In this document: positions 1-64,000 of the stretch, one piece after another | Layout of the letters: each line of letters opens with the position of its first letter | Position numbering within the stretch: the first letter of the stretch is position 1 | IMG/VR virus record: IMGVR_UViG_3300049783_001054 | Location: 1-64,000 of that record | Direction: 5' to 3' (one strand) | Origin: a virus | DNA: 64,000 nt | The notes under the pieces: model-generated | Told to the model about the DNA's origin: nothing | The model's input: the letters and a program-made list of their open reading frames with translations, nothing else | Databases searched by the model: none | Program-made: the position numbers and the translations under genes

Positions 1-1
1 T

Positions 2-1165
2 CTCAATAAAGATGATCAAGAAGTTGATTATGATGAATTGTCAGATGAAGCTTTTATGAAGCTTGATCCACCTACAACAATCACTGAAGAGGAAGAAGTT
101 TCTGATGTTATTGAACCCAATACAGATGATGATCAATCTACTGATGATCCTGTTACCACTGAAGATGTGGCAGATGAATCTGAATCCTCAACAGAAGACG
201 GTGAAGAGGGTGAGGTTATTGAACCAACCCCAGAGATTCCAGATGAAGCACCAGAAGTTCCTGAAGAATCAAACGAACTTGAGGAACTCGAATCAAAAGA
301 TAAAAAGACAGACAAGAAAGCATTAGATACTAAATCTACTGATGCAATTGATTTCTTTGAGAAAGTCTCTGCACCTTTCAAAGCTGACGGAAAGACGATG
401 CAAGTCCGTACATCTGAAGATGCAATTCGTCTTATGCAGATGGGAGTTAATTACTCTCGTCGTTTACATGAAATGAAACCTCTTCGTGCACAGGACCAAA
501 TGCTTCGTCAAAATGGGTTAAATGACCCAGAAAAGCTAAACTACCTTATTGATCTTTATAAGGGAAATAAGGAAGCTATTAAAAAGCTACTTATTGACCA
601 TAAGATTGATCCTATTGATGTTGATACTTCGACTGACGATACAGTGTATCGTGCAAACGATTATCAGGTTGATCCTAAAGATTCTGCGTTTGATGAAGCT
701 ATCAAAGAAACTCTAGCACAGGATGGGGGTAATAGTCTGATCTCAGATATTAACTCAGATTGGGATGGTACTTCTAAGGAAGCTCTTAGAGAGCAACCAA
801 GTATTTTTCAGAATATACTTGCACAAAGACAATCAGGGGTTTATGCAAAGATTAAGACTGAGTTAGATTACCAGAAAACAATGGGTTATTTATCCGATGT
901 TCCTTTTCTTTCTGCCTACTACCAAGTTGGTGAAGCAATGGAAAAGGCTGGTGTGTTTAAACCTAAAGACCAACCAGTAGAAAAGAAATCTATTGGCACT
1001 GGCACCCGGAAGGCTGCTCTCAAGCCGAAGACTGAGCAACCCAATCCAAACGTCTCATCGGCAATTCAACCCCGATCTGCTCCAGCAAATGCTGGCGGAC
1101 AACATACTGTAACTGATTATTCGTCTATGTCGGATGAAGATTTCTTAAAGATGTCTCCACCTTGA
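2..1165 (+). CDS. N4 gp57-like protein (acidic, probable scaffold/assembly protein), 5'-truncated by the window
   Basis: Frame is open from nt 2 (LNKDDQEVDYDELSDEAF...). Acidic N-terminus, core APFKADGK...AIRLMQMGVNY, lies directly upstream of the major capsid gene as in N4-like phages. Confidence 0.75.
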   Translation, partial: LNKDDQEVDYDELSDEAFMKLDPPTTITEEEEVSDVIEPNTDDDQSTDDPVTTEDVADESESSTEDGEEGEVIEPTPEIPDEAPEVPEESNELEELESKDKKTDKKALDTKSTDAIDFFEKVSAPFKADGKTMQVRTSEDAIRLMQMGVNYSRRLHEMKPLRAQDQMLRQNGLNDPEKLNYLIDLYKGNKEAIKKLLIDHKIDPIDVDTSTDDTVYRANDYQVDPKDSAFDEAIKETLAQDGGNSLISDINSDWDGTSKEALREQPSIFQNILAQRQSGVYAKIKTELDYQKTMGYLSDVPFLSAYYQVGEAMEKAGVFKPKDQPVEKKSIGTGTRKAALKPKTEQPNPNVSSAIQPRSAPANAGGQHTVTDYSSMSDEDFLKMSPP

Positions 1166-1205
1166 ATAGCGTAAATCTAATTGAGAAGTTTGAAAAGGAA
1201 ACACA

Positions 1206-2642
1206 ATGGCTCAACTTTATAACGCCCCTCCGGGTACCGCTTCGACTGTAGGTACACAGTTCAACACAGACTATTGGGATCGTAGATCTCTTATTGATGC
1301 GGCTGAGAAGATGTTCTTCAGCCCGTTAGCTGATGTTCGTTCTATGCCAATGCACTATGGTAAAGAGCTTAAAGTTTATTACTACACCCCAATGCTTGAT
1401 TCGCGTAACGTGAATGATCAGGGTCTTGATGCTGCTGGTGTTGTGCTTGCAAGTACTAGTTCTCTGGTGGTTTTCCCACGTACCGTAGTCACTGTTGCGG
1501 ATGCTACGAAAGCTGCTGCTGTCACAGCCATTGAGGCTAATACAGGCAGTGTCATCACTGCTGTTGCTGGTGCTGATGGTTCTGGTGGTACAGGTCTTGC
1601 TACTATCACTCTCAGCGGTGGTTTGATCGCTACTTACACAAATGCTGCGGCTGCTACTGTGAAAGCTTTGGCTGTTGGTGCTGTTGTAAGTGTGAATGGT
1701 GGTAATATGTATGGTTCGTCTAAGGACGTTGGTACTATTTCCTCACGTATGCCTACACTGACAGAAGAAGGTGGACGTGTTAACCGAGTTGGTTTCACCC
1801 GTCTTGAGCGTTCTGGTACACTTCAGGAGCATGGCTTTTTCTCAGAATTCTCTGCGGATTCAATGACTTTCGATACGGACTCTGAACTTTACAGTCACAT
1901 GTCTCGTGAGATGGTTGCTGGTGCCAATGAGATTACTGAGGATCTTCTTCAGATTGATCTACTGTCTAACTCTGACACTGTGTTCTATACAGGTGTTGCG
2001 ACACAGGATAGTGAGATGACTGGTGAAGGTGCTAATCCTTCGGTTGTGACTTACTCAGACTTAAAGAAGCTTAGTATTGTTCTTGATGATAATCGTACTC
2101 CAAAAAGTACGAAAGTTATTAAAGGTTCTACTATGACAGATACCATGACCGTTAATGCTTCTCGCATTATGTATATTGGTTCTGAGCTTCAGATTACCGT
2201 TGAAAATATGGTTGATGGTCTTGGTAATCCGGCGTTTGTTCCAGTGCGTAAGTATGCTTCTGCTGCTACGATTATGAATGGTGAACTTGGTTCTGTTGGT
2301 GACTTCAGAATTATCGTTGTGCCAAACATGATGCACTGGGAAGGTGCTGGTGGTGTCGCATCTGGCTCGAACCTTGGCTACTCAGACGATGGTACTAACT
2401 ACAACATCTACCCAATGCTGGTGGTTGGTGATGGTTCGTTTGCCACTGTTGGTCTTCAGGGTTCTGGTAAGAAAGGCGCAAAACAGAAATTTAAGATTAT
2501 CGTTAAGAAGCCGGGACCGGATATGGCCACTGTCCAAGATCCTTACGGTAAGATTGGGTTTAGCTCAATTACCTTCTATCACGGCTTTATCAAGCTGCGT
2601 GGGGAACGTATTGGTCTTGTGAAGACTGTTGCGGCTGAGTAA
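1206..2642 (+). CDS. Major capsid protein (N4 gp56-like)
   Basis: N4 MCP motifs MPMHYGKELKVYYY, NVNDQGLDA, GNMYGSSKD, EEGGRVNRVGFTR, DPYGKIGFSSI; RBS AAGGAA upstream; terminator downstream. Confidence 0.95.
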   Translation: MAQLYNAPPGTASTVGTQFNTDYWDRRSLIDAAEKMFFSPLADVRSMPMHYGKELKVYYYTPMLDSRNVNDQGLDAAGVVLASTSSLVVFPRTVVTVADATKAAAVTAIEANTGSVITAVAGADGSGGTGLATITLSGGLIATYTNAAAATVKALAVGAVVSVNGGNMYGSSKDVGTISSRMPTLTEEGGRVNRVGFTRLERSGTLQEHGFFSEFSADSMTFDTDSELYSHMSREMVAGANEITEDLLQIDLLSNSDTVFYTGVATQDSEMTGEGANPSVVTYSDLKKLSIVLDDNRTPKSTKVIKGSTMTDTMTVNASRIMYIGSELQITVENMVDGLGNPAFVPVRKYASAATIMNGELGSVGDFRIIVVPNMMHWEGAGGVASGSNLGYSDDGTNYNIYPMLVVGDGSFATVGLQGSGKKGAKQKFKIIVKKPGPDMATVQDPYGKIGFSSITFYHGFIKLRGERIGLVKTVAAE

Positions 2643-2655
2643 TTTTAACTATACT

Positions 2656-2684
2656 GAGGAGGGGGTAAAACCTCTCCTCTTTTT
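2656..2684 (+). terminator. Intrinsic terminator after the capsid gene
   Basis: GAGGAGGGGG-TAAAA-CCTCTCCTC followed by TTTTT. Confidence 0.85.
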
Positions 2685-2706
2685 CTTAATTTCTTAACAG
2701 AAAGAA

Positions 2707-3390
2707 ATGATAATGAATATCAATGACCTTACAACCGATGAGGCTATTACAGCCATCACGGCAATGAAAACTATCGAAGAACTCCGCGATGTTGCTAGAG
2801 TTATTGGCATTAAGTATTCTGGTAATTCAGGTGAAAGTGTTATTAGAGCTAATCTAATTAGTGCACTTAAATCTCAAGAAACCAAACTTCCAGATTTTGG
2901 AGGTGAAGACTTTGATGAAACCCAGATTCAGACAGCACCTGCTCGACCTAAAAAAGGTCCGAGTGCGAGCGAAATTCTTAATATGGACCCAAATACAATT
3001 TCTGATCCACAGCTTTTACGTCAAGTTGTTAGAGGTAAATCTTTAAGATTGCATCGTGTTAGAATTACAAATTTAGACCCAAGTGATGCTCAATTAGATG
3101 GTGCAATTATCACTGTCATTAATAAATATACAGGTAAAGTCTCTAAGTATGTTCCTTATGGGGATGACGATGCACCTAACGGTTATCATATTCCTGAGAT
3201 TCTTTTGAACCATTTGAAGAATCAAAAGTTTCCTCTTCGTAGAGAAATCAAGGGTGGTGCCTTTGGTGTAAAGAAATATAAGACTAGCATGATTAACAAG
3301 TTTGCAATTGAACATTTGCCAATGCTAACTCAGAAAGAGTTAAATGAACTTGCTAGTCATCAAAAAGCTGCTAACGCTATCGACACGTAA
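2707..3390 (+). CDS. N4 gp55-like protein
   Basis: Synteny; motifs GIKYSGNSG, RVRITNLDP, FAIEHLPMLTQKEL typical of gp55 homologues. Confidence 0.8.
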   Translation: MIMNINDLTTDEAITAITAMKTIEELRDVARVIGIKYSGNSGESVIRANLISALKSQETKLPDFGGEDFDETQIQTAPARPKKGPSASEILNMDPNTISDPQLLRQVVRGKSLRLHRVRITNLDPSDAQLDGAIITVINKYTGKVSKYVPYGDDDAPNGYHIPEILLNHLKNQKFPLRREIKGGAFGVKKYKTSMINKFAIEHLPMLTQKELNELASHQKAANAIDT

Positions 3391-3421
3391 TTTATAATAA
3401 ACTGAGAGAGGTACAATAGAG

Positions 3422-4450
3422 ATGGCAATTACCGATTGTAATGCAGATGAGCGGGCTAACTCCCTATTTACCTCTCTCACTACAGATTCCCCCACAATAC
3501 CTGTTATTGATTTAAGCAGCCCAGAGTTTTCCTACAGTAAGGATTTAACTTCTGATGTTTATACTGACACTATTGCTGTTACTTTAGATCAACTAACAGA
3601 GGTTGATTTAGAAGGCTCTGGTGTGTTTGATAAACTCATGCAAGCAATGGATATCCATATCCAGCGTGAGTTTAAAAACAACAGAATTACAGGAGATCAG
3701 TATGCAAAAGTCTACACTGAAATCTCTACAAGTGTTTTAAACCAATCTGTTTCATTCCTTTTAGCCAAGGAAGAGTCTAAGTGGTCTTCTATCACTGCAC
3801 AGATGAAAGCCCGTGTTGCTGAAATTGAAGCTACTGAAGCTCTCATTAAGCTTGAGGCTACTAAAGCTGATGCTCAGAAATCAGTATTCGATATGCAGAA
3901 TGCAGGTGCACAGTATGCTCTTACTAAGATGCAGATTGCTAATGCTGATGCTTCTTACTGTCTTACTTCTGTACAGTTTGATACAGCACAGTTTCAATTA
4001 ACTGAGATGCTTCCTGTCACGCTTAATAAAGAAAAACACTTACTAACTCTTCAATTACCTGCTCAAACTAATCTCCTTCTTGAGCAGCGTGAGACTCAAC
4101 GTGCACAGACACTTGATCTTAGGTCTGATGGTGTTACCACAGTCTCTGGTCTCGTAGGTAGACAAGCTAACCTACTTCAGGAGCAAGTCGAGAGTGAACG
4201 TGCAAAGACTATGGATTCTCGTTCAGACGGGTCCACCATCATTCTTGGTTCAATCGGTAAACAGAAGGATCTTTACACTCAGCAGATTGATAGCTTTGCA
4301 AAAGATTCTAAACAGAAAGCTGCTAAGATGTATCTTGATGGTTGGATTACGCAGAAGACATTAGATGAGAATCTTCTTGCTCCAACTGAGCTTAGTGTAG
4401 ATTCGGTTAGTAATGTTCTTCTCGCTATTCGTAACAACAATGGTCTGTAA
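3422..4450 (+). CDS. N4 gp54-like virion structural protein
   Basis: Synteny; GSGVFDKLM...RITGDQYA and GKQKDLYTQQIDSF...WITQKTLDE motifs. Confidence 0.8.
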   Translation: MAITDCNADERANSLFTSLTTDSPTIPVIDLSSPEFSYSKDLTSDVYTDTIAVTLDQLTEVDLEGSGVFDKLMQAMDIHIQREFKNNRITGDQYAKVYTEISTSVLNQSVSFLLAKEESKWSSITAQMKARVAEIEATEALIKLEATKADAQKSVFDMQNAGAQYALTKMQIANADASYCLTSVQFDTAQFQLTEMLPVTLNKEKHLLTLQLPAQTNLLLEQRETQRAQTLDLRSDGVTTVSGLVGRQANLLQEQVESERAKTMDSRSDGSTIILGSIGKQKDLYTQQIDSFAKDSKQKAAKMYLDGWITQKTLDENLLAPTELSVDSVSNVLLAIRNNNGL

Positions 4451-4464
4451 GGGGTTTAATTACC

Positions 4465-7239
4465 ATGGGTCTTTTTAGTGGTAGTAAACAGGTATATGTC
4501 TCATCATCAGTATATAATTTATCTGGTGATGAGATTGACCGTCCAAATTATTTAAAAACAAATGTTTTCTCAGCAGTAACCAATGGTAGTAATAACTATC
4601 TTGGAGAAACTATAATTAGTAGTTATTTAAATGGTCCGGGTATCATGCAGCGGTCATTTTTTAACTGGTCTGTTAATAATGATATTGCAGGACTTCCAAC
4701 ACTATTAGTTGAAGACAATGTTTCATTGCCTCAAGCTACAGTTGTTCCATTTATCCCTATCCCTGTGAGTCCTGTAGGTCTTGTGAATGTAGTTCAAAGT
4801 GTCGAACTTACAGATGGTGATTATGAATATTGGGCTGAAAAGTGGTTATTTGAAAATGATCCTGCGGAACTTTCAAACTTGTGGATTTCAGATTATGACT
4901 CCACAACTCACACAATTGCTATTCAATATGCTGATGGAAATGTTGTAAACATACCTGCAACAGATTACAGCAGTGTGGAAAAGTTTATCATTGCTAGGTA
5001 CTACCAAACAATACCTGAAGTTATTGAGACTTTAAACCAAGGTACTAAAACTACAGGAGTTTACTCTCGTCCAAATACAACAGGTTATACCTTAGACTCT
5101 ACTGTGAATACTGGAGTAGTCAGTTATAGTTTAGACCAAGATATTGATGTAGTGAAAGAGTATTCTGACGGATCTCCTACTATCACTGAGCCAACAGACT
5201 CAGTTACTATCAGTGAAAGCTTTAATGGTATTTTAGAGACTTGGGTTAAAAGTGAGTATGTTGGGTCTACTTCAGCAGCAGATGACACATCTACAGTGCA
5301 AAGTTGGATATACATTTGGACCTACAGAGAGATTTATGTAGATGGTGTTGGTACTACAGATGTAGTTGTAAATGATTTAGGTGGGGGTGATACCGAGACT
5401 GTAACTACAACCACTACAGGAGATTTTATCCGTGAAGTTATTGACCATCAATATGATAATCAAGAAACTATTTTAGAAAAAGTTGCAGGTAATAAAGGTA
5501 TTTGGATTTACCAAGTTGGTTCAGGTAATGCAATTCTTGATGTAGCTGTAGAATCTGTAAGTGTTGTGTCAAATCCCGGATATTACCCTTTCATACCTTT
5601 AAGGTTAGATAACAAATCTATAACTGAGCCAGCTTATGATGACATTACTGGTTCTGGTTTATTTAAAGAAAGTAAGAAAGCTTATAAGCGGGCTACTGGC
5701 GGTCCAATGAAAGGTAAGAGCATAGAGGACATCCTTACACAAGTTGAGGATAATCCCTCTATTGGGGATGTTGATTATGCCTACATTCAGTGGGGTGTTT
5801 CTGTAAACGCTATTGATCCTGCTTGTCGTCGTTATATGTATAAATGGTTCCAAAATATGATTGGGTATCAAAGTACTTCAGCTACGTCTATGACTGATTT
5901 TACTACATCTGTTAACACTTATGATGCTATGTATGCAGCCTCACAGACTTGGTTAGCAGCTCAGTATTATGATCCTAATGACCCATTGTCTGTTAAAGAT
6001 CCTCTTTTTGGTACCCCCAAACCACCAACACCTACCATTGTAGAACCTCCAAGATCTACTGTTAGATTAGTATCTGATCATCCTGATCTTTTGGGATTTG
6101 ATAATCGTTTTACATGGGTAAGTATTATAGAAACTAACCACACTGGTTTAGGTAAATTAGATGCGGTAGATGGAGATATTTGGTTTGAGAATTCTGATGC
6201 TTTAACTTGGACTATTAAAACTGGTACATTCACCCGAGATACTTTTGATACTAGCTATGTGATACCTCGTTCTCTCGATCAGATGACACTCTTTAAACAG
6301 ACAAGTGCAAGCACATACTCAAAGTTAACTATTTGGGGTATGGTGCATGAAAACTTTATCTATGGAGGTAAGTCTGTAAGAACTACTCTTAAAGATGGTG
6401 TTGCAGATGTTGATGAATCTGTGTTCATTATTCCTTTACATAATCCGACTGTCAAATCATTAGGAATTAAAGACTTTACACAACTATCATTGTCTAACAC
6501 TTTTATCACTTTTAACTCATATCAAGTTGTTAAACAAAAGTGGTATGAAAGTTTTGTTGTGATGCTGATTGTAATGATTGTCATCATTGTACTTGTAGCT
6601 TTGTTTGCTCCAATTACTTTAGGTGCAGCACCCGGTTTGTTAGGTACGAATGCTGCTGTAGGTACAGCCGTAGGGTTAACTGGTGTATCTGCTGCCATAG
6701 CAGGTGCTGCTATTAATGCTGTTGCAGGTGTTATTCTTGCTATGGTTATCACTGAAGTTGCAACCAGTATCTTTGGTGAAAAACTGGGAGCTATTATTGG
6801 TGCTATTGTAAGTTTTGCTATCACATATGGAATAAGTAGTGGTGGTTCATTTTCTGTTGCTGCTAATAATTTATTAGATGCACAGACATTATTAAGTATC
6901 ACATCTGCTATTGCTAATGGATACTCTGGTTATGTTAAAGCTGAAGGTTTAGAGATTCAAGCAGACATGGAAGATGCTCAAAATGTCTATGATAAAGCTG
7001 TAGAGGGTATTGAAGAACTTATGAGGTCTATGGGATTATATAATGACTTACTTTTTAATCCGTTATCCCTTACAGATAGCGTCAAAGGTAACAGTAAAAA
7101 AACTAATGGAAGCTACGTACCAGAGACTGTCGATCAATTCATTGGTAGAACTACCATGAGTGGTTCAGAGATTGCAGATATTACACTTTCTATGGTATCT
7201 AACTATTCAGAATTTCAACTTACACTTCCAAAAACTTAA
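4465..7239 (+). CDS. N4 gp53-like structural protein with C-terminal hydrophobic helices
   Basis: Starts MGLFSGSKQVYVSSSVYNL; YPFIPLRLDN, DNPSIGDVDYAY; hydrophobic/Gly-Ala segments near the C-terminus; synteny. Confidence 0.8.
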   Translation: MGLFSGSKQVYVSSSVYNLSGDEIDRPNYLKTNVFSAVTNGSNNYLGETIISSYLNGPGIMQRSFFNWSVNNDIAGLPTLLVEDNVSLPQATVVPFIPIPVSPVGLVNVVQSVELTDGDYEYWAEKWLFENDPAELSNLWISDYDSTTHTIAIQYADGNVVNIPATDYSSVEKFIIARYYQTIPEVIETLNQGTKTTGVYSRPNTTGYTLDSTVNTGVVSYSLDQDIDVVKEYSDGSPTITEPTDSVTISESFNGILETWVKSEYVGSTSAADDTSTVQSWIYIWTYREIYVDGVGTTDVVVNDLGGGDTETVTTTTTGDFIREVIDHQYDNQETILEKVAGNKGIWIYQVGSGNAILDVAVESVSVVSNPGYYPFIPLRLDNKSITEPAYDDITGSGLFKESKKAYKRATGGPMKGKSIEDILTQVEDNPSIGDVDYAYIQWGVSVNAIDPACRRYMYKWFQNMIGYQSTSATSMTDFTTSVNTYDAMYAASQTWLAAQYYDPNDPLSVKDPLFGTPKPPTPTIVEPPRSTVRLVSDHPDLLGFDNRFTWVSIIETNHTGLGKLDAVDGDIWFENSDALTWTIKTGTFTRDTFDTSYVIPRSLDQMTLFKQTSASTYSKLTIWGMVHENFIYGGKSVRTTLKDGVADVDESVFIIPLHNPTVKSLGIKDFTQLSLSNTFITFNSYQVVKQKWYESFVVMLIVMIVIIVLVALFAPITLGAAPGLLGTNAAVGTAVGLTGVSAAIAGAAINAVAGVILAMVITEVATSIFGEKLGAIIGAIVSFAITYGISSGGSFSVAANNLLDAQTLLSITSAIANGYSGYVKAEGLEIQADMEDAQNVYDKAVEGIEELMRSMGLYNDLLFNPLSLTDSVKGNSKKTNGSYVPETVDQFIGRTTMSGSEIADITLSMVSNYSEFQLTLPKT

Positions 7240-7253
7240 AGAAAGGAAATCAG

Positions 7254-7688
7254 ATGTTTTCAAATCAATTTTCAAACCCATCTAGTGGTCTTCAATTTCC
7301 TGCAATGGCAGGTTTGTCTTCTACTGGTCAGCAAGCTGCTGTTTCACAAGGAACAGGAAATCCTGCTATGTTTAGTGCTACAGAACAAGGTACTATCTTC
7401 AATAACCAAACTGGTGCTACACAATCACCCGGTATGTTTGGTCAAGGTGGTTATGCTCAGATGGGTATCAGTGCTATTGGTACTCTTGGTTCTCTTTGGA
7501 ATAGTTTTCAGCAAAGTAAACTTGCAAAGAAATCCTTACAATTCCAAGAGAAAACTTTTGAAACCAATCTTGGGAACCAAACCAAGACTTACAATACTGA
7601 ATTAGAAGATAGAATCCGTACACGATATGCTGCTGAAGGTCGTGATTCTGGTGCTGCTGATTCTTATATTGCAAAGAATAAATTGTAA
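7254..7688 (+). CDS. N4 gp52-like small ejection/structural protein
   Basis: Size 144 aa, YNTELEDRIRTRY motif, synteny. Confidence 0.8.
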   Translation: MFSNQFSNPSSGLQFPAMAGLSSTGQQAAVSQGTGNPAMFSATEQGTIFNNQTGATQSPGMFGQGGYAQMGISAIGTLGSLWNSFQQSKLAKKSLQFQEKTFETNLGNQTKTYNTELEDRIRTRYAAEGRDSGAADSYIAKNKL

Positions 7689-7700
7689 GGGATTCCTACC

Positions 7701-9716
7701 ATGGCACGTTTAACCATTGATCAAATTAAAGCTCCTGATCTCTCAGTTGCTTCAGCGGCTACAACCCGTGCAGGGGAATCCTTTCAACAGGGGGTTTCCA
7801 ATGCTTCGGATCTTTTAAGCAAGTATCAAACTGGTCTAGAGGAAAGAGGTGACGCAGAACTTACTGGATTACTTGCTGGTGCAAAGAATGAAGATGAGTG
7901 GAATTCTGTTTTAGATTCTACTGATTTTTCTAAATTAACTATCTCTCCAGCTATGCGCCAACAGATTATTGATCGTCGTACCAAAGTCCTTGGTTATGAT
8001 AAGGATCGTGCTTCTATTGCTGGAACTGAAGCAACAACTAATTTTACTAATAATCAAGCTGCAACAGAACTTTTTAGACCTGCTAAATTAAGAGCTGATA
8101 CCAACGAAACTATTGCAAATACTGCTGGTATCAGAGTTCGTACAGATATTGCTTCTGATGTTAATGATCGTGCTGGTGTAAGCCATGCACAGGATATCAG
8201 ACTTAGAGAAGCTGCTGAAGGTCGAACAGTTGATGATTATGGACGTAAAGTTGATAAATATACCTCTGATCTTGCTAATACAAATGCTGAGAATGCTTTA
8301 GGAGATGACACTGCTCAGGCAAGGTATGATCAGTGGTTACGTGGTAAAGGTTTATCATCTCCAGCTTCAGATACACTTTCTGCTGCTGTATCCCCTTCAA
8401 ATGGTGGATCTACAGTACCTACTTCTCCAGTAGTTAGTAAAGCTGATGTCGCTCTTAGGTCTGCTGCGGGAGAGTTTACACCTGCTGTGATTGATCCAAA
8501 AAAAGCACAAGAACTTAATGATGCATACGACATGCCAGAACATAATTTTCCTGATGCAAGTGTTCAAACATATCGAGAAGAGTTTCCTGATTTAGAGAAT
8601 AAAATAAAAGCTTGGTCTGAAAGTCAGTATGGTGAAACTGTCACTTTAAAACAGTATATGGATAGTAATGGAATTCGAAAATTGTACCAAAGTCACAGGA
8701 GATCTGCTGTTGGTGGGAATAGCAATATTGAAACACCTACAGGTGGTGACGCAAATTCAACAATTTCTGTTGCAGGTTCAAGTGCAACACCACCTAATAC
8801 TAGATCTGATAGTCAGATAGATCAAGATTATGTAGATAGCATTTTAAGAGCTAAAAATCTAACTGCAAGTCAACGAGATAACATCTTAGGTAAGTACCTT
8901 GATTCTGTTGATAGTGCTGATACTAAAGTTAAACAAGCTGACACAGTAAGATTTAATGAGGAATTAGCTTCTGTAATTCAAAAAGCTAGTGAACAGTTTA
9001 CTAACCCAGTTGATGCTGCTAACTATGTTAAAGCAAACATACCTGAAGGTACTAAAGAGCAAAGATTAGCGGCATACAATGCTGCTGGTACTTCTGCACA
9101 AGATGGTGGGCAGTTTAGTGCTGCAATCCTTAAGTTTGGATTACCCGGTTTGTCTTCAGAAGATCAAGGTATGGCTACATCTCTTGTTGAAGATTTAAGA
9201 GAAAAGCAATTATCTGATCCAAACTTAGTTGCATACTCTGAGTCTACTAAATTTGAAGATGATCCTGTAACTGCTTTAACCGCAGCATTAAAAGGATTTA
9301 GTATAACTGCAAAAACTGCTGATATTGATGCTGCTATTAATTGGGTTGCTGAAAAAGCAGAAGTTACCCGTGGACAAGCTGCTTGGGCATATGCTCGTGC
9401 AGCAGGCGGAGAATGGGCTATCAATAGAACTGCTGGTGTATTTGGTGATAACTTGAGTAACTATACAGCAAAAGATCTTGCTGAGACTCATTTCTCCAAA
9501 GGTCTTAGTAGTGAATCTAGAAGAACTTTAGCTGATAGTAAACTTGTTTTAACTAGACTTACAGGACTCACTGATAGGTTAGGGGGTATTGAAGAAAGGA
9601 TTCAAAAAACTGTAGGTTTAGGAAAAACTGTACCTGCTAGTATGATTACATCAAGAGATGAGGCTAGAAAGTCTCTTGTAGATTTTATTCAGACATACCG
9701 ACCACAAAATAAGTAA
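7701..9716 (+). CDS. N4 gp51-like ejection protein
   Basis: Starts MARLT...APDLS; Ala/Ser/Thr-rich, no Cys seen; between gp52 and vRNAP. Confidence 0.7.
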   Translation: MARLTIDQIKAPDLSVASAATTRAGESFQQGVSNASDLLSKYQTGLEERGDAELTGLLAGAKNEDEWNSVLDSTDFSKLTISPAMRQQIIDRRTKVLGYDKDRASIAGTEATTNFTNNQAATELFRPAKLRADTNETIANTAGIRVRTDIASDVNDRAGVSHAQDIRLREAAEGRTVDDYGRKVDKYTSDLANTNAENALGDDTAQARYDQWLRGKGLSSPASDTLSAAVSPSNGGSTVPTSPVVSKADVALRSAAGEFTPAVIDPKKAQELNDAYDMPEHNFPDASVQTYREEFPDLENKIKAWSESQYGETVTLKQYMDSNGIRKLYQSHRRSAVGGNSNIETPTGGDANSTISVAGSSATPPNTRSDSQIDQDYVDSILRAKNLTASQRDNILGKYLDSVDSADTKVKQADTVRFNEELASVIQKASEQFTNPVDAANYVKANIPEGTKEQRLAAYNAAGTSAQDGGQFSAAILKFGLPGLSSEDQGMATSLVEDLREKQLSDPNLVAYSESTKFEDDPVTALTAALKGFSITAKTADIDAAINWVAEKAEVTRGQAAWAYARAAGGEWAINRTAGVFGDNLSNYTAKDLAETHFSKGLSSESRRTLADSKLVLTRLTGLTDRLGGIEERIQKTVGLGKTVPASMITSRDEARKSLVDFIQTYRPQNK

Positions 9717-9732
9717 AATAATATTTTGTTTA

Positions 9733-9768
9733 TTTACAGGGCTGGTAAAATTCTACCAGTCCTGTAAA
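9733..9768. promoter_or_regulatory. Long stem-loop upstream of the vRNAP gene
   Basis: TTTACAGGGCTGGTA-AAATTC-TACCAGTCCTGTAAA; no U tract after it on either strand. Confidence 0.55.
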
Positions 9769-9798
9769 AGGGATTAAACCTTATAAGGAATCCTACTT

Positions 9799-12700
9799 AT
9801 GGCTGAAGAATACAAACCCGTTTTCACTAGAGACATGGCTAGAAAACTTGCAGTAGCTGTAAGAGAAGATAATGATCTTGCTGATACAGAGTTTAGTGGG
9901 GATATTAGGTCTTTTTCTTATGGAGAGTTAAAACTTAAGTATGGTCAGGAAGTTGCGGATAATCGTAGATTCTATTCCCAAGAACGTAGGGAAACCAATA
10001 GAATTGATAATATTGATAGAGATTTAGGTGATAAGGTTACTGATACAGCTATCGCTATTCCTGCTGGCTTTGTTAATACTGTAGGTTCTATGGCTAGTGC
10101 TGCTCTTGGTGCTGCGGGTAAAGTAGATGAGATTTTACTTGGTTCTCGTGCAGTTTCTGATTATGCCGTTGATTACGCTAAAACCACAGATGGTATTGTT
10201 AAAGCTGCTAAATCTTTTCAATCTCAAGACCTCAAAGACATGCAAAGTGTTACTCAAACTGAAGCTGCATTGGATGCTCAAGATAACCTAGATCAGTATG
10301 ACAAAGATACTGAAGGTCGTGAGGGGAATTTTACTGATGCTCTTGCTTGGTTTGGAAGAGGCTCAATCAATAACCTTTCTCGCATAGGCTCAAACTCTGC
10401 TATTGCGGGAGATGTTATTGCTGAGGGTCTTGGTTCATTAGGGCCATCTGCAAAGCTTGCTGGTTACGCTTCTAAGCTTGTTACAGGTTCTGCTTCTTAT
10501 AAAGCGGCTGCAATTGCTAATGCTATTATACCAACTACAGGAAACAGAATTATTGCTGCTGGAGCTAAAGCAGTTAACAGAGGAGCTATTGCAGCCGCTG
10601 TTGGTGTTAGTGAGGCTTCTGGTGTTTACTCTCAAACTGTAAATGAAGTCCTTGGAATGTCTGATGAGGATCTTAGAAATACATCACCTGAGTATGTTCG
10701 TTTAATGGATGTAGATAAACTTACGTCTGAAGAAGCTAAATCAACTCTTGCTGCTGATGCTGGTTTAGAGGCATTTAAGACTGCATTTCCTATAGCTGCT
10801 GGTCTTGGTATTGTTGCAGGTAAATTTGAAGCTACACCATTTAAAGTATTCCAAAACTCAGGTCTCAAAGGTTTCCGTACAATAGGTACTCAAGCACTTG
10901 AAGAAGGTGGTCAAGGTTTAGCTGGTCAATATGCTACCAATACAGCAATCAGAGATACAGACATTGATGCTTCTCGTGGTTCAATGCTTGGTGGTCCTGA
11001 AGCTTTTGCTACTGGTATCGTTGCTGGTGCTGGTATGGCAGGCGTCATGGCTGCACCTTCGGTAGTTAGAGGCACACCTAAAACTATTAAAGATGTTGTC
11101 ACTTCTGAGACTGCTAAAAAGGTTGTCTCTTCTACGGCTTCTGGGGTTGCCTCTGGGCTTGATGCTGCTTCTGTCTTAGCTACTGCGGCTGCAAACACCA
11201 AAGCCGGTAAGGCAACTGTTTCTGGGGCTAAGGCAGCAGCTAATAAAGCTAGTGAAGTTGTAACTCCTGTTGTTGAAGCTACCGTTGAAAAGATCTCAGA
11301 GTTTAATGATCGTCCAGATCGTAAATCACAATCCGATATAATTACAACTCTTGCTTCAATTTCTCAACTTAGCTCTGATGAGTTATCAACCCGTAGTGAT
11401 GCAAATCAGATTGATGATGCTTTAGTAGGTTTCACTAAGACTCCATCTACTTCAACTGTCTCTGATGCCTTTAAAAATACTACTCCAGATAAAGCTACAA
11501 CTATTGATAAAATCGGAGCTATTGCAAGTAAGTTAGGTGAGAAGGGTGTTCGTATCAATAAGTTAAGTGATGCAGATATTCTTTATGCAGCAAATGAGAT
11601 TTCTCAACTTGAGAATTCAATTCCTAATCTTCCTTCTAATATTCAGAAGGAAGTTAAAAAGGTTATGGAATCTCAGGATTTTGTTAAAATCAGATTACGT
11701 GCAAGTCAGATTGATTTGAACCAAAGCCAAGATGCTAGTAAACCCATCACTGAGTCTGTGGTTCAGGAAACTAAAGCTGTTGCTAGTACTAACCCTGTTA
11801 ATGTAAATCCAGATGTTGTCACTAAGATCTTGTCACAGGATGATCGTACAGATCTTACTACCAGTGATATCAAAATCATGAAGACTGCTAAACGTATTTC
11901 ACAGGCAATTTTAAGCCGTGCTTCTGCATATGTTACTCTCAAGAAAGAACAGAATGTACAGCTTTCCGTTCTTCCTGAGTATAAAGATGGTAATAAGAAA
12001 CTTCCATTAATTGAAGCAGTCTCTAGGGATATTGCTATTGGTACAGGTAATACTAAATCACCCTCTGTTGCTGATTTTGCCAGTACTATTATTCAAGGTC
12101 TTCAATCTAAAGACCAAACCACTATTAATGCTGATGGTTTAATTGTGCCTTTAAAAGATACAACGGAACGCTTTACAAACTTTGCACGGCATATGATTAA
12201 CAAGGTTGCTGCCTTTAACATCTCCTATGACCAAAAGTCAGATAAGGGTGTAGGCACACCTCAAGTGTTTGAGAATCTTGGTTCCAATGGGAAGATGCGT
12301 CCGGGACGTCTTGAAGATAACTCTACAACTGTAAGCCCCGTCACATACCAATCACACACACCGGGAGGTATCAGTGTGGCTCGTGCAGTTCATGCTGATG
12401 CTGAAGCTACAGTTGAGGTTTACAATGCCTTAGCTGAAGCTTTCCCTGAGAGTTTTCCTGAAGGTAAGCTTAGTGTTAGTGGGTTAAGAGGATTTGAGAC
12501 TAAACTTAAAACTACACAAAATCTTATTGAATCAGATGTTGAAACAGAAACCACTACACAAACTGGGGGAAACCCCACCGGAGTTTCTGGAGAGACTGGG
12601 GTTCAAGTAACAGAACGTACTCCTGAAAATACCTACGATGGTATGCATTCTAAATTTGAAAAAGGGTTTCAACCAACCAATACAAAAGTTTCATACACAA

Positions 12701-15700
12701 ATGGTAAAGACATTCTTGCTTTGGTTTCTGAAGTAAAAGGCAATGAAAACTACGTTGAGTTTGTTAATCTTCATCTTCAAAATTTAATGGATCGTGCCAA
12801 CGAACGTCTTGCTACAATGAAAACTAATAAGTCTGATACCCAAACTATCAAAGATCGTATCTTAGATGGTGAAGACACTACACAGTTCCGTCGTAACAAA
12901 AACACTATCTTAGTGGATCAGACTACAGGAGAGTACCACACAGACCTCTTATCTACTGCCGCAGTGGCTGTTCTTGATTGGCTCAGTGGTGTTCGTTCGA
13001 GCAACCCACAATCACTAGCTGGTACTCTTGAAGATATGAATTTAACTTATTCTATGGTCACAGAGGAAAACATTAAAGATATTATGTTTAGCGTTTCACC
13101 TCGTGATGTTGCAGAAGGTTTAAGTAAAGACATTGTTCGTATTTGGGGTGTAAAACTTAATAAAGATACACCAATGATTGATGCTCGTGGTGCTATTGAA
13201 GGTATGGTTAAAGAGCTTCTTGAGTCATTACTTGATCTTAACACTGGATTGATTGAAACTAAAACGGTGCCTTATTTCAATACTGAGTTACAAAAAATTG
13301 TCTCACAGTCAGTTTTTAATGTGTTTCCTATGATGGAGATGCAGAAGACAATTGGTATGGAAGGACAGTTAGCTGTCAAAAAGCTACTCACTCCTGAACT
13401 CAATAATATGCCTTCAATTGGGGCACCCTCACAGCATGTTGATAAAACTCAATCGCGTGGAGATATTAAACTTTCTAGTGTAGAACGTACCTCTTTGCGG
13501 AATATTCAGAACCAAGGTCATGGATTAGCTGAGTCTTTTTCTAACATGATCTCATTGATTGGTTTAGAGGCTCTTGCCCCATACTTAGGTAAAAAAGATT
13601 TTAGTCATTTACATGCTCAACACCCTCTTCGTGCTTCAATTGTTGGTAAAAATCTTTCTATTGATAGAGACTTTGCTGAAGCAATGAGCATTGTAGATTC
13701 TATTAAAAATGCTGGCTTTACCATTAATGGGAAGCTTCCTGAAGTGTTTTACCGTGTTGGTATTTCTCGTGTTGGACGTCATCAGTTTAAAGGTATCAAT
13801 CCTCAGAATAACAAAATTCTTCGTCCTTTAGTGACTCCTACTAAATCAACTTTAGATATGACCACTAAAAATCATAAAGATGCTTTTTGGCTCACAGTGG
13901 CTCAAGGTGCTGATATTTCTGGTTTTAATAAAGTTGAAAACCAAAAGCATTCTTATATTTTAGCAAACATTCAAAGAGTGTTTACTGAGAAGTATGGTGA
14001 TGCAGTTAAGCTTATGGTTGATGGTATTAAATCAGGTGAGTTAATTGGCACAGATCTAATTAAAGCGATGGGTGGCACTGGTGAGATGCAGCAGTTAAGT
14101 GCTGTGTTTGCTGTAGCTCAATTGCAGATTGCTATAGAAAATGGAACTCAGGATTCTTTCGAGACCACTCTATCTTTTGAGTTAGATGGTAAGACTGATG
14201 GTCCGGGCAACATGATGGCAAACTTTGGTCAGGGAGTGCTTACTTCACAGGATTACATGAACTTTAAACGTGTTGGTTTCTTCCTTGGTTTATCTGATAT
14301 GACTCTAAATAAGTTTTATGGAGAAGGTTCACAATTAGACTTGTATGAGCTTACAGCAAATAAAGGTCAGGAAGCTTTGTACAATGCTATTTCTAGAGAC
14401 AACAATCACGGTAAGGAACGTCTCCACGCTATAGCAAGATTTGCTACTGCATTTGGAGATTTAATGGTTGTTAATGATTCATATGTCATGACAAGAAACA
14501 CCGCTAAAAGCCCCATGACTAAAACAGTTTATGGTTCGACAGAGCGTGGTGTAGGTCAGGGTCTTGCTTCTGATATGCTTATAGAGATGTATAAACAGTT
14601 AATTGAAAATCCTGATGGTATTTCAAAATATCCAGGTGGGCATGAAAGATTTGTAAAAGATTTTGAATTAGCTTTTGACACTTCATATCCTAATGTAAAT
14701 TGGAATAACTCATATCTTGATAAGAAAAGTGTTGATAACTTTACTAAAATTGTGACATCAACATTAGGTAATGTGCTTTCTTCTACAGCTAAAGAAGTTA
14801 TTGGTGATGAAATTACTAAGGTGAATGATACCTTGGTTCTGATGACTGCTTTTCAGACAGAGTTTATGACTGCTAAATTTAATCAATTACTAGATGAGAT
14901 GGTTCAACTTCGTGTATCTCAAGGTAAGATCGGGGTTACAAAAAATCGTCTTAATCCTGATGGTAGTACTCGTAAGGGTACTCCTGATAGGGCTTCACTT
15001 ACTCAACATGATTATGATGAGGTTGTTGCACAGATTAGAGAATACTCACCTATTTACGCAAATGGTATTCAGACCCTTGATATAAGCTCTATGTCAGCTA
15101 GAGATAGTGGTATTAGATTATCATCATCTATGTCTGGCAGTTTTGAAATGGGGTCTTCTATGGTCTCACCCCAACTATCAGGGGTTAAAGTCATACCTTA
15201 CATCACTCAAGGTAATGGTGATGCTATGATGATGAACAACATCTATGGGGGAAACAATGCTCCAAAAGGCACTCTTACAGTGTTTGATGGTATTGATATG
15301 CCTATTGATAAAATTGCTGAATATGCTCAACAGATCAATAAGGCTGTTCTTCAAAACTGGGAAGCTGATGTTTTTGCTAGTATTGTAAAAGATATTGAAG
15401 GTTTCTTAGAGAAAACTTCTAATGATGGAGAACTATTAACTGCTGCTTGGCAGCGTGCTTTAGCTGCTGCTCAGAAAAAGAAAACAACAGCCACGGCTAA
15501 AACACCAGAGACTATTGTTGCTGACATCATGGAAATGCATCGTTTGAACCAAGCAAGAAAAACAGTGTTCAAAAGGATTGGAGTTTCTGTAGATCATATG
15601 GGTGGGTCTAGTACTGCTTTTGTGCGTTCTACTGATGGGCGTGAATATACTTTAAATGAAATCAACAACATGATCAGACAGGAGCTTGGTCTTAGTCAGA

Positions 15701-18700
15701 ACCCAGACACTGTTACTATTAACCCAGATGGCTCTATTGATGGTACTGCTACTGAGGTAAATACTGATACCTTACAGATTGGTGATGGCACAAAAAGAAC
15801 ACCTGTTAAGGGTGAATTCTCCACATTGGTTGTCACAGATGGTGAAACTATTATTAATGGGTTGCTTCGTGAAACACGCAACCCTCTAATTGCTCACACC
15901 GTTCGTGTCTTAAAAAAGGCAGACATTAAAACTCGTATCGTAATTGGTTCTGCTCAAGAGGTTGGTGACTGGTATCAAATGAATTATGGAGAAATGAAAG
16001 ATGGGTTAGCACAAAACAGTGTTGCTCGTGCTTTGTTTGAAAATGTATCTTTACTTCTTCAAGATTTCTCTGCTCAAAATGATGTAGGTATTGATGCTTG
16101 GGAGTTAAATAAAAATGCTAATGATGTTAAAAAAATTGAAGCTTTTGTTATCAACTCATCTAAAGATGAGTTGATTGCTTTAGCTAAACATACTGGTATT
16201 TCTGTCAATGAATTAAACGATATCTTTATCGAGCTTTTTCAATCTAGTGATAAAACTTGGCCGTTTGAGAGCCTTAAAGAATTTAGAGAAGCTGTGATTA
16301 ATGATCCTCGTCAGGATGATTTATTTGGTGCTCCATCAAATACTTTTAAAGTGACTAAGAAAGGTTTGTATGATCCCTTAAATGATGTGATGCTTATCAC
16401 AGATAACAACCATGAAACTTTGGTTCATGAGTTAATCCATGCTGCTACATTCCAAACTATCTTAGATCATTATAACGCAGGTGATAAATCTACTGGTGTG
16501 ATTAAAGACTCTATTGTTCGTCTTGAATCTCTCATGGAAGAGTTCATGGATATGGACTTTAGTAATTCTGCACAAGCTGTGCAGGATGCTGTTAACAGTG
16601 CAAAAGCTCAAATCTTAGGGTATCAGGTAAATAGTGATGCCTTTTCAAAGGCTGCTGCATTAAATGAGTTTATGTCTTGGTCTCTTTCTAATGAGAGTTT
16701 AATGAAAGAGTTAAGCCAAAGACCAACTACATTTATGGCTAGAATGTCTAAGATTGTTAAAGCTATGATGCAGCGTCTTTTAGGTGCTATTAAATCTGAT
16801 ATGTTTTCTAACATTCAGTTTAATACTGAGTTGCTTATTGATCCAGAATTAGTAAATGACATCTATGAAGATGACGGAAGTTCTATTCCTCCCGATACAA
16901 ATGATGATGGGGATCTTACACCTGCTGCACATAATTTTACTAACTTCTGGATTGATTTAATCAAACAGAGAATTGTTGAATCTTATACCCCTGAAGGAAT
17001 AGTTAATCGTAAGCCTGCTCAGATTTCCAATTACCGTCTTAAAGCTCAAAAAGCATTAGACACTTTAAGTTTTGAAGGTTTCTCATTTACTCCTTACCAA
17101 CAGGAAACTTTCAAAGCTATCCATATGGTTCTTGCTTTAGAAATGCACCTTGATCCTCAGAGTTCTGCGGCTCTTAATGGTGTGTATAATCACGTCACTG
17201 ATAACCTCACTCCTGAGATGTTTGGGGATGTTAACCCAGAAGTGCGGTACTCTGCGGTCATGGAAGCTCTTGGGGCGTCTAAGAATGATGAGGGTGTGTC
17301 AGATGCTATTGCTGTCTTACTGGCTCTCAGCCAGACTAGCAAAGGCTTCCGTGCAGCTATTGAACAGCTACCCATTCCTAAGTCAGTCCAAGGTGTTAGC
17401 ACAGAATCTCTGAATGATTTCCTTGGTTCAATTGCAGGAATGTTGATGACTAAAGCTGTAGGTTCTATTGATACAGCCAATCAGAGTGTCTCAAAAACAT
17501 TAGATCAAATCTCTGAAAGTATCATTCTCGAAGAGTCTGACAGAGAATTTAGAATTCTTTCTGGTCTTATGGAAAACATGAATAAAGCTGATGCATTTTT
17601 AAATGGAACATTCAAAAAGTTAGCTGAATACACAGAAGAGAAAAACAAGGAAGTTAGAAAATCTAATAGATCAGATCTAACCAAATTAACAATGTCTTTT
17701 GTTACGGCTACGACTGCTTTCCTTGATCAAGATCGTGCTGAAAAACAAGCAACTGTTATTAGTGAGTATATGTATATGGGGTCTAGATTAGACTCACTTG
17801 TGTTTGTTCGTGAATTTATGTCTGAGCTTATTGGTACAAATGCTCTTAATAAGAATGTTGTGGCTTTGTTAGATAAAGCTACCTATTCAGCTTCCAGTGT
17901 CAGACAGAAATTCCGTGAGGAATTACCTGTCATTCTTCAGGATGCTTTTGATACTCATCCTAATGAGTCTCAGTGGCGTTCAAGTCATAAGATTATGGGA
18001 CGTACTGATTTCTCTGCCATCTATGATAGACAGAATCCTGATCAATCTTTTGAGATGATCAAGGATGAGAACATCATTGATAGTAACATTAAACAGATTG
18101 AGGGTGCTCTAAACGCAAACTTATCTAAAAGTGTTGCCAGTACAATCATGAAAAAGAGTCAGCAGCTTGCTAACTTTATGAATGGTGAGGGTGCTGGTCA
18201 TCAGCTTTGGAGAAATGCATATGCAATCAATCTGAAGTCAGGGGATTACACTCCAAAGCTTACAACTGAAATTGACCAACTGATTTCACTCTATGCCTTA
18301 AAAGGTTCTGATCCTGAAATGCGTAAAGATATTTACAGCATGTATGAGAATGATCCAATTGCTATGCAGAACTTAGTGATCATTCTTCAAGGTTTAAATA
18401 AAGAAGAAGACTCTAAATTGGTTTCAAACTCAGTTCGTCTTAATGGCTACAAAGGTTATATACCTGATCATGGTAGGGATAATGCTTCAGTTATTATTGC
18501 AAGAGATGATAGACGTTCTAGCCTTGAAAAAAGAGGCTATAAGCGTATTGCTGATGCCCCAACAGACAAAAAGTTTTCAACTATAAATCGTGGATATTAT
18601 GTGTCTAACACAAAACAGACTGGAACATACTCTCAGGGTGTTATGCAAATGATCCAAGACACATATCGTGGTGTTGATGCTACAACAGGTTTAACTGTAA

Positions 18701-20238
18701 ATGGTTACACGTCTGGAGTTATTTCTGGTGCTTCTGTTGTATCTATTACAGATGCTTTGAATAAAATGACTAAAGGTATCATTGATAATAAAGAGGCTCT
18801 TCTTCCATCTTATGATGAAGATGGGATCATACATTACGAGAGATATATTAACCCTGATATTCTTGAAACCCATACAAGACCTAAATCTAATCTTGCATTG
18901 ATGTTAGGTGCATGGGCTGGTCGTCAAGTTGAAGAGAAAACTGGTCAGGTATATAATGAGATTTTGATTGATGAGTTAAAACGTATTCATGATATTCGTG
19001 AAAAGGGAGATGATGGTTTGTTTGTTAATCTTCCTGATGAAGCTATGAAGATGGTGAATTGGAATAATGCCTCAAAAGCACAACGCAAAAAACTAACAAA
19101 ACCAGATCAAATTTATGTGGATAGCTGGAATGTTATTTCTCCTCAAACTAAGAAACACATTGAACAAGTGTTTGGTGAAGGTAATTTTTATGTTCGCAAA
19201 GATCAGATGAATCTTGCATTAGGATATCGTGATCCGTCTGTAATTGATTTATGGACTGGAAACACAAGACTTCCTGCCGCTGTACAGGAGGGGGTGCAAG
19301 CCATCACAAATGTATTCATGGGTAAGCAGGCCATGCGTAACTTAGCTGCCGTAGAGGGTGGCATACAGGGAGTCGTTTCCACAGCTAAGGATGTTATTGT
19401 GGTTCGATCACTTGTGATCCCGTACATGAACACTCAGGCAAACGTGGTGCAGTTAAGCACAAGAGGGGTTCCTATCAAGGAACAATTTAAAGGGTATAAA
19501 AGTAAGCTTGCTGAAATTGAACAATTTAACATCAATAGCAAAAAGATAATTGAGATTGATATTAGAATTCAATTAGCTGATACTGATAAAAATAAGGTTC
19601 GTATTCTCGAAGGTCAGCGTCAAGTTATCCAAGATCAGAATGCTCGTTTTTCTATTGCACCTTTAATTAAAGCGGGTGCTTACAAAAACATTTCTGAAGG
19701 TCTTACTGAAATGGACGTTGATATTACTTCTGGACGTATAGGGGAATGGGTGGATGCTAAGATAAACAAATTACCTAATAGTGTTCAAACCATTGCTAAG
19801 TATGGTTTACTGTCTAAAGATACTGCCATTTACAGAGGTGCAAACAAAGCAGTTCAGTATGGTGATTTCATTGCTAAATCTATTTACTATGATCACTTGC
19901 TTAAATCAGGTTTAAGTTCTGAAGATGCTATGAAATCAGTAAACGAAGAGTTTGTGAATTACTCAGTTCTTCCGGGTAGAATGCGTCAATATAATGAAGG
20001 TATAGGTGCTACATGGTTCTTAACATTCAAGATTAGAATTGCAAAAATTGCTATGAACCAAATACGTGAGAACCCAGTTAGATCGTTGATATTAGCAGCT
20101 ACTATTGCAGACCAAGGTTCACCGCAGGCAGATAACCTCGTCTCTACTATTGTTGATGAGAAGCTTGGGTATTCGATGGGTTGGGGTATGTTATTAAATG
20201 CAGGTGGTCTTAACCCTTGGGTTAACCTCTCTGATTAA
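9799..20238 (+). CDS. Virion-encapsidated RNA polymerase (N4 gp50, vRNAP)
   Basis: 3479 aa. Single-subunit RNAP motifs RVGRHQ, FELDGKTDG (A), RNTAKSPMTKTVYG (B), VFDGID (C). HELIH zincin-like motif; no Cys seen, as known for N4 vRNAP. Confidence 0.97.
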   Translation: MAEEYKPVFTRDMARKLAVAVREDNDLADTEFSGDIRSFSYGELKLKYGQEVADNRRFYSQERRETNRIDNIDRDLGDKVTDTAIAIPAGFVNTVGSMASAALGAAGKVDEILLGSRAVSDYAVDYAKTTDGIVKAAKSFQSQDLKDMQSVTQTEAALDAQDNLDQYDKDTEGREGNFTDALAWFGRGSINNLSRIGSNSAIAGDVIAEGLGSLGPSAKLAGYASKLVTGSASYKAAAIANAIIPTTGNRIIAAGAKAVNRGAIAAAVGVSEASGVYSQTVNEVLGMSDEDLRNTSPEYVRLMDVDKLTSEEAKSTLAADAGLEAFKTAFPIAAGLGIVAGKFEATPFKVFQNSGLKGFRTIGTQALEEGGQGLAGQYATNTAIRDTDIDASRGSMLGGPEAFATGIVAGAGMAGVMAAPSVVRGTPKTIKDVVTSETAKKVVSSTASGVASGLDAASVLATAAANTKAGKATVSGAKAAANKASEVVTPVVEATVEKISEFNDRPDRKSQSDIITTLASISQLSSDELSTRSDANQIDDALVGFTKTPSTSTVSDAFKNTTPDKATTIDKIGAIASKLGEKGVRINKLSDADILYAANEISQLENSIPNLPSNIQKEVKKVMESQDFVKIRLRASQIDLNQSQDASKPITESVVQETKAVASTNPVNVNPDVVTKILSQDDRTDLTTSDIKIMKTAKRISQAILSRASAYVTLKKEQNVQLSVLPEYKDGNKKLPLIEAVSRDIAIGTGNTKSPSVADFASTIIQGLQSKDQTTINADGLIVPLKDTTERFTNFARHMINKVAAFNISYDQKSDKGVGTPQVFENLGSNGKMRPGRLEDNSTTVSPVTYQSHTPGGISVARAVHADAEATVEVYNALAEAFPESFPEGKLSVSGLRGFETKLKTTQNLIESDVETETTTQTGGNPTGVSGETGVQVTERTPENTYDGMHSKFEKGFQPTNTKVSYTNGKDILALVSEVKGNENYVEFVNLHLQNLMDRANERLATMKTNKSDTQTIKDRILDGEDTTQFRRNKNTILVDQTTGEYHTDLLSTAAVAVLDWLSGVRSSNPQSLAGTLEDMNLTYSMVTEENIKDIMFSVSPRDVAEGLSKDIVRIWGVKLNKDTPMIDARGAIEGMVKELLESLLDLNTGLIETKTVPYFNTELQKIVSQSVFNVFPMMEMQKTIGMEGQLAVKKLLTPELNNMPSIGAPSQHVDKTQSRGDIKLSSVERTSLRNIQNQGHGLAESFSNMISLIGLEALAPYLGKKDFSHLHAQHPLRASIVGKNLSIDRDFAEAMSIVDSIKNAGFTINGKLPEVFYRVGISRVGRHQFKGINPQNNKILRPLVTPTKSTLDMTTKNHKDAFWLTVAQGADISGFNKVENQKHSYILANIQRVFTEKYGDAVKLMVDGIKSGELIGTDLIKAMGGTGEMQQLSAVFAVAQLQIAIENGTQDSFETTLSFELDGKTDGPGNMMANFGQGVLTSQDYMNFKRVGFFLGLSDMTLNKFYGEGSQLDLYELTANKGQEALYNAISRDNNHGKERLHAIARFATAFGDLMVVNDSYVMTRNTAKSPMTKTVYGSTERGVGQGLASDMLIEMYKQLIENPDGISKYPGGHERFVKDFELAFDTSYPNVNWNNSYLDKKSVDNFTKIVTSTLGNVLSSTAKEVIGDEITKVNDTLVLMTAFQTEFMTAKFNQLLDEMVQLRVSQGKIGVTKNRLNPDGSTRKGTPDRASLTQHDYDEVVAQIREYSPIYANGIQTLDISSMSARDSGIRLSSSMSGSFEMGSSMVSPQLSGVKVIPYITQGNGDAMMMNNIYGGNNAPKGTLTVFDGIDMPIDKIAEYAQQINKAVLQNWEADVFASIVKDIEGFLEKTSNDGELLTAAWQRALAAAQKKKTTATAKTPETIVADIMEMHRLNQARKTVFKRIGVSVDHMGGSSTAFVRSTDGREYTLNEINNMIRQELGLSQNPDTVTINPDGSIDGTATEVNTDTLQIGDGTKRTPVKGEFSTLVVTDGETIINGLLRETRNPLIAHTVRVLKKADIKTRIVIGSAQEVGDWYQMNYGEMKDGLAQNSVARALFENVSLLLQDFSAQNDVGIDAWELNKNANDVKKIEAFVINSSKDELIALAKHTGISVNELNDIFIELFQSSDKTWPFESLKEFREAVINDPRQDDLFGAPSNTFKVTKKGLYDPLNDVMLITDNNHETLVHELIHAATFQTILDHYNAGDKSTGVIKDSIVRLESLMEEFMDMDFSNSAQAVQDAVNSAKAQILGYQVNSDAFSKAAALNEFMSWSLSNESLMKELSQRPTTFMARMSKIVKAMMQRLLGAIKSDMFSNIQFNTELLIDPELVNDIYEDDGSSIPPDTNDDGDLTPAAHNFTNFWIDLIKQRIVESYTPEGIVNRKPAQISNYRLKAQKALDTLSFEGFSFTPYQQETFKAIHMVLALEMHLDPQSSAALNGVYNHVTDNLTPEMFGDVNPEVRYSAVMEALGASKNDEGVSDAIAVLLALSQTSKGFRAAIEQLPIPKSVQGVSTESLNDFLGSIAGMLMTKAVGSIDTANQSVSKTLDQISESIILEESDREFRILSGLMENMNKADAFLNGTFKKLAEYTEEKNKEVRKSNRSDLTKLTMSFVTATTAFLDQDRAEKQATVISEYMYMGSRLDSLVFVREFMSELIGTNALNKNVVALLDKATYSASSVRQKFREELPVILQDAFDTHPNESQWRSSHKIMGRTDFSAIYDRQNPDQSFEMIKDENIIDSNIKQIEGALNANLSKSVASTIMKKSQQLANFMNGEGAGHQLWRNAYAINLKSGDYTPKLTTEIDQLISLYALKGSDPEMRKDIYSMYENDPIAMQNLVIILQGLNKEEDSKLVSNSVRLNGYKGYIPDHGRDNASVIIARDDRRSSLEKRGYKRIADAPTDKKFSTINRGYYVSNTKQTGTYSQGVMQMIQDTYRGVDATTGLTVNGYTSGVISGASVVSITDALNKMTKGIIDNKEALLPSYDEDGIIHYERYINPDILETHTRPKSNLALMLGAWAGRQVEEKTGQVYNEILIDELKRIHDIREKGDDGLFVNLPDEAMKMVNWNNASKAQRKKLTKPDQIYVDSWNVISPQTKKHIEQVFGEGNFYVRKDQMNLALGYRDPSVIDLWTGNTRLPAAVQEGVQAITNVFMGKQAMRNLAAVEGGIQGVVSTAKDVIVVRSLVIPYMNTQANVVQLSTRGVPIKEQFKGYKSKLAEIEQFNINSKKIIEIDIRIQLADTDKNKVRILEGQRQVIQDQNARFSIAPLIKAGAYKNISEGLTEMDVDITSGRIGEWVDAKINKLPNSVQTIAKYGLLSKDTAIYRGANKAVQYGDFIAKSIYYDHLLKSGLSSEDAMKSVNEEFVNYSVLPGRMRQYNEGIGATWFLTFKIRIAKIAMNQIRENPVRSLILAATIADQGSPQADNLVSTIVDEKLGYSMGWGMLLNAGGLNPWVNLSD

Positions 20239-20240
20239 TA

Positions 20241-20278
20241 AAGTGGGGGGACAGGATGTACCTTTCCTGTCCCCATTT
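20241..20278. terminator. Terminator between convergent late and middle regions
   Basis: GGGGACAGGA-loop-TCCTGTCCCC hairpin just after the vRNAP stop. Confidence 0.75.
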
Positions 20279-20443
20279 CCACTGAAGATTTTGGTTAGTT
20301 AGACCATTCTATCTGGAATCTTCACAGATATTACCGCAGTTACAGGCGCGGATTATGCCCTTTCTTAGGGTTTGTTAACTATTGGCCTAAGCCCAACGAT
20401 ACTAAGTTCATAGGACACTACATCCCATGCTTAATATTAGGGG

Positions 20444-20546
20444 TGGAAAGGGTTGGGCTTGAACCAACGACATACTGAAAAGTGTTAAAGGTTCTAGCTT
20501 TACCACGTATTACATCAGTCTGCTCTCCCAACTGAGCTACCTCTCC
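20444..20546 (-). tRNA. tRNA-like gene with a 36-nt insert in the anticodon loop (possible intron-containing tRNA-Tyr(GTA), or a pseudo-tRNA)
   Basis: Acceptor stem GGAGAGG/CCTTTCC plus discriminator A; D arm GCTC-AGTTGGGA-GAGC; T arm GTTGG-TTCAAGC-CCAAC; anticodon stem ACTGA/TCAGT enclosing 36 nt. Confidence 0.75.
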
Positions 20547-20719
20547 AAACTCTTTGAATTTTGTAGGGAAGTCCCTAAGCCCATGATTAAGGACTTCCCT
20601 GATTTTGCTTCGCACTGGCTTACACAATGACATCCAGTTTACTCTGGCCTTATCCCCTTCTACGATTTCAGAAGTTCGTCTGGATAAGTAGAACATAATC
20701 TTCCTCGTTTCCTGATTTC

Positions 20720-20917
20720 TCAGGAATCTTTTTTATCAGTTTTAGATTCATCATCATATTCTCTAGTAATAAACCATATAAACCATAGGATACAGAAAAC
20801 TATAAACACTGGTGTTAGGATTGCTACAAGAGTTATGATAAAGAATGTAACAGCTACAATAGCTACTGATAAAAAACCAAAAAGAAAGATTAAACCTATA
20901 AGTTTAAATTTGCTCAT
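20720..20917 (-). CDS. Small membrane protein
   Basis: 65 aa, long hydrophobic stretch, charged C-terminus. Confidence 0.65.
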   Translation of the reverse strand: MSKFKLIGLIFLFGFLSVAIVAVTFFIITLVAILTPVFIVFCILWFIWFITREYDDESKTDKKDS

Positions 20918-21774
20918 TGATCAAAGATCGACGCTTTCTTTGGAGTACTTTCGATTTTAACGGGGGTATCACCCTTGGAGGATTCCTTTTCCTCGTCCCC
21001 AAAAAGGTTTTTTGAGGCACTTCCTTTCGTTTCGCTGGACGAGGTATCCTTAGATTCCTCTTCTGTTGACTTAATAGTTCCTGTGCTATCGTTATCGCTG
21101 CTGTCTTCAGTATGTACGTCCACATCCGGTTCTGGCTCCTTAGTCTTGTTTTTGGAACCAGCAGGACGCCCACCTCTTTTCTTTGGAGTAGAAGGGGTGG
21201 TGGTGTTTGTAGTCTTAGATTCGCCCATCAACACTTCAGCAGTGATAACACCATTATCATCTGATGTGAGTTCAACACCTGTTGCACCAGACACATTTAG
21301 TACATCAAATACGTAGGATTCAAGGGCAGTCTGGATATCATCTTCTTCGAGTAGGATACGCATTACGTCTCCCTTTCTTGGTTCAATTTCTGTTATAATT
21401 ACAAGTATATATTCGTCTGAAGCAAAGCCTCCAAACCCAAAAGAAACACTATCAAGAAATTTCCAATTATCATCCTCAATAATACCAGCATGTACTAAAG
21501 TATCTGAAAAGAATTTATCTACAATTGAGCAAATATTTGCTACATCAAACTCTTTTTTGGTTTTAGCAAAAACTTTATACTCAAGACGAATTCTACCTAA
21601 TTTTGGTATATTACTATTTTTTAGAAGTTTTTTACCATGCTCTTGAAATTTATTTTTCAAGGATGAAAGACTTCTGAAATGGAGATTGCGATAAATATTG
21701 AGATTTAAAGCTGTTACCTTCTTACTTGAGGTACGTATCCGCATTGGAAGCTTTAAAGTGTATTCTTTATTCAT
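20914..21774 (-). CDS. RusA-like Holliday junction resolvase (N4 gp46-like) with an in-frame acidic C-terminal domain
   Basis: Start re-placed to MNKEYTL after RBS GAAGGAG; RusA signature DVANICSIVDKFFSDTLVHAGIIEDDN. Confidence 0.75.
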   Translation of the reverse strand: MNKEYTLKLPMRIRTSSKKVTALNLNIYRNLHFRSLSSLKNKFQEHGKKLLKNSNIPKLGRIRLEYKVFAKTKKEFDVANICSIVDKFFSDTLVHAGIIEDDNWKFLDSVSFGFGGFASDEYILVIITEIEPRKGDVMRILLEEDDIQTALESYVFDVLNVSGATGVELTSDDNGVITAEVLMGESKTTNTTTPSTPKKRGGRPAGSKNKTKEPEPDVDVHTEDSSDNDSTGTIKSTEEESKDTSSSETKGSASKNLFGDEEKESSKGDTPVKIESTPKKASIFDQ

Positions 21775-21808
21775 CACAATCTCCTTCAAACTGATGGTAC
21801 TTAAACTA

Positions 21809-22612
21809 TCAGTCAGCAAACAAGTCAACTGGAGCAGAAGACTTTGCAGCACCATCAGGCTTAGAGAAGGACTTACCTTCAGCAGTTCCCTTACCAGTAG
21901 ACTTATCATAAGTCTTACCTTGATTCTGGCTCAACCACTTAGGGGCATAAAGGCTCTGGCTTTCATCCATCTTAGCGATGGCTTTCCTAACATCTCTAGC
22001 ATTGAGAACATCATGAAAGTTGCCACCAAGACTTTCAACAAACCTACTAACATCACTGATAGTGACAAGCTTTTCTTCGGGGAAAAACTTAACAATCTCG
22101 TTAATATCACGAGTATCACCAGTAGGTTGATACTTACCGTCGATGAGTTTAGTTTTATCAACTGTTTGGCGCTGAAGAGCAACTTGAATCATCTCACCAT
22201 GAAGCTCCGAGAAGCAATCAACGGCTTGAGGCATTTCCTTCTTAGCTTCAAAATCCCAAAGATTGAATGTAAGTTTTTCAACATCCATTTCACCAAGATC
22301 TTTACTGGCCACCAGCATAGTCAGTGAGCTAACCAGATTATATCCCGGAAGGTTTTTTTCCTCTCCAGTCTTTTTATCCTTATAGGTTAGACCTCCAGAA
22401 CGATTAGAAACCCAAATCTGTTGACGAACCTCACGGCCATTAATCTCAAGAATGAGATTAAAACTGTCAGCATCTGATTTTGCAGCTTTAGAAGTGTAAG
22501 CTGTCTTAATCTTAGCTGTGTAAATATCAGAGTCGATAGCTCCACCGCCACCAACATAATCATCCTCAACATCATTGGAGGCAGACTTTTTACTTGCAAA
22601 AATATTGCTCAT
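21809..22612 (-). CDS. Single-stranded DNA-binding protein (N4 gp45-like SSB, late transcription activator)
   Basis: DSDIYTAKIKTAY, LPGYNLVSSL, C-terminal ...LFAD; synteny. Confidence 0.85.
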   Translation of the reverse strand: MSNIFASKKSASNDVEDDYVGGGGAIDSDIYTAKIKTAYTSKAAKSDADSFNLILEINGREVRQQIWVSNRSGGLTYKDKKTGEEKNLPGYNLVSSLTMLVASKDLGEMDVEKLTFNLWDFEAKKEMPQAVDCFSELHGEMIQVALQRQTVDKTKLIDGKYQPTGDTRDINEIVKFFPEEKLVTISDVSRFVESLGGNFHDVLNARDVRKAIAKMDESQSLYAPKWLSQNQGKTYDKSTGKGTAEGKSFSKPDGAAKSSAPVDLFAD

Positions 22613-22643
22613 AGTTGTTTTCTTTCTTTAAAGTTTTAATTTG

Positions 22644-23378
22644 TTAGTCTGAATAATAGGCAACAAGTTCATCAATCACAAGTTGAGCATCATTATCAAT
22701 GAATGTCTGCTCATCTGTAAACAAACCAAAAGGAGACCTAATCCTATCACCTACAGTGGCTCTTGTGGTTCGAGTTTGGAATACATGTTTATATCCCATA
22801 TCTCGATCTTTTTCTGTAATAGTTAAAAGTTTGCCTTCTTTGGCATCTCTTTCAATCTCTTTAATAGTAGCTTTCTTGGCTCCAATTACAGTTGTAAAGA
22901 AAGCTTCAAGACCATTCTTTTTCAGTGCACCTTTAACAGGCACAGTATAAGAATACTTCCCAGAACTTTCATCTAAAACAGCATCAATGTGTCCAAGCAT
23001 AATAGTATAGCCTGTAAACTTTGCTACATAATCATAGATTAGCTTTGGGAAAAACTGACCATAATCACCCCATGCTGCCATAGTATTAGCAGAACCAATA
23101 ACATGTACAGACTCATACCGATTCATCATGAAACTGATGGTATCAACGATGATTGTATGGAATCGTCCGGGGTTAGCAATGACTTGATTATAAAGAGCAA
23201 AGATCTCTTCAGGGTCATCAATTGTAATTCGTTTGAATTTGTTCTTAAAAGGTAATGGTTTACCTCCTTCACAATTGATGTACAAAACTCCTTCTTGTCC
23301 TCTAATATTTCGGAGAGAAGAAGATTTGCCTGCACCAGAATCACCACAGATTAGTAATGCTTTTGGGTTTTCAGACAT
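22644..23378 (-). CDS. AAA/Sak4-like ATPase (N4 gp44-like)
   Basis: Start MSENPKALL after GGAGG; Walker A GDSGAGKS, Walker B IIVD; RIRSPFGLF. Confidence 0.85.
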   Translation of the reverse strand: MSENPKALLICGDSGAGKSSSLRNIRGQEGVLYINCEGGKPLPFKNKFKRITIDDPEEIFALYNQVIANPGRFHTIIVDTISFMMNRYESVHVIGSANTMAAWGDYGQFFPKLIYDYVAKFTGYTIMLGHIDAVLDESSGKYSYTVPVKGALKKNGLEAFFTTVIGAKKATIKEIERDAKEGKLLTITEKDRDMGYKHVFQTRTTRATVGDRIRSPFGLFTDEQTFIDNDAQLVIDELVAYYSD

Positions 23379-23529
23379 CAGGAACCTCCGAGAGTTGGAG
23401 ATTTTTATCTTCTTCTCCAACAAAACAAACAAACTCTTCATTCCTGTTAGAAGTCCATTGAGCTTTGTCTTGGTAAACAAGATACCAATAGAAGTCGAAA
23501 TAGATTAAATGTGTAGCTGAATCACCCAT
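23371..23529 (-). CDS. Small hypothetical protein (52 aa), not in the ORF track
   Basis: RBS AAAGGA then ATG; reads MGDSATHLIYFDFYWYLVYQ...EVPDV and overlaps the gp44 start. Confidence 0.5.
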   Translation of the reverse strand: MGDSATHLIYFDFYWYLVYQDKAQWTSNRNEEFVCFVGEEDKNLQLSEVPDV

Positions 23530-23549
23530 AGGTAAATTTCCTTTATAGC

Positions 23550-23720
23550 TTAATTGAGAGATCTAAAGAGGAATCTAACCGACACATCCTCTTGTATCCA
23601 AAGTTATGGACAGCGTGATAGTTATCTCTTATTTCCCGTACTTCTAGGTGGCCTTGTCACCAATCACGAAGCTGCCTTAGCTAAATTTCTCCTCTAAGGT
23701 ACATCTGGTCTCTCAATTAA
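23550..23720 (-). ncRNA. Candidate structured ncRNA (171 nt)
   Basis: Perfect 12-bp terminal inverted repeat TTAATTGAGAGA/TCTCTCAATTAA plus nested helices with G-U pairs that favour the - strand; intergenic. Confidence 0.55.
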
Positions 23721-23723
23721 AGG

Positions 23724-25922
23724 TTAAGTTGCCATCTTACTAGCAACTGATTTCAAGATAGTAGAATCAAGCTCATCCTTTTTAAGGGGATTTGAGGATT
23801 GACTGTTAAGTGTGTGAAGCTTACCTCGAATTACATCAAAGCTTGCTCCTGCATCTTTGAGCATCATTGCAAATTTCAACAAGTTATTGTTTCTATTTCC
23901 AACATCCATATTATTCAGGAACCATCTTTCAAGATGATCCAATCTACCAAGATCAGCAACAGAGTTAACATACTCACTGTGTTGTTTGGTTTTAGGAATA
24001 AATGGTAAAGCATTTACAAGAGAGGTTCCCTTGTGAATGTTGATCTTACTACCCTCTAAGGTCATCCATTTTTTAGATCTTTGGTTTGCAGACTCATCAG
24101 ATTTAAAGGGCAACCAAAGAAGAAAGCTATCCATAAATTCTTTATAATCAGCTTTATCTAATTTAATAATATAGTTAGATGGCATGATCAATCTAAATCT
24201 ATGCTCATCATCTGTATGTCTTTTAGTGGTAGCCGTAATGAATGTATATTCTTTCATCAATTCATGGATAGACTCAAGAGTAATACCATGTTTAATAATA
24301 TTACCGTCTTTATCTCTCTCATGACCGTCTAAATCAGCCACTAAACAGTTAAATCCTTGGATCACATTATCTTCAGATCTATGATCTTTTTCAAAAGAAT
24401 GGTTACACCAATGTAATCCAGATGCATTAAGCATTTTTGGTAAATTATCAATAGGCTGTTCAGTAGAAGTGTAGTTAGAAGCAAAATTATCAGAGTAGCT
24501 AAATTTTAGTTTATTTAAATCAGTCTCTTCAAGTTTTGAACCTGTAAAGAAATCAACACCACTGATTACTTCTTTCTTGATTACAACATGATTACCTACA
24601 CCCCAAGCCATAGCAAGATCCATAATTTCTCGACGTGGTGTTGAAGCTGATGGGTAATATGGGAGGTCTTCAACTAGATCAGCATGAGTTAATGTGACAC
24701 CAGTTTCTGCAATGTATTTAGCTAAACGTACAAAATTTCTTTCTCTTTGTAAGAGAGTCTGAAAACTGTTACCACTTTCTTCTGCTACTTTAATGGCTTG
24801 TCTTAGATTGTTTTTTGTAATTTCAGCAGAATCATCTAAGAAAGCATACACACCTGCTAATTTTAAAGACTTAAAATATCTATGAGATAATTCTGCTTTA
24901 CGAATAATCTCATGTTCTGGCAATGCATTAGCTACAGATTCACAGTGTAAACGGTAAGAGATTAACTCAACACCTACTTCTTTAGGTACATCAATTTTTT
25001 TATCATAAAATCTAGTATCAGCATACTTAGCAAGTTTATTTTTCCAAGAAATTAGTGCATGAGAACGATTTTTGTTAACAAGACTGTCATACACATCTTC
25101 TGGGTTTACATTGGAACTAGTAGATTCAGGTTTACCCATTCCAAAGAAGCACCGTCTAGCCATACCAGCTTCAAGGATACCATAGAATTCTTCTTCAGTT
25201 TTGGAACCATCAAATAATTTTGAGGTGGTTCCAAACATGAGCATATTAGCTGGAGATGCTCCAACCAAATCAACCCCACGCTCATTCTCTGCGGTGTTTT
25301 TAATGAGTTTGGTTTTGATTCTTCCAAGATCATAAAGCTCTAAGAAGATGTTAAGAATTTCCATGTTACCTTGAATGTTAGACCCAATCTCATCCATTTG
25401 AAAATTGATTGAGCCTACTCTCGCAAGTTGTAGTTTGTATCTCAACTGTTTTACGGCTGGACCTGTACCAGAGTCAAATGTGAAATGGGCATGGCCTTGG
25501 CGTTTGAAGTCAGCAATTAATGCTGCTTTCTCTTCGTCTTCATCTCCAGATTTAGCAGCAGCAATGTTCACTGCTAGATCATAAATAGAATTTTCTGCAA
25601 TTGCAGGAAACACAGTACCAGTGAAATTAACTCTGAAATCAGAAATAATATCTTCCATTAAAGACACAGAATGTCCTTTGCCAAAACCAGAAGTAGCCAA
25701 TGCAATAGAGTAGATATTGATTGGGATAATTCCACGTTCTGGACTAACAATCGTAGCTCTCATTGAACTAGGGATTAGACCTAGAAAGTAAGCAACTTCA
25801 GCTTGGAAGAACTCACGGTTGACGTTTCCTGTACGGTGACAGAGTAGATCAACCATATCCGACATCGAAGAATGATGAGTTTGTTTCTCAATCACACTGA
25901 GGTCATAGAATGGCTTTGTCAT
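23724..25922 (-). CDS. DNA primase/helicase-like protein (N4 gp43-like)
   Basis: Walker-like ATSGFGKG, FQMDEIG; primase-like ADLD, TTKRH, RFRLI; C-terminal PriCT-like GNRNNNLLKFA. Confidence 0.85.
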   Translation of the reverse strand: MTKPFYDLSVIEKQTHHSSMSDMVDLLCHRTGNVNREFFQAEVAYFLGLIPSSMRATIVSPERGIIPINIYSIALATSGFGKGHSVSLMEDIISDFRVNFTGTVFPAIAENSIYDLAVNIAAAKSGDEDEEKAALIADFKRQGHAHFTFDSGTGPAVKQLRYKLQLARVGSINFQMDEIGSNIQGNMEILNIFLELYDLGRIKTKLIKNTAENERGVDLVGASPANMLMFGTTSKLFDGSKTEEEFYGILEAGMARRCFFGMGKPESTSSNVNPEDVYDSLVNKNRSHALISWKNKLAKYADTRFYDKKIDVPKEVGVELISYRLHCESVANALPEHEIIRKAELSHRYFKSLKLAGVYAFLDDSAEITKNNLRQAIKVAEESGNSFQTLLQRERNFVRLAKYIAETGVTLTHADLVEDLPYYPSASTPRREIMDLAMAWGVGNHVVIKKEVISGVDFFTGSKLEETDLNKLKFSYSDNFASNYTSTEQPIDNLPKMLNASGLHWCNHSFEKDHRSEDNVIQGFNCLVADLDGHERDKDGNIIKHGITLESIHELMKEYTFITATTKRHTDDEHRFRLIMPSNYIIKLDKADYKEFMDSFLLWLPFKSDESANQRSKKWMTLEGSKINIHKGTSLVNALPFIPKTKQHSEYVNSVADLGRLDHLERWFLNNMDVGNRNNNLLKFAMMLKDAGASFDVIRGKLHTLNSQSSNPLKKDELDSTILKSVASKMAT

Positions 25923-25934
25923 TTAAATTTCCTT

Positions 25935-26936
25935 TTAGACTCGACTTCCGTCATCATTAAAATAGTTTTTTCGTTGATCGCAAACCGAAAAAGCGGCGCA
26001 ATAAGTACATGCTTTGACCTCACCGGGAACTTTTACAACAACTCCTTTTCCTTTTTGTTTAAGGTGAAGTTGTGCATCAGCTTCATTGGTTTCAAAGTTC
26101 TTTTGGCACCTACCACCTGCGGCAGCAGTTGCTGGATTTGAGTAATACTTAAAAGCATCTTCGGATCTCCAAAGCTCTTTATTAGTACATTGAACCATTT
26201 TATCTTGGGTAAGTTTGGCATTGGATAAAATATGATCAACCTTACCATTTACCCAATCTTCTGTCTCAGAAAGAGATAGCAAAGCAAACTCTTTGTGTGG
26301 AGTTCTGATCTGAGGGTATCTTGGGTCAGCAGTCCTGTATTTAACCCAATCTGTAAAGATAAATTGGATTTTCATCATATCATCCCTGATTAGATCAGGC
26401 ATAATCCAACGATACATAGATCCCTGTAAAACATAATCTTCATCTTTGTTTCCCGAAGTCCAAGAAAAAGTAGATGTAGATTTAAAGTCTCGGTAAGATT
26501 GGCCAATTAGAAAATCAAGCTGACCAGTAACTACTAAATCTCTAAATTGTTTAAAGCCTCTAATCTCAAGATAGATTGGAATTTCATCATCTTTGAGAGT
26601 TTTAGGATCAGGATTAATTCTAATCTTTTTGATGATTCTTTCAGGGTAATGAAGCTTCCTCATAGAAGCTTTCCAATTTCCTTGGGTCCAAGCACGCTCA
26701 ATAGAGTCGTGTAGCCCATGTCCCATTCGAGACGCAATCATATCAGAAAGATCATACTCCTCCTGAGTCTGGTCTACCTGACGTTTGAGGATAAGCTGAC
26801 GAGTTGGCTTCATAAGTGTGGTTACAGAGATAAGCTCACCCGGAGGTGCATCACTAGCTCCTGATTTGTAACCATCCTGAAGTAGCCAAACAGCTAAAGG
26901 TAAGTCAATATTATGGTTGTTTGTAATTTTTACCAT
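25935..26936 (-). CDS. PD-(D/E)XK exonuclease, Cas4/AddB-like (N4 gp42-like)
   Basis: ISVTTLMKPTRQ, TGQLD...DFKST, C-terminal CTYCAAFSVC. Confidence 0.8.
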   Translation of the reverse strand: MVKITNNHNIDLPLAVWLLQDGYKSGASDAPPGELISVTTLMKPTRQLILKRQVDQTQEEYDLSDMIASRMGHGLHDSIERAWTQGNWKASMRKLHYPERIIKKIRINPDPKTLKDDEIPIYLEIRGFKQFRDLVVTGQLDFLIGQSYRDFKSTSTFSWTSGNKDEDYVLQGSMYRWIMPDLIRDDMMKIQFIFTDWVKYRTADPRYPQIRTPHKEFALLSLSETEDWVNGKVDHILSNAKLTQDKMVQCTNKELWRSEDAFKYYSNPATAAAGGRCQKNFETNEADAQLHLKQKGKGVVVKVPGEVKACTYCAAFSVCDQRKNYFNDDGSRV

Positions 26937-27106
26937 TACTCTTCCTCAACAGAAGCATTACAGTAAGTAATTATATCAATAGGTACATAAAAATTTTCAT
27001 TTTCCCATTTAAAAATAAAAACACCTTCAGTAATGTTCATATTTTTGTACCCTCTTATTACTTCGTGAGTTCCATCACGATATTTAATTTCAGCTATGTT
27101 TATCAT
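26936..27106 (-). CDS. Small hypothetical protein (56 aa), not in the ORF track
   Basis: MINIAEIKYRDGTHEV...; its stop overlaps the gp42 start (TAATG). Confidence 0.5.
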   Translation of the reverse strand: MINIAEIKYRDGTHEVIRGYKNMNITEGVFIFKWENENFYVPIDIITYCNASVEEE

Positions 27107-27404
27107 TTAGTATCCTATCGTTGTTATGAGTTATAGCATTTAAGTATGCTATTAGATCTGATTTATTTGAATTTATTGCAGCATGATCTACTACAATTAA
27201 AACTTTAGTATTGAATCTTGGTATGTCATCTCTATTTGAAGAAGCAAAATTAAGAAAAGCTTTTTTGTAATAAATTCTATTAGTTTTATAAGATAAATCG
27301 TTATATCTATATAAACTTAACATAAGTTTTAAACAATATTCAGTATTGTTTATATCTCTACAAAGATAACAACAATTTATACCATTTTTTATAAAATTAT
27401 GCAT
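27090..27404 (-). CDS. Hypothetical protein (very AT-rich)
   Basis: 104-aa ORF coupled to the end of the polymerase C-terminal fragment. Confidence 0.4.
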   Translation of the reverse strand: MHNFIKNGINCCYLCRDINNTEYCLKLMLSLYRYNDLSYKTNRIYYKKAFLNFASSNRDDIPRFNTKVLIVVDHAAINSNKSDLIAYLNAITHNNDRILNDKHS

Positions 27405-28177
27405 TAATAGATGTAATTGATTAGTAGTTTTCTTGTTGCTAACTTCTCTAAATGTTTAGCAATTTTATTTTTAACATCTTCAACAGATGCATTATTTGGG
27501 ATTGTCATTTCTTTACTCCAATCAGGATAAAAGACAGATAATTCACCACTCATTTTAATGTACTTGTTTTGTATGGCAGGGTCTTCTTGCCAGCTTACAG
27601 CTTTAACCATGTATTTATTAGTGTAGAGTAGTACATCCATATCATCTTTAATTAGCATGTACCCAGCATCATGGATTTGAGCACAGGGTTTGATACTTAA
27701 TCTATGTGGCCCACTACGGACCTCAGCTAAGAACTCAGAGCCTGCCCTTGAGTTTAACATGCAGTAGGACTGCCCAAGAGCATTACCCGCTGTACGGCCT
27801 TCTGCTGCTGCCTCATAAGGTGTCTTACTTGTTCCTAATACCACTTGGTTCAAGAGTGGGGTTCTAAGCCTAAGTCCAAATGCAAGAGTGACGTAGCCAT
27901 CTTTACAAGCTTGCTCTAGCTTATCTGCAACCCACTTATCTGAAACATGATAAAGTTTATGATAGCTGGCTTCAATAGACTTAGCCAACTCTAAAGTGAA
28001 TCCACAGTTTACCATCAAAGTTGCAAACGTACCTTGGTAGGTTAAAGCAAAAGTAGGAGCTTTCGATTCTTGACGCCAATGAGGGTACAAATATCTAATG
28101 GAATTCACCCTCGAAACATTATGCTCCGAGGGTGAAACTATGGAAATATTATCAATATTTCCATGTAAGTTAAGCAC
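27404..28177 (-). CDS. DNA polymerase family A, C-terminal fragment (motifs B and C)
   Basis: RQESKAPTFALTYQG (motif B), RTAGNALGQS, QIHDA (motif C). Confidence 0.92.
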   Translation of the reverse strand: MLNLHGNIDNISIVSPSEHNVSRVNSIRYLYPHWRQESKAPTFALTYQGTFATLMVNCGFTLELAKSIEASYHKLYHVSDKWVADKLEQACKDGYVTLAFGLRLRTPLLNQVVLGTSKTPYEAAAEGRTAGNALGQSYCMLNSRAGSEFLAEVRSGPHRLSIKPCAQIHDAGYMLIKDDMDVLLYTNKYMVKAVSWQEDPAIQNKYIKMSGELSVFYPDWSKEMTIPNNASVEDVKNKIAKHLEKLATRKLLINYIY

Positions 28178-28688
28178 GAGGTGAAATACCCCAATCTTCT
28201 GCTAACATATCAGTTTGTGAAGCTAACCAACCAATGACAATTGATCCATCTGCTGCACGCATATCAATGTGTGGTAAAATATTAAGAGTTTTTACACCTT
28301 CGTTTGCACGACCTTTAGCTACACCAGATCTAGCTAAATTAGATCTAATAGTTGAACCTTCTTGTAAAGCGATCCACATATTTTTACCGTTCCATCCTGA
28401 TCTTGAAACATGGTATCCTTTCTTCAAAAAATACAAAGCATGTCCAAAGTCAAACTCTCCGTGAGATCGGTAAGCTTCTTCAAATTGAGATTTTGGAGAC
28501 CAGCTAATATAACCAGAATGATTAGAGTGGTTGCTTTTACCATCTGGGTATTCAACTAAGTAACCTTCATCCTTTCCCTCTTCATCAGAAGGTACAACCC
28601 AACCACGATAGAAATTGTAATTTTCTCTATCCATTGGAGTAGCTAAAAGACTCTTAGTACCAATATAGTGTTTCATTTTTATTCTCAT
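28170..28688 (-). CDS. Tad2/DUF2829-family protein with an extra N-terminal domain, inserted between the two polymerase halves
   Basis: C-terminal FGHALYFLKKG...RSGWNGKNM...WLASQTDMLAEDW is the DUF2829/Tad2 signature; N-terminal YIGTK...EGYLVEY...SWSPK domain. Confidence 0.8.
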   Translation of the reverse strand: MRIKMKHYIGTKSLLATPMDRENYNFYRGWVVPSDEEGKDEGYLVEYPDGKSNHSNHSGYISWSPKSQFEEAYRSHGEFDFGHALYFLKKGYHVSRSGWNGKNMWIALQEGSTIRSNLARSGVAKGRANEGVKTLNILPHIDMRAADGSIVIGWLASQTDMLAEDWGISPRA

Positions 28689-30766
28689 TTGTTTATTAAG
28701 GCAAACAACTCTTTACCGAGTAGTTCTTGACCATTGTAGTTGATTATCTCTTCACTGTGAAAGTATATGTTTTTATTATTAATTGAAGCACTATATGCAA
28801 CAGCATTATAAGGTAACATTTCAATATCTGGCATATGCTCTTTAAAGTAAGCTAAAGCTCTAAGACAATGACCATCAAAACCATCAGAATAGACTTTGAT
28901 TTTTTCTGGATCATTGGTTGTGACTGCTGAGATTTTATCCTCTAAAGAATCAAAATCCAACCCTACAAACAACCATCCGGGAGGAGCCTCAAAACACTCC
29001 TTAATCATTTTTGCTAGTCTTCTTTTTGCTTTAGTAGAACCAGCAGAAGGAATGTTTTGTAAATTAGGTCCATTGCTTGAGAGTCTTCCTGAAGCTGTTC
29101 CACCTAATCTGAAATTACCAAATAGATAATACCAACCATCTTTTCCTTTTTTTGCCTTTAGAAATGCAGGTAGAAAAGTAGAAAGAATAATAGCACTTGC
29201 TTTGTATTCAATTAGTAATTCTAAGAATCGTACAGCTTCTGGATCTTTAGTGTGCATGATTAACTTTTCAAGTGTATCAGCACCTGTAGCTGGTTGTTTT
29301 GTATCGGTGTAATCTAATACAGGCAAACCAAGAAAATCTTCATCATATAAAAATCTTTGTAATTGTTTAGGTGATCCCGGATTAAACTCTACAACAGTAT
29401 CTTTTGTTAATCCTAAATCTGCTTTAGTAATCTGCTTTGTTTTTAGTTTAGCATTCTTTTCTGTGACTTTTTCATCTTTTAGGTAATCAATAAAGGTCCA
29501 AACAATCTGAAGGCTGTTCATTTTGTTTAGATTTTCTTCACTTTCTACTCTTAGAGTCTTATAAAGTTCTATTACTTTTTCCATATTCAAAGGCATACCA
29601 GTAAGTTGCATTTGAATAATGTCAATCACAGCAGGTTTGAACAAAGTTTGATAAGGTATATTTTGATTCTGGGCCATCATAATCGGGTAGTTTTTATTAT
29701 ATACATACCACGTAGATAGACCATCAATCAGGTTATACTTTAGCAACTTGTCTAATGGGATTTTACTAATATCTTTGATATCTTCAACCGCATAATTTCC
29801 TGCAAATTCTTGAGCTTGTAATTTTAAACCAAGCTCATTACCTGCACAACTGTTTGTAGCAAGATAGCTAATAATTTGCGTACAGTCCCAATTTTTAAGC
29901 ATTACATCTAGACCTTCAAGAAGTCCTTCTTGATCTAGAATGTCTTCCATAAATAACTGATAAACCATTACATAAACATCAAAGCAGATGTTGTGGTAAA
30001 GCATCTTATGTTTGAAAGCTTTAAAGAAGTTTTTTAAATGTTCTTTCATTTTTGGATTTGAATACTTAAATCCAACTCGATCATTTTTTCCAGTTGAATC
30101 TACATGGTACTCAACAGGAAAAGCAATACCTTCATTTTCATTCCAGCAAAATGTAATTGTACCAATTCCAGAGTCATAATGTTTCAAACTGAAACCTTCA
30201 ATGTCACAAGATAGGTCACAATTCATATCTAACAAACGATCTAACCAAACAAGAATGTTTGCATAGTCTTTAGGGTATTCAGAAAACTTGATAATGTTTT
30301 TACCAACTACTGTAGTATTTCCAATTGCCCATCTACAGGTAGCCTCAAATGCCATCTTAATCTTTGGTTTAATCTTATCTGGGTCGTAAAATATACGTGA
30401 GTAATTTGGGCAGTAAGTCACCGAGAAGTCAGGATCATAATCTGAAACAATAATGTCCCCAATGGTGGCATCTGTTTTTGCTTTTTTGGTTAAAACTTTA
30501 AAATACTCTGGATGAGTTACAACCAACATCTTAATCCCTTCTGCCTTTAAGTTTGGCAGAAGGTCATCAAGATATTCTTTCATATCAGATACAGTGTTTT
30601 TCTTTTTTGTTTGATCTATAAATAGATCAGCGATCATTGCATTCTCACCCAATGCTAAGAGGTGAGGTTGGTAGTAATGTTTTTGCACCTCCGCTGTCTG
30701 GATACGTGGAACCAAGATAGCAATTCTTGGTTCCTTTATAGAGTCTCCAATGATCTCATACTTCAT
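28685..30766 (-). CDS. DNA polymerase family A, N-terminal fragment (3'-5' exonuclease and motif A; N4 gp39-like)
   Basis: Exo I DIEG, Exo II HNICFD, Exo III YNLID; SGRLSSNGPNLQNIP; GLDFDSLE (motif A); DGHCLRA. Confidence 0.93.
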   Translation of the reverse strand: MKYEIIGDSIKEPRIAILVPRIQTAEVQKHYYQPHLLALGENAMIADLFIDQTKKKNTVSDMKEYLDDLLPNLKAEGIKMLVVTHPEYFKVLTKKAKTDATIGDIIVSDYDPDFSVTYCPNYSRIFYDPDKIKPKIKMAFEATCRWAIGNTTVVGKNIIKFSEYPKDYANILVWLDRLLDMNCDLSCDIEGFSLKHYDSGIGTITFCWNENEGIAFPVEYHVDSTGKNDRVGFKYSNPKMKEHLKNFFKAFKHKMLYHNICFDVYVMVYQLFMEDILDQEGLLEGLDVMLKNWDCTQIISYLATNSCAGNELGLKLQAQEFAGNYAVEDIKDISKIPLDKLLKYNLIDGLSTWYVYNKNYPIMMAQNQNIPYQTLFKPAVIDIIQMQLTGMPLNMEKVIELYKTLRVESEENLNKMNSLQIVWTFIDYLKDEKVTEKNAKLKTKQITKADLGLTKDTVVEFNPGSPKQLQRFLYDEDFLGLPVLDYTDTKQPATGADTLEKLIMHTKDPEAVRFLELLIEYKASAIILSTFLPAFLKAKKGKDGWYYLFGNFRLGGTASGRLSSNGPNLQNIPSAGSTKAKRRLAKMIKECFEAPPGWLFVGLDFDSLEDKISAVTTNDPEKIKVYSDGFDGHCLRALAYFKEHMPDIEMLPYNAVAYSASINNKNIYFHSEEIINYNGQELLGKELFALINK

Positions 30767-31230
30767 ACTTCAACTTCTCCTTCAACTGGATCATTCTTTT
30801 TAAAGTAATCCCAGTGACACCCTTCTGGTCCTTGATGGGCTTCTTTTCCTACACCTGTAATTGTTGATCTTTTAAACCACCAAGCACCACTTGCAGATTT
30901 AAAAGCTGCACCAATTTTTAGCTCTCCAAAAGTAGTTTTTTTAGTTTCATATTTTAAATTTTTAAGCATAGACTCAACAACCTCATGAATTTCACCTCCA
31001 CCATTGTACCAAAGAGCAACAAAACGATTTTGCTCAGAAGGTTCAATACGAAGAGTGAAGCCATAAACTTCAATTTTTTCTAACTCTTTAAAAGCATAAA
31101 GTTGATTTTTGACTTTTACAAATTGAAAGCCAAGTTTCTTTTCAAGATCATAAAATTCATCTGTATCTTCTGGTTCAATGTTAAGATCAGACTTAACATA
31201 GTAACCATAAAAAACTTCCATATTACTCAT
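30763..31230 (-). CDS. Hypothetical protein
   Basis: ORF overlapping the polymerase start; likely start MSNMEV. Confidence 0.55.
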   Translation of the reverse strand: MSNMEVFYGYYVKSDLNIEPEDTDEFYDLEKKLGFQFVKVKNQLYAFKELEKIEVYGFTLRIEPSEQNRFVALWYNGGGEIHEVVESMLKNLKYETKKTTFGELKIGAAFKSASGAWWFKRSTITGVGKEAHQGPEGCHWDYFKKNDPVEGEVEV

Positions 31231-31414
31231 TTGTAACTTTCCAATTGAATATTTCATGCTCAATACAAGCACTTAATAGTACTAACACAAAAGCAATTAA
31301 TAATGTCCACACTCCAAAAATAGGAGTTAAGCTATTAAAGCAAACACTTAAAATAAGTAAACTAGCTATGTTTATAGAAGGTTTAAAAACCCAAGATAGA
31401 AATTTTTTAAACAT
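31223..31414 (-). CDS. Small membrane protein
   Basis: 63 aa, two hydrophobic segments, overlaps both neighbours. Confidence 0.55.
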   Translation of the reverse strand: MFKKFLSWVFKPSINIASLLILSVCFNSLTPIFGVWTLLIAFVLVLLSACIEHEIFNWKVTNE

Positions 31415-32678
31415 GGAAATACCTTTCAGGTAATTCTCCTCTAATGTAGAGGCGAGTTCGTGGACGGGATAATGCTACATACTGTAGACGAGCTGTTTGC
31501 TCTTTGTTGGTAGATTTACCAATGTCAGCTAGATCCACCACTACAGAGTCATAAGTAGACCCCTGAGCTTTGTGTGTAGTGGAGGCACTGACAGACCTAA
31601 GATCAGGATATCCATTCTTAATTTTAAAGTATCTGTCCCATTTTTTACTGTCAGAATAAAACTTTAAAACTAAGCTACGATCATCACTATCTGAAAATAC
31701 AGTTACTGTGTACCTAGCCTTAGTGGATACATCTTCAACTTCTAAATCTATCATAGTTATTTCTTCACCAGAAATGATAGAAGTATTTATATAACTGTCT
31801 GTAGTGTTAATAACTTTAATAACTTGATCTGTGTACAGTCTTGTTTTACCAATAAGTTCTACCATAGAATTGTTAGATAAAATTTCACCAATTTCATATG
31901 GTTTAGAGTACCCTCTAATTTGTCTTATGTGTTTATTGTAATCTATTACACGTTTATTTGTGTAAGATAAGATTCGTTTAAGAGGGTCTTCTTTTGTAAA
32001 TTCAGTTTCTAAAATTTTTTTAAGTTGTTTACCATCAACAAAATCAATAACACCCGGAACTTCTTTAATCTTAGTAAACACATTGGTTATAACTGTTTGT
32101 TTAGCTTGTTCACATAGATCCATTAAAGCTTGTTGACCAGCATTCCTAACAGAAGTGTTTAAATTACCTGTCTTCATAGCATAGCTGTAAATAGGAGAGA
32201 TTGTTTCTTTGACGGGAGCTAACTGGTTTTTATCTCCTACAAATAAAACCTTACAAGTAGAATCTAAGCCTTTAAGGATATATCTAAATAAGTCAGAATT
32301 TATCATAGAACACTCATCTACAATAAGAAAAATGCCAGAGTGTACTTCCCAATTGGGAGTTGGAACAATCTTAACTGTTCCAGTAGAAAAGTTTTCAGAT
32401 ACTCTAAGATTCATGTATGAATATACAGTACCAATCTCATCTGCCATATGAGGCATAGCCTCTGTAATAACTGCTGCTGCCTTATTTGTAGTGGCTGTAA
32501 CGGCAACAGTATGCATTGTTTTTTTAATTTGATGTTTTAGAATACCACCTGCGATCTTAGAGATAAGATAAGTCTTACCTGTACCAGCACCGCCTGATAC
32601 ATCCATGAATTGATCAGGCCCATTAATGAACTCAATAACTTCCATGAACACATTTTGTTGGTCTTTATTGAGTGTCAT
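31407..32678 (-). CDS. Dda/RecD-like SF1 DNA helicase (N4 gp37-like)
   Basis: GGAGTGKT, IVDECSM, VGDKNQL, HKAQGSTY, YVALSRP; start re-placed to MTLNKDQ. Confidence 0.93.
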   Translation of the reverse strand: MTLNKDQQNVFMEVIEFINGPDQFMDVSGGAGTGKTYLISKIAGGILKHQIKKTMHTVAVTATTNKAAAVITEAMPHMADEIGTVYSYMNLRVSENFSTGTVKIVPTPNWEVHSGIFLIVDECSMINSDLFRYILKGLDSTCKVLFVGDKNQLAPVKETISPIYSYAMKTGNLNTSVRNAGQQALMDLCEQAKQTVITNVFTKIKEVPGVIDFVDGKQLKKILETEFTKEDPLKRILSYTNKRVIDYNKHIRQIRGYSKPYEIGEILSNNSMVELIGKTRLYTDQVIKVINTTDSYINTSIISGEEITMIDLEVEDVSTKARYTVTVFSDSDDRSLVLKFYSDSKKWDRYFKIKNGYPDLRSVSASTTHKAQGSTYDSVVVDLADIGKSTNKEQTARLQYVALSRPRTRLYIRGELPERYFHV

Positions 32679-32700
32679 GTTTTGTATATTCCTTGGTTTT

Positions 32701-32731
32701 AAAAAAAGTCCCCGATCTTTCGACCGGGGAC
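32701..32731 (-). terminator. Intrinsic terminator after nrdJ
   Basis: GTCCCCGGTC-GAAA-GATCGGGGAC-TTTTTTT on the - strand. Confidence 0.85.
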
Positions 32732-32739
32732 AGGATAGG

Positions 32740-35064
32740 TTAACCACATTTACTATGTCCACAGTCTGCACATACAGGGCATCCCTCAGACAAGTGAACA
32801 TTGAAACCTTTGCAACTAACGCATTGCATAGGTCTTTCAACATTGGGTTGAGAGTCAAAATTAACTACTTCTTCAATTTTGATATTTTCACCATTTTGAA
32901 GGAAATCTAAATGACGCTTTAGTGTCTTACCGAGAAGAGCAATAAACGATGGTACATACTCACCATCAACCCAAGCTCCACCATTTGGGTCCATAATTGA
33001 TTTAAGATCTTCAATTACAAACTCAATATCACCACCTCTACGGAAGATTGAACTCATCATCCGAGTAAGGGCTGTAGTCCACTGAAAGTGAGACATATCC
33101 TGAGTGTTGATGAAAATCTCAAATGGGATTACACGACCATCAACATCATGATGATTGTTAATGGTGACATACACATTTGTATTGTCCCACTTTAATTTGT
33201 AAGTTTGACCATTGAGAATTCTCTCACGGACAATAGGATCTTCTTTAAATAAAGGAAGTTCAGATGATGTTTCTACCTTCTCTGGTTCAATAGAAAGAAC
33301 AGACCCTGTGACTTCATTAGGACGATAAGTTGTACATCCTTTACATCCCATATCATATGCACTTAAATAAATGTATGCAAAATCTTCAAATGAAATATCT
33401 TTAGGGCAGTTAATAGTTTTAGAGATTGAAGAATCTACCCACCTTTGAACTGCGGCTTGCATAACAAGATGGTCTCGTGGAGTTAGAGTTTGAGCGGTGA
33501 CAAGATGCTCTGGAGAAGGGTCTTTATCATAACCTGCGTTTTCTCTCCATTCACGATGTAGCTTTACAGCATAATCTTCCACTAATTCCTCAGTTTTAGA
33601 TCCATCTTTTTGGGTAACTTTACGAATGTAGCTTGTAGCAAAAATTGGTTCAATACCCGAAGAGATATTACCAGCAAGTAGACTGATAGTCCCAGTTGGA
33701 GCAATAGATGTTAGTAGAGCATTTCTAATACCATGCTCAAGAACACCATTTTTAATATCCATTGGCATAAGTCTCATAAAACCAGATCTAATAAAAGCTT
33801 CTCTTTGTCCAATTGTTTCTGTTACTGGGCAAGGACCAAGTGTCTTAGCTAATTCAATGGACTTACGGTAAGCTGAAAGTGTAATAATCTGCATTACACT
33901 TTCTGCAATTTCTACAGCATCTTTAGATCCATAAGTTTTATTGAGCATAAATAACATATCAGCAAGACCAGTAATACCTAGTCCCATACGTCTTTTATAT
34001 AAAGCTTCTTCTTTTTGCTTTTCAATTGGGAATTGACTCACATCAATAACTTTATCTAACATCTCTACAGCTTGTTCTGTTAAATACTCTAATTTAGCAG
34101 CATCAATATAAGCATACTCTTCAAAGCTATCAACTACAATTTTAGTAAGATTTATTGAACCAAGAAGGCAAGCACCATAAGGAGGCAATGGCTGTTCACC
34201 ACAAGGGTTAGTAGCTGCAATATACTCTTCATAGTACAAATTATTCATATTATTGATTCGATCAATAAACAGAACACCCGGTTCAGCATAGTGATATGTA
34301 GCTTCCATCATCAGTTTCCAGAGAGCTTGAGCACTGATAACCTCATAAATCCATTTACCGTCTTGGTTCTGACCAAGTGAGAAATCTACAGGTTTAACAG
34401 TATGTACTAACTCCCATGGGAGATCATTTTTTACTGCATCCATGAATTTATCAGTAGCAAGCACAGACACATTAAACATACGAAGACGTAGTTTATCCTG
34501 CTTTGCAACAACAAAGGCTTCAATGTCTGGGTGGTCACATCTCATGGTTGCCATCATAGCTCCACGTCGTGTCCCTGCTGACATGATTGTACGGCACATA
34601 GAATCCCACACATCCATGTAAGTTAGAGGGCCTGAAGCATCAGCGTCAACACCCTTTACAGGAGCGTTCTTAGGTCTAAGAGGGCTAAAGTCATACCCAA
34701 TACCACCGCCTTGCTGCATAGTCAGAGCAGCCTCTTTAAGCATATCAAAGATACCAACCATAGAGTCTGGGATTGTACCCATAACATAGCAATTAAATAG
34801 AGTAACATTTCTACCACTTCCAGCACCTGCAATGATTCTACCAGCAGGGATAAACTGAAAGTTTTCTAAAGCTTTGTAATGCTCATCGCGTTTAGCTCCG
34901 TTAGTAATTCCAGTTTTTGGCTCTGTTGCACAAGCATTTGCAATTCGACGCCAAGTATCTTTAATGTTTGTATCATTTGTGATCTCTGGATTTGGGGTAA
35001 TCAATCTGTATTTTGCATTCCAGATTTGTTCACAAATTGGTTGTGGAAATGAATTATTTTTCAT
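32740..35064 (-). CDS. nrdJ: Class II (B12-dependent) ribonucleotide reductase with C-terminal TSCPD-like domain and Zn ribbon
   Basis: PAGRI, TLFNCYV, TNPCGEQPL, IAPTGTIS, ISKTINCP, terminal CxxC...CxxCGHSKC; no NrdB gene nearby. Confidence 0.92.
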   Translation of the reverse strand: MKNNSFPQPICEQIWNAKYRLITPNPEITNDTNIKDTWRRIANACATEPKTGITNGAKRDEHYKALENFQFIPAGRIIAGAGSGRNVTLFNCYVMGTIPDSMVGIFDMLKEAALTMQQGGGIGYDFSPLRPKNAPVKGVDADASGPLTYMDVWDSMCRTIMSAGTRRGAMMATMRCDHPDIEAFVVAKQDKLRLRMFNVSVLATDKFMDAVKNDLPWELVHTVKPVDFSLGQNQDGKWIYEVISAQALWKLMMEATYHYAEPGVLFIDRINNMNNLYYEEYIAATNPCGEQPLPPYGACLLGSINLTKIVVDSFEEYAYIDAAKLEYLTEQAVEMLDKVIDVSQFPIEKQKEEALYKRRMGLGITGLADMLFMLNKTYGSKDAVEIAESVMQIITLSAYRKSIELAKTLGPCPVTETIGQREAFIRSGFMRLMPMDIKNGVLEHGIRNALLTSIAPTGTISLLAGNISSGIEPIFATSYIRKVTQKDGSKTEELVEDYAVKLHREWRENAGYDKDPSPEHLVTAQTLTPRDHLVMQAAVQRWVDSSISKTINCPKDISFEDFAYIYLSAYDMGCKGCTTYRPNEVTGSVLSIEPEKVETSSELPLFKEDPIVRERILNGQTYKLKWDNTNVYVTINNHHDVDGRVIPFEIFINTQDMSHFQWTTALTRMMSSIFRRGGDIEFVIEDLKSIMDPNGGAWVDGEYVPSFIALLGKTLKRHLDFLQNGENIKIEEVVNFDSQPNVERPMQCVSCKGFNVHLSEGCPVCADCGHSKCG

Positions 35065-35118
35065 TCTATCTTCCTTGTTTAGCAGGTCTAAAGGGATTGT
35101 CTGTGTAAACAATTTGGT

Positions 35119-35158
35119 TAAAAAAGAAAAGCCTCTACCTAACATAGGCAGAGGCTTT
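35119..35158 (-). terminator. Intrinsic terminator
   Basis: AAAGCCTCTGCCTATG/TAGGTAGAGGCTTT hairpin followed by TCTTTTTT. Confidence 0.75.
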
Positions 35159-35161
35159 AAT

Positions 35162-35548
35162 TTAAAATGTTCCCCAGAATTTAGCAGTATCTGGGAGGTA
35201 AGGTTTCCAAGCAGTATCAAAAAATAGATTGCAATCCTGTTTTACATAAGGGTAAAACAATTCAGCAATATCTTTATCTTTGAAACCAGAAAGACCAGTA
35301 CCCACTCTAGTTACTTGATATTGTTTACTGCCATTACTGATCTGGGCATAATTAACAAATCGTTTAATATGTTTAGAAATACGATACAGAGACATTGAAG
35401 TAATGTTTAAACCTTTTGTAGGTAGTGCATAACAATCACCTGTCATACCTTCTCCTACTCCCATGACTGCACCTTTATTTTTGTGAGCATAACGTGCTGC
35501 ACCAGCACCATGAAAGCCACTTAGATTTGACCCAAATACAAAAATCAT
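35162..35548 (-). CDS. A1S_2505-family phage protein (macro-like fold, inferred)
   Basis: IFVFGSNLSGFHGAGAA...YALPTK...VTRVGTGLSG signature. Confidence 0.7.
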   Translation of the reverse strand: MIFVFGSNLSGFHGAGAARYAHKNKGAVMGVGEGMTGDCYALPTKGLNITSMSLYRISKHIKRFVNYAQISNGSKQYQVTRVGTGLSGFKDKDIAELFYPYVKQDCNLFFDTAWKPYLPDTAKFWGTF

Positions 35549-35552
35549 TTGA

Positions 35553-36062
35553 TCATTCTTTCTCTAGGATTTTTAGGATTTCTGTTTGCATGTCTAAATC
35601 ATCCATACCTGCAAAGTTAAAAACTGGGATACGATAATGATTAGCCATACGAAGAGCTTGACCAGTACCACCATAAATTTTACCGTGGTTTGTCCAACAA
35701 ATAATAAACTCTGTAGGTGTTTTAAGATCAAGACCAAGAACCTGATAAGCATTTCTACCCATAAAGTCTCTTCCACGGTCTCCTACATTTGACCAACAGG
35801 GGTGAAACTTACTAGCTAAAAGTCTTGCTTCTTTTTTAACAGTAAATAGTGGGGATTCATTTTGATTGAATTCTTGTCTAGGTAGATAAATTTCTTTTCG
35901 GCCAATAGTTACATCACATCCTTCTTCAAATGCTGTATCTGCACCTTTTGCACCTCCTGATCTAAGAGTGTGTTTTTGTTTTGCCATTAAATTTGCAAAA
36001 CTATACATCTTTTTAAGAACGTCAGGGGGTGTTTCTTGAGAACCAATACCAGTATAAATCAT
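35553..36062 (-). CDS. SLOG/DprA-like nucleotide-binding protein
   Basis: YTGIGSQETP, LRSGGAKGADTAFE, RNAYQVLG, GGTGQA. Confidence 0.75.
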   Translation of the reverse strand: MIYTGIGSQETPPDVLKKMYSFANLMAKQKHTLRSGGAKGADTAFEEGCDVTIGRKEIYLPRQEFNQNESPLFTVKKEARLLASKFHPCWSNVGDRGRDFMGRNAYQVLGLDLKTPTEFIICWTNHGKIYGGTGQALRMANHYRIPVFNFAGMDDLDMQTEILKILEKE

Positions 36063-36079
36063 AATTTTATATATCTCAT

Positions 36080-36463
36080 TTATTGTGAATGTTCACATAC
36101 TGTTTGTGGATAGCTTTTATTACAAATGATTTTTTCTAATTTTCTGTTGTCTCTTCGACGTTGGTTTTCTTTGTGAGTTACCATTTCAAGATGATCTTGG
36201 TTCACACACATTCGGTTATTACAAAGATGATCCACTTGTTTTTTTCCCGGCACAAAACCATGCTTGTTTACAAATGATACAATGTGAACTGCTACGGTTT
36301 GACCATCAAGAGACATTCGAGGGTATCCACCTCCTCTACCACTTCCTGAGTCTGAGCCTTGCCAAAGATAACATGGGCTTAACTTATTATTTAGTAAAAA
36401 ACCTAGATGCCGGACAACTACATTGGCCATGATTTTATCTTGGATCGTGGTTCTCCGGCACAT
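36080..36463 (-). CDS. HNH endonuclease
   Basis: CYLWQG, DHLCNNRMCVNQDHLEMVTHKEN. Confidence 0.85.
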   Translation of the reverse strand: MCRRTTIQDKIMANVVVRHLGFLLNNKLSPCYLWQGSDSGSGRGGGYPRMSLDGQTVAVHIVSFVNKHGFVPGKKQVDHLCNNRMCVNQDHLEMVTHKENQRRRDNRKLEKIICNKSYPQTVCEHSQ

Positions 36464-36465
36464 AG

Positions 36466-37062
36466 TTAAAGCTCCGAAGTAATTAGACGACGACCAACAA
36501 AAACACCTTTAGAGTGGGTAAATCTTGTATCTACCTCTTCAACAATATAGATATTATTACTTTCAGAAACAAGAATATCACCTTTTTGGATAAACACATT
36601 AGGAGGAATTTTATAATGACAGCTATACATAGAGTTTATTCCTTTTACTTTAAAAGTAATAGGAAAAACTTCTTTCAACTCTTCTGGTTTAAAAGTTTTT
36701 ACTTGACCTCCACGAGTTTCAATAACAATATTACCAATAGATGTTTTGGTCAAATAAACTCCAATAGTGTAGGGGATAGGATGAATAGTTTCATACTCAC
36801 GAGGAGTAGTAGCAGTAGGGGTATGTGACATAATATAATTAAATCCTTGTGTGATTGGTTTTCTATCCCAAGCTGTAAATTCTTTACCCAAACGAATTTG
36901 AGTACCATGAGCACGTTCAGGTTCGTTGTAATCTCGTTTAACTACAGGATTAAACTTACTGTTTGCATACTTAGCAATTACTCTATCGGTGGTACTAACA
37001 CTCAAAACAATGAGTGGAGTCCAACCTCGGTTTAGTCTAACAACATCACCTATTTTATGCAT
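36466..37062 (-). CDS. Hypothetical protein
   Basis: 198-aa ORF with RBS GGAGAG, starts KIGDVVRL. Confidence 0.6.
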   Translation of the reverse strand: MHKIGDVVRLNRGWTPLIVLSVSTTDRVIAKYANSKFNPVVKRDYNEPERAHGTQIRLGKEFTAWDRKPITQGFNYIMSHTPTATTPREYETIHPIPYTIGVYLTKTSIGNIVIETRGGQVKTFKPEELKEVFPITFKVKGINSMYSCHYKIPPNVFIQKGDILVSESNNIYIVEEVDTRFTHSKGVFVGRRLITSEL

Positions 37063-37210
37063 TTTACATTTTCATCTCTCTTCTTTTTGTATGTCTGATA
37101 TTTAAAAACCAAAAAGAAGAGGTACATGATTTTAGATATTTATCTTGTAATACCTCTTATATTAAGTTTAATGTGCTCAAATTCTTTTTATAAATTAAAG
37201 GGGTATAATC

Positions 37211-37504
37211 ATGCCTGAAAAAACTGGACAAGCAAACTCAAATTGGAGTGAAGTTACAGGTAGTGCTGTACTTAAATTGATCCTTCATAATCTTGGTGGG
37301 GGTGTTCTTGAATTTGCTTTTGGAGATACAGGAGTAGATCCTGTAGAAACTGATTCTAGGTTTAAAATTTCATACTCAGCAAATAACACAAGTGCTGTAT
37401 CTGGAGTTGTTGCTGATCTATTTCCGGGCATGGGAACTAAGGATAGAATTTTTGTTAGATCTATGTCCACTGGGGGTACTGATTATAGTATTGGATGGGA
37501 ATAA
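37211..37504 (+). CDS. Hypothetical protein (beta-rich, possibly structural)
   Basis: RBS GAGGG; first gene of an inverted three-gene cassette. Confidence 0.6.
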   Translation: MPEKTGQANSNWSEVTGSAVLKLILHNLGGGVLEFAFGDTGVDPVETDSRFKISYSANNTSAVSGVVADLFPGMGTKDRIFVRSMSTGGTDYSIGWE

Positions 37505-38301
37505 TGAGGAATTTTATTGGGTTCGGTAATATAGGAATGGGGCTGATGCGCTGGACTGCCACGTCTACGCTCTTCGACTTTACGTTTGGGCAGACGGACT
37601 GGCTTGTGCGGGATCATGACGCCATCAACGCTTACGACGATGGCACGCTGTATTTCCCCAATAGTCTTGGTGCAGGGTATCCTCCCGATTATCTCCAAGC
37701 AGACGCAGCCCAAAAACCGACTATCGAAACCCACGTTGCAAGCGGGATTAAATGGCTGAAGTCTGATCAATCGTCAGACACAGCCACCGGAACAGCGCAC
37801 TTAACTTCTGCGAGCAATACTCACATCGTAAATACGGACGTGTTCGTCGTCTTAAAGCGTCTTCCGTCTCCTAACAAATCCCGGATGTGGGCTGGTAAAA
37901 TTGGCCAAGTTTACAATGCTGTTGGGTTCTGGTTTAGTGGCCTGCTAAAAGCGTGGAATTTTACTGCGAGTAGGGCGGATGGCGTGGTGGAGACGCCAGA
38001 AGACACTTGGATGGTCTTGCACCTCGCAACTAGCAATGCAGGCCTTTACTCTTTTTACAGGATCTACGACAGCGCAGGTGTTTTAATTGACGAGAGGCAT
38101 GACGACACCAAATCGTGGGGTGGGGATTACGAAGCCCTGATGGCAGGTGTGGAGGGTGCCGCTACGCCTCTGCTCTCCGGCCATTGCGGTATTGCGCGGA
38201 TGCTTGTGTTTGACACTTCTACAACCGTTCCCACCGAGTCCCAGCGTACGGACATTATCGAGGCGTTGTGCCTAGAGTACGCCGTCCCGCTGAATACGTG
38301 A
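37495..38301 (+). CDS. Hypothetical protein, possible lectin-like/tail accessory domain, GC-rich
   Basis: 268 aa, Trp/Gly/Thr-rich, overlaps the upstream gene, visibly higher GC than the flanks. Confidence 0.55.
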   Translation: MGIMRNFIGFGNIGMGLMRWTATSTLFDFTFGQTDWLVRDHDAINAYDDGTLYFPNSLGAGYPPDYLQADAAQKPTIETHVASGIKWLKSDQSSDTATGTAHLTSASNTHIVNTDVFVVLKRLPSPNKSRMWAGKIGQVYNAVGFWFSGLLKAWNFTASRADGVVETPEDTWMVLHLATSNAGLYSFYRIYDSAGVLIDERHDDTKSWGGDYEALMAGVEGAATPLLSGHCGIARMLVFDTSTTVPTESQRTDIIEALCLEYAVPLNT

Positions 38302-38315
38302 GAGGGATAGATGTA

Positions 38316-38834
38316 ATGAACAGGATTAATAAAATCTTTATAGATGCTGCTGTTGGTTTTTACGTCGCGGCATGGCAACTGTTTATTGGCGTTGGGAAAT
38401 ATGGAAATGTTATTGTAGATAGTATTATGGAAGCAATTCGTCGTTTGCCATATTTGTTAAATGATTTGGGAAAATCAGATGGAGATACAAAACCAAGTGT
38501 TTATAACGCTGCAAACACATCTCTAAGTCATATTGCTATTGGTTTATGGACGGCTCTTGGTGCTTCAACTCTAGGTGCCCCAGTTTGGGTAGCTGTTTTG
38601 ATTGGATTTACTCCTTGGGGAGTAGTTTGGGAAGGAATCCAATATCATCGTATGCCTACTGTTAGAGTGTTACGTGACACAATGTTAGGTGACAACCCAT
38701 CTTACCTAGCTGGTGCATTAGCTATGTCTTTAGTTTGGGAGTATGGTTTTATCGCTTGGTTAAGTATGACCCCTATTTTGATTATTGTAGCTGGAATTGT
38801 AGGTATAAGTTTTGGTAGGGTACCACCTAAATAA
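38316..38834 (+). CDS. Multi-pass membrane protein
   Basis: Several hydrophobic helices with H...WE..Q...D residues; start after GAGGGA. Confidence 0.6.
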   Translation: MNRINKIFIDAAVGFYVAAWQLFIGVGKYGNVIVDSIMEAIRRLPYLLNDLGKSDGDTKPSVYNAANTSLSHIAIGLWTALGASTLGAPVWVAVLIGFTPWGVVWEGIQYHRMPTVRVLRDTMLGDNPSYLAGALAMSLVWEYGFIAWLSMTPILIIVAGIVGISFGRVPPK

Positions 38835-38839
38835 AAATT

Positions 38840-38882
38840 AAAAACCTCCCGGATTTAATTATCCGGGAGGTTAACTTTTTTA
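38840..38882. terminator. Bidirectional terminator between convergent genes
   Basis: AACCTCCCGGAT-TTAATT-ATCCGGGAGGTT with A/T tracts on both sides. Confidence 0.85.
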
Positions 38883-40631
38883 AGTAGGAGTATTATTGAA
38901 GATAATAGTTTCTTCATTAAGATTGAAACCAAGAGCATTCCAAGATTTCTTCTTTTTCTTTTTAAATGCCCAAAGTTTGGCATACTCTTTAGTATTATAG
39001 AAGAATCGAGCTTCTTCAATAATAGTATGAGTCTTTTCAGTAGTATTTTTAATTTCCATCATTGGAACAATTTCCTCATCTTTCTTAGGTTCAACAATTG
39101 GAAGTTCTTCAGAAACTGGAGAAGCTTCACCATGTTTAACCATAACAACAGTTTGTCCATAATTTTTCAAGCTATCCGTAAGAACTACAGCATCTACAAT
39201 AGACAAATTAGACCTAATAGGATTATTGAATCTACGTTCAGCAATATTCTTAGATTCAACAAGACTTAACTTATTACATGCACGGATACCTTTAATCAAA
39301 CTAATAAATTTATTATTAGCGTTGGTAACATAAACATCATACTTTTGTTCATTCAACTTTTTATATTCCACACAAAACTTTTCATAGTCATGCTTCTCCA
39401 TCCAACGAGAAATCGAACGAGTCGAAGTGTTGAAAGTCTTAGCAACATTAGTTTTGGTTTCATTCTTTGAAAGAAGAATGAATGCTTCATACACATCCTT
39501 GGGAAGACCCATAGTATCAGCAAACTCAGTATTTGCTTTAACCTGTCGAGCCTTTTCAAGAACATTCACAGTTTTAGATTCTTCAACAAGTTCAACTTTA
39601 TCTTCAGAAAGAGACTTTCCATTAGTAGGCTTTTGATCTTCAATAGGAGAAGTCACTTTATTGATTTCAAGATTAACTACTTTCAAAATATCTTTATCTT
39701 GAACAAAGATTTCTTCAAAAGGCTGAATATGAGTACCGTTTACAGCACTAGCGATAAGCTGTTCAAAGCTCTGATCACCAGAAACATGATTACCGCTTGT
39801 TACAGTTTTGTGAGTATTCGCACTCATCATACCAATGATATCATAGGAACAAACACGAGCCTTGGTATCTTCTCCTTGTGGTACAGCGATGAAATTCTCA
39901 GGATCAACAAGAACAATGAGAGTTTTATCTCCATAAAAACTACCAAGGTATCCAAGATTTGCAACATGCAAACCAGTAGAGCAAGAATTATGGCGACTTG
40001 AATCAACTAAATCTACTCGCATAGAAACACGAGAACCAACACGCTGTTTGATAATCTTAGTATGACAATCTGTTACGTAACCTTCATCACTGCTGGCAAT
40101 AACACGCTTATAAGCAATAATTCGGCCACTGTTTGTCAAAGGCATTTCAGACTTTTTGATGAACTTCATCAAATCTTCTCCAGAATGCTTACGAGCCTGA
40201 ATGACAGGTGCCAGACGCTTAAAGAAGTTGATGACAGAAGGACTGCCATCAGCGGCTGCACGAGCCATATGGGCCTGTAGGTTGTCGATGTGAGGGATGA
40301 CAACCTTATTTTCTCCTACAGTTACCTCTACAGCCATAACAGTTGGGAAGAACACACCTTGCACAGTCTTACCATTGATAATGTGAGTCATGACAATACC
40401 AGCCTTAGCCATATCATCGAGATTCATTGCAGGTGCAACTTTAATGTATTTAGAGAGATCAATATCAACCGGGGACTTACCAGTAAGAAGCGGAGAAATA
40501 AAATCACTGATTTTGTTGGTGTCATAAATACCAGTAAAAGCCATATCAATGATTTCACCTGTTGCAGTAAAAATAGTAATTTTAGAATTACTAGCAAGCA
40601 TAGACATTACTTGTTTGACGTTTGTGGTCAT
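38880..40631 (-). CDS. rIIB: rIIB-like protein with an HTH and a ribosomal bL12 C-terminal-like domain
   Basis: IIAYKRV, CSTGLHVA, VDPENFIAVP, KARVCSY; directly downstream of rIIA. Confidence 0.85.
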   Translation of the reverse strand: MTTNVKQVMSMLASNSKITIFTATGEIIDMAFTGIYDTNKISDFISPLLTGKSPVDIDLSKYIKVAPAMNLDDMAKAGIVMTHIINGKTVQGVFFPTVMAVEVTVGENKVVIPHIDNLQAHMARAAADGSPSVINFFKRLAPVIQARKHSGEDLMKFIKKSEMPLTNSGRIIAYKRVIASSDEGYVTDCHTKIIKQRVGSRVSMRVDLVDSSRHNSCSTGLHVANLGYLGSFYGDKTLIVLVDPENFIAVPQGEDTKARVCSYDIIGMMSANTHKTVTSGNHVSGDQSFEQLIASAVNGTHIQPFEEIFVQDKDILKVVNLEINKVTSPIEDQKPTNGKSLSEDKVELVEESKTVNVLEKARQVKANTEFADTMGLPKDVYEAFILLSKNETKTNVAKTFNTSTRSISRWMEKHDYEKFCVEYKKLNEQKYDVYVTNANNKFISLIKGIRACNKLSLVESKNIAERRFNNPIRSNLSIVDAVVLTDSLKNYGQTVVMVKHGEASPVSEELPIVEPKKDEEIVPMMEIKNTTEKTHTIIEEARFFYNTKEYAKLWAFKKKKKKSWNALGFNLNEETIIFNNTPT

Positions 40632-40647
40632 TAGATTTTCCTTTGGT

Positions 40648-43224
40648 TTAGCTGTTTCGAATGAAACAAGCAATTGTATTAGCTAGAGTTTCTTTTTCTG
40701 TGTCATCTAAATTAAACCATTTGTTTTTAATAGTAGACTCACAGAAAAATTGTGAAGAAATAATAGCATTAAATACTTTATCTTTTTGAGGATCTGCATT
40801 CCAAACTGTATAAATATTAGCTTTAATTAGATCAGTTTGGTCTTTTAAATTAAGCCAACTTTCAACTGTAAGAGCGTTGAGAATTTTAAGATCATCCCAG
40901 AATTTAGTATCATTTTCTTTGACACTAGAAACTCCAAAAGCTTTTTGAATTGAAGGATATGTATACAACTTAAAAGGAACATTTGAATTACTAGAAATCT
41001 TAGACAATCTGACAAGATTTCTAAAACGATAAACATTAGACTCAATACTTATAAACCATTCTTTCACACAATCAGAGAATGGTTTTATGTTGTCTTTTAT
41101 TAGTTTATTTGCTTGAGTATTAGTATTCACCATAGCAATATCTGGGTAGACTTTAAGAATAGATAAAATGGTTTCTCTTTTTGGGACGTCAAGATTTGAT
41201 CTACAGTATTGATTTGTTGTATGACTTTTACTAAGATGTAGAAAATGGGTAGGTTTTACTAAGAAATCTCCTTTAAAAGGAAAACCCTCATAGCCTCCTT
41301 TATGTTCTTTCCAACCATCATTATTTACATTAATCCTATGATACTGATCAGAGACAACCTTAACCTTATTAGTGTTAGTAGTTTTTTTCTCTTTAAAAAC
41401 TTCAGGAGCTTCAATAACTTTAAAGCCCATATTTTTAAAAATCTCTAAGGCTTTTGCATATGCACCTTTCCTACTATGAACAATGTAAGCTGGAACTATT
41501 TTGTAATTACTAGCCCCACTGTAAGCGGTACTGTTACAATCTACTGTTGTAGATAGGACATCCTCATAATTGCTATTTTGCCTAGAAAGAGATTCAACTG
41601 TTTTAGCTAAAATTACAACATTTGATGCTAACAGTTGAATAATTTCTCTATTATTATACTTACTCCAAATTTTATCAGGAGAGTTTAGAGTTTTAATTTT
41701 ATTAGGTTTACTGTTTAGATGTTTATTACCATCAATGCGAGATTGAATAGGTTTACTTCTTAGAATAATTTCCCATTTATCTCCTGAATCCATTCGAAGT
41801 TTTGGCTTACCTAGAGTATGGTCATCAGGATAATGCTTTAATAGTTCCTGTTCAAACAAATACAATTTTTTAATTTGATTTGGCATTACCCAAGAAGCAA
41901 TAAGATTACTAGTACTTTTACTCATTATTGTATGTTCACTTTCTTTTAATACTTTGAAAGCAAAATGTTTATGTTCTGGGTAGAATTTAACAAAACTTGA
42001 ACATAAAAGGTTTATGAATTTTTTCTCAGTCAACATACTAATGAATGTATTAATATTTTGTTTCATCAAATGAACAGCAATTTTCCATACTTCTTCATTT
42101 ATACCTTCAGGGATATTATACTTTTTTTGACCATAAAACCCAGAGATATGTGAATTTTTATGAGTATTTAGTACATAATGCAAAGCAAAATAAGGTTCAA
42201 TATTGTTTCTAATACACACTTTAAATGTGTATTCAAAATACTCTTTAACCAAAGGTTCAATTACTACTTGGAATTGCTCCATACATAGTTCTAGACCAAC
42301 TCGGATATTCTCTTTGGTTTTAGAGTTCAAGTTAAGACCTTCACGATTAGGCAAAGGACTGAGAGTGTGAGGTGCAAAACCAACACAAATTGGGTATACC
42401 TGAGAAATTTGATTTATAAAATTAAACTCTGAAAGATACTCTTCTTTAGGTGGTATTTCATATCGAACACCCCCATATACAGCATACATTTTTTGTGATG
42501 TATGGCTTGTATAGTAATTATACTTATCAGTTTTAACTTCTCTATTGTCTAGGATATATTGTGATGGTGTAAGGGTTATAGAATCAATATACCTCATTTC
42601 ATCATCTTTGTAGTAGATATTTGCTTTAATACCAGAAAGATAGAGTACATCTTTTACAGTTTTATAGGTTGCATAGATATCTTTACCTAGAAGAGGGATA
42701 GATACAGCTAGTCCAGTTTCTTCAGTAGGAAATGACATAAGCTCTGTCATGCCCGGTTTACCTGCAACATCATCAGAAACTCGACTCATAAGGTACATGG
42801 TTTTAGTACCAAGATGGTGAGAAGACACTGTGAAAGATTCAGTGTAAGACCAAGGAGATTTAGAACCAAGTCCAAATCCTCCAGTTTGATCTTCATCATC
42901 ACGCTTGGTAGAAGCTGCATAGGTGCAGTAAATATCTGCCATCATTTGATCATGAATTCCGGGACCATAATCACGAACAACAAATCCAGACTCTTCACTG
43001 ATATAAATATCAATTGGTTTATCTTGGCATTTACTCATACGATGAGCATCCCAAGCATTAAACATAACTTCTTGGATCATTGCACGATGTGGGTTTGCAT
43101 AGAATCCAGTAGAAAGCATACTCATCAGCATAGGATCATCTGAAACTTTGAATCCTACTGTTTTTTTGACACCTCCAATTAGAACTTCTTTTTGTGCAAA
43201 CTGATCATTAGTCATGACTTGCAT
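40648..43224 (-). CDS. rIIA: rIIA-like protein (N-terminal GHKL/Hsp90-type ATPase)
   Basis: YANPHRAMIQEVMFNAWDAH, VRDYGPG, STK...GGFGLGSKSP, PNREGL. Confidence 0.9.
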   Translation of the reverse strand: MQVMTNDQFAQKEVLIGGVKKTVGFKVSDDPMLMSMLSTGFYANPHRAMIQEVMFNAWDAHRMSKCQDKPIDIYISEESGFVVRDYGPGIHDQMMADIYCTYAASTKRDDEDQTGGFGLGSKSPWSYTESFTVSSHHLGTKTMYLMSRVSDDVAGKPGMTELMSFPTEETGLAVSIPLLGKDIYATYKTVKDVLYLSGIKANIYYKDDEMRYIDSITLTPSQYILDNREVKTDKYNYYTSHTSQKMYAVYGGVRYEIPPKEEYLSEFNFINQISQVYPICVGFAPHTLSPLPNREGLNLNSKTKENIRVGLELCMEQFQVVIEPLVKEYFEYTFKVCIRNNIEPYFALHYVLNTHKNSHISGFYGQKKYNIPEGINEEVWKIAVHLMKQNINTFISMLTEKKFINLLCSSFVKFYPEHKHFAFKVLKESEHTIMSKSTSNLIASWVMPNQIKKLYLFEQELLKHYPDDHTLGKPKLRMDSGDKWEIILRSKPIQSRIDGNKHLNSKPNKIKTLNSPDKIWSKYNNREIIQLLASNVVILAKTVESLSRQNSNYEDVLSTTVDCNSTAYSGASNYKIVPAYIVHSRKGAYAKALEIFKNMGFKVIEAPEVFKEKKTTNTNKVKVVSDQYHRINVNNDGWKEHKGGYEGFPFKGDFLVKPTHFLHLSKSHTTNQYCRSNLDVPKRETILSILKVYPDIAMVNTNTQANKLIKDNIKPFSDCVKEWFISIESNVYRFRNLVRLSKISSNSNVPFKLYTYPSIQKAFGVSSVKENDTKFWDDLKILNALTVESWLNLKDQTDLIKANIYTVWNADPQKDKVFNAIISSQFFCESTIKNKWFNLDDTEKETLANTIACFIRNS

Positions 43225-43258
43225 TGATATTTCCTTAGTTTGTGTGAGTTAAATTATC

Positions 43259-43292
43259 AAAAAAGAAAGCCCCCAGATTTCTCTGGGGGCTT
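43259..43292 (-). terminator. Intrinsic terminator
   Basis: AAGCCCCCAGA-GAAA-TCTGGGGGCTT followed by TCTTTTTT on the - strand. Confidence 0.85.
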
Positions 43293-43467
43293 AAGGGTTT
43301 TTACAAAGCTAAAGTTTCAATTTACAAACTGTCTTTGCTACTCGATAAATAACCCTATTCTCTATTAACTCCAATAAACTCAACTTTAAAATTTGAAATT
43401 ATCAAATCCAAAAAGCTATTACTTAAAGGTAACAATTTAAGAGTCGATTAGTAGTTAAAATTACAAG

Positions 43468-43500
43468 AACCAAAAAAGAAACCGGGTTTCCCCGATTTCT
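43468..43500 (-). terminator. Terminator after the tailspike gene
   Basis: AGAAATCGGG-AAA-CCCGGTTTCT followed by TTTTTGGTT. Confidence 0.75.
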
Positions 43501-43512
43501 ATATTTTAGATA

Positions 43513-46074
43513 TTACAGAATCTGTTCAATAGTGATAACACTGTAAACTTCACTTACACCAAAATTAGCAGCACGTCCAAAGCCTTCTGTAGCAAAAGTA
43601 GCTGTACCTCTATGTTGAAGCTCAAAGACTGTAGGTGCTGCAAGTGTAATAATACCAGAAAGAGAACTATTATTCTGAGTATTATCACCTGCATCAGAGC
43701 TTGCCATAGCTCCAATAATATCATCAGAGCTATCTGTGATATTATATAACTTAACCAAATGATGGTTAACTTTAAGGGCTGGAGCGGTTGCTGAAACTCT
43801 GAATGTACCTATAGGCAAAGTAATCTGGTTAGTAGTTAAGGATGCTCCTGTGATGTTGTTATAACGAACATTATTTAAATCTCGTGTTTCCCAAGCACCT
43901 GCTGTAAAGGTTCCACCTTCAACATTGTTAGCTTTTTCATCTGTAACAATCATAAGGTTAGACACTAAACCTGTAAGTGCTGACCCATCTCCAATAAAAT
44001 TATCCGCAGTCATAGCCCCTGTAGCATTTAATTCTGAGAATGCTCCAGCTATAGGACCAGTAATAGTACTGTTCACATACCCATTAGATGCAATCCACAT
44101 ATTTGGTTTTTTAGTGCCAATTCTTTCCGCTAAACCAATATTTAGGATCGGTGCATAGATATTAGCAGCCGTACCAAACTCACCATTACGGAAACTTAAA
44201 CGTATGGTTCCATCTGAAGGTACTAAGAATTGAATGTATTTGTAATACCCTCCATTGGTAACTGACCCAGAACCAAAATATCTAGAAAATACAACAGTGT
44301 TTGAACCATCTTTAACAGTAAAGAGTAGGTTGCCAAGTCCTAGTGCACCAGTCCAATCAACCCAAAATTGAAGAGTCATCACTGTTCCTGCTACAAGACC
44401 TGTGGTTTCATAAGATACTGTTTTTTCGCCCATAATTGAAACAGATGCCCCTGAAGGTGCAACAACAAGTGTCCCAGAAACAAAATTTCCCGGTTCAACT
44501 TGAATTCCACTAGAATCTTGAGTCCACCCAGTTAACGTAGTTCCTAAACCACCATTAAAGTTTGGTAAAATATTTGACATAAGCGATGTAGGTAAAGCTT
44601 TTGAAATTAACTGAGGGAACCACGTTGTGTTATCTGTGATATTAATTCCACCCGGAGCCGTTGTAGGATCTAGCTGAGGCTCTAAAGTGAAACCTCTAGC
44701 AGTTAGTGTGGCTTGATCTGATAAAGACCCATTAAATTCACCAGTACAAGGAACCCAATATTTAATTTTTGCAGGAGTGCTCGGATTTGCATTAATCCAC
44801 TCACCAAGGCTGATCTGAGTACCTTGAGCGATTGTTACATCTGCTGATGCAATTCGAGTACTGGTAAATTGCATTCGTGTATCGTTAGTAGGGTTAGCTG
44901 CCCAACCCAACATGAATTTACCAACATTAATGGTGACTCCACCAATTATATGTGCACCACCATTAGAGTTGTGGATATGAATAGCAGACCATTTTGTTCC
45001 AAAAACAGCAAGAGCATATGCATACCCTTCGTTATGACAAGCAGTAAAATTTATTTTATTGCAAGTGTAGTAGTCTCTAAATAGTGCATCTGTATCTGCT
45101 TTTTCTGCACCAAGTTTAACGAAGGTTCCACGATTATTGTAAAGAGAATCTAGATTACCATCATCATTAGTGAAGTTTTCACCAATTAAAGCACCATTTT
45201 CATACCCAGAACTAAGTCCATGATTGCGATTGAATTCTGTATCAACTGAGTTTGCCGCAACACAGATAGCTCCACCACTACGATCACCTTTATCTACATC
45301 GTTGAAGATAAGACCATAATCATAAGCAGCTTTACCACCACAGCATCTGAAGTTATTATCTTCAATGATACTATCGCCCCAGCTTTTGTATAAGTATAAG
45401 CCCCAACCACTAATATCTTGGAATCCACAATTAACAACTCGGTTTGTTCCGAAGCCTTGTGTGAAATCATCACCTAAGTCTTCAGTAACATCTTCATCAG
45501 CCACCATTGTAGCATAGCCAAGACGACCTCCAAGTTGCCCGGTGTATCCAACGATATCCCAAATATCAATTGTAGGTACCACACCACCAGCATACCCAAA
45601 TAGAACACCTTCAATATCTAATCTGCCAAAGACAGCATCAGACACACCGTCAGTGTTTTGCCAAATAGGATTACCATTACTTAAAAGACTAGTCAGTGAG
45701 CCAGTCCAACGGTTATTACCCGGTGCACCTGCTCCACGGATAGTACATAAACCAATGTAAATAGTGCCTGAACAGAAATACTTTCCACCCGGCCATTCAC
45801 CTTTAAGCTTGTTTGTTCTTAGGTGAGCTGCCCACGCATTAATCGCTACTGTATTGTCGGTCCCAGTAGTTACGCCTGCGACTGTCACAGCATCATCTAC
45901 AGCACCAAAATCTTGTGGTGTAGGTAAGTTAGATATTCCTTGGATGCCTTGTATGCCCTGAATACCTTGAGGACCAGCAACATTACTCACACCATCAATA
46001 CCTTTATCCCCTTTAGGTCCATTAAGACCATAAACGGTTAAAGTTAAAGCTGAGTCTGTACTTAAATTATACAT
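43513..46074 (-). CDS. Tailspike/tail fibre (collagen-like neck, pectate-lyase-like beta-helix, C-terminal beta domains)
   Basis: GPKGDKG and GPQGIQGIQGIQG repeats; TPQDFGAVDD...DNTVAINAW...PGGKY beta-helix cap; C-terminal DEK...GGTF...W.TRDLN domain. Confidence 0.8.
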   Translation of the reverse strand: MYNLSTDSALTLTVYGLNGPKGDKGIDGVSNVAGPQGIQGIQGIQGISNLPTPQDFGAVDDAVTVAGVTTGTDNTVAINAWAAHLRTNKLKGEWPGGKYFCSGTIYIGLCTIRGAGAPGNNRWTGSLTSLLSNGNPIWQNTDGVSDAVFGRLDIEGVLFGYAGGVVPTIDIWDIVGYTGQLGGRLGYATMVADEDVTEDLGDDFTQGFGTNRVVNCGFQDISGWGLYLYKSWGDSIIEDNNFRCCGGKAAYDYGLIFNDVDKGDRSGGAICVAANSVDTEFNRNHGLSSGYENGALIGENFTNDDGNLDSLYNNRGTFVKLGAEKADTDALFRDYYTCNKINFTACHNEGYAYALAVFGTKWSAIHIHNSNGGAHIIGGVTINVGKFMLGWAANPTNDTRMQFTSTRIASADVTIAQGTQISLGEWINANPSTPAKIKYWVPCTGEFNGSLSDQATLTARGFTLEPQLDPTTAPGGINITDNTTWFPQLISKALPTSLMSNILPNFNGGLGTTLTGWTQDSSGIQVEPGNFVSGTLVVAPSGASVSIMGEKTVSYETTGLVAGTVMTLQFWVDWTGALGLGNLLFTVKDGSNTVVFSRYFGSGSVTNGGYYKYIQFLVPSDGTIRLSFRNGEFGTAANIYAPILNIGLAERIGTKKPNMWIASNGYVNSTITGPIAGAFSELNATGAMTADNFIGDGSALTGLVSNLMIVTDEKANNVEGGTFTAGAWETRDLNNVRYNNITGASLTTNQITLPIGTFRVSATAPALKVNHHLVKLYNITDSSDDIIGAMASSDAGDNTQNNSSLSGIITLAAPTVFELQHRGTATFATEGFGRAANFGVSEVYSVITIEQIL

Positions 46075-46537
46075 TAGTGATATCCCTCTCTACCTCAACA
46101 GAGAAAGTCTCAGATGAGATTTTACCAGATGTTGTTGTAAACTGAACATCTGTAACATACTTTCTAGGAATCCATAAAGAGGTAAAAGACCCATCTCTAG
46201 AAATTGTAAATTTACCAGTAAGAGGTTCAGGGATAGTAACAATAAAAGTATCAAATAATTTACCACACCAACGTAATTGAGAGGTAATAACCCAATCTGT
46301 AATATCAACAATTATAGCTAAAGCATAAGCAGCTTCATTGTTGGTGATTACAGTTTCAGCATCAGAAATAGCTACTGGATCTTGTGGGTCTACTTTTCGA
46401 AGTGAGATAAGATTAACTTTTGATAATTCTAAAGCAGCTTTAGCATTTACAGCCGTTTCATTTAGAGTATCTGTAAGTGTGAAATTTAAACTGAAATCAT
46501 CACCTTGTTTAATTTTAAGTTTTTTAATGTTTGGCAT
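46067..46537 (-). CDS. BppU-like tail adaptor protein
   Basis: LKIKQGDDFSLNF...DITDW...SQLR...YVTDVQFT...SSETF.V.VERDIT; coupled to the tailspike start. Confidence 0.65.
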   Translation of the reverse strand: MPNIKKLKIKQGDDFSLNFTLTDTLNETAVNAKAALELSKVNLISLRKVDPQDPVAISDAETVITNNEAAYALAIIVDITDWVITSQLRWCGKLFDTFIVTIPEPLTGKFTISRDGSFTSLWIPRKYVTDVQFTTTSGKISSETFSVEVERDITNV

Positions 46538-46580
46538 ATTTTGAAGACTCCAATTAAAAGATTCAATTATGCTATAACAT

Positions 46581-46623
46581 AAAAAAAGAGAGCAAGGGAA
46601 TAGGAATACCCTTGCTCTCTTTA
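46581..46623 (-). terminator. Intrinsic terminator after thyX
   Basis: AAAGAGAGCAAGGG...CCCTTGCTCTCTTT with a T tract on the - strand. Confidence 0.8.
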
Positions 46624-46637
46624 AAGTCAATCACTTT

Positions 46638-48017
46638 TCATGTTTTACTATCATATTTACTTATAATGGATTCTAGTTGAGCAATTTCACTCTTTGCCAT
46701 ACCTTTTACAAAATTACCGCTAATAAGGGATTCAATTTGAAGAGGTGTCAATTTAAATGACTGACGTTCACGCATATAGGCTGCGTAAACCAATGGAAAG
46801 AATCGTTCAACAGCTTCACCAATTAGTTTAGCATAAACACGGATTTCCCATTGAGCATGATCATCGTCTCTCAAATAGAGAAACTTAATCAAATTGGAAA
46901 CATCCATTTTCCAAACACATTCAGTGTAGGTGTTCAGAGGTAGAATAATTCGAGCAGTTTCACGAGAAACATTAGACTCTAGAAGTGCTTCATACATATC
47001 AAATGAATGATTGGAAGCTTCTTTAATACAGAATTGAATTCCAGAAGCTACATCAAAAGGTAAAGGATCACCAGACATTTGTTTATTGACAGTATCTTGA
47101 TACATAATTTTGTCAACTTCAGGAACATAGAAAAGTCGAACCATTTTAGAATACCGACCAGAATATTCATTAAGGTTGGCAGTTCGGTGACGAACCAACT
47201 GACGCATTACAAAGATTGGCAAACGCATGTGGAACTTAATCTCTCCCATTTCAAGTGGAGAAGTGTGATGATTTCGAATCAGATAATTAATTAGTCCTTT
47301 ATCATTGTTTACCTTCTTGGTTCCACGTCCATAAGACATTCGAGCCGATTCAGCAATCTCAGCATCGCTATCAAAGACTCCTTTAACTTCAAAGAATCCA
47401 TGATCAAGAACAGTAACTGCATTAGCGGGTTTATCTTCCCATTCAAGACGTTCTTCTAGTTTTGGTTCAGAGTATTCAATTCCATCAGGTGCAGTGAAAT
47501 TAACATCAAAACCTTCACCATGGAGAAGCTCTTTGAGATTATCAATAGCAACTTCTATGTTAGATTCTGGACCACCATTATCAATGATTATATGTGCTTC
47601 ACTAGGAGTTAACTGATTGGAGTTTTTATTCTCATCAGGTAAACGTGCAGAAGCATCAACCCAAATCACATAATCAAATAGCTTACGTTCCATACATGCT
47701 CTGTACTCATCAAGGGCACGCATACCAACATACATATCATTACCCTCTTCAAACATTTCTTCTACAGTACGACATTTGTTTGGAGTATTGTATGCTGAGA
47801 TTAGATTATGCCAAATAGTTCGATGGTTTACACGATCCTCATACATCTTATGAGAAGTAACATACCTTTCTTTGCCCCATTGATCCCAAATAGCTTTAAG
47901 TCCAACAAAGTGAGAAGAAGATGTAAATTTAAGTCCCATTTTTTCTGCAATCATACTAGCCACGGTATCTTTACCGTGGCGAGCATGACCAATAATAAGG
48001 AGCTTGGGCTTACGCAT
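46638..48017 (-). CDS. thyX: Fusion of a dNMP-kinase-like P-loop domain and flavin-dependent thymidylate synthase
   Basis: N-terminal IIGHARHGKDT; C-terminal ThyX motifs SARMSY, HTSPLE, RHRTANLNEYSGRY, HAQWEIR. Confidence 0.88.
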   Translation of the reverse strand: MRKPKLLIIGHARHGKDTVASMIAEKMGLKFTSSSHFVGLKAIWDQWGKERYVTSHKMYEDRVNHRTIWHNLISAYNTPNKCRTVEEMFEEGNDMYVGMRALDEYRACMERKLFDYVIWVDASARLPDENKNSNQLTPSEAHIIIDNGGPESNIEVAIDNLKELLHGEGFDVNFTAPDGIEYSEPKLEERLEWEDKPANAVTVLDHGFFEVKGVFDSDAEIAESARMSYGRGTKKVNNDKGLINYLIRNHHTSPLEMGEIKFHMRLPIFVMRQLVRHRTANLNEYSGRYSKMVRLFYVPEVDKIMYQDTVNKQMSGDPLPFDVASGIQFCIKEASNHSFDMYEALLESNVSRETARIILPLNTYTECVWKMDVSNLIKFLYLRDDDHAQWEIRVYAKLIGEAVERFFPLVYAAYMRERQSFKLTPLQIESLISGNFVKGMAKSEIAQLESIISKYDSKT

Positions 48018-48498
48018 GTTGACGACTCATCACTGTATTGAGTGTAGTGAGAGAAGCTTCCAATTTAATTTTCAAATTATAATTATCACTCATACCTTTT
48101 TCATGAAAGGCTGCAAGTTCAACATTCTGTTTACTTAGCTTTTCATAGTTTTTATTGAGATTTGAGAGCTTTGATTCAGTTGCATTATACAAATTAATCA
48201 AACTTTCCAATGTAGTAGCAGCATTGAATGCAAGAAAAGCAGTAAGTTCTTTTTCTGCCATGATATGCTTACGAGCTTTAGCATGACGACTTTTCTCAGT
48301 TTCGAGAAGATCCTGAAGAGCAACCAAAGCACGGTCTTTATCTTCAATACTCAATGCAAGCATATCAACACGCTCTTGCTTATCAATTTTTTTACTTACG
48401 AGCTTACGGATTTCCTTCATTCGAACACGAGGATCAACATAAGCGATAGCAGGAATATGCATATCTTCTACCTTTTCAGAGTTAAACAGTTTAAGCAT
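48010..48498 (-). CDS. Coiled-coil hypothetical protein
   Basis: Start MLKLFN after AAGGA; heptad-rich. Confidence 0.55.
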   Translation of the reverse strand: MLKLFNSEKVEDMHIPAIAYVDPRVRMKEIRKLVSKKIDKQERVDMLALSIEDKDRALVALQDLLETEKSRHAKARKHIMAEKELTAFLAFNAATTLESLINLYNATESKLSNLNKNYEKLSKQNVELAAFHEKGMSDNYNLKIKLEASLTTLNTVMSRQHA

Positions 48499-48517
48499 TT
48501 TAGTTTCCTTGAATTTT

Positions 48518-49024
48518 TTAAATAGCTTCTTGAGGATTATTAGTAGCATTCTGATACTTTCCAGTACCATAATCACCAATCTCAGCAAGTTCACTGAAGA
48601 GAACTTGAGCAATACCTTGACCAGAGTAAATATGAAGATTCTCCTGACCATGATAGACAAGTTCTAGAGTCAACCATCCTGCCCAACCCGGTTCAATCAC
48701 AGTATTAAAAACACTCAGGCCACGTCGTGCCCAAGTAGATTTATCTTTTACTTCTCCTACTAGATTTTTTGGTACATTAAATTTGTCTATAGAAGAGGCT
48801 AAAATAAAGTGACCTTTAAGAGTTTTCTTGATGTCAGTATCATGATCAAAAACGATAGTCACAGGTGCTCCTCTAATATCAAATGTAAAGACTACATCTT
48901 GTTTGATTCTAATGTCATAACCAGCTTCACCAAGACCATAAGAACTGCCCATGTATTTTCTCTTATCTGTAACCATATCTACAATAGGTGCAGCAGACAG
49001 GAGCTTATCTCCGTTAATAATCAT
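48518..49024 (-). CDS. dcd: dCTP deaminase (N4 gp26-like)
   Basis: SYGLGEAGYDIR, KDKSTWARRG, IEPGWAGWLTLEL, GIAQVLF. Confidence 0.9.
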   Translation of the reverse strand: MIINGDKLLSAAPIVDMVTDKRKYMGSSYGLGEAGYDIRIKQDVVFTFDIRGAPVTIVFDHDTDIKKTLKGHFILASSIDKFNVPKNLVGEVKDKSTWARRGLSVFNTVIEPGWAGWLTLELVYHGQENLHIYSGQGIAQVLFSELAEIGDYGTGKYQNATNNPQEAI

Positions 49025-49035
49025 TTAACAATCTT

Positions 49036-50298
49036 TCATTGTTTCTGAGGAATAAGGTACACATTTCCGTAGATGTTAGTAGGGATAGTAAATCTAGTTT
49101 CTGGAACCAACCAAATACATTCCCATTCAGGTTTAGGGGGAATTATTACACATAGATCTGTGAAGATTACTAAAGCTTCAGACTCTAGCTCTCTGGTTCT
49201 CCTATACACATCTTTAAGATCTGTACCTCCACCAGCACGAACAAGTATATCTCCATATTCTTGTTTATCTGTAAATGTCTTTTCCATTTTAATTCTTGTA
49301 TCAAAATAGAGTACAGTCATTGAAGTAGGGTTTAGAAGTTCTTTGATGGTTCTAATCGCATCATGTGATTGTTGTGATTGCTTTTTATTGATTGAGCCAC
49401 TTACATCTAGCGCATACGTAAGATGTGTAAGTCTATTGCTGACACTTTTTCTTTGAAGACGTCCGGGCAGAATAAACTTAGTTTTTCCCAATCCATGCTG
49501 TCTCCTGTTGGGTCGAGCAAAGGTTCGCTTACCATTAGATAGCGGGTCTGTAAGATAATCCTTAAAGATTTCTTGGTAAGTAGCCCCAACAATCATCACA
49601 GTGTTTGTAGTTAGGTCTAGCTTAATACCTTTACCAGAAGTCGATACTCCAGCTTTTTTTGAAACACTATTTACGTCTTTTTCTGCTTTTTCTTTTTGAT
49701 CCTCAAGATTACCACCTTCAGCCTGAAGAACTTTTTCAATCAAATCTTCAATCACTTCAGCAGATATAGTATTATTCATACTTTCAGTGTTAAGTTTTTT
49801 ACTTTTATTTGCTGACTTATAAATTATATTATACACAGTTTCGGTAGACATTCCTGCATACCTAATATCTATACATGGTGTTGTACCATCAAAGGTAAAG
49901 CCATCACTTTTAAGACCAAGATTGATTACATGATCAGCAGCTTCGTTATGGATATAAGGATCACAGTTTTTACCACGTTCCAAATGTTTTAGAATTAGAT
50001 GCCAAACCTCATGAACACATACTGTGATTCTGGTTTGCTCTGGAATAGAGTCATAGAATTTTGGATTGAAAAAAATGAATCCATGACCAGCACACGCAGT
50101 AGGAATGTCATAGGACCAAAAGATACGTACATTTACAATGTATCTAGCAAGACCAGTACATCTAGGATCATTAACCATAATCTCTTCAAAAGCCTGTTTA
50201 AGTTTTACTGCTTCAGAAGGTTTTACCTCTCCCACTTTGTATGTTGGTGGTGGTTCACTAGGCATATTAGAAGGGGGAACCAAAACAATATTGGTCAT
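49036..50298 (-). CDS. Metallopeptidase-vWA protein (N4 gp25-like)
   Basis: HEVWH zinc motif; MIDAS DVSGS, GGGTD, IFTD. Confidence 0.85.
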   Translation of the reverse strand: MTNIVLVPPSNMPSEPPPTYKVGEVKPSEAVKLKQAFEEIMVNDPRCTGLARYIVNVRIFWSYDIPTACAGHGFIFFNPKFYDSIPEQTRITVCVHEVWHLILKHLERGKNCDPYIHNEAADHVINLGLKSDGFTFDGTTPCIDIRYAGMSTETVYNIIYKSANKSKKLNTESMNNTISAEVIEDLIEKVLQAEGGNLEDQKEKAEKDVNSVSKKAGVSTSGKGIKLDLTTNTVMIVGATYQEIFKDYLTDPLSNGKRTFARPNRRQHGLGKTKFILPGRLQRKSVSNRLTHLTYALDVSGSINKKQSQQSHDAIRTIKELLNPTSMTVLYFDTRIKMEKTFTDKQEYGDILVRAGGGTDLKDVYRRTRELESEALVIFTDLCVIIPPKPEWECIWLVPETRFTIPTNIYGNVYLIPQKQ

Positions 50299-50434
50299 TA
50301 TTTTTCCTTTATAAGGTGTTACCAAGAAGTAGTAAGTCCACCTTTTTTAGGTGAAAATTCGTCCTCTAAAACAGCTAAACCTAAAAGTCTTTTTCTTTTA
50401 GCTTCTTTAACTGTTTTAAGTCTTTTTTCTATTT

Positions 50435-51613
50435 CTAATCTGTTTTTGTCTGATTCACGTAAAAAGGGACATTTTCATCTGAAACCTCCATACCAATTTC
50501 TGGTATATTCAAGCGATTTTTAACATCTTGAAGCAATCGTGTATCAGAAGATGTAGATCCTAGTTTTTCCTTCAACAGTTGAGCAAATAGAGATGAGTAT
50601 TCTGATTCCATTCTTTTCATATATGACAGGATTGCATCTCTAGATTGTTCAGTGGTTTCCATAAAATGCTCAACAAGACTAGAAACTATCTCTGCTTTAG
50701 CATTATGAGTATCAGGAATTTTTGATGAACTAGGTGTTTGTGCAATTTCCCAAGGATAAGGAATTCCCAAAGATTCATCATAATAATCTTGAAATGCTTT
50801 ACCAGCCATAATCCCAACACCACTAAATAGCATTGATGCAATTGCAGGGTTAATTTTGAAATTACTAGATCCGCTGTTAGTGATTTCAGAGGAAGCTTTT
50901 TTCCCTTTAGCTTTATTTCCTGTTTGCTTTTCATGGAGGTTCATAACCTTAAAGATCTTACCCCAGCTACGAGGATTGTTATAACTCTCCAATTCTTCTC
51001 GTTTAGATGGATCAATAGTCGAGTTCAACATATCTGGGTATTTTTCAATAAATGAAATCACAGAAGCATTGCTGATAACTTCAGGACTTTTAGCCCATTT
51101 AAGCCAATCTTTAGAAGATACCTTCATCTCACACGGGAACATTCGTGTAATGAGTGTATCAGGCAAAGGTCGTGCAATGGCAGAATCAGTTGAACGATTC
51201 CCTGCTGCAACAATTAGAGCTTTTGGGTGTACATGTTTATCACCAACCTTATGTCCAAGAAGTAGACTGTAGATTGCTGAGAATACTTCATCAGGTGCAT
51301 CTGGAAGTTCATCAAGATGGATCAACCACCCATCTTTACCTTCAGGAATAGGATCACCAACTAGAGGGAATGTATCAAAGGGTGTGTATTCAGCTTTCTT
51401 ACGGGCTTCATTCAAGATTGGAATACCTGTAAGATCTTCAGGTAGTTTTTGACTCAAATGAATAGTAAGAAGTTCAAGGTTAAATTCTTCTGCAACTTGG
51501 GCACAAATATCAGACTTACCAATACCCGGAGGACCAGAAATATAAGGAATCTCTCTAATAGAAAGAACATTAATTACAAAGGTTTTAACCTGAGACGGCG
51601 ACATAGCTTTCAT
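50435..51613 (-). CDS. MoxR-like AAA+ ATPase (N4 gp24-like)
   Basis: GPPGIGKS, IHLDE, AAGNR, PRSW. Confidence 0.88.
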   Translation of the reverse strand: MKAMSPSQVKTFVINVLSIREIPYISGPPGIGKSDICAQVAEEFNLELLTIHLSQKLPEDLTGIPILNEARKKAEYTPFDTFPLVGDPIPEGKDGWLIHLDELPDAPDEVFSAIYSLLLGHKVGDKHVHPKALIVAAGNRSTDSAIARPLPDTLITRMFPCEMKVSSKDWLKWAKSPEVISNASVISFIEKYPDMLNSTIDPSKREELESYNNPRSWGKIFKVMNLHEKQTGNKAKGKKASSEITNSGSSNFKINPAIASMLFSGVGIMAGKAFQDYYDESLGIPYPWEIAQTPSSSKIPDTHNAKAEIVSSLVEHFMETTEQSRDAILSYMKRMESEYSSLFAQLLKEKLGSTSSDTRLLQDVKNRLNIPEIGMEVSDENVPFYVNQTKTD

Positions 51614-51617
51614 TGTT

Positions 51618-51842
51618 TTAATCTTTCAGTTGAATTTCAATTTCTTGAAGATAATCATTTGGAGTTTCATATTCTTTATCTGACATATCAATATCAAATT
51701 CTTCTTCAATGATATCAATAATATCACTCCCATCTTCATCACTCATTTCATAAACAGATAGATTATCCTCATAATCTACAATTGATACTCCAAGGTAATC
51801 TTCAATAATTTCAGTAAGTCTTTGTTTATTAGATTCGTTCAT
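51618..51842 (-). CDS. Acyl carrier protein-like protein lacking the DSL serine
   Basis: RLTEIIEDYLGV...IEEEFDIDMSD aligns by eye to bacterial ACP; MSDED replaces ADSLD. Confidence 0.65.
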   Translation of the reverse strand: MNESNKQRLTEIIEDYLGVSIVDYEDNLSVYEMSDEDGSDIIDIIEEEFDIDMSDKEYETPNDYLQEIEIQLKD

Positions 51843-51886
51843 TGTATTTCCTGTTCGCTATGAAAAAAAAACCAAAGAAAAGAAAA

Positions 51887-52078
51887 CTACAGCAATACAA
51901 TTTTATACCCTGAGTTTTGCTTACTTGCTTGTGTGAAGGCAGCTACAGCCATTTTTACATTTGGGTTATTAGAGGTACCAAGATAAACATTACTTCCTCC
52001 ATCCTCAAACTCATTACAGACATAAACAGTCTTTGTTGAATCATCACAAAAATAGTATCTATTGGTTTGAATATTCAT
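51887..52078 (-). CDS. Small hypothetical protein
   Basis: 63 aa with RBS GAGG. Confidence 0.55.
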   Translation of the reverse strand: MNIQTNRYYFCDDSTKTVYVCNEFEDGGSNVYLGTSNNPNVKMAVAAFTQASKQNSGYKIVLL

Positions 52079-52094
52079 GAGAATTTCCTCTGTT

Positions 52095-52133
52095 AAAAAA
52101 ATTAGCTCTCCTCAAATGAATGAGGAGAGCTTT
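52095..52133 (-). terminator. Intrinsic terminator
   Basis: AGCTCTCCTCA/TGAGGAGAGCT hairpin followed by AATTTTTT on the - strand. Confidence 0.75.
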
Positions 52134-52147
52134 AATTAGTCAGGTAT

Positions 52148-52567
52148 TCAAAGCAATAAATGCTTTAGTGCTTTTTTTAGTCGAACAATTTCAGCATCAG
52201 CTTTTTCAGCAATATCTTCTGCCTCTGATTTGGCACAAAAATATCCTGATTTGTATTCATTGTTTTCAAAGTCACACGAGTTCATTTCTCTTATTTGTTT
52301 TACATATGTTATCTGCTTTACCACACCTGACTCTTCTTGCTTGTTGTCAGGGTCAGGGGTGATGGTGATCAGGTCATTGGCGTGTGGGGAGGCGTTCCAA
52401 ATATAATTCCCGGCACTGCCCCATCCGATTGAGGAACCATTGATCCAAGCGCAAATGCATTTATGTTTATCTTCATACATTGGCCCGACGCGCAGCCCAT
52501 TCCTCAGCACGCCATACCCGCCCACTTTCGGGGCAACGGTCGGTGTGGTCATATCAATCTCGGTCAT
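52148..52567 (-). CDS. Hypothetical protein, paralogous N-terminal domain (GC-rich 5' half)
   Basis: MTEIDMTTPTVAP...GPM...DLITITPDPD; RBS GGAG. Confidence 0.65.
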   Translation of the reverse strand: MTEIDMTTPTVAPKVGGYGVLRNGLRVGPMYEDKHKCICAWINGSSIGWGSAGNYIWNASPHANDLITITPDPDNKQEESGVVKQITYVKQIREMNSCDFENNEYKSGYFCAKSEAEDIAEKADAEIVRLKKALKHLLL

Positions 52568-53019
52568 TTGTTCTCTCCTGCCATGCGAAGGATTGCGCGG
52601 GCGATGGCGACGGCTGCGGCAGGGGATGCGTCAAGAACTTTGTGGTCGTCATCCTTGATTGTGAAGTCGCCATCGTCGCGCATGATGACGTGGTATGTCG
52701 CGCGCGGCATACTTTCAGTCGCAAATCTTGTTACCCTGCATCGGGTCACGACGCTCAGAACAACAGCGCCCGCCTTTTGCGTGGCGTCAGGCTCCACGCT
52801 GTCAGGCGCGGGGATGATGGCGATCAGGTCGCAAGCGTGGGGAATGTCAGTCCAAGACCCGTTGCACATCCACGCTTTTCCGCATGGAACCTTGAAATAT
52901 TCACCACCAGCGTGATGGCCGACAAACTCTAACGGGCCAAAAGTCTCCCCTCTGCGATCTTTTCCATATTCGCCCTCAACCGGGGCGACGGTCGGCGCGT
53001 TCCAATCAATCTCAGCCAT
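52564..53019 (-). CDS. Hypothetical protein, paralogue of the downstream gene (GC-rich)
   Basis: MAEIDWNAPTVAP...GPL...DLIAIIPAPD; RBS AAGGA. Confidence 0.65.
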   Translation of the reverse strand: MAEIDWNAPTVAPVEGEYGKDRRGETFGPLEFVGHHAGGEYFKVPCGKAWMCNGSWTDIPHACDLIAIIPAPDSVEPDATQKAGAVVLSVVTRCRVTRFATESMPRATYHVIMRDDGDFTIKDDDHKVLDASPAAAVAIARAILRMAGENK

Positions 53020-53021
53020 GT

Positions 53022-53330
53022 TCAGTCCTTTTTGTTTGGTTTCCATGAACCATTTCTCCAATAATAGAGATGTTTTCCTTCAGATGTGTACACACCAGTT
53101 TTCTTATCAAAAGAAATTAAATTTCTTTCGCAGGCATGTTTAAGAGCTTTTCGCGCTATTACACGTCCTATTCGATGATCAACCTCCAATTGACAAGATA
53201 TTTCTGTCTCTATGCAATAAGCATCACATCCAAATCCTTCCAAAGTAACTTCATAATGAATTATACACATAGCTAATTCATGGGAAATTGTTTTTCCTTC
53301 AAAAGAAAACCGTGATGTTTCTAAAGGCAT
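53022..53330 (-). CDS. Hypothetical protein
   Basis: 102-aa ORF within the operon. Confidence 0.5.
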   Translation of the reverse strand: MPLETSRFSFEGKTISHELAMCIIHYEVTLEGFGCDAYCIETEISCQLEVDHRIGRVIARKALKHACERNLISFDKKTGVYTSEGKHLYYWRNGSWKPNKKD

Positions 53331-53339
53331 TGTTTATGT

Positions 53340-53546
53340 TTAAACCTCACGAGGAAGTTGAACACAGAAAGTAATTGCCTTAATAGGTTCACCTTCAACA
53401 CGAGCGTTGATAGCTGCTGACTGGTCTTGGAGGAAAGCCTGACACTGACCGATAGTCTTGAAATGAGGGTGAGGTGTAGTAGCAGGAACAGAGGCACAGT
53501 AAGTATGTGCGATAGCAGAGCAGATAAACAGAAGAGGGACAAACAT
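53340..53546 (-). CDS. Small exported Cys-containing protein
   Basis: Hydrophobic N-terminus, four Cys, RBS AAGGA. Confidence 0.55.
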   Translation of the reverse strand: MFVPLLFICSAIAHTYCASVPATTPHPHFKTIGQCQAFLQDQSAAINARVEGEPIKAITFCVQLPREV

Positions 53547-53572
53547 GATTAGTTTCCTTTTAGGTTACTGAG

Positions 53573-54778
53573 TTAAGCCAACATGTAATTTGAATTCAAG
53601 ATCAAGTCTCGATCAATTTTACCTGCTTTCTTAATCTTGATGTATTTACCTGCTATCATTGAAGCTAGTGATTGCAAGATAGTTGAGTCATTAATATCTG
53701 CCATGATTGTATTATATTGACGACGAAGATCATTCCCATAGTTAGGATGACTCCTAAAACAATCATGAACACTGACTAGATCAAATGGTCTCATTGGAAG
53801 AGAATCTACAAGATCCCATAGATCACCAGCAGGACAATGACGAACTGATTCACAATCAATATAGTCAATAATCCTAGCTGAAAGAAAGCCAGTGTCTTTA
53901 TAGTTTTTAACCAGTTGTTTAACCATTTTATCATTGCTTGACTCATAGGTTGCTGGTTCCATCATGTAATTACCACTCATAGCTTCAAGGCAGTATTCCA
54001 TAACCTTAGAAACTTGAACGTAATTAAACATACAACGTCGGTACATTTCCCTGACAATCATACCATCAATTGAATGGATTAGATTTGGACCCAATCCTTT
54101 ATGGAATTTAGGTCTAGAATTTACTTTCACAGGAAGATCATAGTTTTCTCCAAGGAAGGTAAAGGGTACCATTGTTTTATCTTGAGTTTCAATGCAGGCA
54201 TGGAAGTTATCTGGCAATACCCAATTATAGGTGTCACCTACAACATCATCCCAAAGCTCTTGTAGACCAAGGTTTAGATCCCAAGCTCCGGGAGCCATAG
54301 CCATGATCGTAGCGTAGAACAATTCTAGGTTTTCTCCGAAGGTGTATTCAGGCATAGCAGTAGACCCGTAGAATGCGGTCATGATAGCTTGCTTGACTTG
54401 TTTACGGGTAAGGACTCCAAAGACTTTCATGGCGCTGTAGATAGCAGTGTATGAGTCTACACAGGTGTCATGGACTCCTCCACATAGATCATATGATTTT
54501 GGGCAACTTACAAGTAGGGATAGAATTTGAAGACCAGATGAGCTTGCATCCAGTGAGATCATAAAACCACTAGGTTGTTTATTAATGATATCAGCATAAG
54601 CAAGAGTAGCTGCACGAAGTCCAATAGGATTGGAGGCTACTTTAAATAGTTTCTTGTCATCAAAATCTATTGATTTAAAATGAGCAATGCGTTCATCCCA
54701 AGTTTTCTTCTCCATAGCTTTATCATGTTTACATGCGATATCAGCCATAACATACTCTACACCTGTAAGAGTTTGCAT
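53573..54778 (-). CDS. RNA polymerase II subunit 2 (N4 gp16-like)
   Basis: LDASSSGLQ (motif A), RKQVKQAIMTAFYGS (motif B), NLIHSIDG, VHDCF (motif C). Confidence 0.93.
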   Translation of the reverse strand: MQTLTGVEYVMADIACKHDKAMEKKTWDERIAHFKSIDFDDKKLFKVASNPIGLRAATLAYADIINKQPSGFMISLDASSSGLQILSLLVSCPKSYDLCGGVHDTCVDSYTAIYSAMKVFGVLTRKQVKQAIMTAFYGSTAMPEYTFGENLELFYATIMAMAPGAWDLNLGLQELWDDVVGDTYNWVLPDNFHACIETQDKTMVPFTFLGENYDLPVKVNSRPKFHKGLGPNLIHSIDGMIVREMYRRCMFNYVQVSKVMEYCLEAMSGNYMMEPATYESSNDKMVKQLVKNYKDTGFLSARIIDYIDCESVRHCPAGDLWDLVDSLPMRPFDLVSVHDCFRSHPNYGNDLRRQYNTIMADINDSTILQSLASMIAGKYIKIKKAGKIDRDLILNSNYMLA

Positions 54779-54798
54779 CTTGGTTCTCCTAAGCAGAT

Positions 54799-55080
54799 TT
54801 ATACAGGAAAAATAACGAGCACTTTGGGGTTAGCTAAGAATTTTTTCCATTTATCTTCATCCATAGCTGCATCATCAGCACTCCAACTATCAGTGTAGAT
54901 TTCAGCATGAATCCCTTCATCTTCAATTAAAACACCATCAGCATTTGCACCTGAACACCAACGATACCCATTACCTTCACTGTCTGATTGTAGGATTACT
55001 CGCATATCATCAGGTAGGTCTTTCAAAGCCAGTTTTAAATCTAACACGGTAATTCCTGTGGGCATGTATTTTCTCCTCAT
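54799..55080 (-). CDS. Hypothetical protein
   Basis: LPDDMRVILQSDSEGNGY phage motif. Confidence 0.6.
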   Translation of the reverse strand: MRRKYMPTGITVLDLKLALKDLPDDMRVILQSDSEGNGYRWCSGANADGVLIEDEGIHAEIYTDSWSADDAAMDEDKWKKFLANPKVLVIFPV

Positions 55081-55086
55081 TATGTA

Positions 55087-55368
55087 TTACTCAGATGTGC
55101 GGATATGCTCTGCAATTTTACGTACAAGAATACCAGCCAATGGCCCATCGCCCCGAGGGTTGAGGTTAAATGCGAGCGCGCTGGCAGCGTTCTTGTTACG
55201 CTCTACCCAAGCGATTCGCTTAGTTGTCGCTATTGCCTCGGCAGCAGTATCTGCAAGAACCGCTCTTGCTTTTGCTCGCACATCTGGCCTAGTCGGTGCT
55301 TTAACCAATGCTTCCAAGGCATCTCTCAAGGCTGCATGTTCAGTTGTGATTTTTTCAGACCAAAACAT
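55087..55368 (-). CDS. Hypothetical protein
   Basis: 93 aa, Ala-rich, GC-elevated. Confidence 0.5.
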   Translation of the reverse strand: MFWSEKITTEHAALRDALEALVKAPTRPDVRAKARAVLADTAAEAIATTKRIAWVERNKNAASALAFNLNPRGDGPLAGILVRKIAEHIRTSE

Positions 55369-55565
55369 AGTATATACATCCTGTGTTTAGATGTAGGGAT
55401 CTTCTGCTACAAGTTGTTGATACTTTTCAACTGCATAGTTCACACGATTAAAAGCCCTCTTACTTTCCCACTCATACATTTCTTTACCTTCTCCAAAGTA
55501 ATTGAAGAAAGCTTGACCATACCTAAGAGATGGAAACTCTAGAAGGTATTTCTGGAAACCAGTCA

Positions 55566-55973
55566 TTAGATGTCCTTTTTAAAGGTGATGTTTTTGAGGG
55601 AGAGTTTATATTGATTAGCCATTTTGGTGGCGTAGCGTTGAAAGATAGGCCAAGGATCTGTACTACTTGACGAAACGTCATGGACACTTTGCAAAGATGA
55701 TAGAAATGTTACATCTATATCTAGGGCAAAACTCATGTTAAATGTGATGTTGTGTTTAAGCACTTCGTTTACACCTAGCCCTTCAAACACTGGGTCATAC
55801 TCTTTGTCAGGAATAAGCATTCCAATTGCGCAGCGAGTGTTGTTGGGACCACGATATAGGCACTGGCCTCCACGGTACAAATTGTCCCGTGGGGTTACAG
55901 AAAACGCTCCTTGTGCGATGATGCCATTGATGGCGAGGTCGAAGATATCTTGACGTGTAAGAAGCTTAGACAC
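55566..55973 (-). CDS. Hypothetical protein
   Basis: CLYRGP...CAIGMLIPD...LQSVHD pattern seen in phage hypothetical proteins. Confidence 0.6.
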   Translation of the reverse strand: MSKLLTRQDIFDLAINGIIAQGAFSVTPRDNLYRGGQCLYRGPNNTRCAIGMLIPDKEYDPVFEGLGVNEVLKHNITFNMSFALDIDVTFLSSLQSVHDVSSSSTDPWPIFQRYATKMANQYKLSLKNITFKKDI

Positions 55974-55976
55974 TGT

Positions 55977-56231
55977 TCAAACTTTCTTTGAAGTACCGGG
56001 AATATAAGGTTCCCAGTGAGTTACGTAGATTGTTCCTGAAGTAGTACCATTATCAAGCAGAAAGGAAGGACCACTAATACCATGGTAACACTCTGCGTAT
56101 GAGATTGCATTACTGTGTTTTACTTTCCGCACACTACGCTCACCATCGTAATGGATCAATGTAACCCATTGGGTTCCAAAGAGGTAATTACGAATTCGTT
56201 TGATAAGATCACTCATCAGTAATAGCTCCAA
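55977..56231 (-). CDS. Hypothetical protein
   Basis: ORF within the operon. Confidence 0.5.
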   Translation of the reverse strand: MELLLMSDLIKRIRNYLFGTQWVTLIHYDGERSVRKVKHSNAISYAECYHGISGPSFLLDNGTTSGTIYVTHWEPYIPGTSKKV

Positions 56232-56553
56232 TATCTATCCACATTTTAACAATGTCTGCTTTAAGTGTATTTCTTGCATCTCTTTCTTCTTTAGCTCTAC
56301 GAATTTCTAGTTCTTGGAACTTTTTATCTTCATAGTATTTAAGCCAAAGCTTTAACCAACTCAACATAATAGGATCATTGCTTCTTGCTTTTACTTTACC
56401 AAAACCATCATCAGGATATTCAGAATATGATCCAATAAACACATCATTGTATGTGAGTTCTTGTCGTTTACTGAGTCTACTATTAGGGTAATCAATAACT
56501 TTAATTTTAGTAATATCAATAGAGGTAGTCATGTCTTTAGTGATATTAGTCAT
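56209..56553 (-). CDS. Hypothetical protein
   Basis: Start MTNITKD after AGGA. Confidence 0.5.
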   Translation of the reverse strand: MTNITKDMTTSIDITKIKVIDYPNSRLSKRQELTYNDVFIGSYSEYPDDGFGKVKARSNDPIMLSWLKLWLKYYEDKKFQELEIRRAKEERDARNTLKADIVKMWIDIGAITDE

Positions 56554-56572
56554 TTGATATTTCCTACTATGT

Positions 56573-56854
56573 TTAAGTATATGCGATGTAGAAGGCTTCC
56601 ATAGCATCCGCAACATCACAAATTTCATAGATACGTTTATGATACTCAGAGTCATCACTGTTTTTGAGTTTCTTTCGCATATCATTGACAGTTACTTTTC
56701 CACAGTAGTCACCAGATACTGGGATACCCAGCACATTAATGAATAGGTTGTGGAAGTTTTCATTAGTCATATTGATGGTAGATACAGAGTTCCAACCATC
56801 GACATGAGTTACTTCACCATCTTTAATGAAGGCAGGATAGAGATCAATACTCAC
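56573..56854 (-). CDS. Hypothetical protein
   Basis: 93-aa ORF within the operon. Confidence 0.5.
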   Translation of the reverse strand: MSIDLYPAFIKDGEVTHVDGWNSVSTINMTNENFHNLFINVLGIPVSGDYCGKVTVNDMRKKLKNSDDSEYHKRIYEICDVADAMEAFYIAYT

Positions 56855-57074
56855 AAAGATTTTCCTTAATAATAATAAAAGATTCGATAGGTAGATTCAT
56901 AATATAATTACCAATCCAACATAAACACACAAAAAGAGCACACAATAGAAACATAGGTATTACATGATAGAGTACAAAATAAAAATTAGATTTTGGCGAA
57001 ATAGGTTTATCAGGCCAATTCTTAAAAATGATTACAGGTTTTTGAGTTCTAAGTTTATCTCGTAAAAACTTCAT
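56844..57074 (-). CDS. Small membrane protein
   Basis: One hydrophobic helix; overlaps both neighbours. Confidence 0.45.
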   Translation of the reverse strand: MKFLRDKLRTQKPVIIFKNWPDKPISPKSNFYFVLYHVIPMFLLCALFVCLCWIGNYIMNLPIESFIIIKENLCEY

Positions 57075-57601
57075 TTGTTTTTCTTTCGTTTGGCTCGAAG
57101 CTTTGCTTTTTTAGCTTCAGAAGGTCCAGGTCCAAGTACTTTTTTAGAAGGAGGAATAGGCTGAACCCATTTACTCATAGAAGTAGGACCATTGATTTTA
57201 TCGTCAGTTACCACACTTCTATCTTTTGTATATAGATACTCAGGACCATACAATGAATCCATGTAAAGTATAGGGGATTTTCTATCTTTAACATGATCCA
57301 CTAGAACTTTTTGAAATTCTTTAAGATATGATGGATTTAAATAATCATAACGTCTTGAAATAGAACTACCATCTCTGTAAAAACCGTATATTCCCATAAC
57401 AGCATCATATTCTGTAAATTGAGATATATCTATTTCTTTACACACAGTTCTTTTTGCAGAGATGTGCTCATGAACTTGACCACCTTTATACCTACCTGCT
57501 TTCATATCAGCTTTGATTTCTTCTGAGATAGTCTGAAGCTTTATAGCTTCTTCTTTTACATTAATCTCAGTACCATCATGAGATGCAAGAAAAGGATGCA
57601 C
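57071..57601 (-). CDS. Hypothetical protein with basic C-terminal tail
   Basis: 176 aa ending KKAKLRAKRKKNK; RBS AAGGA. Confidence 0.6.
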   Translation of the reverse strand: MHPFLASHDGTEINVKEEAIKLQTISEEIKADMKAGRYKGGQVHEHISAKRTVCKEIDISQFTEYDAVMGIYGFYRDGSSISRRYDYLNPSYLKEFQKVLVDHVKDRKSPILYMDSLYGPEYLYTKDRSVVTDDKINGPTSMSKWVQPIPPSKKVLGPGPSEAKKAKLRAKRKKNK

Positions 57602-57832
57602 GGTATTTATTCCTTGATTGGGTTTGAACTAACCAGAGTCAGACAACTAAGCCTTGCTTTAGTGTGTGCTGAGTTAGCTACCTGTTCTTTGATAGCTGCT
57701 CTATCAGTAGGATGTTTAATGCGAAAAGCTTTGGCATTCTCTGCATCAATAGCGAGTTTCCTGAGAGTCTTCATTTTCTCTTCAGGAGATAGATCAGAAA
57801 ACTCAACTTCCTTTGGTTTAGTTTTATACACC

Positions 57833-58030
57833 TTACTTACTCCGTTTGAGGTAAGACCAAATCTTGGAGAATACTCCAATCTTTTTAACATGTAGATCGC
57901 AATGATTACTTTCAAGGTACTTTTTAAGGTACCACCGTTCAGTACTGCATTGATAACTGGTAGCTTCACATGTATGAAATCCATCCCATTCCCATTTACG
58001 GAATTTACAATCTGAACAAGAGTTAGCCAT
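57833..58030 (-). CDS. Small Cys-rich protein
   Basis: CSDC...C...C...C; RBS GAGG. Confidence 0.5.
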   Translation of the reverse strand: MANSCSDCKFRKWEWDGFHTCEATSYQCSTERWYLKKYLESNHCDLHVKKIGVFSKIWSYLKRSK

Positions 58031-58054
58031 AGTATATTACCTCGTATGTAAGGT

Positions 58055-58258
58055 TTAAGTTTTCTTGTTTTTAGAAGCTGAAGTTGGTGCATTCACCATG
58101 AATGGTTCAATAAGTTTGAGAAGTTCAGTAAACTTCTCAACATTACTAATACATAGATTAATTAGAGAAGGTGTCTTAGTACTAAAGACACTTTTTTGAG
58201 TATGCTCTTTAAATCCATGTTCTTCTTTGAGATCTTCAATATCTTTACCTGTGATCAT
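58055..58258 (-). CDS. Hypothetical protein
   Basis: 67 aa after GAGGA. Confidence 0.5.
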   Translation of the reverse strand: MITGKDIEDLKEEHGFKEHTQKSVFSTKTPSLINLCISNVEKFTELLKLIEPFMVNAPTSASKNKKT

Positions 58259-58261
58259 TTC

Positions 58262-58768
58262 TTATTCCTCTTCGATTTTTGAATTGAGATAGGATTCTTT
58301 TTGAATTTCAGCAATTTCTTTTTGAGTATTTACATACATTTGATTGTAGTCATGACGAAAATAATCATCATAATCATAATCATAATCAACATCATTGTCA
58401 TTGTAGTAATAAGGATCATCAAGAAATTGATCATCTCTGTAAGATTCATAATCTTTCATGATTAGATATTCTTGGTAATTGTAATTATCGTATGAGTCTA
58501 CAAGATCATTAATACTCTGTTCAGAGCGTTCATGAGATTCATCAATATGCTGCTGATAGTGAAGATCAACCAATTTCTTGGTTTCAATTTTTTGTTCTTG
58601 ACGGAATTGTTTGGCAGATTTGCGTTTTACAAAGTTACGGCTATTTGATCCAAAGAAATACTCTTTATAACCATGAAGACTATCATACAGAGGAGATTTC
58701 TTTTCGTATCCTCCACGATGATCACGAGCATAGTGAGCGACTTTACTTCCATCAACCATGTAACGCAT
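58262..58768 (-). CDS. Tyr/Asp-rich hypothetical protein
   Basis: Basic N-terminal half, YDYDYDDY-rich C-terminal half. Confidence 0.55.
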   Translation of the reverse strand: MRYMVDGSKVAHYARDHRGGYEKKSPLYDSLHGYKEYFFGSNSRNFVKRKSAKQFRQEQKIETKKLVDLHYQQHIDESHERSEQSINDLVDSYDNYNYQEYLIMKDYESYRDDQFLDDPYYYNDNDVDYDYDYDDYFRHDYNQMYVNTQKEIAEIQKESYLNSKIEEE

Positions 58769-58827
58769 ATTTTAGACTTTCTTTTTATAGAGGATTAACG
58801 ATGAGAAGGTTTACATTTAAAATTGTT

Positions 58828-59628
58828 TCATACAATCATTTCCTTTTTTGCGAATTCAAGGACTGCTTTGTTAAAGTCAGTGCCTTGAGTGTTTACATGA
58901 TAACCGCTTGAGTAACACCTACCTCTACGATCATACCTATGTGTCAGGTAACACTCATCAGATAGCTGAGTAATATATCCCATCACATCTACGGTTGTTG
59001 TGTAGAACACATCTGATTGTTTTTGTCTCTTTCTAAAGTCAGTGAAATCTTCTCCTGATTTACGGGTAGGACGTAGATACATTCCTTGCTCTGAGTAGAT
59101 AGTATCTTGAGACAAGCTCAAAGCAACAGAGTTAGCTCTATTTAGGTGATCTAAACATAGATCCACATCATTAAAATAGGCTGATCCATTCAAAATCACA
59201 GACCGACTAATTGTATTATAGCCTGAACCAAAGTTATCCAATACCTTGTTTGGTTTAACAACCATAGGCAAAGGATATTGGTATTTTGCCAACATCTCTT
59301 TGATATCATCACTGATATCATATTTTACAGTAAATTTACTGGAGGTCTCTTGGTAGTCAATATAGTCATGCTCACAGAGAATAAGCAGATTATCTGCCAC
59401 TTCTTGTGGAGTCCCAAACTTAGGTGACAGGATACCAACCATAGTTATCACATCAGCTTGACGATGAAGATAGATTTGAACCAATACTTCAGTTGTAAAC
59501 TTTGGGTCTGCTACTTCACATTCATCTCCTACTTCACTGAATTGCTCTCTTAGTACAGGCATAAGCTGATGCTTAGAGAATAGCTCTTCCAACCCTGTCT
59601 GAGTCTCACTAGTAGGTGATTTTGTCAT
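58828..59628 (-). CDS. RNA polymerase II subunit 1 (N4 gp15-like)
   Basis: YQYPLPMVVKP, THRYDRRGRCYSSGYHVNTQGTDFNKA (DxxGR motif). Confidence 0.93.
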   Translation of the reverse strand: MTKSPTSETQTGLEELFSKHQLMPVLREQFSEVGDECEVADPKFTTEVLVQIYLHRQADVITMVGILSPKFGTPQEVADNLLILCEHDYIDYQETSSKFTVKYDISDDIKEMLAKYQYPLPMVVKPNKVLDNFGSGYNTISRSVILNGSAYFNDVDLCLDHLNRANSVALSLSQDTIYSEQGMYLRPTRKSGEDFTDFRKRQKQSDVFYTTTVDVMGYITQLSDECYLTHRYDRRGRCYSSGYHVNTQGTDFNKAVLEFAKKEMIV

Positions 59629-60050
59629 TGGTATGTCTTTCTCACTTCCATAAGCAACTTACCGAGCATGTTTTCACCACGTCCTCGACATACTCCCCAG
59701 AATGTATCATTCCATGTATTTCCTTCAATAAGTTTAGCATTACCAGTCTCAGCTAGTTTTTTAGCCAATTCTGGATTATTTCCAAACTTAGATCGAAGAC
59801 ACAATTCCATGCATTCTACTTTTAGGATTCCATCATCCCATCCGGGTCTCAATGTAAGTCTACGCCCCATTCTTTTTGCAATAAGAGGTGTCACATTGCT
59901 AAATGTTTTTCGGGTTTCAATATCCAAAGTTTTACATGCCATATATGCAGCTTCACTTGATAGGAATGGAATTCCTAATACAGTCAAAGGTGCATAATCG
60001 AAGTTGCTAAGGAAACGGTGTTCTTTAGAGAAACTTGTAATTTCTAGCAT
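59625..60050 (-). CDS. NADAR (YbiA-like) domain protein
   Basis: FLSNF, SEAAYMA.K, AKRMGR, LIEGNTWNDTFWG, GENMLGKLLMEVR. Confidence 0.9.
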   Translation of the reverse strand: MLEITSFSKEHRFLSNFDYAPLTVLGIPFLSSEAAYMACKTLDIETRKTFSNVTPLIAKRMGRRLTLRPGWDDGILKVECMELCLRSKFGNNPELAKKLAETGNAKLIEGNTWNDTFWGVCRGRGENMLGKLLMEVRKTYQ

Positions 60051-60178
60051 TGTTTATTTCCACCATGTAAGTACAACAGGACCAACAAAGATTTTTCCTT
60101 CCATAGTTTTACCACTTTGGAATTTGATTCTGTACCAACCAAAAGACCAGATTGTCCAGAAAACTCGGTATTTGAAGT

Positions 60179-60547
60179 TCATGATTTGGTTTGCTTTCTA
60201 TTAACATATTCAGTTAGTACTTTAATGATGACATCCCCATGACATGGTTTTGGCCAACACCAGCAGATTAAATCAACTTGTTTTTCCAGTGATTTTTCAT
60301 AAATAGAAACAAGTTCATCCCTTACTTTATGGTTTTTATTTAAGATTTGGTTTCTCAACCAAATTTCGTATAGTCTAATTGATTCTGAAACTGATTCTAC
60401 TTTCTTACCTAAACCATAGGATTTACTCGTAAATTCATTTCCAAGACATGATGGTCTACCTATGTAATGTGGATTAACTCCTTTATATGTACGCTTATTT
60501 TTAACTGTAATATTTAGTATTTTATCCATACTTAGGTTCCAGTTCAT
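60179..60547 (-). CDS. DUF4326-family protein
   Basis: YIGRPS.LGNEF, LICWCWPKPCHGDVI. Confidence 0.85.
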   Translation of the reverse strand: MNWNLSMDKILNITVKNKRTYKGVNPHYIGRPSCLGNEFTSKSYGLGKKVESVSESIRLYEIWLRNQILNKNHKVRDELVSIYEKSLEKQVDLICWCWPKPCHGDVIIKVLTEYVNRKQTKS

Positions 60548-60619
60548 TTAGAGCGTAAAGTACCACAAAAGTTGAATCCCAGTTTCCCGTTGTTAACTTT
60601 GAAAGTTAAACACAAAAAA

Positions 60620-60641
60620 CCGCAAAAACACCGCAGGTGTT
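60620..60641 (-). promoter_or_regulatory. vRNAP early hairpin promoter (template on + strand)
   Basis: CGC-AAA-AACACC-GCA-GGTGTT: C(GNA)G triloop hairpin preceded by an A run and C, the N4 P1-P3 architecture; upstream of DUF4326/NADAR/RNAP1. Confidence 0.8.
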
Positions 60642-60660
60642 AAGGTGAAACTTTGTAAGT

Positions 60661-60909
60661 TTATGTCTTATTCCTAGCTTCGTATTCTTCAATAATTTTG
60701 GCATTCTCTTTTTGAATTTCAAGTACTCTTTCAGCAAGCTGAACACACTCAATGTGTGTGATTGTTTTAGAGAAAACCAACACCCTACAAAGTTGATTAG
60801 TTTGAAATGTATTAGTTACCATTTTAGCCATATCAAGTTTGTTTTGCTCAACAACATTCAAAGCTTTAAATGAAGCATTGTTCAACATATCTGTAATAAG
60901 TTTAGACAT
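60661..60909 (-). CDS. Hypothetical protein
   Basis: Start MSKLITD after GAGG. Confidence 0.5.
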   Translation of the reverse strand: MSKLITDMLNNASFKALNVVEQNKLDMAKMVTNTFQTNQLCRVLVFSKTITHIECVQLAERVLEIQKENAKIIEEYEARNKT

Positions 60910-61234
60910 TGCATTCTTCCTCAACTGATTCAATAGCGAGATCAAACATAGCCAACACATCCTCTTTAGTAGTATCAGATTCATCATTATATTCTGTAAT
61001 CATAGATTGAACATTCATTATACATGGATAACGGATAACTTTTACAAGAGCACGACATACAAGATTCATTTCAGAGTCATAATACTCTTCAGGGTCATAG
61101 TTTACACGCAATGCTTCAATGATTGCACCGTAAGCACAGAAACATGTTTTATCACTATTGCGGAAATCACCTTTAATCCACCCATTATCTACAAGGTTAC
61201 GAGCATGGGTGAGGATAAGTTTAGTTTTACTCAT
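60902..61234 (-). CDS. DUF6197-like hypothetical protein
   Basis: GWIKG...C..GAI...ND...T..DVLAMFD pattern. Confidence 0.55.
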   Translation of the reverse strand: MSKTKLILTHARNLVDNGWIKGDFRNSDKTCFCAYGAIIEALRVNYDPEEYYDSEMNLVCRALVKVIRYPCIMNVQSMITEYNDESDTTKEDVLAMFDLAIESVEEECNV

Positions 61235-61274
61235 TTGGTTTACCTTTTTATGTCTATCTATCTAAACTAAATAT

Positions 61275-61305
61275 ACGTGCCCCCTCCGATTAGGAGGGGA
61301 CACGT
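61275..61305 (-). terminator. Terminator after gp2
   Basis: ACGTGTCCCCTCC-TAATC-GGAGGGGGCACGT on the - strand. Confidence 0.75.
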
Positions 61306-61313
61306 TATCTTGC

Positions 61314-61709
61314 TTATTCTTCGCCAAACAGTTCCGCAGCGATATCCTTCTTGGCGCTCTTCGGCGTCGGTGCAGACTCTTCTGCTTCCTGACGACGATA
61401 CAGCACAATAGGGATATTCAGGACGACATGCTCACCTTCCCCAAGCTTGAGAGCACGCTCACGCATCGCCTCAATGCGGTCATTGAGAATCATGGTATCA
61501 GCCGCGAAGTCCTCACTCATGGAGTTATAGATCTTCTTGGGGATCAGGTCGCTCAGTGCGACACCACGGTTGAACCGAAGGAACTTCTTTTCACCTTCCT
61601 CATCCTGAACGAAGACGCCCGGATTCAGGTAGATACCTTCGTATTCATCAGCAACACGAGTATTGGATTTGGTACGAGTATTGTTGGAAACGCGTTCGAT
61701 GACGGACAT
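61314..61709 (-). CDS. N4 gp2-like ssDNA-binding activator of RNAP II
   Basis: YLNPG...F.RF..GVAL...N...L.EGE...YRR pattern; 131 aa; directly after a vRNAP promoter. Confidence 0.75.
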   Translation of the reverse strand: MSVIERVSNNTRTKSNTRVADEYEGIYLNPGVFVQDEEGEKKFLRFNRGVALSDLIPKKIYNSMSEDFAADTMILNDRIEAMRERALKLGEGEHVVLNIPIVLYRRQEAEESAPTPKSAKKDIAAELFGEE

Positions 61710-61750
61710 AGTATGTGATCCTTTCGAGATTCACGAATTGAAGGCGGAAA

Positions 61751-61771
61751 GCCCAAAAAGCCCGCAGGGCT
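61751..61771 (-). promoter_or_regulatory. vRNAP early hairpin promoter (template on + strand)
   Basis: GCCC-AAAA-AGCCC-GCA-GGGCT: same GCA triloop architecture, upstream of gp2. Confidence 0.85.
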
Positions 61772-61803
61772 ACTTATTAAGCAAGCTTCAAGAAAGAAAA
61801 GGT

Positions 61804-61971
61804 TTACACCAATTTCCCTGTTTTGATCTGCTTCTCTGTGAAGGAATCAAACAACATGTTGAAACTCCTCATGTATTCTACAGACGTAACATCATCTTCG
61901 AGGTCATTTTTAAGGAAACGGACAACATCAAGTGTTGCTTGACGAAACTTCAACCTATCAACTTCGTTCAT
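61804..61971 (-). CDS. Small hypothetical protein (55 aa), not in the ORF track
   Basis: RBS AGGA, MNEVDRLKFRQ... Confidence 0.5.
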   Translation of the reverse strand: MNEVDRLKFRQATLDVVRFLKNDLEDDVTSVEYMRSFNMLFDSFTEKQIKTGKLV

Positions 61972-62063
61972 GTTTTGTTCCTAACTAGAGATCAAACAGG
62001 ACCATTATAAGTCCAACTGCAAAGGCAGACATAGCTGCCCATTTAATTGCATCGTAAGCCAAG

Positions 62064-62249
62064 TTATTCTTGATCTTTGGCAGCATTTTCCAATGCTTGA
62101 TCCAAGGTGTATCCATGATAGCGACGATTATCAACGTAGACAATAAAGTCTTTTGTTGCATCATCTTGATGGATTGTGACTTTTGTTTGGGTTCCGTTTT
62201 GAACAAATCCCAAACAATCTCTCAAGTTTTCTAGGGTAGTATTATCCAT
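62064..62249 (-). CDS. Small hypothetical protein
   Basis: RBS GAGGAG, 61 aa. Confidence 0.55.
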   Translation of the reverse strand: MDNTTLENLRDCLGFVQNGTQTKVTIHQDDATKDFIVYVDNRRYHGYTLDQALENAAKDQE

Positions 62250-62250
62250 G

Positions 62251-62388
62251 TTACTTCTCCTCTGATAGTTTATTAGTTAATCCACGTTTGCCATAGCACA
62301 TCCAACATGGCTTGAATGTTATAGGTTTGGCAGATTTAAGGTGAAAACCTGACCCTCCACATGCAAGGCAATAGTGCACTATACCCAA
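62251..62388 (-). CDS. DnaJ-type zinc-finger microprotein (~45 aa), not in the ORF track
   Basis: HYCLACGGSG...PCWMCYGKRG; GGAG upstream of a TTG/GTG start. Confidence 0.55.
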   Translation of the reverse strand: MGIVHYCLACGGSGFHLKSAKPITFKPCWMCYGKRGLTNKLSEEK

Positions 62389-62633
62389 CTTACAGCACTC
62401 CAATGAAACACATAGTTTCGGTTTTGTTCATCCCATACGATGTATAGGTGACAGCTTCACCACTCTCCAAGAAGACAGGTGCTGAAGTATCGCTAATCTC
62501 TTGAAGTTGAGCGATCAACTGAGCAACAGTCATTGGTTTACGTTTATTGAGCAGCTTAACATTAAGCTGAACAATTACTTGACGTGTTTTAGATGCCATA
62601 GACATGTTTTTCTTCTCCAAGTAAGCATGTATA

Positions 62634-62807
62634 TTAAACGAAAAGGCCCATCACTGCGCCTAGCGGAACGATCACTACACCGATGCAGCGAAGTGCTAGT
62701 TCAATGGTGATACCAACATCAAGCCCATATTCTGCGAGTTTCAGGATATTTACTACCCAGCCAATTAAACCAACAAGCATAACTGCCACTACAAGTATTA
62801 CATTCAT
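62634..62807 (-). CDS. Small two-helix membrane protein (57 aa), not in the ORF track
   Basis: MNVILVVAVMLVGLIGWVVNILKL...RCIGVVIVPLGAVMGLFV; RBS GGAG. Confidence 0.6.
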   Translation of the reverse strand: MNVILVVAVMLVGLIGWVVNILKLAEYGLDVGITIELALRCIGVVIVPLGAVMGLFV

Positions 62808-63211
62808 GGTTTATTCTCCAAGTGTGTGAGTGTGGCTTCAAGAGCCAAGATAAGATCTTTGATATCTTTGAAATAGAAGTTATCATTGATACCAATATAA
62901 ACTGACAGTTTATTGATAGGTTTAATACTGAATAGACCAGTAGATATACCAACAAACTTCTTAGTTGCTGGAACATCTTCAAACATGGTTTTGAAGAAGT
63001 AGTTTTCAGATTCTTCAACAACCTTATACGTAAGGTTATACTCTGGATGGTTCAAACAAAATCCATTTGGATCAAAGTTAAGGTGGAATCTGTATTGACC
63101 ACATTTGTTAGTTCCAAGTCCCCTAAAACTACCATCTGGCTTTACATCACTTACTTTACAGTTGAGCTTTCCAGTAGTTTGGTAAGTTATACCGTTTTCA
63201 TATTTAACCAT
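62804..63211 (-). CDS. Hypothetical protein
   Basis: Start MVKYENG after GAGGA. Confidence 0.55.
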   Translation of the reverse strand: MVKYENGITYQTTGKLNCKVSDVKPDGSFRGLGTNKCGQYRFHLNFDPNGFCLNHPEYNLTYKVVEESENYFFKTMFEDVPATKKFVGISTGLFSIKPINKLSVYIGINDNFYFKDIKDLILALEATLTHLENKP

Positions 63212-63230
63212 TTTGGTGATTCCTCTAAGC

Positions 63231-63395
63231 TTAGACAATACCAAGACGCATTAGTGCATCTAAGGTAACTGTAAGTCCCAAGACTAAGGGAACAAACTTA
63301 AACAACATTGCTGACAGCAGGTTATGTGTGTTCATAGCTGTGGCAATAAAAGTAAGATACATTCCACAGAGGATCTCAACATACTCGAACATCAT
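63231..63395 (-). CDS. Small membrane protein (54 aa), not in the ORF track
   Basis: MMFEYVEILCGMYLTFIA...; coupled to the upstream stop. Confidence 0.45.
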   Translation of the reverse strand: MMFEYVEILCGMYLTFIATAMNTHNLLSAMLFKFVPLVLGLTVTLDALMRLGIV

Positions 63396-63595
63396 TTAAT
63401 TTCACCTTGCATATCTGCCCAAAGCTCCAACACATCAGCAATGCGCTCCATGCTGTTCATCAGGTTGTTTAGCTTGTCTTCCATCAAGTTTTCACGTTCT
63501 TCACCACATCGGGCTTTTGCCCACTTTTGTTCATGGTGTAGATTACGTTCGGCTTTGAGGCGTTGTTTCTCAACATAGCGTTGCTTGCCGTTCAT
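63392..63595 (-). CDS. Small coiled-coil protein
   Basis: RBS AAGGA, 67 aa. Confidence 0.5.
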   Translation of the reverse strand: MNGKQRYVEKQRLKAERNLHHEQKWAKARCGEERENLMEDKLNNLMNSMERIADVLELWADMQGEIK

Positions 63596-63627
63596 TAGTT
63601 TATTCCTTCTTTAGTATTTTATCTGGA

Positions 63628-63665
63628 ACCAAAAAGAACAGATGTATAGATATACACCTGCTCTT
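63628..63665 (-). terminator. Intrinsic terminator
   Basis: AAGAGCAGGTGTATA/TATACATCTGTTCTT hairpin followed by TTTGGTT. Confidence 0.7.
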
Positions 63666-63688
63666 AGTTGTTTAGATTTGAGTTTGAA

Positions 63689-64000
63689 TCAAAATTTCCT
63701 TGGCCTGCAAATATCAGAGACCATACCTTGATCGAGCCTATCAGCATCGGTCATTTGATTCAGTTTATTCAACTCTTGTAGTTTTTCATCATCAGTTTCA
63801 TCATCAGTGTTGTCTTCATCTTCCAAGAACATTTCATCCCATTCTTCAGATGTTACACCAGTCATCAAGAATTCTCGCTCATCTGGTGACAGATCAGGCA
63901 TAGCATTTTGGATCAGTTCACCATTATTCCAAGCATCCAGTTGATCTTGGGTCACACCGATTTCGAGGGTATTTACTTTACCCGATTGCATAGAAGTTTT
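63689..64000 (-). CDS. Conserved phage hypothetical protein, probably 5'-truncated by the window
   Basis: SGK...LIQNAMPDLSPDEREFLMTG...EEW; frame open to the window end. Confidence 0.6.
   Translation of the reverse strand, partial: KTSMQSGKVNTLEIGVTQDQLDAWNNGELIQNAMPDLSPDEREFLMTGVTSEEWDEMFLEDEDNTDDETDDEKLQELNKLNQMTDADRLDQGMVSDICRPRKF

Follow-up and report, generated by a model that had tools for sequence, protein, structure and literature searches.

The element described here lies on the minus strand of the analysed window, a 64,000-nucleotide stretch of viral DNA whose record is a complete virus genome of 76,286 bp. The genome contains a 3,479-aa open reading frame (ORF) typical of an N4-type virion RNA polymerase, and its primase region exhibits DNA identities of 68–79% to N4-like roseobacter phages. 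The surrounding operon is tightly packed and encoded on one strand, with the minus-strand order of an exonuclease-like gene, primase, a 194-nt gap, a 52-aa ORF, and Sak4-like, SSB and RusA-like genes. The primase gene (25922..23724) ends at a stop codon at 23724, and the next start codon, that of the 52-aa ORF (23371..23529), is located at 23529. As had been read from the sequence, the element almost fills the space between these two codons, occupying 171 of the 194 intergenic bases. Its terminal stem, P1, begins 3 nt past the stop codon of primase, and ~9 nt separate P1 from the ribosome-binding site of the 52-aa ORF. No terminator follows on the 3′ side of the element.

The 52-aa ORF opens with MGDSATHLIYFDFYWYLV and lies 3′ of the element, outside the RNA. 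It displays 43% identity (E 7e-17) to a 50-aa ORF at the same position in a related locus (L006:2843-2992) and matched no family in PHROG. This small ORF is judged to be real. A decayed tRNA-Arg, once considered 3′ of the element, was dropped, as that stretch is the conserved 52-aa ORF.

The whole match to the covariance model R1, which comprises the element and four flanking bases per side, spans 23546..23724 on the minus strand (176.7 bits, E ~1e-47) and is the only strong R1 copy in the 76-kb genome. A second candidate copy on the plus strand at 35139-35285 scored 15.6 bits inside coding sequence and was taken as a chance match. It contains a P2-like TGTTCCCCAGAATTTAGC...TCTGGG pairing, overlaps minus-strand ORFs and comes after a bidirectional terminator-like hairpin at ~35130-35160.

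An earlier sequence-only reading of the locus had proposed a rod-like RNA closed by a perfect 12-nt inverted repeat. The repeat, TTAATTGAGAGA/TCTCTCAATTAA, is present at exactly 23550-23561 and 23709-23720, and its two arms enclose the 171-nt element lying between the stop codon of primase and the start of the following ORF. The single-sequence fold has an energy of -45.6 kcal/mol (z = -2.23), which was equalled by 3 of 200 dinucleotide shuffles, a modest margin that is suggestive rather than decisive. Its centroid consists of the terminal stem and three separate hairpins, not a rod. On nine homologues, the fold is a five-way junction in which P1 closes four hairpins (P2–P5).

The P1 helix is formed by the 5′ strand TTAATTGAGAGA (23709..23720, minus strand) and the 3′ strand TCTCTCAATTAA (23550..23561, minus strand). 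Compensatory changes occur at all 12 P1 pairs among the nine lineages, 97–98% of the cells are paired, and the helix measures 10–13 bp across the family. P1 is followed by the J1/2 segment (23700..23708, minus strand), in which the alignments reveal the conserved motif CCAGAUGU. The CCAGATG sequence of J1/2 is kept in six of the nine lineages; it is replaced by CCAGAATG in L281 and diverges in L014 and L127. The P2 hairpin (23675..23699, minus strand) pairs CCTTAG with CTAAGG over 6 bp (96% paired, double changes at 4 of 6 bp) and presents a 13-nt loop, AGGAGAAATTTAG.

The P3 hairpin (23647..23661, minus strand) is built from GGTG and CACC, which are 100% paired, and carries the near-invariant 7-nt loop ACAAGGC. 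All four P3 pairs covary, and the helix is 4–6 bp long across copies. The loop reads AYAAGGC in eight of the nine copies of the window's own type, type A, with ACAAGAC in L127. Between P3 and P4, the purine-rich single strand J3/4 (23613..23646, minus strand) retains the conserved AAUAAGAG and AUCACGCUG sequences without supported pairing. The P4 hairpin (TGTCC/GGATA; 23595..23612, minus strand) is the weakest helix, with 84% pairing and double changes at three of its 5 bp.

The P5 hairpin (23570..23589, minus strand) reads GGA-TGT-GTCG-GTT-AGAT-TCC in the window and contains the T-loop-like sequence GGTTnGATYCC. In the family, it takes the form GGR-UGU-GUCG-GUU-CGAU-YCC with a 14-nt top, UGUGUCGGUUCGAU, and its final 11 nt (GGUUCGAUYCC) coincide with the tRNA T-loop consensus. 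The outer GGR/YCC pairs covary, the R-Y pair being A-U in three and G-C in six of the nine type-A copies, and the outer helix of L275 additionally contains CGG/CCG. The outer pairs of a T-stem are not maintained. Because GGR/YCC covaries and the outer T-stem pairs are lost, a bulged hairpin, with T-loop identity confined to the sequence of its top, is the preferred drawing of P5, which may nevertheless switch between the bulged hairpin and T-arm folds. Family-wide, the P3 loop AYAAGGC and the P5 top UGUGUCGGUUCGAU form two near-invariant apical motifs. The window copy keeps all helices and deviates from the family only in the P5 top, where, alone among the copies, it has A in place of the invariant C, and the G that comes next is missing.

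The five-helix fold was evaluated by covariation. In a model-fitted alignment of the nine available type-A lineages (A6), 95.7% of the cells at the 35 pairs of P1–P5 are paired, compared with 34–49% in slid-partner controls. Compensatory double changes occur at 25 of the 35 pairs in the same alignment. The covariation score is 0.714, which none of 500 shuffles reached, and decreases to 0.07–0.16 when partners are slid by one to three columns. A structure-blind MAFFT alignment analysed with RNAalifold recovered P1, P2, part of P3 and P5, with compensatory changes at 20 of 27 pairs. By these comparisons, P1 (12–13 bp), P2 (6 bp) and P3 (4–6 bp) are very well supported, and P4 is weaker.

The same pairing counts bear on the helices that had been nested into the rod. 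The terminal stem (98% paired) and GGTG/CACC (100%) survive, and all other proposed helices fail. Across the nine homologues, pairing is limited to 53% for AGAGG/CCTCT, 68% for GGCAG/CTGTC and 51% for CGTGAT/ATCACG, and AATTTAGCT/GGTTAGATT is 69% paired with zero double changes. The proposed side hairpin GATACA/TGTGTC clashes with two covariation-supported helices. These counts therefore reject the rod-like, 6S-type fold.

The strand on which the RNA folds is indicated by its wobble pairs. In the conserved helices, 25 G-U cells are observed versus 3 A-C cells, and the folding strand is therefore the minus strand of the window, in agreement with the G-U argument made originally. These pairs also bear on whether the element might instead be a single-stranded DNA structure used in replication or an N4-type hairpin promoter. 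N4-like phages use DNA hairpin promoters, and the element adjoins the primase, Sak4 and SSB genes; however, the many strand-biased G-U pairs would correspond in DNA to G-T pairs, which are weaker, the element is also found away from replication genes and beside tRNA genes, and most related N4-like phages lack it. We regard a DNA structure as highly improbable.

Selection on the RNA was assessed against its neighbours. The element is 85% and 83% identical to its counterparts in the related loci L010 and L005, respectively, compared with 71–75% for the flanking coding DNA (the 3′-terminal 600 nt of primase and the 5′-terminal 600 nt of the Sak4-like gene) and 40–49% for third codon positions of the flanking genes. 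By this comparison, constraint on the RNA is similar to that on first and second codon positions. The window copy is under purifying selection despite its diverged T-loop-like motif. No open reading frame is common to all nine copies. Covariation, strand bias and conservation above that of the flanking genes bear out the view of an unannotated structured RNA selected on the minus strand, and we take the element to be a real, conserved five-helix RNA.

To define its distribution, 35 loci encoding relatives of the Sak4-like protein were examined, in which the primase-Sak4 gap ranges from 17 to 734 nt. In these loci, nhmmer and R1 identified the element only in L010, L005 (with an identical copy in L012) and L014. 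Pattern scans added L281, L275, L151 (also L154 and L155), L122 and L127. L281 is an N4-like phage with the element in the primase-Sak4 gap, its contig having been assigned to a Flavobacteriaceae MAG, and the other four are other phage contigs. Altogether, eight lineages besides the window carry the element, all on uncultivated phage contigs, with R1 scores of 52–195 bits and element lengths of about 160–245 nt. Since only ~5 of roughly 25 related N4-like lineages have it, the element is dispensable. A scan of viral contigs with the pattern CCAGATG...GAYAAGGC gave only chance matches by R1 and nhmmer checks, and a metagenome pattern scan yielded zero new lineages. A blastn search of 50,697 GenBank phage records (cultured phages) with two family members retrieved zero family members, and a search of GenBank phages with the P5 region gave near matches only, the one examined being a T5-like tRNA-Ser gene.

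More distant relatives were classified as type B (L096/L115, L090, L101, L058 and L278) and type C (L142/L279, L052 and L277). They score 20–29 bits with R1 and have the GACAAGGCC hairpin and the invariant P5 top in common with type A, but differ in the 5′ half and in size (about 145–230 nt). The AYAAGGC loop recurs in both types, with L278 as the sole type-B variant. Their P5 outer helix is extended to 5–8 bp and displays further compensation (e.g. CCGGA/UCCGG versus CUGGA/UCCAG). The type-C element of L277 is located within an array of more than 15 tRNA genes.

Two further repeat-containing regions were noted in these searches. In L151 (6776-6914; also L154 and L155), a candidate tandem junction RNA composed of GGGGACGCAAGATC units with a period of 125 lies 130–270 nt from the type-A element in the same ~450-nt noncoding region, which is rich in RNA elements. 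In L339 (~10400-11000), a CRISPR-like array contains at least nine repeats with a period of ~65 nt and the repeat end ATATGTGTCGGTTCGAT; the 14-mer common to its repeat and the P5 top reflects only the search pattern, which selected for this 14-mer.

The primase-Sak4 gap is a mosaic of independent modules. It contains the element and the small ORF in the window, the element and a tRNA-Arg(CCU) gene separated by a 3-nt spacer in L010 and L005, a tRNA-Arg gene and a small ORF in L002, L004 and L006-L008, and the element alone in L281, where the Sak4 ribosome-binding site directly follows P1. In many relatives, the gap is empty of these modules. A tRNA gene begins 3–4 nt past the 3′ strand of P1 in L010, L005 and L122, the last of which has the element directly 5′ of tRNA-Met. 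Elsewhere, the element is found near tail-fibre genes (L151) or near the portal gene (L127). Because it sits 5′ of tRNA genes or in unrelated gene contexts in relatives, the element can be regarded as an RNA gene in its own right, a module comparable to the tRNA genes that it often adjoins.

This context pattern fits a trans-acting RNA gene better than one that controls a single, fixed neighbour. Alternatively, the element might act in cis within the replication operon, where it could be a site of processing, stabilise the 3′ end of the primase message or regulate translation of the next gene. Such a role would suit the tightly packed same-strand operon, the close spacing of P1 to the primase stop codon and the following ribosome-binding site, and the arrangement in L281. 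However, the downstream partner varies among the small ORF, a tRNA gene and Sak4, and the same RNA occurs near tail and portal genes and before tRNA-Met. Moreover, a simple stabiliser or 12-bp RNase III site needs no invariant apical loops, and the element lacks a 3′ terminator. We therefore consider a cis-acting role unlikely. The RNase III-processed leader and the replication structure offered in the sequence-only reading both fit poorly with the occurrence of the same RNA beside tRNA, tail and portal genes in unrelated phages.

The element was compared with known RNA families. Rfam 15 gave zero families at the element either over window positions 22000-26000 (E up to 10) or over the homologous loci (gathering score and E up to 1), and a weak 'DUF2815 RNA' match (E 7.4) was dismissed as noise. 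The similar size and terminal stem would be compatible with a distant member of an established family (6S RNA, retron msr-msd, YrlA, tmRNA or phi29-type pRNA), but the empty Rfam searches, the missing marker genes and the rejection of the rod fold argue against such an origin, as does a module order unlike that of YrlA (PMC4201824), and it is scarcely credible. The resemblance to 6S RNA suggested earlier extends to the similar length and terminal closing helix; the 6S model RF00013 has no match at the element, and a five-way junction differs from a rod with a large central bubble. The suggested likeness to retron msr-msd does not hold since the genome lacks a reverse transcriptase gene (zero PF00078 matches), and the neighbours encode primase and the Sak4-like protein. 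A search of the complete 76-kb genome for TROVE/Ro60 (PF05731) gave zero matches, with control genomes matched, and the YrlA model RF02553 had zero matches at the element. Whereas tmRNA combines a tRNA-like domain with a tag reading frame and pseudoknots, the element has no tag reading frame; the tmRNA-clan models of Rfam found nothing at the element, and the segment after P3 varies in length by numbers not divisible by three. The family is previously uncatalogued in this comparison, outside of which lie the 8,495 unnamed candidates of a 2023 catalogue of phage structured RNAs (PMC10690425).

In sequence, the P5 top resembles a tRNA T-arm. A 20-mer of P5 is rare in bacteria, with 52 places among 185,579 species, mostly in tRNA-Leu and tRNA-Gly genes; the genuine tRNA genes containing it include tRNA-Leu(CAA/UAA) and, in planctomycetes, tRNA-Gly. 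One could envisage a tRNA, aberrant or carrying an insert, that still decodes, with P3 as the anticodon arm and P5 as the T-arm. Consistent with this reading, GGUUCGAUYCC equals the T-loop consensus, the P3 loop is 7 nt long and could be read as A-Y-AAG-G-C with a Leu AAG anticodon, and the element adjoins tRNA genes. Nevertheless, ARAGORN called neither a tRNA nor a tmRNA at the element with or without introns, and Rfam tRNA (RF00005) and tmRNA searches were negative in 22000-26000 at E up to 10. The tRNA arrangement of a 5-bp T-stem stacked on a 7-bp acceptor is absent, as P1 measures 10–13 bp and a 6–8-nt linker separates it from P5. The covarying GGR/YCC helix competes with the T-stem, with which its pairing is incompatible. 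CCA is not encoded, and loop position 33 is C in many members. P5 is also no copy of the phage's own tRNA-Leu, whose T-arm differs. A decoding tRNA is thus quite improbable.

Other tRNA-related genes were observed in the same genome and in prophages. Outside the window, ~10 tRNA genes (Met x2, Tyr, Ser, Gln, Pro, Arg-UCU, Leu-UAA and Thr) form a cluster at 65.7–68.5 kb that uses both strands and is far from the element. Within the window, a tRNA-like gene at 20444-20546 (minus strand) scores 44.8 bits on the Rfam tRNA model and has good acceptor, D and T arms, with an extra 26–29 nt in the anticodon loop. Standard ARAGORN does not call this gene; when introns are allowed, it is called as tRNA-Stop(tta) interrupted by a 26-nt intron. 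The gene may encode a phage tRNA that is suppressor-like or bears an insert. A separate, abundant tRNA-like RNA of ~100–130 nt is found in isolate prophages (L140, L135, L139, L065, L050 and ~90 more loci), in many cases adjacent to tRNA genes. Its acceptor stem comprises 7 bp (AGGAACA/TGTTCCT), its D-arm covaries and bears the loop GATTGGAAA, and its T-arm (GTCGG TTCGATT CCGAC) is perfect, but a highly variable middle domain replaces the anticodon arm. ARAGORN does not call it, and one copy scores 31 bits on the Rfam tRNA model.

We can only infer what the element does. The explanation that we favour, with moderate confidence, is that it represents an uncatalogued family of phage structured small RNAs that is excised in the manner of tRNAs and acts in trans as a partial tRNA mimic. 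The element would be transcribed on the gene-sense strand together with its neighbours, and the RNA would be released by tRNA-processing and general RNases. Where a tRNA starts 3–4 nt on the 3′ side, the RNase P cut at the tRNA 5′ end would set the 3′ end of the RNA. P1 would protect both RNA ends, and the stable RNA would present its invariant loops to a conserved host or phage factor. The partner would most plausibly read the tRNA T-loop or elbow, so that the RNA may serve as a partial tRNA mimic, a decoy or a recruiter. Covariation for the extended, bulged P5 over a true T-arm weakens the tRNA-mimic idea, and the loss of the invariant C of the T-loop-like motif in the window copy also counts against the favoured explanation.

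A more specific proposal, which we hold tentatively and consider possible rather than probable, is that the phage-made partial mimic uses its T-loop-like hairpin and anticodon-loop-like AYAAGGC loop to capture a tRNA-reading host factor. Candidates would be a defence nuclease directed at tRNAs, a chaperone or an enzyme that modifies the T-loop, and a processing enzyme. If true, such capture would protect or reprogram translation during infection and would suggest a function for long-unexplained RNAs of tRNA clusters, e.g. T4 RNAC and RNAD.

Apart from the mechanism, the catalogue of phage RNAs gains a motif supported by covariation. The family is spread over unrelated uncultivated phages, and its two invariant loops are predicted to mark a specific binding surface. 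It thereby provides a concrete RNA for probing tRNA mimicry, counter-defence and the hijacking of tRNA enzymes. For annotation, the interval between primase and Sak4 in N4-like phages stands out as a hotspot of RNA genes and small ORFs.

The bacterial Y RNA YrlA (RF02553), some copies of which are phage-encoded, likewise joins a tRNA-like module to a long terminal stem, in which the 5′ end pairs with the 3′ end (PMC4201824). YrlA genes lie within 4 kb of a Ro60/TROVE gene and carry GNCGAA near the 5′ end, and their modules follow the order V-T-AS-D (PMC4201824). In the present element, by contrast, no module intervenes between the T-loop-like hairpin and the 3′ strand, and a TROVE gene is absent from the genome.

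That phage tRNA clusters specify additional stable RNAs, T4 RNAC and RNAD among them, has been recognised for 50 years, and these two RNAs are the closest analogues of the element. RNAC (species 1, 139 nt) and RNAD (species 2, 119 nt) are phage-encoded and adjoin tRNA-Arg in the tRNA cluster. Their roles are still unknown (PMC3014915, PMC9697503). The 3′ part of RNAC contains a T-arm-like GGGTTCGAATCCC hairpin followed by a strand able to pair with the RNAC 5′ end. The element displays neither sequence nor profile similarity to these RNAs, and R1 with filters off gave at most 2.4 bits over rnaC in a comparison with T4 rnaC and rnaD. The T-arm of RNAC directly adjoins the terminal stem, as it would in a tRNA, whereas the element has a 6–8-nt linker, a 10–13-bp P1 and a P5 that covaries as a different hairpin. 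The adjacency to tRNA genes that characterises RNAC and RNAD recurs in the L010, L005 and L122 copies of the element. The element defines a separate, well-supported family of the general T4 RNAC/RNAD kind.

Follow-up and report, generated by a model that had tools for sequence, protein, structure and literature searches.

One phage gene cut in two by a homing element is the topoisomerase gene of T4 (gene 39/mobA/gene 60). The MobA element adds a C-terminal tail (CTE) of about 44 aa together with an added stretch at the N terminus (NTE), and its decay proceeds by loss of the endonuclease first and then of the bypass, with the tails kept; MobA elements are exclusive to Topo2L according to Manning & Atkins (bioRxiv 10.1101/2022.08.31.505936). 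In T4, the CTE and NTE together form a pendant 'assembly bracket' of ~70 aa (PMC11461880; PDB 8yo3). In the split NrdA of Aeromonas phage Aeh1, the available text of the published study describes the tails as essential for activity and the halves as binding each other without them (PMC3045599); the assembly role of such tails may therefore be indirect. In the N4-species coliphages VEc25 (MW175414), Pollock, PMBT57 and SP5M, the family A DNA polymerase (PolA) is split by an HNH gene, and the GenBank annotation of the locus gives two 'DNA polymerase' CDS and an 'HNH homing endonuclease'.

Here, we describe a split PolA locus in a 64,000-nucleotide stretch of viral DNA (the window; positions 1 to 64,000 of IMG/VR record IMGVR_UViG_3300049783_001054). 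We consider it probable that this locus is a decayed MobA/MobE-type homing-endonuclease cassette, in which the slot now carries anti-defence cargo and the polymerase halves would work as a non-covalent two-chain enzyme.

Results

Organization of the split polymerase locus

The locus consists of three genes on the minus strand, and the coordinates of their parts are listed in Table 1. The N part and the cargo gene overlap by ATGA (28685-28688), and the cargo gene and the C part overlap by GTGCTTAA (28170-28177), so that the GTG start of the C part lies inside the last cargo codons. In all the relatives examined, 6-10 nt separate stop and start on the 5' side of the slot gene, and on its 3' side the stop codon overlaps the start codon. 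Because the proximity of stops and starts chains the three genes, ribosomes that have completed one gene probably go straight on to translate the next, first the cargo and then the C half.

Table 1. Positions of the features of the split polymerase locus in the window
Feature	Position	Strand	Description
PolA N part	28685-30766	minus	693 aa; Pfam DNA_pol_A, residues 445-645 = profile positions 14-199
PolA N part core (residues 1-649)	28820-30766	minus	3'-5' exonuclease domain, thumb, palm with motif A; PF00476 and phrog_17
CTE, 44-aa C-terminal tail of N part (residues 650-693)	28688-28819	minus	TGA stop at 28685-28687
Cargo gene	28170-28688	minus	two-domain Tad2-like protein, 172 aa from first ATG; PF11195, phrog_872
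NTE, 19-aa N-terminal leader of C part	28121-28177	minus	GTG start at 28175-28177
PolA C part	27404-28177	minus	257 aa, GTG start; DNA_pol_A profile positions 204-302
PolA C part core (residues 20-257 and stop)	27404-28120	minus	fingers with motif B, palm with motif C; phrog_17 positions 1057-1259, phrog_2573
RNA hairpin 1, within leader-coding sequence	28137-28166	minus	ViennaRNA; stem 11-13 bp, loop GAU
RNA hairpin 2, last leader codons paired with first core codons (VSRVN)	28104-28136	minus	up to 15 bp

In cultured relatives such as roseophage RD-1410W1-01, PolA is one uninterrupted gene encoding 872 aa. Residues 1-649 of the N part align with residues 1-635 of this unsplit polymerase at 64% identity, and residues 20-251 of the C part align with its residues 638-870 at 54% identity. 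From these alignments, the 44-aa tail and the 19-aa leader are extra sequences, and just two residues of the unsplit sequence have been replaced where the halves meet. The PHROG profile phrog_17 is likewise cut cleanly between the N and C parts, at position 1056/1057. Motifs A, B and C of the PF00476 family and the 3'-5' exonuclease motifs are all present and conserved across the two chains. In alignments of 66 and 57 relatives, D604, E609 and D610 of motif A, R35, K39, F43, Y47 and G49 of motif B, and H169 and D170 of motif C were invariant, and the same was true of the exonuclease residues D188, E190, D263, Y344 and D348. The sequence-only reading of this DNA had proposed three overlapping reading frames, a polymerase translated in two pieces with an added tail and leader, and intact catalytic motifs; each of these points is confirmed here. 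No second PolA gene was found in the complete virus record of 76,286 bp. The genome is that of a marine N4-like phage, and its sole DNA polymerase is encoded by two separate genes.

Distribution of the split form

The identical tail, leader and break were found in at least 14 different DNA loci from independent assemblies, and more than 100 metagenomic protein clusters of ~690-aa N parts have the same tail and leader. In addition, more than 1,000 homologous short proteins (141-450 aa) were detected, and the 120 matches listed were mostly of ~250 aa. Because the same arrangement recurs in independent assemblies, a chance event is ruled out, and misassembly as the source of the split was rejected. 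Judged from these recurrences, the split is real and old. In a tree of the polymerase core, the split forms were placed at four points among the unsplit forms, which may reflect either repeated invasion or repeated healing.

The C-terminal tail of the N part

The tail is lacking in the 872-aa unsplit relatives, and is present with conserved length in all split relatives. Its dN/dS value was 0.19 with a third-position bias, and therefore the tail is translated and constrained. The tail is acidic, and its first residue is Met or Leu. In the AF2 model, it forms four strands and a helix with pLDDT values of 82-92, confidently both within the N part (mean pLDDT of the core, 85) and alone, and when folded alone it reached a higher confidence than the adjoining polymerase segment. 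In its conservation as protein and its predicted fold, the tail supports this part of the sequence-only reading. Among 1.84 billion representatives, the tail profile matched exclusively at the very C-terminal end of PolA N parts, and no unsplit polymerase with an internal copy of the tail was found.

The tail profile was aligned by hhalign with the 44-aa tail of the VEc25 polymerase with a probability of 87% (E 3.7e-6, 40 columns), and weakly with the T4 gp39 CTE (probability 40%, E 3e-4). The same T4 CTE (8yo3_C) was the top structural match of the tail model by Foldseek, at a level that is not significant (TM 0.56, rmsd 2.1 A, 37 columns, E 1.0), and also the top match by VIA (residues 467-518), where the Z of 2.7 is, for a segment of 44 aa, well short of significance.

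The leader of the C part and its RNA hairpins

The length of the leader and the pattern ML.[ILF]...[VIL]..[VI]..V..SEH|NV are conserved in 57 relatives, in which the start codon is ATG. The dN/dS value of the leader was 0.49, indicating only a loose constraint at the peptide level. Its end, SEHNV, is conserved as protein, with synonymous changes within the hairpin loop, and the near-invariant His-Asn is retained through synonymous codon changes. Protein splicing of the halves is not possible, with no Cys or Ser as first residue and with Val following the His-Asn. No similarity of the leader to the NTEs of T4 gp60 and VEc25 was detectable.

Two RNA hairpins were predicted by ViennaRNA in this region, and hairpin 1 begins 12 nt past the start codon of the C part. 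The minimum free energy of the 99-nt leader region was -34.3 kcal/mol, as compared with -13.2 for synonymous-codon shuffles (z -7.5). Excess structure relative to synonymous shuffles was found in the equivalent region of 11 of the 12 split forms (z -2.2 to -8.0), while the unsplit controls (n=15) had no hairpin signal, with an average z of about -0.7. Hairpin 2 of the relative L004 has a different sequence that still pairs (GACGCGAGCG/CGCUCGUGUC), with switches of the Ser and Arg codon families. RNAalifold gave no common structure for hairpin 2 across the relatives, because its register is shifted by one base in them. The conserved Gly and Ser positions of the leader fall on stem codons. Because of the dN/dS of 0.49 and the lack of similarity to the gp60 and VEc25 NTEs, the conservation of the leader may partly reflect the RNA hairpins rather than a bracket role.

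The cargo gene and the exchangeable slot

The protein encoded between the halves matched the Pfam Tad2-like family PF11195 with an E value of 2.9e-22 (79.4 bits against a cut-off of 25), and also phrog_872. The Tad2-like domain occupies residues 78-168 (28185-28457), and matched the solved Tad2 proteins 8kbi, 8wjd, 8sme and 9eib with E values of 2e-16 to 1e-10. The N-terminal domain of ~75 aa belongs to phrog_872, and its structural likeness to Sequestin-bearing clusters is an Atlas lead only. In the relatives, the Tad2-like gene starts at the ATG that corresponds to the second one here (28674-28676), 8 nt past the polymerase stop, and this ATG is likely the true start of the cargo gene. From its homology, the cargo protein probably sequesters Thoeris or related nucleotide signals.

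The content of the slot differs among the relatives. By locus type, a Tad2-like gene was found in seven, an Acb2/Tad1-hairpin gene in three, and HNH only, an empty slot and a scar in one each; RyR with a hairpin gene is another content. Among three relatives whose flanking DNA is 90-95% identical, L004 has an Acb2/Tad1-hairpin gene in the slot, L006 a deletion scar and L008 a Tad2-like gene. The insert length ranged from 202 to 1188 nt among the relatives, with unrelated cargo. In the smallest insert, that of L010, 70 nt separate the tail end from the polymerase core, and the stop of the N part and the ATG of the C part are 10 nt apart. The position is fixed between conserved genes and the content in close relatives is variable and of anti-defence type, as in an anti-defence hotspot. 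A NUMOD4/HNH_3 endonuclease is still present in the slot of two relatives, L013 and L053, and no endonuclease or trace of one was found in the window. These results uphold two proposals of the sequence-only reading, that the gene between the halves is Tad2-like and that the gap is a cargo slot. The Tad2-like gene is not the cause of the split; it probably moved in later, into a slot whose first occupant was an endonuclease. The gap between the polymerase halves can be regarded as a swap-in slot for genes that would soak up bacterial alarm signals.

Discussion

Proposed origin of the locus

In the origin that we favour, a MobA/MobE-type cassette would once have entered an N4-like phage, in a fingers loop of its family A DNA polymerase, and would have supplied three parts, i.e., the 44-aa tail as an in-frame CTE, an out-of-frame HNH endonuclease gene, and the 19-aa leader as NTE. 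The polymerase halves would be made separately and act together without a covalent link. By analogy with T4 gp39/gp60, the tail and the leader may make up a small domain, a pendant 'bracket' lying outside the fingers, that aids assembly, and we infer from the same analogy that they bind each other. The endonuclease would have been lost in the present lineage, and its place between the conserved tail end and leader start would have become the exchangeable slot, filled here by the putative signal-sequestering Tad2-like protein. In the weakest step of this scheme, the two stable hairpins, located 12 nt into the gene of the C half, would probably block independent initiation, and such a block would keep the polymerase halves in step whatever the cargo.

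Several features of the locus correspond to such a cassette. An in-frame CTE of ~44 aa is missing from the uninterrupted homologues, and the downstream half has an NTE of conserved length. In the window, no HNH gene lies between the halves; L013 and L053, which have one, fit the published decay series. The bypass cassette 3' of the NTE, a feature of MobA only, was not found in the window, where motif B is continuous; gaps with matched Thr codons were found in motif B of L013 (40 nt), L053 (47 nt) and L041 (5 nt).

Alternative explanations

The sequence-only reading had taken the tail and leader for a degenerate pair of Hint fragments, i.e., the ends of a split intein that lost its splicing chemistry and kept the tight association of the halves, which we regard as doubtful. 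Inteins were six of the ten PDB cluster representatives with a VIA Z of ≥2 against the tail model (5bkh, 4lx3, 1dq3, 6riy, 7cfv and 6dsl; Z 2.1-2.6); however, a Z of 2-3 is in the noise range, and hairpin-rich inteins may match any two-hairpin fragment. Foldseek returned no intein among the best 50 matches listed for the tail, and by sequence the tail matched neither an intein or Hint family of Pfam at E values up to 10 nor an intein in the PDB. The near-invariant His-Asn with its synonymous codon changes and a Cys near the tail start (position 3 or 9) in some distant relatives are in keeping with an intein, and marine metagenomes are a known source of fractured genes that combine split inteins with a free-standing endonuclease (PMC2677866). 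Against this, the tail starts with Met or Leu, the Thr and His of block B are absent, Val follows the His-Asn, and tail and leader together, at 63 aa, reach about half the size of the smallest Hint domain. The true intein of the relative P0196 sits at another site and has no similarity to the tail. The two ideas are compatible, since an intein could itself be the ancestor of the cassette tails. Hint ancestry of tail and leader is thus a weak lead, and the identity of the tail as the CTE of HNH homing cassettes is better supported.

It is also conceivable, though unlikely, that the native polymerase interface alone holds the halves together, that the tail is an autonomous domain with another job, such as binding a replisome partner or regulation, and that the leader exists mostly as a side effect of the hairpins. 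The more confident folding of the tail alone than of its polymerase neighbour, the weak constraint on the leader as a peptide, and the coincidence of its conserved Gly/Ser positions with stem codons agree with this, as does the available account of the Aeh1 NrdA tails, which are dispensable for the heterodimer and essential for activity (PMC3045599). Yet the tail is seen solely on split polymerases and at the break among the 1.84 billion representatives, which ties it to the split itself, its acidity makes direct DNA binding an unlikely job, and the leader's terminal SEHNV is conserved as protein. Rejoining of the halves into a single chain by RNA splicing, through a group I/II intron or another route, or by a ribosomal bypass that skips the entire insert is highly improbable. 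Group I introns occur in phage polymerase genes elsewhere, hairpin 2 straddles the junction of leader and core, and the gaps in motif B of the relatives are short and bypass-like. However, Rfam scans of the window region and four relatives, at both permissive and gathering thresholds, detected no intron family, and no group I intron core flanks the cargo, where the 132 nt upstream are coding and constrained and only about 50 nt lie downstream; the view that an intron has no room here is thereby sustained. In all relatives, the reading frame of the tail is open, constant in length and subject to purifying selection; the 70 nt between tail end and core in L010 include a stop and an ATG 10 nt apart, and inserts of such different length with unrelated cargo fit neither an intron core nor a ribosomal hop.

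Comparison with known systems

Fractured genes with split inteins (Dassa 2009, PMC2677866) resemble the present locus in that replication genes, from marine phages among others, are broken in two and enclose a mobile gene. These systems rejoin by protein trans-splicing, whereas every splicing residue tested is missing here. The gp43 of Aeromonas phages 25 and 44RR, likewise a replication gene broken in two (Petrov 2006, as cited in PMC2677866), is a family B polymerase, unlike the one described here. The Aeh1 locus nrdA-a/mobE/nrdA-b, known as 'genes in pieces' (Friedrich 2007; Crona 2011, PMC3045599), is similar in that an essential enzyme is split by a homing endonuclease. According to the available text on this system, the C- and N-terminal tails derived from the insertion are essential, RNA or protein splicing is absent, and the tails act on higher-order assembly and not on heterodimer formation (PMC3045599). 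The enzyme and the phage family are different from ours, and cargo turnover is not described in that text.

For the cargo, residues 78-168 match the Tad2 sponges SPO1 gp34.65 (8sme), HgmTad2/AcrIIA7 (8kbi), SptTad2 (8wjd) and ModTad2 (9eib). The cargo protein differs from these solved proteins by an additional N-terminal domain of about 75 aa, and for none of them is a genomic location within a split polymerase described.

In T4 gene 39/mobA/gene 60, as here, an essential replication gene is cut in two, with a ~44-aa in-frame CTE and an NTE on the downstream half. The endonuclease gene between the T4 halves is out of frame with overlapping ends, its decay series loses the endonuclease and keeps the tails, and the HNH-bearing relatives of the window share the short structured gap downstream with matched Thr codons. 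The host gene of T4 MobA is a topoisomerase, whereas it is a family A DNA polymerase here, and the gp60 NTE is about 45 aa with no similarity to the 19-aa leader. In addition, the window has neither endonuclease nor bypass, and its slot holds an anti-defence-type gene with turnover among relatives.

The N4-species coliphages share both the virus family and the split gene with the present locus. In VEc25, the polymerase is broken between KVY and GYDGH, 22 residues upstream of the break described here (after MPDIE), and the VEc25 leader is 29 aa long and unrelated in sequence. The VEc25-type slot retains the endonuclease, and no anti-defence cargo was seen there. The middle gene of VEc25 overlaps both polymerase halves, and the 44-aa tail of the VEc25 polymerase is homologous to the tail of our N part.

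Breakpoint of the split polymerase and its genomic setting

The three genes follow one another head to tail, all of them on the minus strand, and the features of the region and of its relatives are collected in the table below. The Pfam DNA_pol_A profile is divided between the two halves, with positions 14-199 on the N part and 204-302 on the C part, and the PHROG family phrog_17 is cut between them exactly at position 1056/1057. Cultured relatives have a single unsplit polymerase gene of 872 aa. In the alignment with the unsplit enzyme, residues 1-649 of the N part match its residues 1-635, and residues 20-251 of the C part its residues 638-870; this 635/638 boundary means that just two residues, the Ala-Gly in ...MPDID-AG-SVESINSI..., were replaced at the break. 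In their place stand a 44-aa C-terminal tail on the N part, its stop codon, the middle gene and a 19-aa N-terminal leader on the C part, 699 nt in total. The catalytic and exonuclease residues are all invariant across the 66 N parts and 57 C parts aligned. The sequence-only reading of a polymerase divided into two ORFs with intact catalytic motifs is thus upheld, and the alignment to the unsplit relative fixes its breakpoint and the extent of both additions.

Judged from its neighbouring genes (helicase, ribonucleotide reductase, gp42-like and primase) and its best matches, the phage is assigned to the Schitoviridae, with the roseophage subfamily as the closest group (~63% identity). The virus record is complete (76,286 bp) and holds no second PolA gene. 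The promoter and terminator scan of the region gave no signal above shuffles. Directly 3' of the C part, a 104-aa ORF of ~22% G+C without a family match overlaps the C part stop codon with its start; it is absent in the roseophage relatives, in which the gp42-like gene adjoins the polymerase, and looks like a recent acquisition.

Features of the split polymerase region in the window and in related loci (L-handles)
Locus	Feature	Position	Strand	Basis or size
Window	PolA N part gene, 693 aa	28685-30766	-	ORF
Window	Middle gene, 172 aa, Tad2-like	28170-28688	-	ORF, PF11195
Window	N-terminal domain of the Tad2-like protein	28458-28688	-	~75 aa
Window	PolA C part gene, 257 aa, GTG start	27404-28177	-	ORF
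Window	Segment replacing Ala-Gly	28121-28819		699 nt
Window	ORF 3' of C part	27090-27404	-	104 aa
L013 (also L050, L062)	Gap in motif B	4737-4776		40 nt
L053 (also L054)	Gap in motif B	3855-3901		47 nt
L041 (also L040, L042)	Gap in motif B, with flanks	4985-5000		5-nt gap
L064	Extra break before motif A	2191-2845		~residues 583-604
L036	Extra break before motif A	4160-4794		~residues 583-604
L043	Extra break before motif A	3952-4590		residues 503-510
L065	N part end, tail, truncated cargo, C core piece	230-730
L066	N part end, tail, truncated cargo, C core piece	1827-2330
L012	RyR-domain protein in slot	4453-5001
L053	RyR-domain protein 3' of C part	4434-4868

Distribution of the split among relatives

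More than 1,000 homologues of the C part, 141-450 aa in length, were found in the protein collection, most of them ~250 aa among the 120 listed, and the tail is present on the ~690-aa N parts of at least 120 clusters. Evidence at the DNA level, together with the cargo survey, came from about 14 different loci (IMG/VR, JGI contigs). In every one of them the tail follows the core in frame with 44-46 codons; the leader has 19 codons, with slight variation in the most distant loci. The tail is also recognisable in the more distant lineage of L041 (~40-50% identity). Since the same tail, leader and break recur in these independent samples, misassembly, by which the earlier reading could have failed, is excluded. 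Among uncultured marine N4-like phages the tail-bearing split layout is common; in the deposited-phage collection (INPHARED) no record matched the tail. Because the layout is common and gene callers mis-start the C half in the window (the collection's gene call, P0001, has 228 aa versus the 257-aa ORF), it matters for annotation and for polymerase-based phylogenies.

A few loci depart from this layout. Extra breaks just before motif A are present in three of them, of which L064 would encode a three-piece polymerase, and phrog_2573 (336 positions) seems to be a family of C pieces that begin at a break before motif A. In L065 and L066, contigs from two samples, the end of the N part and the tail precede a truncated Tad2-like gene, after which come 26 residues of the C core, and the rest of each contig is unrelated high-GC sequence; these are either chimeric assemblies or captured fragments.

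In the tree of polymerase cores, the split forms occupy four well-supported places among the unsplit forms, although the placement of one of them, L041, is unsure because of its long branch. Either the cassette homed into several lineages, or unsplit genes were restored several times. The N part of L013 is 98% identical to that of L009, and L013 differs from it by a gained endonuclease, another leader and another C part start, which resemble those of the distant L053. L013 therefore looks like a fresh invasion.

Conservation and kinship of the tail

The tail is conserved as protein. Over 12 different sequences its dN/dS was 0.19, with differences at codon positions 1/2/3 of 717/393/1200, while the values were 0.047 for the adjacent core and 0.49 for the leader. 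The AlphaFold2 model has four strands (657-662, 665-670, 674-677 and 680-683) and a helix (684-692) with pLDDT of 82-92, higher than in the neighbouring polymerase segment modelled without its partner, and the same elements were obtained when the tail was modelled alone. The tail is a translated module that is predicted to fold. Complex prediction with the tail alignment against the C-half alignment gave an ipSAE of 0.01-0.02, which argues neither for nor against contact between them. In a profile search of 1.84 billion representative proteins, the tail occurred nowhere but at the very C-terminal end of polymerase N parts, and no unsplit protein among them had an internal copy; matches of this profile to repeat proteins (P0245, P0258, P0262, P0267) proved to be unrelated surface proteins. 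Searches against Pfam gave no meaningful match, those against PDB sequences only repeat-like beta-hairpin noise, and those against the ESM Atlas the family itself only. Some distant tails have a Cys at tail position 3 (..ELCPEG..; P0190, P0193, P0216, P0151) or 9 (..AxCYKA..; P0226, P0232, P0233, P0238, P0228), seemingly never both.

The best structural match of the tail model was chain C of PDB 8yo3, the T4 topoisomerase II, found by two aligners with non-significant scores: Foldseek (E 1.0, TM 0.56, rmsd 2.1 A, 37 columns) and VIA (Z 2.7, residues 467-518). Residues 467-518 make up the extension at the C terminus of gp39. Compared profile to profile, the tail and this extension matched with a probability of 40% (E 3e-4, 33 columns) and have in common the pattern D/N-G-x-x-I ... 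E-[IV]-x-[YI]-x-G-[QK] ... E-L. The polymerase tail of coliphage VEc25 matched the tail profile with a probability of 87% (E 3.7e-6, 40 columns).

Introns and inteins were weighed as other origins of the break. A group I intron, already held implausible for want of non-coding room, is very unlikely: no intron family appeared in the permissive Rfam scan of the region or in gathering-threshold scans of four relatives, and the smallest insert, in L010, leaves 10 nt between the N part stop and the C part ATG. A working intein was rejected, as the first tail residue is Met or Leu, Val follows the His-Asn of the leader and the splicing residues are absent; a search for polymerases long enough to hold an intein at the break found none, which is weak evidence. 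The sequence-only reading had gone further and likened tail and leader to a degenerate, non-splicing Hint pair. Its non-splicing half stands. As for Hint ancestry, inteins make up 6 of the 10 weak structural matches of the tail in a PDB-wide search (Z 2.1-2.6), but no Hint family in Pfam or among PDB sequences matches the tail, its profile finds no match to the genuine intein of the polymerase P0196, and tail plus leader sum to only 63 aa, so that this origin is kept as a lead only. The intein of P0196 (964 aa, which also bears the tail) lies at residues ~553-829 (PF14890; GRLS|...|SN, window residue ~563); being at another site, it shows that true inteins also target the tail-bearing polymerase.

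Contents of the slot between the halves

The middle gene of the window has a Tad2-like domain (PF11195, 79 bits versus a cut-off of 25) and matches solved Tad2 proteins with E values of 2e-16 to 1e-10. The survey of relatives bore out the proposal that the gap is a cargo slot, as summarised below.

Contents of the slot in the window and its relatives
Content	Loci
Tad2-like genes, several architectures	Window, L008, L009 group, L013, L014, L063, L068
Proteins ending in an Acb2/Tad1 hairpin domain (one fused to an RyR domain)	L004, L007, L012
NUMOD4/HNH_3 endonuclease	L053; L013 (beside its Tad2-like gene)
Scar with first 10 and last few codons of a Tad2-like gene	L006
Nothing	L010, L041

Cargo turnover has been recent, since the flanking polymerase DNA of L004, L006 and L008 is 90-95% identical and the cargo differs. 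Both borders are conserved: upstream, the tail ends in ...AACAAG TGA GA..., with the next start 6-10 nt further on; downstream, the cargo stop overlaps the C part start (ATGCTTAA or TAATG). These flanks offer a simple handle for mining metagenomes for new anti-defence genes. From family membership, it is reasonable to regard the cargo as anti-defence genes, because both named kinds belong to immune-nucleotide sponge families. PADLOC matched no cargo protein, as expected from a library that covers defence and not counter-defence proteins.

The Tad2-like protein has a distinct N-terminal domain of ~75 aa without a sequence match in Pfam; structurally, the domain resembles ESM Atlas clusters bearing Sequestin (PF21825), with TM of 0.86-0.93 by query, and some of these clusters show Sequestin as a fusion with Acb2-family or Tad2-like domains. 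On these models, the window protein may be a double sponge. Proteins with an RyR domain occur near the polymerase in two relatives, in the slot of L012 as a fusion to the Acb2/Tad1 hairpin domain and in L053 standing alone just 3' of the C part.

RNA structure of the leader and gaps in motif B

Leader structure was assessed for each sequence by folding against synonymous-codon shuffles. Of 12 different split forms, 11 were far more structured over the first 99 nt of the C part gene than their shuffles (z of -2.2 to -8.0; -34.3 versus -13.2 kcal/mol in the window), the one clear exception being the endonuclease-bearing L013, whereas 15 unsplit polymerases gave no such signal at the corresponding position (z of +1.5 to -2.9, mean ~-0.7). 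Most of the structured forms, including the window (28104-28166), have two adjacent stable hairpins. Hairpin 2 pairs the leader end with the first core codons, and its two variants, which differ by switches of Ser and Arg codon families, both pair fully. RNAalifold gave no common structure for the leader region because the registers of these variants are one base apart. The sense strand was more stable than its complement in about half of the cases. Since hairpin 1 begins 12 nt past the start codon, it would hinder the binding of a fresh ribosome, and a ribosome that ends translation at the overlapping stop of the preceding gene would melt it; synthesis of the C part would then occur only in concert with translation upstream.

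Motif B of the C part is interrupted in several relatives, and this gap is absent from the window. In L013, FALT(ACT) is followed by 40 nt ending in ACA and then YQG. In L053, the 47 nt between FALT(ACT) and YQG end in ACT, with a stop one codon past take-off and a C7/G8 hairpin. In L041, KAPT(ACT) is followed by TAA CT and then TTT, which is a 5-nt gap (ACT-TA-ACT); here the stop comes immediately after the take-off codon, and a 10-bp hairpin lies a short way upstream. The Thr codons that match at take-off and landing, the stops close by and the GC-rich hairpins are reminiscent of the bypass of T4 gene 60, and these gaps would, if real, end the isolation of that case. The gap may protect the target site of the endonuclease, given that L013 and L053 have the HNH gene too.

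Comparison with known split genes

In T4, the MobA element adds an extension of ~44 aa to gene 39, an out-of-frame HNH endonuclease gene, and an N-terminal extension with a 50-nt bypass to gene 60; in its decay the endonuclease is lost, then the bypass, and the tails never, and the element is treated as exclusive to topoisomerase (Manning & Atkins, bioRxiv 10.1101/2022.08.31.505936). By cryo-EM, the T4 extensions form a pendant 'assembly bracket' of ~70 aa on the TOPRIM domain (PMC11461880). The split NrdA of Aeh1 is a second precedent, with tails described as essential for activity (PMC3045599). By analogy, the window locus would work like T4 gene 39/mobA/gene 60 and Aeh1 nrdA. If the tail likewise brackets split proteins, this compact and portable module has potential use in protein engineering.

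Closer to the window, the annotation of VEc25 (species Enquatrovirus N4) and several other coliphages divides the polymerase into two genes, which flank an HNH endonuclease. VEc25 belongs to the same virus family and its N part also ends in a 44-aa tail, but its break lies 22 residues upstream. The leaders of VEc25, T4 gp60 and the window have no detectable mutual similarity, and the leader profile did not match the N-terminal extensions of the former two. The window locus belongs to the same cassette family as this HNH-split polymerase. It is possible, although we think it rather unlikely as a whole, that tail, slot and leader form a polymerase-targeting sister of MobA, which has kept a gene-60-like bypass in endonuclease-bearing relatives and has here been domesticated into a sponge slot coupled by hairpins to the replication enzyme.

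The locus illustrates how a selfish homing cassette can break an essential gene permanently yet harmlessly, and how a phage lineage then turns the break into a sheltered site for counter-defence genes that can be exchanged. Our literature search found no description of a tailed split PolA in N4-like phages, nor of Tad2 or Acb2 genes inside a split polymerase. Compared with the known systems, what is new is the insertion site, how large the uncultured clade is, the hairpins in the leader and, above all, the replacement of the endonuclease by exchangeable genes of anti-defence type.
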